A DNA stretch of 30,206 nucleotides from a bacterium (lineage in GTDB: Bacteria; Hydrothermota; Tepidihabitantia; Tepidihabitantales; Tepidihabitantaceae): assembly GCA_046485285.1 (NCBI GenBank), contig JAWOHE010000082.1, positions 1 to 30,206 of the forward strand, written 5' to 3'. Under the pieces are notes generated by a model that had not been told where the DNA came from, did no database searches, and worked only from the letters and a program-made list of their open reading frames with translations. Numbering within the stretch: the stretch's first letter is position 1; each line of letters begins with the position of its first letter. Shown here piece by piece: positions 1-30,206 of this stretch. The translations under genes were made by a program, and so were the position numbers.

Positions 1-125
1 TTCTCGTTGATGCCCAGGTCCCGGGCCGCCTGAGCAACCGACACGCCGCCCTCGGTCGTCAGCCGGACCGCCTCACGCTTGAACTCGCGTGTGTAGCTCT
101 TGCGAGCTGGCTTCGCAGCTTCCAT
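1..125 (-). CDS. IS3-family transposase OrfA, N-terminal part (partial)
   Basis: Manual translation from ATG at 125: MEAAKPARKSYTREFKREAVRLTTEGGVSVAQAARDLGINE, the typical HTH_Tnp_1 pattern. RBS AGGAGGT at 131-137. Not in the ORF track. Confidence 0.9.
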   Translation of the reverse strand, partial: MEAAKPARKSYTREFKREAVRLTTEGGVSVAQAARDLGINE

Positions 126-189
126 TCGGTACCTCCTGTCTAACGTTACAGACGTTCATCCGCCTGTCCATCAGACCGGGTACACTCCA
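1..189 (-). mobile_element. Left end of an IS3-family insertion sequence (continues beyond window start)
   Basis: Minus strand begins TGGAGTGTACCCGGTCTGATGGACA at 189, an IS3-like 5'-TG terminal inverted repeat. An AGGAGGT RBS and an OrfA-type HTH reading frame follow. Confidence 0.85.
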
Positions 190-436
190 CAACCCGCCTA
201 ACTACAACTATCTCCGGTGGGGGCACAGCTCACAAAGCGACCCCAAGATTCCAATCGATACGGCAACGGTCTACTCGTTCAAGGCGAAGGCCTACGCGGG
301 AGGACAGTGGAGATGGTCGGAATGGTCCAGTGGCGCGGACTACGTGCACCCCACTACTTGGATCACCGTCGAACTGGCCCTGACGCGAACCACTGACCCG
401 GGTGACCCGCCTGATTACGGTGGCGGCAGCAAGTAG
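190..436 (+). pseudogene. 3' remnant of a hypothetical gene interrupted by the IS3 element
   Basis: Open, protein-like frame NPPNYNYLRWG...YSFKAKAYAGGQWRWSEWS...DYGGGSK* starts right at the IS boundary. The ORF-track start at 89 lies inside the IS. Confidence 0.55.
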
Positions 437-479
437 CGAAACGAACTGCCCCTCAAGAGATGACAGCTCAACAGCGGCT

Positions 480-517
480 GACAGCGCGGGCGGGGCAGTC
501 TCCCCGCCCGCGCTGTC
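480..517 (+). terminator. Perfect 16-bp GC hairpin; terminator-like or mRNA-stabilising
   Basis: GACAGCGCGGGCGGGG-cagtct-CCCCGCCCGCGCTGTC; no U-tract. Confidence 0.5.
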
Positions 518-607
518 CCACAGTGAATGTGCCCGAGCCCTTGGCCGTGAGCTGAAGAATGCTGATATGTTCCGTATTCTGCCAAACTGGAACAGAAGGG
601 GGTCCAT

Positions 608-3088
608 ATGTGGTCACCGCGTGACGTTACGCTACACCCGACCGGGTCGGGGTGGCTTGCGACCTGCTGCTTGGCCGTGATGCTTCTGCTCGCGTCACCG
701 GCTCCAGGGCAGCGGTACGAGACGACCATCCCACTTCCCGACCCCCTGAGCGGCATCGGCCATCCCCGTCACCTCAGCTACAATGAGACCAGCGACCGGA
801 TGTATGTCGCGGGCTGGGAGTCTGGCGGAGTTGTTGCCTTCGACGGGACGTCACATCGGAAGGTCGGCCACTGGGATACCGGATACCGGGTTGCGGACAT
901 GGTGTGGGGCCGGACCCACAATCGAGTCTATACTGCGGATTATGCGGGCAACACGGTGACAGTCGCCGACGGCCAGACCGGCCACATCGTCGCCACAATC
1001 TCCGGTTCGTTGGAGCATCCTTACTCATTGATGCTGGACGAATCGCGCAACAAGATGTACGTGGCCTGCGACTACTACATCGCGGTGGTCAGCCTTGCCA
1101 CCAATGCCGTCACGAAAACGATTCCCATCCCCGACTTGCCGATGAGGATGATGCCGGACTCAGCACGCAATCGCTACATCGTCGCGGGCTTTCGCGATTC
1201 TCTCTACCTCGTGGATGCGGATGCCGATACGGTCACTAGAGTCATCCCATTGCCGCCTCTTCGCTATCAGGGTCTGCTGGCTCTGAACACCAGGGACGAC
1301 AAACTCTACTGCACGGGGGCACTCTCGGAGTGGGTTGCCGTGGTGGACCTTGCTACCGGTAGCATGGTGGACTCGGTGGCCGTACCATACGACCCCAACG
1401 ACATCGTCTGGAACGTCAGGGAGAACCTGTTGTATGTTGCCTCTCACGACCCCGGCCTGACCGTCATTGACTGCGAAGGAGACAGTGTTCTGGCAGCACT
1501 GAACATCTTCTCCGCCTCCGACATCGAACTCGACACCACACGCAACCGGCTCTACGTCTGCTCAAGCCCGCCCGGGGAGAGCACGCAGGCCACCGCCTTG
1601 GTCGTGGTGGACTGCGGCTCTCAGGCCATAATCGCAGTCATCCGCGCAGGCTACGCGCTGAGCCAGGTGCGCTGGATTCCGGGCAACGATGTTGTCTACA
1701 TCACAGACGGAGAGCGGCGAGAAGTCATGGTGTACAATTGCGCAACCCTGACGGAACTGGCCCGCAGCGAGGTGGGCACGAAGCCCGCCGGGGTGGCCTG
1801 GAACTCGATCAACCGCCAGCTCTACACCGCCAACGCCCGTTCATCCTGCATTTCTGTGATAGACGGCAACACTCTGGTCGTTGCTGACACAATTGGCGTG
1901 AGCCAGGGTCCCCATGACCTGTGCTGGGTCCCAGAGAACAACAAGCTATACTGCACTACTCAGCGCGATCTCGACATCTGGATTATAGACGGCAACACCA
2001 ACGAACCGGTCGCCCGCCTGCCGGGACGCGACCTGTACAATCACATGGCATTCAGCCGCACGAGCAACAAGCTGTATTGCTCCCACTATACGTCATTTAT
2101 GCAGGACTCGGGTCTGGTCACCGTGGTTGACGGCACTACGAATGAGATTGTGGCTACGATTACGACCGGGCCGAGCACGACCAGGCTATTCTGGTACGCG
2201 GACAGTAACTGGATGTACTGCACACGCTACCGGTCTATCGCGGTCATTGACTGCGAGACCGACAGGGTGATGACCACCATTACCGATGTGCGCGGGCCGA
2301 CTGAGATGGTCTTCAATCCGACGAACAACTCCATCTACTGCGCCAGCGCAGACGGGCTTCTTATCATAGACGCGCCCACGAGGTGGATTCGGAAACGGCT
2401 GTACATGGAGATGGTCTACCCGATAGCGTGGAACAGCCGCAGGAACGTCGTCTACGTCAGCGCGGCTGGGTCCGGCGAACTCTCGGTCATTGACTGCGCG
2501 ACCGACAGTGTCGTCGCCGTCACCAGGTACGAGCCCGAAGGCTATCCGGTCGGCATCCTGTGGAACCACCTGAACGATAAGGTGTACCTGCTACTCGGTT
2601 CATGGGAGAACACGCTGGTCGTGTTTGATGCCGGCACCAATCAGGTTGTTGACATGCTCACGATGCGCGGCTGGCCGTCGGGGATAGCATGGGACCCGAT
2701 GATCAATCGCACCTTCGTGTCGAACTGGGAAGGGTCCAGCGTGTCGGTGTTGCGTGACGACCTGCCCGGAGTAGGGGAAGCAGGCGGTGTCGCAGCCCGG
2801 GCGCGTCCGGCCGGCCCGACGATCGTCCGCGGCGTCCTCGCCCTGCCGCGGGACATGAGTCTTGGGACACGATCCGTTTCGCATCCGATGCGAGAGCCCG
2901 CATTGCCCGAGCGCAATTCGGTCTTGTCCCGCGCCGCGCTGCTCGACATCTCCGGCCGGAAGGTGATGGAGCTGACTCCCGGTGATAACGATATCCGCCA
3001 CCTTGCGCCCGGAGTCTACTTCGTACGCCAAGCGTCAGGCGTTGTGCGTGATGCGTCCAGCGTCCACAAGGTCATAATCCAGCGGTAA
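608..3088 (+). CDS. Secreted YVTN/YncE-family multi-beta-propeller protein with a C-terminal sorting-like domain
   Basis: Signal peptide (CCLAVMLLLASPAPG). Many ~42-aa repeats of type WNxxxNKLY...SVIDxxTxxVVATI. Tail LLDISGRKVMEL...PGVYFV...KVIIQR. Confidence 0.85.
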   Translation: MWSPRDVTLHPTGSGWLATCCLAVMLLLASPAPGQRYETTIPLPDPLSGIGHPRHLSYNETSDRMYVAGWESGGVVAFDGTSHRKVGHWDTGYRVADMVWGRTHNRVYTADYAGNTVTVADGQTGHIVATISGSLEHPYSLMLDESRNKMYVACDYYIAVVSLATNAVTKTIPIPDLPMRMMPDSARNRYIVAGFRDSLYLVDADADTVTRVIPLPPLRYQGLLALNTRDDKLYCTGALSEWVAVVDLATGSMVDSVAVPYDPNDIVWNVRENLLYVASHDPGLTVIDCEGDSVLAALNIFSASDIELDTTRNRLYVCSSPPGESTQATALVVVDCGSQAIIAVIRAGYALSQVRWIPGNDVVYITDGERREVMVYNCATLTELARSEVGTKPAGVAWNSINRQLYTANARSSCISVIDGNTLVVADTIGVSQGPHDLCWVPENNKLYCTTQRDLDIWIIDGNTNEPVARLPGRDLYNHMAFSRTSNKLYCSHYTSFMQDSGLVTVVDGTTNEIVATITTGPSTTRLFWYADSNWMYCTRYRSIAVIDCETDRVMTTITDVRGPTEMVFNPTNNSIYCASADGLLIIDAPTRWIRKRLYMEMVYPIAWNSRRNVVYVSAAGSGELSVIDCATDSVVAVTRYEPEGYPVGILWNHLNDKVYLLLGSWENTLVVFDAGTNQVVDMLTMRGWPSGIAWDPMINRTFVSNWEGSSVSVLRDDLPGVGEAGGVAARARPAGPTIVRGVLALPRDMSLGTRSVSHPMREPALPERNSVLSRAALLDISGRKVMELTPGDNDIRHLAPGVYFVRQASGVVRDASSVHKVIIQR
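2847..2933. repeat. Composite palindromic element (GGGACA...TGTCCC family) within the coding tail
   Basis: CGCGGGACATGA...TCTTGTCCCGCG outer arms, an internal GGGACACGATCC (2864) and inner hairpins TCGCATC/GATGCGA and ATTGC/GCAAT. Shares its ends with 22224-22266. Confidence 0.7.
3032..3066 (+). repeat. Heptamer tandem repeat (GCGTNNN)x5 in the coding tail
   Basis: gcgtcag gcgttgt gcgtgat gcgtcca gcgtcca. Confidence 0.65.
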
Positions 3089-3113
3089 AGAATCCCGGGA
3101 CAGTAGACTCCCT

Positions 3114-3214
3114 CCTCACCCCAATCCTCTCCTCAGCGAGGAGAGGGGGACGGAATCGGCGTGAATCGGCCTGTCTGCGTGCGGTCACGCACAGGCAGGC
3201 GTCTATCGGCGGTT
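3114..3214. repeat. Intergenic cluster of REP-like palindromic elements
   Basis: CCTCACCCCAATCCTCTCCTC-agc-GAGGAGAGGGG (3114-3148). The hairpin CCTGTCTGCGTG-cggt-CACGCACAGGCAGG (3170-3199) is embedded between AATCGGCGTGAATCGG and CGTCTATCGGCGGTT. Confidence 0.65.
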
Positions 3215-3240
3215 ACTTCCGGTCCGGGTTTCCCGACCGG

Positions 3241-4074
3241 TCAGTCGAGGTCCTGGAGAAGTTGGTCGAGCAGGGCCTTCGCGTCCGCGGGCCGGTCGCG
3301 TTCGGGTATCGGCAGGGCCGGGCGCTTTGAGTGGTAGATGACGCCGAGCGGGATGGTATCACCCCATTCCCGGGCAAGTTTGAACGCCGCGGCCCGGTCT
3401 CCGGGGTCGTGCTCACCCTCGGCCAGCACCCGCGCCCGGTCCCGGTACCATTGCGCGGTATTGACCTTATTGAAGCTGACGCAGTTCTGGAGTATCTCGA
3501 CCAGCGCGAAGCCGGGATGCCGCACCGCCTCGGCAATCACCCCGGCGAGATGGCCGGGGTTGCCGCAGAAGCCCCGGCCCACGAACCCGGCGTCGAGCGC
3601 GACCGCCAGCGCGAGCGGGTTGAACGCGGGCGCGACCGAGCCGAAGGGCGTGGTCGCGGTCTTCATGCCCTTGTCGCTGGTCGGCGAGGCCTGGCCCTTG
3701 GTCAGGCCGTAGACTTGGTTGTCGTGGACGAGGTAGGTGATGTCGAGGTTGCGGCGCAGGGCGTGGAAGAAGTGGTTGCCGCCTTCGGCGTAGCCGTCGC
3801 CGTCGCCGCCTTCGCAGATGACGGTGAGGTCGGGCCGGGTGAGCTTGAGCCCGGTCGCGACCGGCAGGGTCCGGCCGTGGAGCCCGTTGAACAGGTTACA
3901 GCGGATGTAGTGCGGGGCCTTGGCGGCCTGGCCGATGCCGGAGACGAAGGCGAGCTGGTGCGGCTCGAGCCCGAGTTGCTCCAGCGCCTCTTTCACGCCC
4001 TCGCGGATGCCGAAGTTGCCGCAGCCCGGGCACCAGGCCGGCGGGTCGTTCGAGTTCCAGTCCTTCGCCCGCAC
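3241..4074 (-). CDS. korB: 2-oxoacid:ferredoxin oxidoreductase beta subunit (TPP-binding)
   Basis: WCPGCGNFG, SGIGQAAK, LHGRTLP, GGDGDGYAEGG and DNQVYGLTKGQASPT motifs. The likely GTG start at 4074 overlaps the upstream TAG. Confidence 0.9.
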   Translation of the reverse strand: MRAKDWNSNDPPAWCPGCGNFGIREGVKEALEQLGLEPHQLAFVSGIGQAAKAPHYIRCNLFNGLHGRTLPVATGLKLTRPDLTVICEGGDGDGYAEGGNHFFHALRRNLDITYLVHDNQVYGLTKGQASPTSDKGMKTATTPFGSVAPAFNPLALAVALDAGFVGRGFCGNPGHLAGVIAEAVRHPGFALVEILQNCVSFNKVNTAQWYRDRARVLAEGEHDPGDRAAAFKLAREWGDTIPLGVIYHSKRPALPIPERDRPADAKALLDQLLQDLD

Positions 4075-4892
4075 TAGTCCTCCCGCAACCGGCGCTCGAG
4101 CGCCCCGCGCAGTTCCTCGACCCGGAACTGCCGCCCGTCGAACCGCAGTTCCGACGCCCGCACCCGGAGCCCGCATTCCTGCGCCAGCGACTGCCCGAGC
4201 TGGGCGGTGGCGTTGCCTTCAACCGTGAACACCCGACGGCTGCGCCGGCCGAACTCGAGCGCGGCCGCGGCCGGGAACGGCCAGGCCTCGCTGAAATGCA
4301 TCATCGCCACCGAATGGCCGGCCCGGCGCAGGCGGGCGACCGCCTCCGCCACGATGCCCCGGGCCGAGCCGAAGCAGGCGACGAGCGAGTCCGCGTCCTC
4401 GTCCGGCCACCGCTCCGGCGGCGCGATTTCCTCCGCCAGTCCGGCGGCCTTGCGCGCCCGCTTCTCGACCATCGCGTTGCGCACCTCGGCCGACTCGGTG
4501 ATGTGGCCTTCCTCGGTGTGCTCGTCGGAATCGACATAGACCAGCTCGCCGGGCGTGCCGGGCAGGATGCGCGGTGAGATGCCGCTGTCGGTCACCCGGT
4601 ACCGCCGGTACTCGCCGGCCGGCCCGTCATATGGGTCCGGCCCGGGCGCGGCCTCGAACTCGAACCCGCCGATGGTCCAGCGCGCGTCGGCCAGCCACTG
4701 GTCAAAGAGCAGGATGACCGGGAGCTGGTACCGCTCCGCCAGCCGCACCGCCTTCGTCGCGGCCCGGAACGCGCCCGCCCCGTCCGCCGGACAGAGCACC
4801 GCCCGGGAAAACTCGCCGTGGCCGCAGGACAGCGAGAAAAGCAGGTCCGCCTGCGCGGTGCGGGTCGCCAGCCCGGTGGCAGGGCCGGGCCG
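4074..4892 (-). pseudogene. korA: 5'-truncated 2-oxoacid:ferredoxin oxidoreductase alpha subunit (C-terminal half only)
   Basis: RPGPATGLATRTAQADL, GHGEF, DSDEHTEEGHITES and VEGNATAQL match KorA/PorA. Similarity stops at RPGPATG; there is no start codon or N-terminal half. Confidence 0.8.
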
Positions 4893-4994
4893 ATCGTGAT
4901 GAACACGCGCGAAGAACTTGCCCGGGCGTTCAGCGAGCTCGAGAGCGGTAGTTTCCTGAGCCACGGCCGCGCGCCGGCCGGTCCGCGGCCCTAG
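4887..4994 (+). pseudogene. 3' stub of a pirin-family gene
   Basis: Manual translation GPIVMNTREELARAFSELESGSFLSHGRAPAGPRP*. GP(I/F)VMNTxEE is the conserved pirin C-terminal motif. Confidence 0.75.
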
Positions 4995-5782
4995 GGTCGA
5001 AAGTACAGGTCGGTTCGGCGGTCGTCGAGGAGGTGGTTGCGGCGGGTGACCTGCTTGTCGAGCGCCTCGGCCGGGTCGATGTCCACGACCCGCAGTTCTT
5101 CGGTCTCCGCCCCGGCCCGGACGAGGACCCGGCCGCCGGGGGCGACTACCTGGCTCTCGCCGATGAAGCTGAGTTCCTTGTCGCCGGCGCGTTCGGTGCC
5201 GGTCCGGTTGGCAAGTACCCAGAAGACGCGATTTTCGATGCACCGGCAGGCGGTGGTGGCGTGGGCGTAGCGGAGGACGAGGTTGGAGGGGTGGCAGATG
5301 ACCTGCGCGCCTTTGAGCGCGAGCGCGCGCGCGGCCTCGGGGTAGAAGTGGTCGAAGCAGACCAAGAGGCCGAGTTTGACCCCCCGGTACTCGAAGACCG
5401 GGAAGGGCAGGTCGCCGGGCGAGAACAGGTCTTTTTCGTCGAGGAACAGGTGGGCCTTGCGGTAGGTGTGGCAGTCGCCTTCGGGCGTGACGAGCACCGC
5501 GGAGTTGTAGAGCCGGTCGCCCGCGCGCTCGGCGAGCCCGACGACGACCGCGAGCCCGCGGCGGCGGCAGAGCCGGGTCAGCGTCCGGCAGGTCGGGCCG
5601 TCCGGGATGGGTTCGGCGCAGGCGGCGAGCCCGGACCGGGATTCGAACAGGTAGCCGCTGACGGCGAGTTCGGGCAGGACGATGAGGTCGGCCTCGGCGT
5701 TCTCGAGCGCGGCTTCGATCCGGCCGAGGTTGCGGTCGCGGTCGCCCCGGTCCGGCGCGAACTGGAAGTAGCCGACGCGCAT
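4991..5782 (-). CDS. Carbon-nitrogen hydrolase (nitrilase superfamily)
   Basis: Catalytic triad contexts VLPEL, YRKAHL and VCFD. Likely start MRVGYFQF at 5782, directly after the YitT stop. Confidence 0.9.
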   Translation of the reverse strand: MRVGYFQFAPDRGDRDRNLGRIEAALENAEADLIVLPELAVSGYLFESRSGLAACAEPIPDGPTCRTLTRLCRRRGLAVVVGLAERAGDRLYNSAVLVTPEGDCHTYRKAHLFLDEKDLFSPGDLPFPVFEYRGVKLGLLVCFDHFYPEAARALALKGAQVICHPSNLVLRYAHATTACRCIENRVFWVLANRTGTERAGDKELSFIGESQVVAPGGRVLVRAGAETEELRVVDIDPAEALDKQVTRRNHLLDDRRTDLYFRP

Positions 5783-5783
5783 C

Positions 5784-6629
5784 TCAGGTCCGGGGACGGA
5801 AGCCCTCGCCGAGGACCTCGTAGACGTCGGTGATGATGACGAAGGCCGCGGGGTCGAGCTCACGCACGAGCTCCCGGGCGCGGAGGACCTCGCGCTTGCT
5901 CATCACGGTGAAGATGACCTGGCGCGGCCGGCCGGTGTGGCCACCGTGGGCGTCGAGCAGGGTGACGCCCCGGTTCATCGTGCCGGTGATCCGGGCGGAG
6001 ATGGCCGGGGCGGCGTCGGAGATGATGAACATCGCCCGGGTGTAGCTCAGGCCTTCGAGGACGAGGTCGATGGCGCGGCTCTGGAGGTAGAGGTTGAGGA
6101 AGCCGTAGAGCGCGAGTTCGAAGCTGCCGAAGGCGAGCCCGGCGCCGGAGATGACGACCGCGTCGACGAGCAGGATGGCGCTGCCGGTCGAGAGGTCGGA
6201 GTGGGTGGCGATGACCTGACCGATGATGTCCGAGCCGCCGGTCGAGCCGCCGCCCCGGAAGACCAGGCCCAGCCCGGCGCCGAGCAGGAGACCGCCGAAG
6301 ACGCAGGCGAGGATGGGGTTGGTGGTGGCGGGTCCGACCGGCAGGGCGTAGTGAACCAGGTCGATTACCCCGGAGGAAACCACGATGCCGAGCACCGATT
6401 TGAGGCCGTAGGTCTTCCCCAGCACCCGGACGCCGATGATGAAGAGCGGGACATTCAGGACCAGGATGACCAGCCCGACCGGGGTATGGAAGAAGTGGTT
6501 GAGGACCATCGCCAGACCGCCGACGCCGCCCGGGACGATCTTGTGGGGGATGAGGAAGAGCGAGTACGCCAGCGCCATCACCACCGAGCCGGCGAAGATG
6601 AGCAGGAGGCTGCCGATGAGGCCGCGCAT
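5784..6629 (-). CDS. YitT-family membrane protein (DUF161 + DUF2179)
   Basis: PGGVGGL, LNVPLF, GGSTGGSDII, RGVT and DPAAFVIITDVYEVLGEGF motifs; multiple hydrophobic helices. Confidence 0.9.
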   Translation of the reverse strand: MRGLIGSLLLIFAGSVVMALAYSLFLIPHKIVPGGVGGLAMVLNHFFHTPVGLVILVLNVPLFIIGVRVLGKTYGLKSVLGIVVSSGVIDLVHYALPVGPATTNPILACVFGGLLLGAGLGLVFRGGGSTGGSDIIGQVIATHSDLSTGSAILLVDAVVISGAGLAFGSFELALYGFLNLYLQSRAIDLVLEGLSYTRAMFIISDAAPAISARITGTMNRGVTLLDAHGGHTGRPRQVIFTVMSKREVLRARELVRELDPAAFVIITDVYEVLGEGFRPRT

Positions 6630-6647
6630 ACGGGCTGGCACAGTCCC

Positions 6648-6676
6648 AGTGTAGCGACATGCGCCCGCCAAGTCAA
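6648..6676 (-). promoter_or_regulatory. Sigma70-type promoter for yitT
   Basis: Minus strand TTGACT-N17-TACACT, about 20 nt before ATG 6629. Confidence 0.6.
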
Positions 6677-6818
6677 TCTACCGCGACATCATCGCCCTAA
6701 GTACATTGTTGGTGGCAATATATCTTGCCTGTCGCAGTTGACCGGGTTGGTGTCGCACTTCGGGGTTGACTTGAACCGGCCGACCGATATAATGCGGCGT
6801 GGCAGAGCGTTTGTCGCA
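6654..6818. promoter_or_regulatory. Cluster of TGTCGC(A) motifs; putative operator half-sites
   Basis: TGTCGCA at 6730, 6751 and 6812; GCGACA at 6654 and 6683. The same motif recurs at 12142-12249. Confidence 0.55.
6766..6793 (+). promoter_or_regulatory. Sigma70-type promoter for the large regulator
   Basis: TTGACT-N16-TATAAT, with a GGAG RBS before ATG 6869. Confidence 0.7.
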
Positions 6819-6868
6819 CCGTCCGGGTCGCGCCCGGGCCGGGCGCGACGGGCCCGGCAGGAGCCGTA

Positions 6869-9800
6869 ATGCGTGAGCCACCCGGAATCGTGATGTCCGC
6901 CTCGCTGCCGGAGGGTTCGCTCGTATCCGACCGGTACGAGGTGATTTCCCTGCTTGGCGGCGGCACCGCGACCGAGGTCTACGAGGTGCGCGACATCATC
7001 GGGAACCGGACTCTCGCGATGAAGATGCTGAGGGAGGACGCCGATAAGGAGGCCGAGGTCCGTTTGTCGCGGGAGTTCTACCATTTGTCGCGGTTCTCCC
7101 ACGCGGGCATCATCCAGGCCATCGACTACGGGACGACACATGAGCACCGGCCGTATTTCGTGATGGAGTTTTTCCCGGGCAAGCCGCTTAATCGCCACTT
7201 CGCCAAGGGCTATGCGCCGGAGCTTGAGTCAGTTACGGTCCAGGTGCTCCGGGCGCTGGACAGCATTCACGCCCAGGGCCTGATTCACTGCGACTTGAAG
7301 CCGGAGAACGTCCTTGTCGCAGAGCTCGACGGCGAGCCGGTGGCCAAACTGCTCGATTTCGGCTTCGCTGAGCGGCTGACAATCGGCGAGGCGATTGAGC
7401 CGCGCGGCACACTGGGATATGTCGCACCTGAGGTGTTCAAGGGAGCGGATGCCGACGCCCGCGCGGACCTGTACTCGCTCGGGATGATTCTCTACGAGGT
7501 CGTCACCGGTACCGGCCCGTCGTCCGAGAAGAGCATCCGCGACTGGCTGAGGCGGCAGTACTTCTCCGAACTGCCGTCGCCGCGCAAGGCGAATCCCGAC
7601 ATCCCGGAGCGTTTCGAGGCGGTCCTGCTGTCACTGACCCACAAGAACCCGGACCGGCGGCCCCGTTCCGCCGCCGCGGTCATCCGCGCCCTGAACGGGT
7701 CGGAGGAGAGCCCTGAGCAGGCCGGGCCCCGCAAGTACCTGATGGCGCCGGCTTTCGTCGGCCGGGGCGAGTACCTGAGCGGGTTGCGGGACGCGCTGCG
7801 CGACGGCGCGCAGAGCCGGGCAAGGGTGGTCTGCGTGTCGGGCGAGCGGGGAGTGGGCAAGAGCCGGTTGATGTCGGAGTTCAAGTTCCTCGCCCAGCTC
7901 GAGGGCGCGACGATCTTCTCTTTCGAGCCCGGGTCGCTGGGCGCCCGGCCGCAGTCGCTGGTCGAGGCGCTCCTGGGATACCTCCGGGTCTACGCCCGGG
8001 CCGACCTGCCGAGTGACGACGAGGCGGAACGGGCCTCGGCCACCGGCGAGGGCAAGTACCGGCTGTTCGAGACGGTGACCCAGCGGCTGAAGGACCTGGC
8101 CGGGTCGCACCGCGTCAGCCACAGCCTGGTCATCATCGTCGACGACTTCGAGCTGTTCGACCCGACGAGCCTCGAGTTCCTGCGTTACCTCGGGTTCAGT
8201 CTCGACAAGGACCGCATCACCATCCTGGTCTGCGGGCTGAAGGAGCGCCGGTTCCTTGACCTCATCGCCGAGTTCGGCCGCACCGGGCACTCGGCGCACA
8301 TCTCACTGCCGACGATGACCGGCGAGGAGACCGCCGGGCTGGCGGCGTCGCTGTTGGGCGAGGTCAACGACTCGCCGGCGCTGGCGAAGTGGCTGGTCCA
8401 GGCGACCGGCGGCAACCCGCTGTTCGCGATCGAGACCGTCCACGCGCTGATCGACGGCCGGGTGCTCTTGTTCCGCAACGGCCGCTGGGTGCTGGAGCTC
8501 TCCTCGCTCGACGCCTACCGGCCGCCCGAGACGGTGACCGACGTGGTCCAGCGCCGGCTCGACAACCTGACCGCCGAGGAGCTCGAGGTGCTGAGAATCG
8601 GCGCGGCGTCGGGCGGGCCGTTCACGATCGAGTTTCTGCGGGCGGTGGTCGGCATCGACGAGCGGGTGCTGTTCAACGCCATCGGCCGGCTCAAGGCGCT
8701 TGGTCTCCTGCGGACTTTCGCGGCCGAGGGTGGCGCGGCGCTGGTGCTGTCGAGCAAGATCCTCGAGGCGGTCATCACCGGGCGGCTGAGCGTCGAGGAG
8801 CGGCGCGAGAATCACCGCCGGGTCGCGCTGGCCCTGGAGCTGCTCTACCCGGAGAAGCAGGACAAGCTGGTCTTCGACCTCGCCCACCACTACGCCCAGG
8901 CCGGAATCGCCGACCGCGCCTATGCCTGTTCGGTCCGGGCCGGCCGGCGCGCGCGCGACTACCAGCTTTCCGAGCAGGCGCTCGGGTTCTTCGAGACCGC
9001 GCTCGCGCTCTCCGCCGGGACGGCGCCGGTGCGGGAGCGGCTCGAGCTCATCGAGACGGTCGGCGAACTGCGCGAGGCGACCGGCAAGTACGCCGAGGCG
9101 ATAGACATCTACACCCAGGGGATGAGCCTGGTCGTCTCGGACCGCGAACTGCCAAGCCGCAAGGACCTGCTCGCCCGGCTCCTGCGCCGGCTCGGGCTGG
9201 TCCACCAGCGGCTCGGGCAGTCGGCCGAGGCGCTGAACTTCTTCAACCAGGCGCTGCTGATGCACCCGGACCGGGCATCGGTGGGCTACATCCAGTTGCT
9301 CGACGACCTCGGCTGGTCGTACTGCGCGGCGCAGGAGTTCAACCGGGCCGAGGACCTGCTGACCCAGGCGCTGCATCTCGCCGACCGGCTCAAGCCGACC
9401 GACGCGGAGGCCTACAACCGGATGTCGGCCCGCACGCTCTACTACTTCGGCGTGATGAGCTGGACGCGGCAGGACCACGTGCTGGCGCTCCAGCTCGCCG
9501 AGCGCAGTCTTGGCATCTACGAGAGCATCCGCGACGACCACAACGTCGGCAAGGTCAGCCAGTTCATCGCGACGCTGTGGTGGCGGCGGGGCGAGCTCGA
9601 CAAGGCCAAGGACTACTACCTGAAGTACCTGCCGGCCCAGCGCAAGGGCGCGGAGGTCTCGCTCCTGCTCCGGACGCTCCAGGGACTCGGGCTTATCAGC
9701 CAGGACGAGGGCGAGTGGGACCGGGCCTATGACTACCTTGACGAGGCGTTGAGAATCGCCCAGCGCATCGGCGACGCGCCGGCGACGATCGACCTCGAGA

Positions 9801-12127
9801 GCGGCATCGGCTCGGTCTGCGACGAGCGCGGCGAGTGGGACGAGGCGCTCCGGCACTTCGGCCGCGCCGACGAGGTGCTGGCCGCGTCGGGCCAGGGCGG
9901 AGGGTATGAGAAGGCGGTGGTTCGCGCCAACCGGGCGCGCATCCTGGGCCGGCGGGGCCTCATCGACGAGGCCGAGCAGGAGCTCGCCGGTGCGCTGGAA
10001 CAGGCGGAGCAGCTTGCCGACGCCAACCTCGGGTTCTTCGTCCTGCTCTACCAGGCCGAGCTCGCGCTGCTCGCCGAGCGAAACGACACCGCCCGCCAGC
10101 GGATCATCCGCGCCGGGCGCGAGTTCCGGCGCGAGCGCGACTGGCGCCAGCGTGCCGCCTTCCGCGATGTCGCCAGCCAGTTCCGGCTGGCGCATGGCGA
10201 TTTCGCTCGCGCGCTCGCCGACGCGACCCGGGCGCTCGCCTACCTGAAGGACAAGTCGGCGGCGAAGGAACAGGCCCAGGCACTGCGCAACTCCGGGCTT
10301 GCCCGCTACGCCCTCGACCGGCACGAGCGGGGCGCGGCCGAGATCAAGCGCAGCATCGAACTGCTGAAGGCGTCCGGCTCGACCTACGAGCTCGGCCGGT
10401 CGCTCTACGCGTCGGCGCGGGCGCTGGCCCGGCAGACCCCGGGCGAGCGGACGGTCGACTTCCGCATGCCGGTTTCCTTCCGGCCGGTTCCGCCCCACGT
10501 CCTGACCGAGGCGCTGGCGAACCTGAAGCAGGCCGAGGAGGTATTCCGGCGGCTGGGCGCGCGCATTGACCTCGCGCGCACCGAGGAACTCGCCGAGGCG
10601 CTCACCCAGGTGTCGGCGACGATGCAGCTCAAGGCACGCGAGCGGGGCGAGTACCTCAAGGTCTTCTACCGGCTGAGCGAGCTGATGAGCCTGGGCCTCG
10701 ACAAGGAGGACTTCGCCGAGCGGGTGCTCGACCTCGTCATCGAGGTCACCCGGGCCGAGCGCGGAGTGCTCTTCCTGGCGCACGGCAGCAAGCTGGTGCC
10801 GGCCGCCGCCCGCAGCGTCGACCAGGCGACGGTCGAGGACGCGAAGGACGTGTCCCAGTCGGTACTGCGCAAGGTCAGACGCCGGGGCGAGCTGGTCTTC
10901 TCGGCCGACGCGATGTCCGACCCGAGGTTCTCGGCCGCCAACAGCGTGATGCTGAACCGAATCCGGTCGATGCTCTGCGCGCCGCTCCGCACCGAGAACA
11001 AGGTCATCGGGACGATCTACCTCGACAGCCGGGTGACCGCCCACCTGTTCCTCGAGGAGGACAAGAACCTGCTGATGTCGGTGGCCAACCTGCTCGGCGC
11101 GACGATCGACAGGTCGCAGAGTTTCCAGCGGCTGCAGGAGGAGATGTCGACGCAGCGCGAGGATGTCCCGGTCGATGATGCAACCGGGTTCTTCATTGGC
11201 CGGTCCCGGGCGATGCGCGAAGTCTATCAGGTCGTCGACCAGATCGCCGAGACCGACTGCACCGTCCTGCTCACCGGTGAGACCGGCACGGGCAAGGGCG
11301 TGATCGCCCAATTGATTCACGCCCGGAGCGAGCGCCGAGGCAGGGCCCTCGTGACAATCAACTGCGGGGCGCTGCCCGAGCCGTTGCTCGAGAGCGAGCT
11401 CTTCGGGCACGTCCGGGGCGCGTTCACCGGCGCGGTCCGCGACAAGACCGGGCTTTTCGAGACCGCGGAGGGGGGGACCGCGTTTCTTGACGAGATCACC
11501 AACACGACGCTGAACACCCAGGGCAAGCTGCTCCAGGTGCTCGAGGAGAAGACGATCCGCCGGCTCGGAGACACCGAGACCAAGCGTGTCGACATCCGGC
11601 TCATCTGCGCGACCAACGTCGACCTGCGAAAGGAGGTCGAGGCCGGCAGGTTCCGGCAGGACCTTTTCTACCGGATGAACGTCGTGTCAATCGAGGTTCC
11701 GCCCCTGCGCGACCGGACCGGGGACGTGCCGCAGCTCGCCGGGTTCTTCGTCAAGCGCTGCGCTCGCCAGTTGAACAAACCGGTCATCGGCTTCGAACCG
11801 CCGGTTCTCAGGGCGTTTTCGACCTATCGCTGGCCGGGCAATGTCAGGGAGATGGCCAACGTCATCGAGCGTGCAGCAATAATGACCCAGAAGCGTCGCA
11901 TCACGCTTGAAGACCTCGGTGCCGCCTTTGCCAACCTCAGGGCAGAGCAGGAAGAAGTGGGCACGCGGCGGCGCAGGGGGAGGGCGGTTGATCGCGAGGC
12001 GATCATCAAGGCCCTCCGCGCCCACGATGGCAATGTCACCCGCGCAGCAGATTCCCTGGCAACGCATCGCCGTCAACTTCAAAGACTTATCCAACGGTAC
12101 GCCATAGACCGCTCTGACCTGAGCTAG
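6869..12127 (+). CDS. Multidomain sigma54-dependent activator: Ser/Thr kinase + STAND/AAA_16 ATPase + TPR + GAF + sigma54 AAA+ + Fis-type HTH
   Basis: Kinase: AMK, IHCDLKPEN, DFG, YVAPE, DLYSLG. ATPase: FVGR, GERGVGKS, IVDD, TGGNPLF. Long TPR-like helical region. GAF: AERG...DPRF...SMLCAPL...IGTIYLD. bEBP: GETGTGK, GAFTGA, FLDEI, DLFYRMN, WPGNVRE. HTH: GNVTRAADSL. Confidence 0.92.
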   Translation: MREPPGIVMSASLPEGSLVSDRYEVISLLGGGTATEVYEVRDIIGNRTLAMKMLREDADKEAEVRLSREFYHLSRFSHAGIIQAIDYGTTHEHRPYFVMEFFPGKPLNRHFAKGYAPELESVTVQVLRALDSIHAQGLIHCDLKPENVLVAELDGEPVAKLLDFGFAERLTIGEAIEPRGTLGYVAPEVFKGADADARADLYSLGMILYEVVTGTGPSSEKSIRDWLRRQYFSELPSPRKANPDIPERFEAVLLSLTHKNPDRRPRSAAAVIRALNGSEESPEQAGPRKYLMAPAFVGRGEYLSGLRDALRDGAQSRARVVCVSGERGVGKSRLMSEFKFLAQLEGATIFSFEPGSLGARPQSLVEALLGYLRVYARADLPSDDEAERASATGEGKYRLFETVTQRLKDLAGSHRVSHSLVIIVDDFELFDPTSLEFLRYLGFSLDKDRITILVCGLKERRFLDLIAEFGRTGHSAHISLPTMTGEETAGLAASLLGEVNDSPALAKWLVQATGGNPLFAIETVHALIDGRVLLFRNGRWVLELSSLDAYRPPETVTDVVQRRLDNLTAEELEVLRIGAASGGPFTIEFLRAVVGIDERVLFNAIGRLKALGLLRTFAAEGGAALVLSSKILEAVITGRLSVEERRENHRRVALALELLYPEKQDKLVFDLAHHYAQAGIADRAYACSVRAGRRARDYQLSEQALGFFETALALSAGTAPVRERLELIETVGELREATGKYAEAIDIYTQGMSLVVSDRELPSRKDLLARLLRRLGLVHQRLGQSAEALNFFNQALLMHPDRASVGYIQLLDDLGWSYCAAQEFNRAEDLLTQALHLADRLKPTDAEAYNRMSARTLYYFGVMSWTRQDHVLALQLAERSLGIYESIRDDHNVGKVSQFIATLWWRRGELDKAKDYYLKYLPAQRKGAEVSLLLRTLQGLGLISQDEGEWDRAYDYLDEALRIAQRIGDAPATIDLESGIGSVCDERGEWDEALRHFGRADEVLAASGQGGGYEKAVVRANRARILGRRGLIDEAEQELAGALEQAEQLADANLGFFVLLYQAELALLAERNDTARQRIIRAGREFRRERDWRQRAAFRDVASQFRLAHGDFARALADATRALAYLKDKSAAKEQAQALRNSGLARYALDRHERGAAEIKRSIELLKASGSTYELGRSLYASARALARQTPGERTVDFRMPVSFRPVPPHVLTEALANLKQAEEVFRRLGARIDLARTEELAEALTQVSATMQLKARERGEYLKVFYRLSELMSLGLDKEDFAERVLDLVIEVTRAERGVLFLAHGSKLVPAAARSVDQATVEDAKDVSQSVLRKVRRRGELVFSADAMSDPRFSAANSVMLNRIRSMLCAPLRTENKVIGTIYLDSRVTAHLFLEEDKNLLMSVANLLGATIDRSQSFQRLQEEMSTQREDVPVDDATGFFIGRSRAMREVYQVVDQIAETDCTVLLTGETGTGKGVIAQLIHARSERRGRALVTINCGALPEPLLESELFGHVRGAFTGAVRDKTGLFETAEGGTAFLDEITNTTLNTQGKLLQVLEEKTIRRLGDTETKRVDIRLICATNVDLRKEVEAGRFRQDLFYRMNVVSIEVPPLRDRTGDVPQLAGFFVKRCARQLNKPVIGFEPPVLRAFSTYRWPGNVREMANVIERAAIMTQKRRITLEDLGAAFANLRAEQEEVGTRRRRGRAVDREAIIKALRAHDGNVTRAADSLATHRRQLQRLIQRYAIDRSDLS

Positions 12128-12141
12128 TGCGTCAGCTTGGC

Positions 12142-12249
12142 GCGACACTCAGGTAGCTGAACTGACAAGAAATGAGTAACTTAGCACAACTAGTGCCTAG
12201 TGTCGCAGTAAGGCACGCCATATCGTCAGAAGTGTCGCACCATGCGACA
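12142..12249. promoter_or_regulatory. Putative upstream activator sequences (enhancer) for the sigma54 promoter
   Basis: GCGACA at 12142, TGTCGCA at 12201 and a perfect inverted repeat TGTCGCA-cca-TGCGACA at 12233-12249, followed by an AT-rich tract. Confidence 0.65.
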
Positions 12250-12295
12250 TTGAGATATGTGTTTGATAAAATGCGAGTTATGTTTTTCAGGCGAA

Positions 12296-12311
12296 TGGCA
12301 TTGCCTGTGCA
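12296..12311 (+). promoter_or_regulatory. Sigma54 (-24/-12) promoter
   Basis: TGGCATTGCCTGTGCA: GG(12297-98)-N10-GC(12309-10). It lies directly downstream of a bEBP gene and about 60 nt before a start with a strong RBS. Confidence 0.75.
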
Positions 12312-12370
12312 TATATACTAGAGGCGTTTGAAGTGCGCTCGTGGCTCTGGTGCCACAGGAGGAGTCCCTT

Positions 12371-12574
12371 ATGAGAAGAACTGCGATGGCCTTGCTCTTC
12401 GTGCTGTTCGCCGCCGTGTCGTTTGCCCAGGAGGATGGCGGTATACCGTTGCCGCCGCGGCCGCTGCCGATACCGGACCCGAGCGGGGTGGTGCTCCTGG
12501 CGGACGGTACGGCTGACCCTGACGGCATACCGTTGCCGCCGCGGCCGCTACCGATACCGGACCCGAGGGGCTAG
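12371..12574 (+). CDS. 67-aa secreted peptide precursor with two identical Pro-rich cores
   Basis: RBS AGGAGGAG. MRRTAMALLFVLFAAVSFA-QEDG is a Sec-type signal peptide. GIPLPPRPLPIPDP occurs twice (12440-12481, 12524-12565). Confidence 0.8.
   Translation: MRRTAMALLFVLFAAVSFAQEDGGIPLPPRPLPIPDPSGVVLLADGTADPDGIPLPPRPLPIPDPRG
12440..12565 (+). repeat. Two 42-nt direct repeats with an 84-nt period
   Basis: The copies differ only at two synonymous third positions (GGT/GGC, CTG/CTA). Confidence 0.9.
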
Positions 12575-12678
12575 CAGCCTTCGGGGACGGCAGCGGATAG
12601 CGCCTTCGTGCATTGCCCGGCCGGCAGGGTCGGCGTGGTGTTTCTCTCGGCCGCAGCAGAGCCGCGCCCGGGCATTCG

Positions 12679-12706
12679 TTGACTGTCCCGAACCCACTCG
12701 TATAAT
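12679..12706 (+). promoter_or_regulatory. Sigma70-type promoter for smpB, probably leaderless
   Basis: TTGACT-N16-TATAAT, 7 nt before GTG 12714. Confidence 0.7.
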
Positions 12707-12713
12707 CGAGGGC

Positions 12714-13169
12714 GTGACTGCCGTCGCGACCAACCGCAAGGCCTTCCGGGACTACGAGGTTATCGAGAAGCTCGAGGCGGGCATAGAGCTGGCCGGCACC
12801 GAGGTCAAGTCCCTACGCGGCGGCAACGTCTCGCTTGACGAGGGCTTCGCCCGGGTCGAAGACGATCAGGTCTGGCTCTACGGAGTCCACATCGCGCCCT
12901 ACGCCCAGGGCAATATCTTCAACCGCGACCCGCGCCGCCGGCGCAAGCTGTTGCTGCACAAGCTGGAGATTCGCCGGCTGTTCGGCCGGGCGACCATCCG
13001 CGGGCTCACGCTCGTGCCGCTCCGGCTCTACTTCAACAAGCGCGGGTATGCCAAGGTCGAACTGGCGCTGTGCCGGGGCAAGAAGCTCCACGACCGGCGC
13101 GAGGATCTCCGCAAGCGCGCGCTCGAGCGCGACGAGCGGCTCGAGACGTCGCGCAGGCAGGCGAGGTGA
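12714..13169 (+). CDS. smpB: SsrA-binding protein SmpB
   Basis: ATNRKAFRDY, EAGIELAGTEVKSLR, RKLLLHKLEI, LTLVPLRLYF, GKKLHDRR. Confidence 0.97.
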   Translation: MTAVATNRKAFRDYEVIEKLEAGIELAGTEVKSLRGGNVSLDEGFARVEDDQVWLYGVHIAPYAQGNIFNRDPRRRRKLLLHKLEIRRLFGRATIRGLTLVPLRLYFNKRGYAKVELALCRGKKLHDRREDLRKRALERDERLETSRRQAR

Positions 13170-14587
13170 AGGAAAGTCGTCGAGCCCGGGTACTCGCGCT
13201 GTTGCTCGGGTTCGCGGCGCTCGCCACCGCGCAGGCGCCGATCGAGTTCGCGGGCGCAAGACTCGAGGTTCGCAACGCCGCCGGGGTCGACTACGTGCGG
13301 TTCTCGGGCGTGTTCTCCGCGCTGGGCGGGCGCTGGTGGCAGGTCGACGGGCGCTTCGTGGCCGTGCTTCCCGGCGACGACACCGCGAGCGCGGACACCA
13401 GCCGGCGGCGGTCCGAGAGCGAGTATGTCTTCCGTGCCGACACCTCTTTCGTCCGGCGCGGCGACGGGCTGGTCCAGTTGCCGTTCGCGCCGGTCCTCGA
13501 CGAGGATGACCTCTGGCTGCCGGTGCTGGCACTGGCCGACCTGTTCCCGCAGAGGGTGGACGAAGTCCCGGTGCTTCGCCTGCTCGATGTCAGCGAGCGG
13601 GGCGATACCCTGGTTCTCAAGCTGGGCGGGGAGTTCGACCGGCGAGTATCCTGGCACGGTTCGGTCCGGTCGAGCCTCGAGTACCGGCTCGTGCTCGCCG
13701 CGCACTGCGATTCGGTCAGCCTCGGTCAGCTCCGGCTGGTGCCGGTGCTGGCCGCAAACGGGATCGTCCAGGACGTCCGGGTCGAGCCCGGCAACGCCTC
13801 GTCCCTGCACCTGATGTTCCGCTGGCCGGCGGCAATCCGGGCCAGCGAGGAACTCGACGGGCTGGCAGTCCGGGTCTGGCCCAGGCCGGAGCGCCGGCTC
13901 CAGCGGTTGATCCTGGACGCCGGTCACGGCGGCAAGGACCCGGGCGCAGTCGGGCGGGGCGGTACGCTCGAGAAAGAGGTCGTTCTCGACCTGACGCTCC
14001 GGCTCAAGAGCCGGCTCGAGGCCCAGGGCTTCGAGGTCCTGCTGACCCGAAGCCGGGACGAACACGTGCCGCTCGTGCGGCGGGCGCAGTTCGCCCGCGA
14101 GCAGAGGGCCGACCTGTTCATCTCGGTTCACGCCAACGCGTCCGAGAACCGCCAGGCCTGCGGGTTCGAAACCTACTTCCTCTCCGAGGCCAAGACCGAC
14201 TGGGAGCGGGCGGTGGCGGCACGCGAGAACGCGGTCATCGAGTATGAGCGCGAGGATTCGGCATCGATGGGCGACGAGCTCGAGCTGATCCTCGCCGACC
14301 TCGCCCAGAACGAGCACCTGACCGAGTCGAGCGAGCTGGCGGCGGCGATCCAGGAGGTGACGGTACCGCACGCGCGGGTGTTCGACCGCGGAGTGCGACA
14401 GGCGAACTTCTACGTCCTGCGCCAGAACTACATGCCCGCGGTGCTGGTCGAGTGCGGGTTCATCTCCAATGCGAGCGAGGAAAAGCTCCTGCGCAACCCA
14501 CAGCATCGGGACAAGCTGGCCGAAGGCATCTGCCGGGGGATCGTTGAGTTCGTGCGCCGGTACGAGCGGCGGGCGAATGGCAGCTGA
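13166..14587 (+). CDS. N-acetylmuramoyl-L-alanine amidase (Amidase_3, AmiC-like)
   Basis: Signal peptide; LDAGHGGKDPGA, EKEVVL, FISVHANA, FYVLR and PAVLVECGFISN motifs. GTGA overlap with smpB. Confidence 0.92.
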   Translation: MKESRRARVLALLLGFAALATAQAPIEFAGARLEVRNAAGVDYVRFSGVFSALGGRWWQVDGRFVAVLPGDDTASADTSRRRSESEYVFRADTSFVRRGDGLVQLPFAPVLDEDDLWLPVLALADLFPQRVDEVPVLRLLDVSERGDTLVLKLGGEFDRRVSWHGSVRSSLEYRLVLAAHCDSVSLGQLRLVPVLAANGIVQDVRVEPGNASSLHLMFRWPAAIRASEELDGLAVRVWPRPERRLQRLILDAGHGGKDPGAVGRGGTLEKEVVLDLTLRLKSRLEAQGFEVLLTRSRDEHVPLVRRAQFAREQRADLFISVHANASENRQACGFETYFLSEAKTDWERAVAARENAVIEYEREDSASMGDELELILADLAQNEHLTESSELAAAIQEVTVPHARVFDRGVRQANFYVLRQNYMPAVLVECGFISNASEEKLLRNPQHRDKLAEGICRGIVEFVRRYERRANGS

Positions 14588-15386
14588 CGCTTCAGCGCCG
14601 GTCGGGGTCTTCGACTCCGGTATCGGCGGGCTGACGGTGGTCCGGGCGCTCCGGTCGCGCCTGCCCGGCGAGAGCATCGTCTACTTCGGCGACACCGCGC
14701 GGGTCCCCTATGGTACCAAGTCGGCCGAGACGATCACCCGGTTCGCGCTCGAGGACGCCGGTTTCCTGCTCGACCGGGGCGTCAAGCTGGTTGTCGCCGC
14801 CTGCCACTCGGCGGCCTCGGTCGCCCTTGCCGAGCTCGGCCGGCGACTGCCGGTGCCGGTCGTCGGGGTCATTGAGCCCGGCGCGCGGGCGGTCGTGCGG
14901 GCGACCCGGCGCGACCGGGTCGCGGTCATCGGCACGCGGGCGACGGTGGCGGCGGGCGCCTACGAGCGCGCGATCCGGGCGCTGCGGCCGGGCATCGAGG
15001 TGCTGGCCAAGCCGACGTCGTTGTTCGTGCCGCTGGCCGAGGAAGGCTGGCTGGATGACGACATCGCGACCCGGGTCGCGGAGCGCTACCTGGCCGACCT
15101 CCGGGCCGAGGGTATTGACGCGCTCCTGTTAGGTTGTACCCACTTCCCACTGCTGGGCGGGGTCATCGCGGCGGCGGTCGGTCCCGGCGTCAGCGTCGTC
15201 GATTCCTCGGACGAGACCGCGGCCGAGGCGGCGGCGGTGCTGGAGCGGCAGGGACTCCTGGCCCAGGGCGCGGCGGGCGGACTGCGCTGTTACCTGTCCG
15301 ACCTCGCGCCGAATTTCGAGTCGGTCGCGGCCCGATTCCTCGGCGCGCCGCCGGGCGAGGTGGTCCGGGCGGCGGTAGGCGGATGA
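14577..15386 (+). CDS. murI: Glutamate racemase
   Basis: GVFDSGIGGLTV, GDTARVPYGTKS, AACHSA, LGCTHFP. Confidence 0.95.
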   Translation: MAADASAPVGVFDSGIGGLTVVRALRSRLPGESIVYFGDTARVPYGTKSAETITRFALEDAGFLLDRGVKLVVAACHSAASVALAELGRRLPVPVVGVIEPGARAVVRATRRDRVAVIGTRATVAAGAYERAIRALRPGIEVLAKPTSLFVPLAEEGWLDDDIATRVAERYLADLRAEGIDALLLGCTHFPLLGGVIAAAVGPGVSVVDSSDETAAEAAAVLERQGLLAQGAAGGLRCYLSDLAPNFESVAARFLGAPPGEVVRAAVGG

Positions 15387-16114
15387 CGGCGCGCCGCGAC
15401 GGACGGCGGGCCGACGAGATGCGTCCGGTCCGGTTTGAGCCGGGCTGGCTCGAGCACGCCGAGGGTTCCTGCCTCGCGACCTGCGGCCGGACCCGGGTGC
15501 TGTGTGCGGCGTCGGTCGAGACCCGGGTGCCGCCGTTCCTGGCCGGCTCGGGCCGGGGCTGGGTCACCGCCGAGTACGCGATGTTGCCGCGCTCGACCCA
15601 CACCCGGACCCCGCGCGAGACCGATCGGCCGCGGGCGCGGAGCCAGGAAATCAAGCGGTTCATCGGCCGGGCGCTCCGGGCGGTCTGCGACCTCGGCGCG
15701 CTCGGCGAGCGCCAGGTCATAGTCGACTGCGACGTCATCGAGGCCGACGGCGGAACGCGGACGCTGGCGCTATCGGGCGGGATGGTCGCGCTCCGGCTGG
15801 CGCTGGACCGGCTCGCGGCCCGGGGCGACATCGCTCGCGACCCGGTCATCGAATACGTCGCGGCGACCAGCGCGGGGCGGGTTGACGGCGAGCTCCGGCT
15901 CGACCTCGCCTACGAGGAGGACTCGCGGGCCGAGATGGACATGAACCTCGCGCGGACCGAGAGCGGACGGATCATCGAGTTCCAGGCGACTGCCGAGGGC
16001 CTGCCCTTCACTTTCGACGAGCTCGCCCGCCTCCACGAGCTTGCCGCCGGCGCCATCGCCGGGCTCATTCGGCTCCAGCGGGCCGCGGTCGAGTCGGCGC
16101 GGGCCGGGCGATGA
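15383..16114 (+). CDS. rph: Ribonuclease PH
   Basis: RRDGRRADEMRP, GWVTAEYAMLPRST, EIKRFIGRALR, DCDVIEADGGTRT, LDLAYEEDS. ATGA overlap with murI. Confidence 0.95.
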   Translation: MTARRDGRRADEMRPVRFEPGWLEHAEGSCLATCGRTRVLCAASVETRVPPFLAGSGRGWVTAEYAMLPRSTHTRTPRETDRPRARSQEIKRFIGRALRAVCDLGALGERQVIVDCDVIEADGGTRTLALSGGMVALRLALDRLAARGDIARDPVIEYVAATSAGRVDGELRLDLAYEEDSRAEMDMNLARTESGRIIEFQATAEGLPFTFDELARLHELAAGAIAGLIRLQRAAVESARAGR

Positions 16115-17136
16115 CCGGGGCCGGAGATCGGGGGCCGGCCGCGGTCAAGCGCTCGTTCGAGCGGGTGGCCTCGGACCGGCTCTGGGGGAAGCGGCTTGAC
16201 CAGTACCTCGTGCTGTCCGGCCTCGGCGTTTCGCGCTCAAGGGCGGCGAAGCTGATCGAGACCGGCGCGGTGCTTGTCAACGGCGAGAAGGCCAAGCCGG
16301 CATACCGGATCAAGCCCGGCGACACCGTCAGCGCCCGATTTGATGTCGAACCGGAGCTGACGATCGAGCCCCAGGAGATGCCGCTCGCGATCGTCCACGA
16401 GGACGACGACGTCGTGGTCATTGACAAGCCGGCGGGGTTGGTCGTGCACCCGGCCCGGGGCAATCGCAGCGGGACGCTCGTCAACGGCCTGCTCTATCAC
16501 TGCAGGCACCTGCCGCTTCGGCCCGACTCGGCGGTTCGGCCCGGTGTCGTCCACCGGCTCGACAAGGAGACGACCGGGCTGCTGATGTTCGCGAAGACCG
16601 ATGCCGCGCTCGCCGGTCTCGGCCGCCAGATCGAGCAGCGGACGGTCGTGCGCGAGTACGCTGCGTTCGCCTGGGGCGACTTCGAGCTCGAGACGGGAAC
16701 CGTCGACGCCCCGATCGGTCGCCACGTCATCGACCGGACCCGGATGGCGGTGACGCCGTTCTCGGCCAAGACCGCGGTGACCCACTACCAGGTGTTCCGG
16801 CGCTACAATGTCTGCACCTACCTCCGGCTCCGACTCAAGACCGGCCGGACCCACCAGATCCGGGTACACATGCAGCACCTCGGCCACCCGATCGTCGGTG
16901 ACCCGGAGTATGGCGGCCGCAGCCCGGGGGTCGTGCAGTTCCGGCACCACCTGCCGCTCTACCGCGACATCCTCGCCATCATCAAGCGCCAGGCCCTGCA
17001 CGCCGCCCGGCTCGGGTTCAGCCACCCGCGCACCGGCCGCTACCTCGAGTTTGCTTCGCCGCTGCCCGCGGACATGAACGAGTTGCTGCTCTACCTCGAG
17101 GCCCACGAGCGCGGCACGACCGGGACCGGCGCCTAG
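16111..17136 (+). CDS. rluD: RluA-family pseudouridine synthase with S4 domain (RluD-like)
   Basis: RLDQYL S4 domain; KPAGLVVHP, HRLDKETTG, TGRTHQIRVH, GDPEYG and QALHA motifs. Confidence 0.9.
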   Translation: MTGAGDRGPAAVKRSFERVASDRLWGKRLDQYLVLSGLGVSRSRAAKLIETGAVLVNGEKAKPAYRIKPGDTVSARFDVEPELTIEPQEMPLAIVHEDDDVVVIDKPAGLVVHPARGNRSGTLVNGLLYHCRHLPLRPDSAVRPGVVHRLDKETTGLLMFAKTDAALAGLGRQIEQRTVVREYAAFAWGDFELETGTVDAPIGRHVIDRTRMAVTPFSAKTAVTHYQVFRRYNVCTYLRLRLKTGRTHQIRVHMQHLGHPIVGDPEYGGRSPGVVQFRHHLPLYRDILAIIKRQALHAARLGFSHPRTGRYLEFASPLPADMNELLLYLEAHERGTTGTGA

Positions 17137-17197
17137 CCCCGGATGCCGGTCTCACCCGGTCTTGACTTCGGCGCGGTTTCGGTGTATATCTCAAACG

Positions 17198-17977
17198 ATG
17201 AAAAGGGCGCGAGTATTGGTCATGGCTGCGGTGCTCTTCGCGGCCTGCCCGCCCGCCGTACCGACAACGCAGCCGCCGGTGGCCCGGCCGCCAGCCTGGC
17301 GTGACGGCGAACTCTCCATCTACCACGTTCTCCGCAACGACTCCGTGCTGTTCGAGACCAGGGTCCTGCTCCAGCTCGACGAGGAACTCGTTGACGCCCG
17401 GCCGGTGCCGACCGCGGTCGTGACCACGACCGTCGAGCCGATCCAGTCGCCGACCTTCTTCTATGACTCGAGCACGGTTGTGCTTCGACGCGACAGCCTG
17501 ATTCCACTGCGCTCCTTCCGCAACCTCGAGACCGATCTCGCCATCTTCGATATCCAGACGACCTACGAGCCGGGACAGGCGGTCATCCGGCGCCAGACCC
17601 TCGACGGCACCGACGACGTCACGTGCCAGACCGCGGGCTGGACGCTCGATCAGGACATGGTGCGAACCGCCTTCCGGGCAGTACCGCCCGACCCGGGGAC
17701 CGAGCTCAGGCTGACCGTCGTCGTCCCGGTCGAACTCCGGGCCCGCGACGCCGCGGTGCTCATCCTCGGCACGCGGCTGGTCGTCACACCGGTCGACAGC
17801 ATCGTCTGCCGGGAGTACGAGTACGACACCGGGACGCGGAAGATCAGGCTCTGGTATGAGGTCGGCGAGCCCCGGCGACTGGTCGGCCTTTCCGACCCGG
17901 TCAACGGCATCGTGGTGAAACTCGTCCGCTACGTCCCCGGCCGGGTCGACACGGCCGCCGTCATTCCTCCGCGCTAG
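17198..17977 (+). CDS. Putative lipoprotein, beta-rich (DUF3108-like)
   Basis: MKRARVLVMAAVLFAA-C lipobox. The ORF-track TTG start at 17162 coincides with a TTGACT -35 box. The family assignment is tentative. Confidence 0.65.
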   Translation: MKRARVLVMAAVLFAACPPAVPTTQPPVARPPAWRDGELSIYHVLRNDSVLFETRVLLQLDEELVDARPVPTAVVTTTVEPIQSPTFFYDSSTVVLRRDSLIPLRSFRNLETDLAIFDIQTTYEPGQAVIRRQTLDGTDDVTCQTAGWTLDQDMVRTAFRAVPPDPGTELRLTVVVPVELRARDAAVLILGTRLVVTPVDSIVCREYEYDTGTRKIRLWYEVGEPRRLVGLSDPVNGIVVKLVRYVPGRVDTAAVIPPR

Positions 17978-17992
17978 CCGGCGGCAAAGGAA

Positions 17993-18016
17993 CCGGGGGC
18001 GCGGAAGCGCCCCCGG
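17993..18016. terminator. Hairpin between convergent genes
   Basis: CCGGGGGCGC-ggaa-GCGCCCCCGG, a perfect 10-bp stem. Confidence 0.7.
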
Positions 18017-18036
18017 CGTTGACTTCCCGGGCCCGC

Positions 18037-18144
18037 CTAGCGAGCGACCTGCAGCTTATCGGTCACGGTCTCGAGGCCGGACGCGAGCCGGACGAAGTAA
18101 CTGCCGGCCCGCACCGCCGCACCGCCGTCGGCGCGCAGGTCCCG
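18037..18144 (-). pseudogene. Orphan C-terminal fragment of a FlgD-Ig/T9SS-like sorting domain
   Basis: Manual translation RDLRADGGAAVRAGSYFVRLASGLETVTDKLQVAR*. It resembles WDGTDGAGRAVAPGVYFIR of the M28 peptidase tail and has no start of its own. Confidence 0.6.
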
Positions 18145-18168
18145 GCTCAGCCGGCCGGGCGGCTGACG

Positions 18169-18630
18169 TCAGCGCCCGGCGAGGACCGCGAACAGGCTCG
18201 CGATGATGCCGGACTTCGGCGCCGCGAGCGCCTGCTGCTCGGCCGCGGACCTCTTGAGCGCGACGTGCGCCTTCCCGAGCTCGGAGTCATCGAGCCAGAC
18301 GCCGTGTCCCCCGGGGCAGCCGTCGATGGCGAAGGCACCGCGCACGCCCAGGTAGTTGTACGTGTTCAGCTCCCGTCCGCAGCGCGGGCAGTTGTACTTG
18401 TTGGGCTTGCCCATCGCGAACTTCACGCCGCCCGCCTCCCAGCTTCGTCGGATCGGCTCCGGCGCCTTGTCCCAGCCGACCCGGATGACCTCGAGCAGTT
18501 CGTCGCCCTTGGAGTCGAACCAGACGCCCTCGCACTTCGGGCACCGGTCCACCTCGACCTTCCCGACCTTGATCGGCTCAAGCGCGACGCCGCAATACTT
18601 CGGGCACATCGGTTGTGGCTTCCCTGGCAT
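18169..18630 (-). CDS. Tandem zinc-ribbon (zf-TFIIB-like) protein
   Basis: RBS AAGGAG. CPKYC...VDRCPKCEGVWFD and CPRC...IDGCPGGHGVWLDDSEL; C-terminal amphipathic helix GIIASLFAVL. Confidence 0.85.
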   Translation of the reverse strand: MPGKPQPMCPKYCGVALEPIKVGKVEVDRCPKCEGVWFDSKGDELLEVIRVGWDKAPEPIRRSWEAGGVKFAMGKPNKYNCPRCGRELNTYNYLGVRGAFAIDGCPGGHGVWLDDSELGKAHVALKRSAAEQQALAAPKSGIIASLFAVLAGR

Positions 18631-18715
18631 TCTGTCTCCTTTCATCTGCATCGCAGTCTGCGGGTCGGAGTCGCCAGGCCGTCGCTCAACACCACGGCGG
18701 CCGGCATCGACGGGC

Positions 18716-21166
18716 TCACTTCTGCGGACACGCCTGCTGCGCCGCCGAGCGGATGGCGGACGCCCGCGCGCCGAGTTCCCGGGCTTCCGCTTCCCGGCCG
18801 GTCTTCCCGCACAGGCCGGCCAGGACATCCAGCGACACCGCCACGAGGGGGTGGTTGGGGCCCAGTCTGGCTTCCCGGATCGCCAGGGCCCGCCGCGCCA
18901 GCGGCTCGGCCTCAGCCCACCTGTCCTGTGCGTACAGCAGGGCGGCCAGGTTGCCCAGCAGGTGGGCGACGTTCGGGTGCTGAGGGCCCAGCGCCTTCTC
19001 GAGGACGGCCAGTCCCCGCCGCGCCAGCGGCTCGGCTTCGGCATACTTCTTCTGCGACTTGAGCAGCATCGCGAGGTTGTGCAGCACCCCGGCGATGCGC
19101 GGGTGCTCCAGTCCCAGCTTCTTCTCAAGTATGGTAAGGGCTCGCCGGTGCAGGGCCTCGGCTTCGGCCTCGGCCTCCTTACCCATTCGACCCAGCAGGG
19201 CGGCGAGGTTGTCCATGTTGTTGGCGACATCCGGGTGCTCCGGCCCCAACGCCTCTTCCCTGATGGCGATAGCCCGACGGTGCAGCGGCACGGCTTCGGC
19301 ATACCTGTCTTGCTGCGAGAGCAGCACGGCGAAGTTGTTCAGGCAGATGGCCACCTGGGGGTGCCGTTGGCCGAGAGTCTTCTCCAGGACTACCAGGGCT
19401 CGCCGAAACAGCGACTCGGCTTCGGCGGTCCTGTTGCGGTCCTGCAGCAGGCTCGCCAGGTCGTTCAGGCAGGCGGCCACCTGGGGATGCTCCGCTCCCA
19501 GCGCCCGCTCGGAAATCGCCAGGGCTCGCCGCGCGAGCGGCTCGGCCTCGGCGAAGTCACCGTGCAGTCGCCAGAGCAGCATCGCCAGGTTGTCGAGGTT
19601 TTCGCCCACGGCCGGATGGTCGGGCCCGAGCTCGGCCTCGAGGTCGCGCCCCAACCTCTCGTAGAACTGCACGAGCAGCCGCCACTGCGCCGCTTGGTAG
19701 AACGGCTCGGCCTGCTCGTGGAGCCATCGACAGAAATCCAGCACCGGCAGTGCGGCCCGGCCGTGGTGGAACCCCTCGTCCAGCGCCCCCTTGTGCCGCT
19801 CGGTGACGTTGCCGATGTCGATGTCCTTGAGTCGTCCGGTGTAGTGCTCGAGAATCCGGCGGTGCACGCGCCGCACCAGTTCCGGCGACGCGTTCTCCCG
19901 GAGCGCCTGCTGCATCAGTTGGTGCATGGTCCAGACGCCGTGAGCGGCTTCCTCGTTGATGAACGAGAATCGGCACAGGTCGGCGAAGGCGGTCAGCGGG
20001 AACCCGGTCTGGAACTCGCGGACCAGGGTCTCGAACAGCTCGAGGTCCCAGAACCGCGGCACGGCCAGCAGCTTCAGCGTCTCGACCTCGGGCTGGGTCA
20101 GGTGTCTGATGAAACGCTCGGTCACCTCCCGGCCGGTCCGGCCGAAGTCGCCGGGCTCGGGCTTGCGGCCCAGGCGGTCCGATATCTCCCGGAAGGCGTC
20201 CACCGCCAGGTCGAGGTAGTAAGGCACACCCTGACCACCGGTGACGATCGCGTCCTGCACCGGCCCCTCACCGATGCCGCACGAGGCGAGGAAGCGCCGG
20301 GCGTCGTCCCCGGACAGGCCGCCGACCAGGTGCTGGTCCAGGCAGTCGGCCCATTCCGCGTCGATGTCCGCCCAGCGCAGCATCTCGCGGCCGCAGATCA
20401 CCCACAGCACCTCGGGCAACTGGGCAACGAGCTCCCGGACCCACGCGTCCTGCTGGTGGCGCCGGGCGTCAGTCCGCTCGCCCGCGGCCAGCGCCTCGTA
20501 GGTGTCGAGGAACAGGACCGCGCGGCGGGACTTCCGGCTGAGGAAGTCCCTGAGGTCCGCGGCCCAGAACATCGGCAGCCGCTCGGCGATCTGTGGCGGC
20601 TCGAGTGCGGGCAGGTCGCGGAGTTCCTGCGAGCCCCGGCGCGTCCACCACTCCTGCAGGGCGTGTCCGCCCCGGGCGGCGAGCATCGCGAACTTGGGCA
20701 CGGCCTCGACAAACGGGATGCTGCCGCAGGCAGCCAGCATCTCCGTGACCATATCGCCGTCCTCGAGGAGCGGCAGAGTCGATCGGTTCATCGGCGTCTG
20801 GGGCCGGGTCTTCTGCCAGAAGGTGGCATAGGCGATGTCGAAGGTCGGGAACCGGACGTGGTTCCGGGTGTGCAGGGCCTTGCGCAGCACGAACAGGGCA
20901 GTTTCCTCGTCGCGGTGTCCCGGCACGTCGAAGTCGACAGTCGCGGTGACCGCTTCGGGCGCCTCGGCGAACAGCCGGGCGAGTTCGCGGCGGAGGCTGG
21001 ACTTGCCGATTCCGCCGACACCGTAGAAGATCAGCACCGAGGGTTGGTCTCGGCGCCCGGCAGCCAGCGCCTTCCTGAACGCGGCTACGAAATCCTCGCG
21101 GTCGGTGAATTGCCGCGCGGCCCGCTGCGCCGCGGCGCCGAGTGAGTGTTTGGGCTTTACCGGCAT
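18716..21166 (-). CDS. STAND-like P-loop NTPase with C-terminal TPR array
   Basis: RBS GAGGAG. FTDRE, Walker A GVGGIGKS, Walker B LFLDTYE and GVPYYL motifs; about 6 kinesin-light-chain-type 42-aa TPRs (LGPxHPxVAxxLxNLA). Confidence 0.88.
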   Translation of the reverse strand: MPVKPKHSLGAAAQRAARQFTDREDFVAAFRKALAAGRRDQPSVLIFYGVGGIGKSSLRRELARLFAEAPEAVTATVDFDVPGHRDEETALFVLRKALHTRNHVRFPTFDIAYATFWQKTRPQTPMNRSTLPLLEDGDMVTEMLAACGSIPFVEAVPKFAMLAARGGHALQEWWTRRGSQELRDLPALEPPQIAERLPMFWAADLRDFLSRKSRRAVLFLDTYEALAAGERTDARRHQQDAWVRELVAQLPEVLWVICGREMLRWADIDAEWADCLDQHLVGGLSGDDARRFLASCGIGEGPVQDAIVTGGQGVPYYLDLAVDAFREISDRLGRKPEPGDFGRTGREVTERFIRHLTQPEVETLKLLAVPRFWDLELFETLVREFQTGFPLTAFADLCRFSFINEEAAHGVWTMHQLMQQALRENASPELVRRVHRRILEHYTGRLKDIDIGNVTERHKGALDEGFHHGRAALPVLDFCRWLHEQAEPFYQAAQWRLLVQFYERLGRDLEAELGPDHPAVGENLDNLAMLLWRLHGDFAEAEPLARRALAISERALGAEHPQVAACLNDLASLLQDRNRTAEAESLFRRALVVLEKTLGQRHPQVAICLNNFAVLLSQQDRYAEAVPLHRRAIAIREEALGPEHPDVANNMDNLAALLGRMGKEAEAEAEALHRRALTILEKKLGLEHPRIAGVLHNLAMLLKSQKKYAEAEPLARRGLAVLEKALGPQHPNVAHLLGNLAALLYAQDRWAEAEPLARRALAIREARLGPNHPLVAVSLDVLAGLCGKTGREAEARELGARASAIRSAAQQACPQK

Positions 21167-21258
21167 GAATTCCTCCTCGTGCGATCAACTGCCCGCAGCG
21201 ACCGCCGCGGCCGGTCGGCAACTCGCTGGCTCAATCCTCCCGGTATTCTCACCGGGCT

Positions 21259-21286
21259 ATCGTATTCCCCGGCCTGCGGCTGTCAA
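21259..21286 (-). promoter_or_regulatory. Sigma70-type promoter for the STAND-TPR gene
   Basis: Minus strand TTGACA-N16-TACGAT. Confidence 0.5.
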
Positions 21287-21439
21287 GCCTCGGTTATCGG
21301 GTGGCATCTCACCCCCACCCGCATTCCGGGAGCCGCTCCGGGACGGTCCGGTTCTCCGTCTCGACGAGCTCACCGGCCACGCGCTCTAGCGGCCGGGACG
21401 TCAGGGCCGACCGTCCGGCGGGCCGGCCGTGTCTCCCGG

Positions 21440-21468
21440 TTGGCAGGGCGGCCGGACGCGGGTATCAT
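21440..21468 (+). promoter_or_regulatory. Sigma70-type promoter for trmFO, probably leaderless
   Basis: TTGGCA-N17-TATCAT, 6 nt before GTG 21475. Confidence 0.6.
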
Positions 21469-21474
21469 CCGGTC

Positions 21475-22806
21475 GTGAATGTCACGGTCATCGGCGCGGG
21501 GCTGGCCGGGTGCGAGGCCGCGCTGCAACTGGCCCGGCGCGGCATCAGGGTGCGGCTGGTGGAGATGCGGCCCGGGCAGATGACCCTGGCGCACCGGACC
21601 GGCGACGCCGCGGAGCTGGTCTGTTCCAACTCGCTCAAGTCGGACGAGCCGCAGAACGCCCACGGCCTGCTCAAGGCCGAGCTCCGGCTGTACGGCTCGG
21701 TCCTGCTGGAATGCGCTGCGCGGGCCCGGGTGCCGGGCGGCAAGGCGCTGGTCGTGGACCGGGAGCGGTTCTCGGCCGAGGTCGGCGCGGCGCTGGCCGA
21801 AGCCGGCATCACCGTCGAGCGCGGCGAGGCGCACGAACTGCCGGCGGGCGTCGTCGTGGTCGCGTCCGGCCCGCTGACGTCGGACCCGCTGGCCGAATCG
21901 CTGTCCCGGGCGCTTGGCGCGGAGCGATTGTTCTTCTTCGACGCGATCGCGCCGGTGGTGAGCGCGGGCTCGGTGGACCGGTCGGTCGCGTTCGCCGGGT
22001 CGCGCTACGGCGCGGGCGAGGACTACCTCAACTGCCCGCTCGACGAGGCGCAGTACCGGCGGCTGGTTGACGAGCTGGTCCGGGCGGAACTGCACCCGAT
22101 GCGCGACTTCGAGCGCAGGATGCTCTTCGAGGGCTGCCTGCCGGTCGAGGAGCTGGCCCGGCGCGGGCCGGAGACGCTGGCGTTCGGGTCGATGAAACCG
22201 GTCGGATTGCGGCCTTCCAGCCGGGGACACGATCCCGGTTCGGTGGACCGAAGCGGGTCATGTCCCTGTCCTCACGCGGTCGTCCAGCTCCGGCAGGAGA
22301 ACGCGGCCGGGACGATGTTCAACCTCGTCGGGTTCCAGACCCGACTGCGCCAGTCCGAACAGCGCCGGGTGTTCCGCCTGATTCCCGGGCTGGCGCGGGC
22401 CGAGTTCCTGCGCTACGGCGCGATGCACCGGAACAGCTACCTCGATTCGCCCCGGGTGCTCGGGCCGACACTGGCGGCGCGGGCGCGGCCGGGCCTGTTC
22501 GTGGCCGGCCAGCTCACCGGGGTCGAGGGCTATGTCGAGAGCATTGGCGCCGGGCTGGTCGCGGGTGCGAACGCGGCGCGGCTGTGCCGGGGCGAGGAGC
22601 CGCTCGACTGGCCGGGAGAGACGATGCTCGGAGCGCTGCTGGCGTACGTCGGCGCCGGGCCGGCCGGCGGCGGCCGGTTCCAGCCGATGAACGCGAACTT
22701 CGGTCTCCTGCCACGCGCCGGCGGTCGGGGCAGTGAGCGACGCGAGCGCCAGGCCGAGCGGGCGCTGGCCGCGGCGCGCGGGTTCGCGGCACGGCTTCGG
22801 GGATGA
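21475..22806 (+). CDS. trmFO: Methylenetetrahydrofolate-tRNA-(uracil-54)-methyltransferase TrmFO
   Basis: VIGAGLAGCEAA, ELVCSNSL, FFDAIAP, FEGCLPVE, AVVQLRQEN, VGFQT, MHRNSY, AGQLTGVEGY, FQPMNANFG. Confidence 0.95.
   Translation: MNVTVIGAGLAGCEAALQLARRGIRVRLVEMRPGQMTLAHRTGDAAELVCSNSLKSDEPQNAHGLLKAELRLYGSVLLECAARARVPGGKALVVDRERFSAEVGAALAEAGITVERGEAHELPAGVVVVASGPLTSDPLAESLSRALGAERLFFFDAIAPVVSAGSVDRSVAFAGSRYGAGEDYLNCPLDEAQYRRLVDELVRAELHPMRDFERRMLFEGCLPVEELARRGPETLAFGSMKPVGLRPSSRGHDPGSVDRSGSCPCPHAVVQLRQENAAGTMFNLVGFQTRLRQSEQRRVFRLIPGLARAEFLRYGAMHRNSYLDSPRVLGPTLAARARPGLFVAGQLTGVEGYVESIGAGLVAGANAARLCRGEEPLDWPGETMLGALLAYVGAGPAGGGRFQPMNANFGLLPRAGGRGSERRERQAERALAAARGFAARLRG
22224..22266. repeat. Palindromic element inserted in frame within trmFO
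   Basis: GGGACACGATCCCGGTTCGGT-gg-ACCGAAGCGGGTCATGTCCC, an imperfect hairpin that encodes GHDPGSVDRSGSCP. Confidence 0.75.
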
Positions 22807-22836
22807 CGGCCTGCCCGGGCGGTGTTAAGATATGAT

Positions 22837-24381
22837 ATGAGAGCTTGGCTGTCCGTCATTGTCTTTCTGGTCGCCGGGACCGCCGGCGGCGCGAACTGGC
22901 TGGCGCGGGTCAGCGGCCCGTTGCCGGCGAGGAATGTCGTGTTTGCGGCCGAGGGCTGGAGCCTGGTCCGGGCCGAGGCGGCGGAGGTCGAGTCACTGGC
23001 GCTCGCCGGGGTGGAGTTCGAGATGCTCGACGAGTGGCCCGACGGCCGCGGCTACGTCTTCGCGTACTGCCCGGACGGCGCGGCGCGCGCGCTGGCCGCG
23101 ACCTGCGGCCGGGTGCTGGTCGAAGATGCTGCCGGCATCCTGCTCGAGGTCGACGAGCGGGGCATCGGCGCGCTGAACCTCCTGCCGGTTGAGCTCTGCG
23201 GCATCGGGCCGCACGCTCGGCCGGCAGTGGCGGGCTCGGCCGGGCCGACGCCGCGGGCGGCGTCGGACAGCCTCATCCGCGCGCTGGTCGGCCGGGTGAG
23301 CGCGGAATCCTGCCGCGCGACAATCCAGCGGCTCTGGGATTTCCGGACCCGGTACTCGCGGCAGGACTCCTGCCGCCGGGCGGTCGAGTGGGTGCGGGCG
23401 CGGTTCGAGGAGTCGGGCTGTGACAGCACCTGGCTCGAGGAGTACCGTACCGGCTGGGCGCCGAACGCGGTCGGCCTGAAGCGGGGGACGGTCGAGCCGG
23501 AACGGTACTACGTCGTCTGCGCCCACGTTGACGCGACCTCGCCGGACACCGCGAACAACACGCCCGGGTGCGAGGACAACGGCTCGGGCGTCGCGGCGGT
23601 GCTCGAACTGGCGAGGGTGCTGGCGGACATCGAGGTCGAGACGAGCCTGCTGCTGGTCGGGTTCGCGGGCGAGGAGCAGGGGCTGGTCGGCTCGGACTCG
23701 ATGGCGCGGCGGGCGCGGGACCGGGGCGACTCGATCCGGCTGGCGGTGAACTTCGACATGATTTCCTATGCGCGCGAGGACAAGGACACGATTGTCATCT
23801 ACGGCGCGAGCAACCCGCCGAACTCGGAGGCGTTCGTCGAGTTTTTCCGGGCGCAGGCGGACACGTTCACCGACCTCAAGCACTACGCGACGATCGAGCG
23901 CACGCCCGAGGCCCGCTCGGACCACTACTCGTTCTGGAAGTACGGCTTCCCGGCAATCCGGGGCGGGTACCACGACCGCACGCCGACCTACCACACCATC
24001 GGCGACACGATCGGCCCGCTCCACTACGCCAATTGCGGGACCAACAACCTGCCGATGCACGCGGAGGTCGTCAAGGCGCTGGTTGCGACGATGGCGAAGC
24101 TGTCCGGTGCGTCGCCGCAGGTCGGGCTCGCCGGGGGAGCGGGCGCGCGGGCTTGGTTCAGCGTCCGGCCGACGGTCGGGCGCGGGCCGTTCCGGATCCG
24201 GGCGGGCGGGAGCGCGCCGGTGGCGGTGCACGACGCCGGCGGCAGGCTGGTGCGGGCGGTTGCGGACCGGGACGGCGAGTTCGTCTGGGACGGGACCGAC
24301 GGGGCAGGCCGCGCGGTCGCGCCGGGGGTGTACTTCATCCGGGGCGCGGACGCGACCGGCAGGGTGGTAGTTGGCGACTGA
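22837..24381 (+). CDS. Secreted M28-family metallopeptidase with a FlgD-Ig/T9SS-like C-terminal domain
   Basis: Signal peptide; CAHVDA, EDNGSG, GEEQGLVGS, NFDMI, SDHYSF and YHTIGD motifs; tail DAGGRLVR...WDGTD..G..VAPGVYF. Confidence 0.9.
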   Translation: MRAWLSVIVFLVAGTAGGANWLARVSGPLPARNVVFAAEGWSLVRAEAAEVESLALAGVEFEMLDEWPDGRGYVFAYCPDGAARALAATCGRVLVEDAAGILLEVDERGIGALNLLPVELCGIGPHARPAVAGSAGPTPRAASDSLIRALVGRVSAESCRATIQRLWDFRTRYSRQDSCRRAVEWVRARFEESGCDSTWLEEYRTGWAPNAVGLKRGTVEPERYYVVCAHVDATSPDTANNTPGCEDNGSGVAAVLELARVLADIEVETSLLLVGFAGEEQGLVGSDSMARRARDRGDSIRLAVNFDMISYAREDKDTIVIYGASNPPNSEAFVEFFRAQADTFTDLKHYATIERTPEARSDHYSFWKYGFPAIRGGYHDRTPTYHTIGDTIGPLHYANCGTNNLPMHAEVVKALVATMAKLSGASPQVGLAGGAGARAWFSVRPTVGRGPFRIRAGGSAPVAVHDAGGRLVRAVADRDGEFVWDGTDGAGRAVAPGVYFIRGADATGRVVVGD

Positions 24382-24961
24382 GCGACCGTCGCTCGACTTC
24401 CCGGACGCGGCCGGCTGGCGCCGCTGGCTGGCGCGGAACCACGACCGGTCGGACGGCGAGTGGGTGTACCTGTACAAGACGGGCGCCCGGCGCGTCGGGT
24501 TGCGCTACCGCGAGGCGCTGGACGAGGCGCTCTGCTTCGGCTGGATTGACGGCCGCGTGAACGCGGTGGACGAGGACCGGTTCCGGCAGCGCTGGACGCC
24601 GCGCCGGAAGAACAGCACCTGGTCCGAGGCGAACAAACGCCGGGTGCGGAAGCTCACCCGGGCCGGGCGGATGGCCCCGGCAGGGCTGGCCGCGGTGCGC
24701 GCCGCGAAGCGGGACGGGCGCTGGGCGGGGAGCCGGTCCGTTGCCCGCGCGTCGGCAGTGCCGCCGGTCCTGCTCGCCGCGCTCCGGGCCGACCCGGAGG
24801 CGTTTGCCGGATTCCGGGCGTTCGCGCCATCCTACCGGCGGATGTATGCCGGCTGGGTCTTGGCGGCAAAGACCGATGACACCCGCCGGCGCCGCGTCGA
24901 GGCGGTGGTGCGCCGGTCGCGGCAAGGTCAGAGGCCGGGTATCGGCTCGATGTACGAGTAG
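24371..24961 (+). CDS. YdeI/OmpD-associated family protein
   Basis: WRRWLARNH, EALCFGWIDG, TPRRKNSTWS.ANK, GRMAPAG, PSYRR..WV..AKT..TR.RR. Confidence 0.9.
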   Translation: MATERPSLDFPDAAGWRRWLARNHDRSDGEWVYLYKTGARRVGLRYREALDEALCFGWIDGRVNAVDEDRFRQRWTPRRKNSTWSEANKRRVRKLTRAGRMAPAGLAAVRAAKRDGRWAGSRSVARASAVPPVLLAALRADPEAFAGFRAFAPSYRRMYAGWVLAAKTDDTRRRRVEAVVRRSRQGQRPGIGSMYE

Positions 24962-24977
24962 CCGCCGGCGGGTCGGA

Positions 24978-26354
24978 TCAGCGGTCGGCCGCGGGCGGGT
25001 GGAGCAGTGTCCCGGCTTCGGCCGCAGTCAGGATTCCCTTCTCGACCGCGAGTTCGGCGACGCCGGCACCGCGGGCGAGCGCCTCGTCGTAGAGCGCGGC
25101 CGCGGCGAGGTGGCCGATGCGCGGCACGAGCAGGGTGACGAGCGCCGGGTTGAGGGCGAGGCCGGCCCGGCAGCGCGCGGCGTCCGCCTCGATGCCGGCG
25201 ACGCACCGGGCGGTGAACACCGGCAGGAAGCTGGCGAGCAGCTCGACCGATTCGAGCAGGCACTCGGCAATGAGCGGGGTCATCACGTTGAGCTCGAGCT
25301 GGCCGGCCTGGACCGCGAGCGCGACCGCGGTGTCGTTGCCCACGACCCGGAAGCAGACCATCGCGAGGCACTCGGCGAGCGAGGGGTTGACCTTGCCGGG
25401 CATTATCGAGCTGCCGGGCTGGACCGCGGGGAGCCGGATTTCCGCCAGCCCGGCGGTCGGGCCGGAGGCGAGCAGGCGCAGGTCGTTGCCGGCCCGGACG
25501 AGCTCGAGCGCGAGTTCCTTGAGGCTCGACGAGAGCGCGGCGAGCAGGGCGCGGCTCTGGAGCGCCTCGAACGGGTCGCGCGCGGGCCGCAGTTCCTCGC
25601 CGGTGAGGCCGGTGAGCCGGGCGATGACGGCGTCGCGGAACCCCGGTGCCGCGCCCGCGCCGGTCCCGACCGCGGTGCCGCCGATTGCCAGCTCGCGCAG
25701 GCCGTCGCGGCGCTCGCGGAGGCGCGCCGCAGCCCGCTCGACCGCGACCGCCCAGGCGCGGAACTCGTCGCCGAGGGTGACGGGAAGGGCGTCGTTCAGG
25801 TGGGTGCGGCCGGCCTTGACCACGGCCGCGAACTCACGCGCCTTGCGTTCGAGCGCGGCGGCGAGGGCATCGAGCGCGTCGAGCAGGGGTGCGGAGCCGG
25901 CGAGCAGGGCGAGGTGGACCGCGGTCGGAAAGGTGTCGTTCGAACTCTGGCCGAGGTTGACGTGGTCGTTGGGTGACAGGAAGGCGTGGTCGCCACGCGG
26001 CCGGCCGAGGAGTCCGAGCGCGCGGTTGGCGATGACCTCGTTCAGGTTCATGTTCAGCGACGTCCCGGCGCCGGCCTGGTAGGGGTCAACCGGGAACTGG
26101 TCGGCGTGGTCGCCGGCGCGGACTTCTTCGGCGGCGCGGGCAATCGCCTCGCCGCGCACCGGGTCGAGCGCGCCGAGGGCGACGTTGGCCCGGCAGGCGG
26201 CGAGCTTGAGCGTCGCGTAGGCGCGGACGAGGCCCGGCCGCGCGCCGCGGCCGGAGACCGGGAAGTTGCCGACCGCGCGCAGGGTCTGGACGCCGTAGAG
26301 CGCGGCGTCGGGAAGCTCAAGCGGGCCGAGCGCGTCCCGTTCGATGCGCGGCAT
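24978..26354 (-). CDS. aspA: Aspartate ammonia-lyase / class II fumarase family protein
   Basis: RIERDALG, YGVQTLRA, QAGAGTSLNMNLNEV, QSSND, GRTHL and GSSIMPGKVNP motifs. The ATG overlaps the sdhB TGA. AspA versus FumC is not resolved. Confidence 0.8.
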   Translation of the reverse strand: MPRIERDALGPLELPDAALYGVQTLRAVGNFPVSGRGARPGLVRAYATLKLAACRANVALGALDPVRGEAIARAAEEVRAGDHADQFPVDPYQAGAGTSLNMNLNEVIANRALGLLGRPRGDHAFLSPNDHVNLGQSSNDTFPTAVHLALLAGSAPLLDALDALAAALERKAREFAAVVKAGRTHLNDALPVTLGDEFRAWAVAVERAAARLRERRDGLRELAIGGTAVGTGAGAAPGFRDAVIARLTGLTGEELRPARDPFEALQSRALLAALSSSLKELALELVRAGNDLRLLASGPTAGLAEIRLPAVQPGSSIMPGKVNPSLAECLAMVCFRVVGNDTAVALAVQAGQLELNVMTPLIAECLLESVELLASFLPVFTARCVAGIEADAARCRAGLALNPALVTLLVPRIGHLAAAALYDEALARGAGVAELAVEKGILTAAEAGTLLHPPAADR

Positions 26355-27073
26355 CAGTCCGCTCCGGCCCCGGCGGGCGGCTTCCGGCCGAGCCTGGCGA
26401 GCCGGGCCCGGGCCTGGCCGATGGCGAGGTTGGGCGGCACGCCACGCGGGCAGACTTCCCGGCAGTTGGCGTGGAAACGGCACGCCCACCAGCCTTCCGG
26501 CCGGTCGGCGATGAGCAGGCGCGCGTCGCCATTGCCCTCGCGGGGGTCGAGGCAGAAGCGCCAGAGCCGGGCGAGCGCGGCCGGGCCGAGGTAGTCGGCC
26601 CGCTCGCCATTGACCGGGCAGGCGGCGTAGCAGGCGGCGCAGAGGATGCAGTTGGTGTAGGGCTCGAGCTTCGCGACCTCGGCCGGCGTCATCGGGTACT
26701 CGCGCCCGGGCGCCGGCGCGGCGGGCTTGAGCGCCGGTTCGACCGCCCGCCAGTGGTCGAAGAACCGGGTCATGTCGACGACGAGGTCCTTGAGCACCGG
26801 CAGGTCGGGCAGGGGCTCGACGAGGACCTCGCCGCCGGCCAGCGCCGTGACCTGGGTCCGGCAGGCGAGGCACGGGACCTTGTTGATGAGCATCGCGCAG
26901 GAGCCGCAGACCGCGCCCCGGCAGGAGTAGCGGAAGCTCAGCGTCGGGTCTAGTCGCTCCTGGATGCGGAAGAGCGCGCCGAGCACGGTCATCCCCGGCT
27001 CGGGCTCGAGCGTGAAGGTATCGAGCCGGGCGGCGTTCGTCTCCGGGTCGTAGCGGCGGACCTTGACGACCAT
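26354..27073 (-). CDS. sdhB: Succinate dehydrogenase/fumarate reductase iron-sulfur subunit
   Basis: SCRGAVCGSCAM...LAC, KDLVVD, CILCAACYAACP, CRFHANCREVCP. Confidence 0.93.
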   Translation of the reverse strand: MVVKVRRYDPETNAARLDTFTLEPEPGMTVLGALFRIQERLDPTLSFRYSCRGAVCGSCAMLINKVPCLACRTQVTALAGGEVLVEPLPDLPVLKDLVVDMTRFFDHWRAVEPALKPAAPAPGREYPMTPAEVAKLEPYTNCILCAACYAACPVNGERADYLGPAALARLWRFCLDPREGNGDARLLIADRPEGWWACRFHANCREVCPRGVPPNLAIGQARARLARLGRKPPAGAGAD

Positions 27074-28788
27074 CAGTACTGCCTCTCCCGGACCGGGAAC
27101 CGGCCGAGCCCGACGTCGCGGTACTCGAGCTCGACACCGCTGGCGCGCCGGAAGGCGAAGGTGTGTTTGAGGAACCGTTCGTCGTCGCGGGCTGGGAAGT
27201 CGCGCCGGGCGTGGGCACCGCGGCTCTCCTCGCGGGCGAGCGCGCCGAGCGCGACCGCGGGCGCGAGCGCGAGCAGGAACTCGAGTTCGAGCGCGCGGAC
27301 GAGCGCGTAGTTGAACCGGCGGCCGGGCGCGCCGACCGCGAGGTCGCCGGCGCGCGCCTCGAGCCCGGCGAGCCGCTCGACGCCCCGGTGCATCGCCGGC
27401 CCGTCGCGGAAGACGCCGAAGTGGTCGAACATCAGGCGCTCGAGCTCGGAGCGGAGGACGGCCGGGCTCTCGCCCCGGCCGCGGCCGACGAGCCGCCCGA
27501 CCCGGCCGGTCTCTCGCGCGAGGAGGTCGCGGACCGCGGCCTCGTCGGGCGCGGGCAGGGCATCGAGCGCGGCGCCGAGGCCGGTGCCGCAGAGCCGCCC
27601 GAAAACGAGCGTCTCAAGCAGGGAGTTGCCGCCGAGCCGGTTGGCGCCGTGGACCGAGACGCAGGCCGCCTCGCCGCAGGCGTGGAGCCCGGGGAGCGGC
27701 GTGGCGCCGTCGATGCCGGCCGGGACGCCACCCATCGAGTAGTGCTGGCCGGGCTGGACCGGCAGGGGGTTCTCGACCGGGTCGATGCCGGCGAAGTCGC
27801 GGGCGATGAGCCGGATGCCGGGCAGGCGCTCCTCGATGCGCCCGGCGCCGAGGTGGGTGAGGTCGAGGTGGACGTACTCGTTCTCGAAGCCGCGGCCGGC
27901 CTCGACCTCGGTCTGGATGGCGCGGGCGACGATGTCGCGGGGGGCGAGCTCCATCGCCTTCACGGCGTAGTCCTTCATGAACCGCTCGCCGATGCGGTTG
28001 TAGAGCAGGCCGCCCTCGCCGCGCGCGCCCTCGGAAATCAGGATGTTCGAGCCGAAGAGCGTGGTCGGGTGGAACTGGACGAACTCCATATCCTCGAGCG
28101 GGCAGCCAGCGGCGAGCGCGAGCGCCGCGCCGTCGCCGGTGTTGATGAGTGCGTTGGTCGAGCGGGCGAAGAGCCGGCCGTAGCCGCCGGTGGCAATGAC
28201 CGTGGCCGGGGCGGCGAAGCCGTGGAGCGTGCCGCCGGCGATGTCGAGCGCGACGCAGCCGCAGACGCGGCCGCCGGCGACAGCGAGCGCGGTGACGAGG
28301 AGCTCCTCGCACACCCGGAGCCCGCGGGCGGCCGCCTGCTCATAGACGGTGTGGAGCAGGTTGTGGCCGGTGCGGTCGGCGGCGTAGCAGGTCCGCGGGA
28401 AGCCGGCGCCGCCGAAGGGCCGCTGGGCGATGCGGCCGTCGGCGAAGCGCGAGAAGACCGTGCCCCAGTGTTCGAGCTCGCGGACCGCGGCCGGGGCCTC
28501 GGCGCACATCGTCCAGACCGCGTCCTGGTCGGCGAGGAAGTCGGAGCCCTTGACGGTGTCGAAGGCGTGCCGGGCCGGGGTGTCGTCGCGGCCGTCCGGG
28601 GCGTTGGCGAGCGCGGCGTTGACCCCACCCTGGGCGGCAACCGAGTGCGAGCGCAGGGGATGGACCTTGGTCAGCAGGACGACGTCGCGGCCGGCTTCGA
28701 GCAGGGCGAGCGCCGCGCGCAGGCCGGCGAGCCCGCCGCCGATGACGACGGCGTCGTGGCGGTGCAGGTCAGGATGTTGCTCAATCAT
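27073..28788 (-). CDS. sdhA: Succinate dehydrogenase/fumarate reductase flavoprotein subunit
   Basis: GGGLAG, RSHSVAAQGG (covalent FAD His), QRPFGG, QFHPT, SEGARGEGG, ELAPRD, HYSMGG, HGANRLGGNSL, ESRGAH. Confidence 0.95.
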   Translation of the reverse strand: MIEQHPDLHRHDAVVIGGGLAGLRAALALLEAGRDVVLLTKVHPLRSHSVAAQGGVNAALANAPDGRDDTPARHAFDTVKGSDFLADQDAVWTMCAEAPAAVRELEHWGTVFSRFADGRIAQRPFGGAGFPRTCYAADRTGHNLLHTVYEQAAARGLRVCEELLVTALAVAGGRVCGCVALDIAGGTLHGFAAPATVIATGGYGRLFARSTNALINTGDGAALALAAGCPLEDMEFVQFHPTTLFGSNILISEGARGEGGLLYNRIGERFMKDYAVKAMELAPRDIVARAIQTEVEAGRGFENEYVHLDLTHLGAGRIEERLPGIRLIARDFAGIDPVENPLPVQPGQHYSMGGVPAGIDGATPLPGLHACGEAACVSVHGANRLGGNSLLETLVFGRLCGTGLGAALDALPAPDEAAVRDLLARETGRVGRLVGRGRGESPAVLRSELERLMFDHFGVFRDGPAMHRGVERLAGLEARAGDLAVGAPGRRFNYALVRALELEFLLALAPAVALGALAREESRGAHARRDFPARDDERFLKHTFAFRRASGVELEYRDVGLGRFPVRERQY

Positions 28789-28926
28789 ACCGGTGCTTTG
28801 TGCCGCTCGTGGCGTCCTGACAAGATACCCGGGGGGCGGCCGCGAATCAAGCCCGGCCGCCGGGCCGGAAGTCTGACGCCGAATCGTCAGTCCGCAGGGA
28901 ACGAAACCGGCCCGCGGCTTCGCAAC

Positions 28927-29187
28927 TCAACCGATTGCCCGCGCCCACCGCGCCCGGCTGTCGCAGTCACAAGGACCCGGTCCTCCGGCACCGACCGCCG
29001 GCGTGCCGGTCCAGCCCCGGCGCAAGCTCCCCGAACGCCGCCCGGCAACCAGCCCCGGCGTCGGGCGCCCCACCCGGCCGCGCTCAAGCCGGCTGAGATG
29101 CGAATGGAAGCCAGGCCCGCGGCCCCTCAGGTGCGCCAGCTCGACGAGGCTCAGCCCGGCCCGAAGCCGCAACCCTCGTAACGCCAC
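28927..29187 (-). pseudogene. Degenerate XRE-family helix-turn-helix gene
   Basis: LRGLRLRAGLSLVELA...LSRLERGRVGRPT matches the HTH_XRE pattern. There is no clear start, and the frame loses protein-like character after GLVAG. Confidence 0.55.
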
Positions 29188-29342
29188 ACCCGGCGCAACC
29201 GTCTATCCCGGTCCAAAGCCCGCCACCTTCGCTTTACTATCCGTAACCTATGTTAGTAGAAACTAACGACCCGATCAATCGCTAAATCGTCATAATCGAT
29301 TGAAAAGCCAGCACTTCATTCACCTCCGAATTTACCCCCTCC

Positions 29343-29558
29343 CCCATACCCCCTACCGTACCCCCTACCGTAGGGGGTACCGTAGGGGGAACGGTAGGGG
29401 GTACGGTAGGGGGAACGGTTAGCCCTACCGTTGGGGTAACCGTTAGCCCTACGGTAGGGGGAACGGTAGGGGTAGCCGTAGGGCCTACGGTAGGGGTAAC
29501 GGTTAGGGGAACGGTAGGGCATACGGCTGGGGGAACGGTAGGGGTAGCGGCTGGGGGA
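29343..29558. repeat. Tandem array of 18 degenerate 12-bp units
   Basis: Consensus AC(G/C)GTAGGGG(G/T)(A/T), an exact 12-nt period with no indels. The first two units carry C-runs instead of G-runs. Confidence 0.9.
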
Positions 29559-29692
29559 GTGCGGGTGGGGATACGCCGGACGGCTGACCGCACGCGGTGC
29601 CGGGAGCCGGGCGCTGGAGCCCTGCTTCCCCGGCGCCGCCTGCTTGACTGCAGGCCGCCCAGGCCGAATCCTGCCGGGTGGGCGGTTTCGGC

Positions 29693-29720
29693 TTGACGGA
29701 CCGGCGCAGCGGACTATGCT
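29693..29720 (+). promoter_or_regulatory. Sigma70-type promoter
   Basis: TTGACG-N16-TATGCT upstream of a structured leader and the final gene. Confidence 0.5.
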
Positions 29721-29869
29721 GGTGCCGAACAGATGGGATGGAGTGCCGGGGTGTCGGCAGGCACCGCCGGGTAGTGGTAGGAACGGCAGCCTGTGGTGCC
29801 CGGTCTGCCGAGCAGCCGGAAACGCGGCTGCGAAGGAAGGAGCCGATGAGGAACGCGCTGTACCTGTGG

Positions 29870-29915
29870 CCCTCATCCTTCCCTCTCCCGGTGGGAGAGG
29901 GACAGAAGGTGAGGG
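29870..29915. repeat. REP-like palindrome related to 3114-3148
   Basis: CCCTCATCCT-TCCCTCTCCC-ggt-GGGAGAGGGA-CAGAAGGTGAGGG; perfect 10-bp core stem. Confidence 0.7.
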
Positions 29916-30001
29916 GGCGGAGCTTGGTCGCGGCCCGGATGTCGGAGCAGCGGCCCGGACTCACTGCGCCCGGGCCGGTCGGCGCTGAAGGGAGGCGTTG
30001 A

Positions 30002-30206
30002 TTGAGAAGGGGTGCAGTTGTCCGCAAAACTCAGGTCCTGGTCCTGGCCGGGCTGATGTGCCTGGCCTTGGGCGGGAAGTGCGGGTGGTTCCAGGAGGAG
30101 CCGCCGCTCCTGGAGCCGGTGAACGTTTCGAACAGCCCGGGCCGGAGCGAGGACCCTTCAATCGCGGTGGATTCCCGGGGGACGGCCCATCTGGTCTGGA
30201 CCGACT
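30002..30206 (+). CDS. Secreted or lipoprotein beta-propeller (BNR/sialidase-like) protein, N-terminal part (partial)
   Basis: RBS GGAGG and TTG start. Manual translation MRRGAVVRKTQVLVLAGLMCLALGGKCGWFQEEPPLLEPVNVSNSPGRSEDPSIAVDSRGTAHLVWTD. Confidence 0.7.
   Translation, partial: MRRGAVVRKTQVLVLAGLMCLALGGKCGWFQEEPPLLEPVNVSNSPGRSEDPSIAVDSRGTAHLVWTD

Follow-up and report, generated by a model that had tools for sequence, protein, structure and literature searches.

The DNA analysed here, referred to below as the window, is a stretch of 30,206 nucleotides from a WOR-3 MAG (2.34 Mb, 88% complete). Two neighboring genes on its plus strand are considered: a very large regulator gene (6869-12127, 1752 aa by ORF search and translation) and the gene of a 67-aa peptide precursor (12371-12574), separated by 243 nt that hold a sigma-54 type promoter. 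The locus lies among housekeeping genes. The stretch marked in an earlier note on this DNA starts at 6654, which is upstream of the ATG; the ORF itself begins at 6869. The kinase, STAND ATPase, TPR, GAF, GAFTGA-containing AAA+ and HTH parts named in the same note were all recovered by Pfam and motif searches.

The regulator opens with a Hanks-type Ser/Thr kinase domain (6935-7672, + strand, residues 23-268; Pfam Pkinase PF00069, 1.6e-43) carrying all the hallmarks of the family, namely the catalytic Lys, the catalytic-loop Asp, DFG and APE. K52, E69, D142, DFG 163-165 and APE 186-188 are invariant across 20 orthologues, and the loop reads HCD, which by its sequence makes this a non-RD kinase. 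A STAND-type AAA_16 P-loop NTPase comes next (7754-8245, + strand, residues 296-459, with Walker A GERGVGKS and Walker B VDD; PF13191 at residues 296-441, 2.7e-20; PF13401, 4.1e-13), in which G325, G328, G330, K331 and D425 are invariant in the same set. As in STAND proteins generally, a repeat sensor comes after the NTPase, here a TPR solenoid region (8789-10648, + strand, about residues 641-1260; TPR_12 3e-26, TPR_1, TPR_2), where the TPR_12/TPR_1 matches span about residues 769-1000. Mean identity among orthologues is 59% over residues 641-1010 and 45% over 1011-1260. Sequence matches of this region in the PDB are to generic TPR proteins only, RapF (E = 5.8e-4) standing alongside LGN, TTC29 and KLC1, and many orthologues additionally match Pfam TPR_MalT.

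The C-terminal part begins with a GAF domain (10700-11113, + strand, residues 1278-1415; PF01590, 6e-17, match 1280-1413), the most conserved domain of the regulator with a mean identity of 73% across orthologues. It continues with the sigma-54 AAA+ domain and its lid (11195-11953, + strand, residues 1443-1695; Sigma54_activat PF00158 at 1443-1609, 8.8e-69; AAA_lid_14 PF25601, 2.4e-22), with GAFTGA at 1517-1522 and with G1470-K1476, F1519, T1520, D1541 and E1542, Walker A and B included, invariant in 20 orthologues. A Fis-type HTH_8 DNA-binding domain closes the protein (11984-12100, + strand, residues 1706-1744; PF02954, 1.1e-06, above cut-off). The regulator is predicted to be cytoplasmic and free of membrane segments, its hydropathy maximum being 1.32 (Kyte-Doolittle, 19-aa window).

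The last 490 residues, with GAF, GAFTGA-bearing AAA+ and HTH_8, resemble NifA, NorR and FhlA, and so does the layout of the control region, in which enhancers stand some 55-95 bp ahead of a -24/-12 promoter adjoining the regulator gene. Of the NCBIfam models, TIGR01817 nifA scores 6.4e-108 and NorR scores 7e-107, values that fall short of the cut-off in either case. Unlike these activators, the WOR-3 regulator carries an N-terminal extension of 1270 residues (kinase, STAND NTPase, TPR), and its conserved, probable target is not an enzyme operon but an ORF of 16-21 codons or a signal-peptide form of 58-130 codons. The fusion of an AAA_16 NTPase, a TPR region and a transcription output is also known from the STAND regulators MalT, the LAL/LuxR-type proteins, AfsR and the kinase-bearing PknK. 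The WOR-3 protein shares this plan with them, but its output is a sigma-54 AAA+ ring rather than a LuxR or SARP domain, and a GAF domain is intercalated. In LuxO-qrr, PspF-PspA and ZraR-ZraP, too, an enhancer-binding protein acts chiefly, or next door, on a tiny gene (qrr) or on a small protein with feedback on sensing (PspA, ZraP). What they control is an sRNA in some cases and folded proteins, some 140-220 aa long, in others, and the regulators themselves, in contrast to the WOR-3 protein, are two-component or PspA-controlled and not kinase-STAND fusions.

TOMM kinase/cyclase fusions are likewise giant regulators found beside small peptide precursor genes. The corresponding model, TIGR03903, matches three stretches of the regulator, the best being the kinase at 48-275 (E = 2.4e-61, 207.9 bits). 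The score is far below the cut-off of 705.75, a cyclase domain is missing, and no TOMM maturation genes were found in the window. The PADLOC matches of the regulator are to kinase and RtcR-like AAA+ models, both generic, and membership in a defence system was not accepted on that basis.

Palindromic TGTCGCA sites, a -24/-12 promoter and a 67-aa signal-peptide gene do follow the regulator, as the earlier note had described. Behind a GCGACA site at 12142-12147 lie a distal enhancer half-site, TGTCGCA (12201-12207, + strand, about 94 nt 5' of the -24 box), and a proximal enhancer formed by the perfect palindrome TGTCGCA-N3-TGCGACA (TGTCGCAccaTGCGACA, 12233-12249, + strand, about 53-62 nt 5' of the -24 box), whose N3 spacing is unique among the 8 TGTCGC-N(3-7)-GCGACA palindromes of the genome. 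The predicted sigma-54 promoter, a motif match, is TGGCATTGCCTGTGCA (12296-12311, + strand). A Shine-Dalgarno GGAGG (12358-12362, + strand) precedes the ATG by 8 nt. The genome encodes rpoN (Sigma54_DBD, 7.4e-46, contig C37), so that the locus combines a GAFTGA AAA+ domain with Walker A and B, a C-terminal HTH, the sigma factor and a -24/-12 target with enhancers, the set of features that characterizes enhancer-binding protein systems.

The peptide precursor begins with a putative signal peptide (residues 1-19, judged by eye: RR in the n-region, then a hydrophobic core, then SFA|QE), followed by two identical cores, DG(G)IPLPPRPLPIPDP, at 12434-12481 and 12521-12565 (both + strand). The hydrophobic spacer between them ends in LLA|DG. 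Across loci the core consensus is DGIPxPPxPxP; PP or PPP motifs occur in every peptide orthologue, and the non-proline D-G-I/V residues are conserved too. No Pfam, NCBIfam or PADLOC family covers the peptide, a search of the ESM Atlas with the 67-aa precursor gave best scores of 0.75, within the range of shuffled proteins, and no other copy of the core motif was found in the six-frame translation of the 2.34-Mb genome. Codon differences between peptide orthologues comprise 100 synonymous and 84 non-synonymous changes, from pairs that are not independent, and coding constraint is part of the conservation described below.

The pairing of both genes is conserved in WOR-3. Near-full-length matches to the regulator occur in 25 of the 41 genomes of the order sample, and a proline-rich ORF lies 3' of the regulator in all 25 of the unique loci that have a full-length orthologue and 400 nt or more of downstream DNA (22 by an automatic rule, one off a contig end and two behind insertions of 0.3-0.8 kb). 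Eight of eight further loci of the order carry it as well (6/6 in families f3/f4, 2/2 in f1). Controls gave no such ORF on the reverse strands (0/25) or in shuffles (0/500), and the arrangement is therefore more than chance. The distance between regulator and peptide gene is 176-336 nt in 22 of the 25 loci and 436-1018 nt in the other three, two of which lie behind insertions. Further afield, in classes with 29-34% identity, 9 of 16 loci again have a small proline-rich ORF behind the regulator gene, in most cases one with a signal peptide. The regulator is the sole universal neighbor of the peptide gene; YitT and CN-hydrolase genes upstream do not occur at every locus.

The control region is conserved together with the ORF. 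Scanning downstream of homologues, as the earlier note had suggested, revealed a sigma-54 box (at least 8 of 11 positions) 31-59 nt 5' of the peptide start in 23/25 orthologue loci, and TGCGAC/GTCGCA half-sites in 22 of 24 box-bearing loci, clustering at -89 to -95, where most orthologue loci have one, and at -52 to -57. Their mean number per locus is 1.67, against 0.086 in control windows; box or half-sites are weak or unrecognisable in L014, L019 and L020. The Shine-Dalgarno is kept as AAAcGGAGG in an alignment of 19 loci and, together with ATG GAC GG, across loci of 38-64% GC. A composite pattern of box, Shine-Dalgarno and ATGGAYGG, which picks up some peptide forms only, matches exactly once per genome in 8/41 genomes, always directly 3' of the giant gene, with no match in controls.

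From this arrangement we infer that the giant regulator most likely turns on the adjacent micropeptide gene, and the wiring proposed in the earlier note, from giant activator through adjacent sigma-54 promoter to small peptide gene, has strong support from comparative genomics and from the presence of rpoN. It would be otherwise if adjacency were inherited gene order only, another activator driving the peptide promoter and the giant protein regulating other genes. The window's genome does encode about ten other sigma-54 activator domains, any one of which could serve the promoter, and elsewhere in it three GCGACA sites precede another sigma-54 box (G000:C5:21377, G000 being the window's genome), a candidate target that shows no DNA conservation across four same-genus genomes. 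The pairing, however, is kept where both flanks change, despite insertions between the two genes, over 30-70% GC and down to a regulator identity of 37%, and the composite pattern, within the forms it detects, finds no match in genomes free of the giant gene. The probability of such a coincidence of gene order is very low in our estimate.

We hold with moderate confidence that both genes form a dedicated WOR-3 sigma-54 module, in which the giant activator acts on the adjacent promoter and the micropeptide is the output, without re-import to the TPR region. The giant protein would combine several inputs: those of its Ser/Thr kinase, of GAF, and of a STAND switch that is driven by nucleotide and has the TPR region as sensor. 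Its HTH_8 domain would bind half-sites of the TGCGACA type, located some 90 and 55 bp ahead of the -24/-12 promoter, which sits just past the regulator's own stop codon, and the AAA+ ring would then open the sigma-54 holoenzyme complex. The product would be a short, probably monocistronic mRNA, with the proline-rich micropeptide as its one product. In the genus of the window, the peptide would be a Sec-exported precursor with two identical cores; since the end of the spacer resembles the region where a signal peptide is cleaved, release of the units probably takes place outside the cytoplasm and leaves Asp-Gly at their N-terminus. Once free, they may target a conserved partner, whether in the envelope or farther out; the peptide would be the output of the system and would not return to the TPR.

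This last step concerns one form of the peptide. The earlier note had expected a short signal-peptide ORF in homologues: the ORF is kept, but the signal peptide is missing in 27 of the 33 loci of the order, where the peptide is a leaderless 16-21-mer. The multi-core form with a signal peptide, as in the window, is the minority in the order and ranges from 58 aa (cut by a contig end) to about 130 aa; in L028 the peptide gene is duplicated in tandem. Action outside the cytoplasm can hence not be generalised without a further exporter. Leaderless and secreted forms have switched at least twice on a neighbor-joining tree (BLOSUM62, midpoint root), a count that is only indicative because the tree carries no support values.

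The gene downstream bears on a different reading, in which the ORF would be a cis-acting polyproline arrest or leader peptide that controls the next gene, smpB in the window, with its product itself irrelevant. Ribosomes stalling at PPxP/PPP would serve as the sensor of EF-P, translation or secretion capacity. Such a leader would account for the PP or PPP in every orthologue and for the interchange of leaderless and signal-peptide forms, and smpB, a ribosome-rescue factor, does follow in about half of the f1 loci. However, the downstream gene varies, where a conserved co-transcribed gene would be expected of a cis leader: smpB was detected 3' of the peptide gene in 11/25 loci, plus L010 by eye, and was detected there in none of L102-L107 and none of the distant loci. 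In the window, smpB (start GTG 12714; NCBIfam 3.4e-56) has a strong promoter of its own, as previously noted: TTGACT-16-TATAAT at 12679-12706, with 11/12 matches and 7 nt before the start codon; L025 and L039 have -10 boxes at an equal distance. A terminator-like hairpin with a T-rich tail also lies 3' of the peptide gene (12617-12643, + strand; 2 sites against 0.3 expected in shuffles); the RNA fold of 12560-12700 is no better than that of shuffles (z = -0.65), and terminator-like is meant here as resembling the consensus. Rfam gave no match on the whole window. Furthermore, the tandem identical cores and the L028 duplication point to product dosage, and conservation includes D-G-I/V outside the prolines. 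Taken as a whole, cis control of this kind appears very unlikely.

About as improbable is that the peptide would be a secreted proline-rich antimicrobial or competition factor, made from a multi-copy precursor and induced by a danger-sensing STAND regulator. The small size, the prolines, the repeated cores and tight control by a STAND-type sensor would suit it, as would the PADLOC kinase and RtcR-like matches, generic as they are. Proline-rich antimicrobial peptides, however, are strongly cationic and rich in proline and arginine, while a residue count makes the cores neutral or acidic, DGGIPLPPRPLPIPDP having one Arg and two Asp. No conserved immunity or export genes were found near the peptide gene, the order-wide conservation of the core is unlike that of arms-race genes, and the locus is set among housekeeping genes; a slender probability is all that we would give this role.

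The earlier note had gone further than the output module favored here, proposing an autoinducing loop in which the TPR/STAND region senses the peptide after its export. No support was found for this, and three difficulties arise from the leaderless state of the peptide in 27/33 loci, the failure to find any known oligopeptide importer, and a core conserved across the order instead of diversified like pheromone codes. In general terms, the peptide would bind its regulator at the TPR/STAND part and exert positive (autoinducing, quorum-like) or negative feedback, leaderless forms acting directly in the cytoplasm and secreted forms having to return. The comparison that suggests itself is with the RRNPP systems (Rap-Phr, PlcR-PapR, NprR-NprX, AimR-AimP, Rgg-SHP), where a cytoplasmic TPR regulator adjoins a small propeptide gene. 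According to PMC10075063, these comprise a propeptide of 10-100 aa and a receptor of 250-500 aa, encoded -60 to 400 bp apart. The window agrees in propeptide size (67 aa), in the TPRs of the receptor and in adjacency (243 nt), that is, in three of the five signature features given there; it departs from them in receptor size (1752 aa). As for secretion by Sec or PptAB, a typical n-h-c signal sequence is discernible by eye in the window and is lacking in 27/33 loci. Outside that list, no oligopeptide permease for re-import was found in the window's genome.

Feedback can further point to a TPR-bearing regulator beside the peptide gene in every orthologue locus examined, and to RRNPP propeptides of Sec-type, leaderless and intragenically duplicated kinds (PMC10075063). 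The leaderless peptides share their compartment with the TPR, and the repeated switches between leaderless and secreted forms fit a final target inside the cell. Against these stand the missing route of return and the nature of the core. The Opp-type binding protein PF00496 is absent from the window's genome and present in 1 of 41 order-sample genomes, one that lacks the giant gene; OPT, PTR2 and SbmA/BacA were not found in the window's genome, which is 88% complete and may have unrecognised importers. WOR-3 cells have an outer membrane (PMC12285271). The core shows no private codes, the receptor is far larger than the RRNPP range, and the TPR likeness to RapF is generic. Co-folding of regulator residues 640-1430 (20-orthologue alignment) with peptide residues 20-67, run without controls, gave a score of 0.07 (mark 0.32), which counts neither for nor against binding. 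Feedback through the TPR/STAND part is judged unlikely, though not negligible, the leaderless cytoplasmic forms being the likeliest case. With its sigma-54 AAA+ output, diderm host, conserved core and no Opp importer found, the WOR-3 module is no member of RRNPP.

A related proposal, which we consider doubtful, makes the polyproline micropeptide (DGIPLPPRPLPIPDP in the window) the cognate TPR ligand of an ancestral leaderless intracellular switch that was later externalised as a cell-to-cell signal. Several lineages, that of the window's genus among them, would have added a signal peptide and tandem cores. If true, an RRNPP-like peptide circuit would for the first time be found in a diderm phylum, and STAND oligomerisation would for the first time be seen coupled to the assembly of a sigma-54 AAA+ ring.

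Independently of where the peptide acts, this is a new, phylum-conserved module of a sigma-54 regulator and a micropeptide. A literature search over main texts found no description of such a module, and the pairing of a giant switch with a proline-rich peptide appears undescribed. Two recent WOR-3 genome papers make no mention of sigma factors, regulators or quorum sensing. The phylum is widespread, only one strain of it has been cultured, and regulation in it is unstudied. WOR-3 genomes measure about 1.5-3.9 Mb, and the retention in such small genomes of the largest regulator together with a 16-21-codon gene, order-wide and in altered form phylum-wide, suggests a central physiological switch. 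For research on small proteins, the locus offers a micropeptide that is sharply delimited and validated by evolution, for which the promoter is known and a regulator is at hand as candidate. For research on sigma-54 and STAND proteins, it is a natural fusion that unites two different oligomerising ATPases, a kinase, a TPR sensor and GAF in a single chain. With its short, defined target promoter, the system can be tested directly in a heterologous host. Among public sequencing runs, no RNA run was listed, and the one DNA run contains 0.05 of the words.

Kinase-activator fusions as such are known from myxobacteria. Outside WOR-3, the seeming full architecture in L057, L058 and L066 resolved into separate or different genes, and L146-L148, L150 and L153 are kinase genes adjoining activator genes and not fusions. 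Two related fusions only, neither followed by a proline-rich ORF, were found there: L210, which joins a partial kinase, TPR, GAF, sigma-54 and HTH, and L145 from Cloacimonadota, a fusion of TPR, GAF, sigma-54 and HTH.

The giant gene of this locus (6869-12127, + strand) encodes a 1752-aa regulator in which Pfam places a protein kinase (Pkinase, residues 23-268), a STAND NTPase (AAA_16/AAA_22, 296-459), several TPR families (approximately 769-1000, with weaker repeats further on), a GAF domain (1280-1413), a sigma-54 activator domain with its lid (Sigma54_activat, 1443-1695), and an HTH_8 domain (1706-1744). The GAFTGA motif is present, and the C-terminal third is NifA/NorR-like in NCBIfam, under the equivalog cut-offs; a sub-threshold NCBIfam match, best on the kinase, is to the 'TOMM system kinase/cyclase fusion protein'. 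Because its most hydrophobic 19-residue window scores only 1.32, the regulator is taken to be cytoplasmic. In an alignment of 20 orthologues, the kinase residues K52 and D142 and the DFG and APE motifs are invariant, as are Walker A and B of the STAND NTPase, and Walker A and B and the GAFTGA residues of the AAA+ domain. All domains are conserved, with mean identity highest in GAF (73%) and lowest in the distal TPR half (45%).

The regulator is a conserved single-copy orthologue. Near-full-length matches of 37-100% identity are found in 25 of the 41 genomes sampled from the order, and matches in additional genomes are cut by contig ends; none is found in the five genomes of family f5 in this sample. 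The phylum sample yields a match at E <= 1e-150 in 35 of 151 genomes, including full-length relatives of 29-34% identity in other classes. A collection of 5.8 billion proteins holds 1301 homologues at E <= 1e-50. Among the best 120 of these, almost all have the same Pfam set, named sources are WOR-3, TA06, or 'Stahlbacteria', and database names are generic, such as 'sigma 54-interacting transcriptional regulator' or 'Nif-specific regulatory protein'. The named contigs carrying close orthologues are 'candidate division WOR-3' MAGs, and the window's own assembly (2.34 Mb, 88% complete, ~70% GC) encodes sigma-54. In five genomes of family f21 (G113, G095, G126, G091, G100), the match contains one or two in-frame stops (TAA, or TGA plus TAA), and a regulator frame of 1687-1698 aa is nevertheless open; the stops could mean that the gene is split or recoded, or could arise at the edge of the alignment.

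Downstream of the giant gene lie a TGTCGCA site at 12201, the perfect palindrome TGTCGCAccaTGCGACA (12233-12249), the -24/-12 box TGGCATTGCCTGTGCA (12296-12311), a GGAGG (12358-12362), the 67-aa peptide ORF (12371-12574), and a terminator-like hairpin at 12617. The peptide product has a signal sequence that looks typical by eye (RR, followed by a hydrophobic stretch and SFA|QE), followed by two copies of DG(G)IPLPPRPLPIPDP; the window's genome has the peptide motif nowhere but in this ORF. The next gene, smpB, starts with GTG at 12714 behind a sigma-70 promoter with an 11-of-12 match that ends 7 nt before the start codon. All of the domains, sites, promoters, and ORFs that the earlier note had read from the sequence were recovered.

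That note had also proposed to look for a -24/-12 box and a short signal-peptide ORF behind homologues of the regulator. Full-length regulator genes are present at 28 unique loci, of which 25 are followed by 400 nt or more of sequence. An automatic rule required four elements inside 500 nt, namely a Shine-Dalgarno sequence, a start, a proline-rich motif, and a stop. It picks up an ORF in 22 of these 25 loci; the 25 reverse strands and the 500 shuffles gave no hit. The three misses are all explained, which brings the count to 25 of 25: at L004 the ORF runs past the contig end, while L007 and L012 carry insertions of ~0.8 and ~0.3 kb, respectively, followed by a typical enhancer, box, Shine-Dalgarno sequence, and ORF. 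These insertions (L007/L025 in G021, L012/L039 in G020) separate the regulator's stop codon from the peptide promoter and leave the unit otherwise intact. The ORF is additionally found in six loci of families f3 and f4 (GC ~30-39%, regulator identity 37-41%) and in two more of family f1.

Nineteen aligned intergenic regions share five conserved blocks in register: gtGCGACA, a TAAGT...TTA element, TGGCAt-N5-tTGC, AAAcGGAGG, and ATG GAC GG. In 23 of the 25 loci the start codon is preceded, at a distance of 31-59 nt, by a sigma-54 box with 8 or more of 11 positions matched. TGCGAC/GTCGCA half-sites accompany it in 22 of the 24 loci having a box, clustered at -89 to -95 and -52 to -57 and at a density ~20 times that of control windows. 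The composite of box, Shine-Dalgarno sequence, and ATGGAYGG matches exactly once per genome in 8 of the 41 genomes, every time directly behind the giant gene; a control pattern gives no matches. Codon differences among orthologous peptides (100 synonymous and 84 non-synonymous, from pairs that are not independent) point to an amino-acid sequence under selection. The regulator is thus accompanied by both promoter and peptide gene, and adjacency by coincidence is highly improbable. With ORFs at 25/25 loci and boxes at 23/25, the part of the earlier reading that wires regulator, promoter, and peptide together is strongly supported, and we infer with high confidence that the locus is a dedicated sigma-54 regulator and target pair.

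The flanking genes are housekeeping genes: a YitT-family membrane protein and a CN-hydrolase upstream, and smpB, an amidase, a glutamate racemase-type Asp/Glu racemase, RNase PH, and a pseudouridine synthase downstream. YitT and CN-hydrolase are syntenic with the regulator only in part of f1, so the module is not tied to them. The possibility that the peptide ORF is a leader of smpB was rejected, since smpB has its own promoter and is often not detected downstream: it was recovered in only 11 of the 25 loci, with a twelfth recognised by eye, and in no locus beyond part of f1.

The peptides share the unit D-G-(x)-I/V-P-x-P-P-x-P-x-P(-P). Of 33 loci in the order, 27 encode a leaderless 16-21-mer starting at the unit itself (e.g., MDGIPIPPRPGPLGPP, MDGIVPILPPPRPAPPVK, MFGVFVPPPPLPCPPK), while the remaining six (L001, L003, L004, L006, L019, L020) encode a precursor in which a signal peptide precedes two to five almost identical units, the first starting directly after the predicted cleavage site. 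Spacers between units finish with a hydrophobic stretch and Ala or Val before Asp-Gly (e.g., LLA|DG, LFA|DG, IFA|DG, ILV|DG); their ends resemble a signal-peptide cleavage region, which suggests processing. Some units of L020 abut directly, giving a minimal unit of 12 residues. At L028 the leaderless gene occurs twice in tandem, at offsets of 226 and 314 downstream, encoding MNDSYPILPQPGPIAPPLGI and ...PLY; both copies start with TTG and have a separate ribosome-binding site. This duplication at the level of the gene parallels the intragenic repeats of the secreted forms. Cis-acting polyproline arrest and an antimicrobial role are two further readings of such a peptide, both highly improbable.

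In a neighbour-joining tree of regulators, built without support values, the loci with secreted forms make up two distinct clades within the order, and most of the distant outgroup loci encode such forms too. Among 16 usable loci of distant classes, nine have a small proline-rich ORF behind the regulator, mostly with a signal peptide (an exception is L108, whose two (D/N)GIP units come without a leader), two have larger secreted proteins beginning with a proline-rich stretch, and five show nothing similar there. At L113 (G054) and L122 (G087), a secreted protein of 261-399 aa replaces the micropeptide behind the sigma-54 box or regulator, with a proline-rich mature N-terminus (QGMDNPPPPDS..., ADEPFDPEPRPWG...); one of them ends in what resembles a T9SS-type C-terminal tail.

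In the proposed mechanism, the giant protein would integrate signals via its kinase, STAND-TPR switch, and GAF domain, bind the TGCGACA half-sites, and activate the -24/-12 promoter, with the micropeptide as its output. In the window's genus, the peptide would be exported, probably cut into two identical units, and act on a conserved partner outside the cytoplasm. The earlier note had instead proposed an autoinducing loop in which the exported peptide is sensed by the TPR/STAND region. An extracytoplasmic partner is favoured over this re-sensing because no importer is visible and the peptide core is conserved across the order. The main weakness of a pure output role is the leaderless majority, which would either depend on an as yet unknown export route or have its action inside the cytoplasm; in the latter case the peptides would share that compartment with the TPRs, and feedback becomes plausible. 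Feedback or autoinduction is nevertheless unlikely, and the full statement of wiring plus a peptide that is output only has about an even chance of being right.

Membership in the RRNPP family of peptide quorum-sensing pairs was likewise rejected. Of the five signature criteria in PMC10075063, small size, TPRs, and adjacency are seen here; the regulator departs from the receptor size, and secretion is predicted for the minority peptide form only. RRNPP systems moreover need an import step, whereas no import machinery is visible for the module: the oligopeptide-binding family PF00496 occurs in 1 of the 41 genomes, one without the regulator, and OPT, PTR2, and SbmA/BacA were not found in the window's 88%-complete genome. 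The cultured WOR-3 strain is described as having an outer membrane and few ABC transporters in PMC12285271. Against solved structures, the TPR region (residues 641-1260) has generic sequence similarity only (TTC29, LGN, RapF at 5.8e-4, KLC1).

Activator genes beside their own sigma-54 targets are ordinary, and the sequence family of the regulator is already in databases under generic names. What appears to be new is the recognition of the five-module architecture as an orthologue conserved across much of WOR-3, and its obligate association with a polyproline micro-ORF whose product alternates between a leaderless form and a secreted, multi-copy one. Full-text literature searches, and term look-ups in the main text of WOR-3 genome papers, found no description of the module. 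If the peptide were the TPR ligand, the module would be categorically new.

Several other features were observed around the locus. An 816-aa protein encoded 6.6 kb downstream (18719-21166, - strand) consists mostly of TPR_12/TPR_10 repeats (TPR_12 7.2e-73); it also matches a MalT-like TPR weakly and has no recognised enzymatic domain. The -10 box of smpB (TATAAT; region 12679-12716) ends 7 nt before its start, with equal spacing at L025 and L039, which suggests that smpB mRNA is leaderless in these bacteria. Elsewhere in the window's genome, at G000:C5:21150-21470 (locus L141, ~1150-1470), there is a second strong sigma-54 box, TGGCACGGAACTTGCA, accompanied by a TAAGT element and, 74-152 nt upstream, by three GCGACA sites; a Shine-Dalgarno sequence and a 10-codon ORF (MPAYSAGSVL) come after it. 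Four genomes of the genus showed no conservation of this DNA; the region could be an additional target for this activator or for a relative of it.

Follow-up and report, generated by a model that had tools for sequence, protein, structure and literature searches.

Organization of the locus

The window, by which we mean the whole 30,206-nt stretch of DNA analyzed here, carries a gene for a large sigma-54 activator (EBP) and, 3′ of it on the same strand, a short open reading frame (ORF) for a proline-rich micropeptide. The features of the two units are as follows.

6730..6818, plus strand: three TGTCGCA words around the activator gene's own promoter, putative autoregulatory activator sites
6869..12127, plus strand: activator (EBP) gene, 1,752 aa, assigned from Pfam and NCBIfam domains
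12140..12249, plus strand: enhancer-like (UAS) region with GCGCGACA (12140-12147), TGTCGCA (12201-12207) and the palindrome TGTCGCAccaTGCGACA (12233-12249)
12296..12311, plus strand: sigma-54 (-24/-12) promoter TGGCATtgcctGTGCA by pattern match, GG at 12297-8 and GC at 12309-10
12358..12364, plus strand: Shine-Dalgarno sequence GGAGGAG, read from the sequence, 6 nt ahead of the ATG
12371..12574, plus strand: micropeptide precursor ORF, 67 aa plus stop, from the ORF call and from codon-level and homologue evidence
12371..12427, plus strand: predicted Sec/SPase I signal peptide, residues 1-19, MRRTAMALLFVLFAAVSFA followed by Q, judged by rule
12440..12481, plus strand: core 1, GIPLPPRPLPIPDP, residues 24-37, with QEDG just before it, from repeat and protein identity
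12482..12523, plus strand: spacer SGVVLLADGTADPD, a hydrophobic patch and then ADG, from comparison with relatives
12524..12565, plus strand: core 2, GIPLPPRPLPIPDP, residues 52-65, followed by RG and the stop codon, from repeat and protein identity
12617..12645, plus strand: weak terminator-like hairpin CCGGCCGGCAGGGTCGG with a T-rich tail after it, from a sequence scan

The ORF starts with ATG, ends with TAG and translates to MRRTAMALLFVLFAAVSFAQEDGGIPLPPRPLPIPDPSGVVLLADGTADPDGIPLPPRPLPIPDPRG. An earlier reading of this DNA (the sequence-only reading) had described a strong ribosome-binding site (RBS), an AxA-like cleavage site between VSFA and QE, and two identical 14-aa cores that differ only synonymously. 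Each of these was confirmed. The two cores agree at 14/14 amino acids and differ at 2/42 nt (GGT>GGC and CTG>CTA, both synonymous), and their flanks and spacer are as had been described. A repeat search returned a single direct repeat of 51 nt (12436-12486 vs 12520-12570, 92% identical, spacing 84). The signal peptide was assessed by rule, that is, by inspection and a hydropathy scan. It has the n-region MRR, a hydrophobic core with a maximum Kyte-Doolittle 13-residue mean of 2.67, and a cleavage site with S at -3, A at -1 and Q at +1; no lipobox was found in it by inspection.

The GC3 of the ORF frame is 0.79, compared with 0.64 for the antisense frame and 0.74 for the +2 frame. A 100-aa antisense ORF and the +2 frame were ruled out as coding by GC3 and conservation pattern. 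The confident genes of the window have a higher GC3 (0.87-0.92), and the ORF uses rare codons: all four Ile codons are ATA, whose usage is 4%.

Conservation of the peptide in WOR-3

The comparison set consisted of the window and 19 contigs of candidate division WOR-3 (Caldifarciminota) with DNA downstream of the activator gene. All 20 loci with that DNA have a tiny Pro-rich ORF 3′ of the orthologous activator gene. The order after the activator gene is also the same in 20/20: TGTCGCA-type repeats, a -24/-12 sigma-54 promoter, a GGAGG RBS and the Pro-rich ORF. By eye, a terminator-like hairpin follows the ORF in most loci, with a clearer hairpin and T-run than in the window. The Pro motif was found beside the match in 0 of 53 other fetched loci (other activators or kinases). 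Every orthologous locus that bears a taxon name belongs to WOR-3, for which the NCBI phylum name is Caldifarciminota.

The relatives of the 67-aa ORF range from 16 to 127 aa and take two forms. Fifteen loci have a single-core leaderless ORF of 16-21 aa with the consensus MDxGxPILPxPxPxxPPx; these peptides are 30-44% proline, contain PRP and PxP strings and have no export signal. A signal peptide with 2-4 cores is confined to one derived clade that includes the window. Two cores are present in the window, P0004, P0008, P0009, P0010 and P0011, three in L002 and L021, and four in L020, a locus on the chromosome CP070680.1. One locus, L005, has two tandem tiny ORFs instead, with a separate ribosome-binding site for each. 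In all ten members of the signal-peptide type, n-h-c regions are present, positions -3 and -1 hold small residues and position +1 is Q; this makes Sec export of the product, as claimed in the sequence-only reading, very probable.

Spacers in the relatives read LILVD, LILAD, LMLAD and MMAD, as well as VLLAD, and a hydrophobic run followed by [A/V]DG is kept. The spacer of P0011, LLA-QEDGG, matches the signal-peptide site of the same protein, LGA-QEDGG. The idea that the window's VLLA-D spacer echoes its cleavage site, first raised from the window alone, gains support from these relatives.

In a quick tree from which L017, L018 and L021 were left out, four signal-peptide-type loci and L001 (which lacks downstream DNA) form one clade with an SH-aLRT of 100, nested among leaderless forms. 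Sequence comparison strongly supports one origin of the signal-peptide form, in which a Sec signal was added and the core multiplied 2-4 times in the window's clade. It also supports the view that most of the phylum makes the peptide in its final form, as a product of 16-21 aa that lacks a signal peptide. Among relatives, it is the cores that are conserved as a unit, and their copy number, which the sequence-only reading had suggested comparing, varies (2-4). There is strong support for a functional unit of about 14-18 residues, a polyproline-type peptide of the form x-D-G-(I/V/F)-P-I-(P/L)-P-x-P-x-P... The ancestral 16-21-aa form without a signal peptide had been overlooked in the sequence-only reading, as had the sigma-54 promoter with its enhancer sites and the obligate pairing with a kinase/TPR/sigma-54 activator gene.

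A search of the full representative protein set found the homologues P0004 (E 1.7e-7) and P0008 (E 2.7e-4). P0009-P0011 came from a profile search, in which the E-values of P0004 and P0008 are circular, as the profile had been built with both. A word-index protein search with the single peptide returned the window's own protein only. Five long repetitive proteins (P0002, P0003 and P0005-P0007) were set aside on composition as repeat or low-complexity matches. Pfam and NCBIfam have no family for the peptide, and a 'Sex_peptide' match of P0008 at 0.081 was regarded as noise. At E up to 1 over 11900-13000, Rfam has no family for the locus; an archaeal snoRNA-type match (E 0.32) lies on the opposite strand inside smpB and was rejected. 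The best ESM Atlas feature score was 0.75, under the lead level. No description of the peptide family or of the activator-peptide pairing was found in the open-access and bioRxiv literature searched.

Selection on the peptide sequence

Within four genes, the cores differ by 18 synonymous and 0 nonsynonymous changes, when about 0.3 of random changes would be expected to be synonymous. We agree with the caution of the sequence-only reading that the two sites of the window are weak evidence alone; the relatives supply further synonymous-only core sites, four in L002, five in L003 and seven in L021. Across seven conserved columns in the set of 15 leaderless ORFs, the first, second and third codon positions vary in 0, 0 and 6 cases, so that the comparison showed third-position-only variation and not a lack of codon-level conservation. 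The GGAG of the RBS is invariant in 20/20 loci, and the start codon is invariant too. By these counts, selection acts on the peptide sequence, as had been suspected from the window. Comparative sequence evidence strongly supports the view that the window ORF is a real, translated gene.

A sigma-54 promoter with enhancer-like sites

The pattern TGGCAYN5KTGCW matches once in the 30.2 kb, compared with 0.08 matches expected. An equivalent element lies 32-62 nt ahead of the start codon in 20/20 loci; the background of the relaxed sigma-54 promoter pattern is 0.045 per 200 nt. The promoter GG and GC are invariant columns of an intergenic alignment whose mean column identity is only 41%. Further upstream, the 20-locus alignment contains conserved blocks GTCGCAC, GTGCGACA and TGCGACA at about -160, -92 and -55 from the promoter. 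The palindrome TGTCGCAccaTGCGACA has its sole match in the window here.

The heptamer TGTCGCA occurs 11 times in the window vs 3.98 expected, and 6 of the 11 copies are in the two intergenic regions that flank the activator gene. The activator gene's own promoter is sigma-70-like (TTGACT-16-TATAAT, 6766-6793). TGTCGCA-type words occur up to 250 nt upstream of the activator gene in 17/20 loci, with a background of 0.09 per 250 nt.

The unit combines the GG/GC spacing, upstream enhancer-like sites and an activator with GAFTGA, Walker A/B and HTH. The promoter, the TGTCGCA repeats and the strong RBS together mean that transcription should need sigma-54 and an enhancer-binding activator. That activator would most simply be the neighboring EBP, whose promoter bears the same heptamers. 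The rpoN gene is absent from the 30-kb window. A monocistronic micropeptide unit placed directly 3′ of the activator gene is strongly supported by this arrangement of predicted signals.

The activator and its TPR sensor

The activator has the domain order Pkinase, AAA_16 (STAND-type), about 14 TPR-like repeats, GAF, Sigma54_activat AAA+ and HTH_8. In 20 aligned orthologues, the kinase residues K52, D142 and D163, the Walker A motifs of both ATPases and the GAFTGA-loop residues F1519-T1520-G1521-A1522 are invariant. The protein has no membrane-like segment: its maximum Kyte-Doolittle 19-residue mean is 1.32, vs 2.44 for YitT as a control. The NCBIfam TOMM kinase/cyclase fusion model TIGR03903 matched the activator below cut-off.

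Residues 640-1265 were modeled as a TPR solenoid of about 14 repeats (29 helices, pLDDT 89.3, pTM 0.83). The nearest solved TPR relatives include peptide binders, namely LGN/Pins complexes, KLC1 and RapF (a weak sequence match, E 6e-4). Foldseek of the model returned generic TPR solenoids with a TMq of 0.61 or less and no specific receptor family.

The gap between activator and peptide genes is 211-1021 nt over the 20 loci, and 211-247 nt in 17 of them. The conserved neighbors are CN-hydrolase, YitT, smpB, amidase, murI, rph and rluD. The smpB block is on the opposite side of the activator gene in L015 and L023, and the peptide is still 3′ of the activator. The block is inverted in the same way in L014, where the downstream DNA is missing. 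YitT was rejected as an obligate partner because matches to its region are absent from L007, L014-L019 and L023. Shadow frames of the YitT gene (5784-6671, minus strand) account for two 'unknown' ORFs at 5860-6869.

A possible feedback peptide

We tentatively propose that the ORF encodes an EBP-controlled, exported multi-core micropeptide precursor that may provide a signal or feedback ligand for the adjacent TPR sensor. The neighboring EBP would drive the unit through the sigma-54 promoter, and the 67-aa product would be exported in the window's clade. A cut by SPase I after SFA would leave the N-terminus Q-E-D-G-G-I-P, which is similar to M-D-G-I-P in the leaderless forms. This 48-aa product would then probably be cut within the hydrophobic-ADG spacer to give two equal peptides. 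Most speculatively, the peptide may bind the TPR sensor of the STAND module and feed back on its own activator. The resulting circuit would be an autoinduction or feedback loop, with RRNPP-like logic on a sigma-54 chassis. The sequence-only reading had guessed at a TPR-groove ligand; with a TPR solenoid encoded by the gene immediately upstream, this can now be put as a concrete hypothesis. The core number of 2-4, together with the use of tandem tiny ORFs in L005, suggests dosage pressure on the peptide.

Several points stand against feedback. As judged from the model, the TPR solenoid resembles peptide binders only in a generic way. The conserved neighborhood yielded no exporter, importer or processing protease, the ORF uses rare codons, and the window's terminator is weak. 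If an outer membrane is present, a peptide of 1.5-2 kDa would need a route across it. Feedback could also be purely intracellular, because the leaderless forms have no export signal and the activator has no membrane segment. It would then be difficult to account for the move to Sec export in the window's clade.

A broader proposal is that these loci belong to an unrecognized peptide-signaling class outside Bacillota. The 14-18-residue polyproline peptide would be an autoinducer or feedback ligand of a giant kinase/STAND/TPR/GAF sigma-54 activator across the uncultivated phylum WOR-3, and one lineage would have made the leaderless micropeptide into a Sec-exported multi-copy pheromone precursor, like the yeast alpha-factor precursor. 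We regard this as rather doubtful.

Alternative explanations

Instead of being sensed by the activator, the peptide could be a pure output, an activator-induced effector such as a polyproline-helix ligand in the periplasm or outside the cell, an adhesive or matrix peptide, or an envelope-protein modulator. This is somewhat unlikely but a serious contender, since the regulatory anatomy fits it as well as it fits feedback. Export and more copies in the window's clade suit a stoichiometric effector, no importer is nearby, and the cell-wall genes amidase and murI come next in most loci. However, the link to cell-wall genes is broken in L015 and L023, the 15 leaderless loci have no export signal, and we have no candidate for the target. 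The invariant pairing with a TPR sensor would be left unexplained, though it is not contradicted.

A dual-function small RNA is improbable. The regulator would be a sigma-54 transcript of about 150-300 nt, with the peptide as a second or minor function. The small monocistronic unit of promoter, short ORF and terminator beside an activator gene resembles such an RNA. In addition, L010 and L022 are 100% identical over a 138-nt stretch that spans the 5′UTR, ORF and 3′UTR, while their flanks are far more diverged, which hints at RNA-level constraint or recent transfer. This is a single pair that may reflect such a transfer. The UTRs are not conserved across the family, Rfam gives no match, and the window's 3′ region gains no folding stability over shuffles (z = 1.29). 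The plain codon-level selection and the invariant RBS and start codon also argue against a primarily RNA-level role.

Repeated identical cores, variable spacers and variable copy number would suit a multicore precursor of RiPP type, with its modifying enzymes encoded at other places in the genome. The sequence-only reading had called the product RiPP-like, and it had noted that no modifying enzyme is adjacent. The second statement holds: no recognizable modifying enzyme or RiPP enzyme family is present in the 30-kb window or in the conserved neighborhood. The first is not borne out by this result. No Cys, Ser or Thr is conserved in the cores, and the leaderless forms of 16-21 aa offer no leader for enzyme recognition. 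We consider this reading very unlikely.

It is still less likely that the ORF is a polyproline translation sensor, a leader whose stalling would report on EF-P or prolyl-tRNA status and control the downstream gene smpB. Family sequences do contain PPP, PPxP and APP strings, and the ribosome-rescue gene smpB is downstream in many loci. But smpB has its own near-consensus sigma-70 promoter (11/12), a terminator-like site lies between it and the micropeptide ORF, and it is not downstream in L007, L010, L015-L019 and L023. A signal peptide and multiplied cores are senseless for a leader peptide, and a dedicated 1,750-aa activator would be odd.

Known proline-rich antimicrobial peptides (PrAMPs) are strongly cationic and rich in Arg and Pro. 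The sequence-only reading had seen a loose resemblance to them, and the length, the proline content and the PRP and PxP strings would fit a PrAMP-like peptide directed against competitors. The net charge does not: it is 0 for the window's core and -4 for its mature part, and -2 to +2 among relatives. No immunity or export genes are nearby, and an antimicrobial role appears extremely unlikely. A chance ORF or repeat in GC-rich intergenic DNA, where long shadow ORFs are many and with which the lower GC3 and rare codons would agree, is effectively refuted by the comparative data (an orthologous site conserved in 20/20 loci, third-position-only variation, invariant RBS and start codon, dedicated promoter).

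Comparison with known systems

According to PMC10075063, the RRNPP cassette is marked by a propeptide gene of 10-100 aa adjacent to a TPR receptor gene. The receptors are described there as proteins of 250-500 aa whose peptide-binding TPRs are fused to an HTH or phosphatase domain only, and the systems are placed in Bacillota and their mobile elements. The peptides are secreted by Sec or PptAB, mature extracellularly, are re-imported and bind the receptor (PMC10075063).

Going by that account, the loci resemble RRNPP systems (Rap-Phr, PlcR-PapR, NprR-NprX, AimR-AimP and Rgg-SHP) in having a small propeptide gene beside the gene for a cytoplasmic TPR regulator. The window's 67-aa propeptide falls within 10-100 aa, and the adjacency holds in 20/20 loci. 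Sec propeptides and propeptides of about 20 aa without a Sec signal likewise coexist in one superfamily. The differences, on the same account, are a receptor of 1,752 aa with Pkinase, AAA_16, GAF and Sigma54_activat domains, a phylum that is WOR-3 and not Bacillota, and a peptide that is polyproline-like and multi-core.

The sigma-54 activator genes of LuxO-Qrr1 and GlrR-GlmY have an adjacent small sigma-54-dependent non-coding RNA. The micropeptide unit is likewise short and monocistronic, with a -24/-12 promoter and enhancer sites ahead of it, and is probably a private target of the activator encoded beside it. In contrast to these RNAs, it yields a product that is selected at the codon level, and its RBS and start codon do not vary. 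In PspF-PspA and HrpS-HrpV, cytoplasmic regulon products of 70-220 aa act on the AAA+ domain of their own sigma-54 activator. The regulon product described here could also feed back on its activator, but it is a Pro-rich peptide of 14-21 aa, which the window's clade would export, and the activator offers a TPR sensor.

Other precursors with multiple peptide copies are those of yeast alpha-factor and of cyanobactins, and the multicore precursors of plants or sponges. The window's clade shares with them a signal peptide, 2-4 identical cores, spacers and a copy number that varies between relatives. It differs in having no known protease or modifying enzyme, and in being bacterial, sigma-54-controlled and derived from a single-core leaderless gene. 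In MalT-like and PknK-like STAND/LAL regulators, a ligand at the repeat sensor drives oligomerization. The activator has the same order of kinase, AAA_16 and TPR, whereas its output is GAF, sigma-54 AAA+ and HTH_8. To our knowledge, no peptide ligand has been described for the STAND/LAL-type TPR regulator families.

Genes of 16-21 codons escape standard annotation, and the loci described here contain one that a candidate phylum has retained together with a sigma-54 promoter of its own. That promoter and the phylum-wide conservation make this gene the likely chief output, within the locus, of a 1,750-aa regulator with multiple sensors. The peptide and the TPR sensor are a concrete candidate ligand-receptor pair, open to tests in vitro or in E. 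coli (a host with sigma-54) that need no culture of the organism. If feedback signaling were true, RRNPP-like peptide-receptor cassettes would extend to a new phylum and to sigma-54 control. The family also preserves a rare evolutionary transition, in which a leaderless micropeptide with one core became a multi-core precursor with a signal peptide. In L005, it was duplication of the gene in tandem, and not multiplication of the core, that increased dosage.

Structure of the micropeptide gene

Across WOR-3 (Caldifarciminota in NCBI naming), a conserved micropeptide gene goes together with a single giant activator; its motifs place the gene under sigma-54 and an enhancer-binding activator. The window carries a derived, two-core version with a predicted signal peptide for export. 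The features of this region are as follows.

6869–12127 (+): activator gene, 1,752 aa; Pkinase, AAA_16, TPR, GAF, Sigma54_activat, AAA_lid_14 and HTH_8 (Pfam)
12140–12147 and 12201–12207: TGTCGCA-type words 5′ of the micropeptide gene
12233–12249: perfect palindrome TGTCGCAccaTGCGACA, the sole such match in the window
12296–12311: −24/−12 sigma-54 promoter TGGCATtgcctGTGCA, the sole strict-pattern match in 30.2 kb (0.08 expected)
12371–12574 (+): micropeptide precursor ORF, 67 aa, ATG start (ORF reading)
12436–12486 and 12520–12570: direct repeat of 51 nt, 92% identical, underlying both cores (repeat search)
12617–12634 (+): weak terminator-like hairpin 3′ of the micropeptide ORF
12679–12706: smpB's own promoter, near-consensus sigma-70, TTGACT-16-TATAAT
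12714–13169: smpB, downstream of the micropeptide gene, followed by amidase, murI, rph and an rluD-like gene

The sequence-only reading had described this ORF, its RBS and two cores with only synonymous differences. Inspection of the ORF, the repeat and the codons showed the description to be accurate. GGAGGAG lies 6 nt 5′ of the ATG, and the product consists of MRRTAMALLFVLFAAVSFA followed, after the predicted cut, by QEDG-GIPLPPRPLPIPDP-SGVVLLADGTADPD-GIPLPPRPLPIPDP-RG. GC3 of the micropeptide frame is 0.79, the highest among the competing frames (0.64 and 0.74 in the others) and lower than the 0.87–0.92 of neighbouring window genes. Rare codons are present: Ile is encoded four times, always by ATA (4% of Ile usage in reference genes), and AGA (twice), TTG (three times) and CTA are rare as well. 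ATA-CCG at the core start was also seen in three other WOR-3 loci (L003, L006 and L021).

Pairing of activator and peptide

A word-index protein search with the single peptide returned the window's own protein only, and an exhaustive search of representative proteins added two true relatives (70 and 66 aa). When genomes were scanned with the activator protein, 77 loci matched. WOR-3-type orthologues make up 24 of these (21 full length, at 47–76% identity, and 3 cut by contig ends); in the remaining 53 the match is limited to the sigma-54 or kinase domain of unrelated regulators. DNA 3′ of the activator is available in 19 orthologous loci, which were usable (L001, L004, L011, L014 and L034 have no such DNA). 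A small Pro-rich ORF lies 3′ of the activator gene in all 19 and in the window, and a Pro-rich motif was found beside the match in none of the 53 unrelated loci.

Core copy number, which the sequence-only reading had proposed to compare across related genomes, varies between two forms. Fifteen loci have a leaderless, single-core ORF of 16–21 aa in which no signal peptide is possible (MDGIPIPPRPGPLGPP, MDGIPILPRPRPVIPPPR, MDGGVPIPPTPGPIQPKPPVA and MDGWVPILPPPLPAPPPVE are examples), and the frame upstream is closed or hydrophilic. The other five (the window, L002, L003, L020 and L021) have a predicted signal peptide and then 2–4 cores; protein searches added five further proteins of this type (P0004 and P0008–P0011). 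One leaderless locus, L005 (11440–11605), has two tandem tiny ORFs of 20 and 19 aa, each with AAACGGAGG as RBS and a TTG start, both behind one sigma-54 promoter. Dosage is raised here by gene duplication, not by intragenic cores.

In three loci (L014, L015 and L023) the smpB-amidase-rluD block is found across the activator gene, on its opposite side. Despite this move, the peptide remains 3′ of the activator in L015 and L023 (L014 has no downstream DNA), so the stable pair is activator and peptide.

Selection on the peptide

The cores within each gene were compared. The two 42-nt window cores differ at 2 nt, both synonymous, and the cores of L002, L003 and L021 show 4, 5 and 7 synonymous differences, respectively, with no nonsynonymous difference in any of the four genes. 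The sum is 18 to 0. Random changes in these cores would be synonymous in about 0.3 of cases, and simple arithmetic then gives 0.3^18, or ∼4e-10. A few nonsynonymous core differences occur in L020, the most divergent member. When the 15 leaderless ORFs were aligned, seven columns were conserved (Met, Ile and five Pro); in these, all variation is at codon position 3 (six cases), with none at positions 1 or 2. The core differences and this third-position-only variation bear out the earlier proposal of selection on the peptide. A lack of codon-level conservation in homologues had been named as counting against the multicore-precursor reading; we looked, and such conservation is present. Together these codon patterns argue that the peptide ORF is translated and that selection acts on the peptide.

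Promoter and enhancer-like sites

Judged by its motifs, the region 5′ of the micropeptide gene has everything expected of an enhancer-dependent promoter, with an AT-rich stretch between the palindrome and the −24/−12 element. A GG-N10-GC element occurs 32–62 nt 5′ of the peptide start codon in 20 of 20 loci, by a relaxed pattern fitted after seeing the data (in these loci its background is 0.045 per 200 nt). Mean column identity of the 20-locus intergenic alignment is 41%. Despite this, the −24 GG, the −12 GC, the RBS GGAG, the start codon and a GCGACA block ∼92 nt 5′ of the promoter are invariant or nearly so. Near −160 and −55 there are further GTCGC/GCGAC half-sites. Extra DNA separates the activator stop from the intact enhancer/promoter block in L009 (∼800 nt, 7921–8880), L008 (∼200 nt) and L012 (∼340 nt).

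The window contains 11 copies of TGTCGCA (3.98 expected). Six of these lie in the two regions flanking the activator gene, and three of the six, at 6730–6818, surround the activator's own sigma-70-like promoter. In 17 of 20 loci, TGTCGCA or TGCGACA is found within 250 nt 5′ of the activator gene (background 0.09 per 250 nt). Around the activator promoter there are two or three words, often spaced by ∼20 nt (roughly −67 and −47 relative to the start). Their presence there suggests that the activator autoregulates by way of the site also present at the peptide promoter, and the heptamer pattern fits an activator that recognises TGTCGCA, autoregulates and drives the peptide promoter. In most loci, by eye, a hairpin and T-run terminator comes after the peptide ORF, which indicates that the peptide unit is monocistronic.

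Origin of the signal-peptide form

A quick maximum-likelihood tree was made from 20 activator proteins (without L017, L018, L021, L004 and L034). The window, L002, L003 and L020, all of the signal-peptide type, form one clade with L001, a locus without DNA downstream of the activator (SH-aLRT 100). This clade is nested among leaderless lineages, so the signal-peptide, multi-core form is derived.

After the predicted SPase cut the N-termini of signal-peptide forms read QDG, QEDGG or QQEDGG, and leaderless peptides begin M-D-G. This match would place x-D-G-(I/V)-P at or near the free N-terminus in both forms. The precursor is likely cleaved by SPase I and probably cut further into single cores. 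In the spacers, a hydrophobic run and then [A/V]-D-G are retained. The spacer of P0011, one of the related proteins, reads LLA-QEDGG, a repeat of the junction LGA-QEDGG at the signal peptide, which suggests that the duplicated unit began within the signal-peptide c-region; the repeat may be a processing site.

The activator and possible roles of the peptide

The kinase Lys, HxD and DFG, both Walker A motifs and F1519-T1520-G1521-A1522 of the GAFTGA loop are invariant in 20 of 20 aligned orthologues, and the activator looks functional in all of them. Its C-terminal part is NifA/NorR/NtrC-like (NCBIfam). A hydropathy scan found no membrane-like segment. In L018 (6001–11348) the activator frame breaks near 9483, by frameshift or assembly error; tblastn matches run to the normal end, and the peptide gene 3′ of it is intact.

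Residues 640–1265 gave a confident model of 29 helices in ∼14 TPR-like repeats (pLDDT 89.3, pTM 0.83). Sequence matches of this region to solved structures were all weak (TTC29, LGN/GPSM2, RapF at E 6e-4, kinesin light chain), and the Foldseek hits of the model were TPR solenoids of a generic kind, LGN/Pins-peptide complexes and OGT among them. The model thus shows a scaffold of the kind that commonly binds extended peptides, no more.

We tentatively favour the peptide as a candidate signal or feedback ligand of this TPR sensor. The activator-peptide layout matches four of five signature points of the Bacillota RRNPP cassettes as set out in PMC10075063, with peptide binding by the TPRs and secretion both putative here. 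Sec-type and signal-less propeptides both exist in the RRNPP superfamily as well. Nearly as likely is a pure output, in which the peptide is an effector switched on by the activator. One pair of loci, from two species, suggests an added RNA-level role of the transcript: L010 (11436–11573) and L022 are 100% identical over 138 nt, spanning 5′UTR, 16-codon ORF and 3′UTR up to the terminator, while their activator genes and enhancer regions have clearly diverged. RNA-level constraint, gene conversion or recent transfer could have caused this identity. There is little support for PrAMP-like, RiPP, stalling-leader or chance-ORF readings.

No Pfam, NCBIfam or Rfam model matched the peptide, and full-text searches with partial coverage of the literature found no description of the peptide or of its pairing with the activator. 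The circuit logic resembles RRNPP and LuxO-Qrr; relative to these, the parts and the phylum are new.

Neighbouring genes

The window DNA is GC-rich and chromosomal. ORF P0012 (29316–29876, −; 186 aa) has a repetitive, Tyr/Arg/Pro-rich C-terminal half (RSPYR, YPYR and GYG units) and no Pfam match. Two ‘unknown’ ORFs, 5860–6660 (−) and 5937–6869 (+), were rejected as shadow frames of a YitT-family membrane protein gene (5784–6671, −); such shadow ORFs are numerous throughout the window. A nitrilase-like CN-hydrolase gene (4991–5863, −) lies divergently upstream of the activator gene, an arrangement found in 18 loci; L016, L018 and L019 gave no YitT-region match between these two genes. The −10 box of the smpB promoter ends 6–7 nt 5′ of the GTG/ATG start (window 12679–12716; also L002, L005, L006, L008, L009 and L020), so smpB looks leaderless or nearly so. 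By eye, this close arrangement is kept in relatives.
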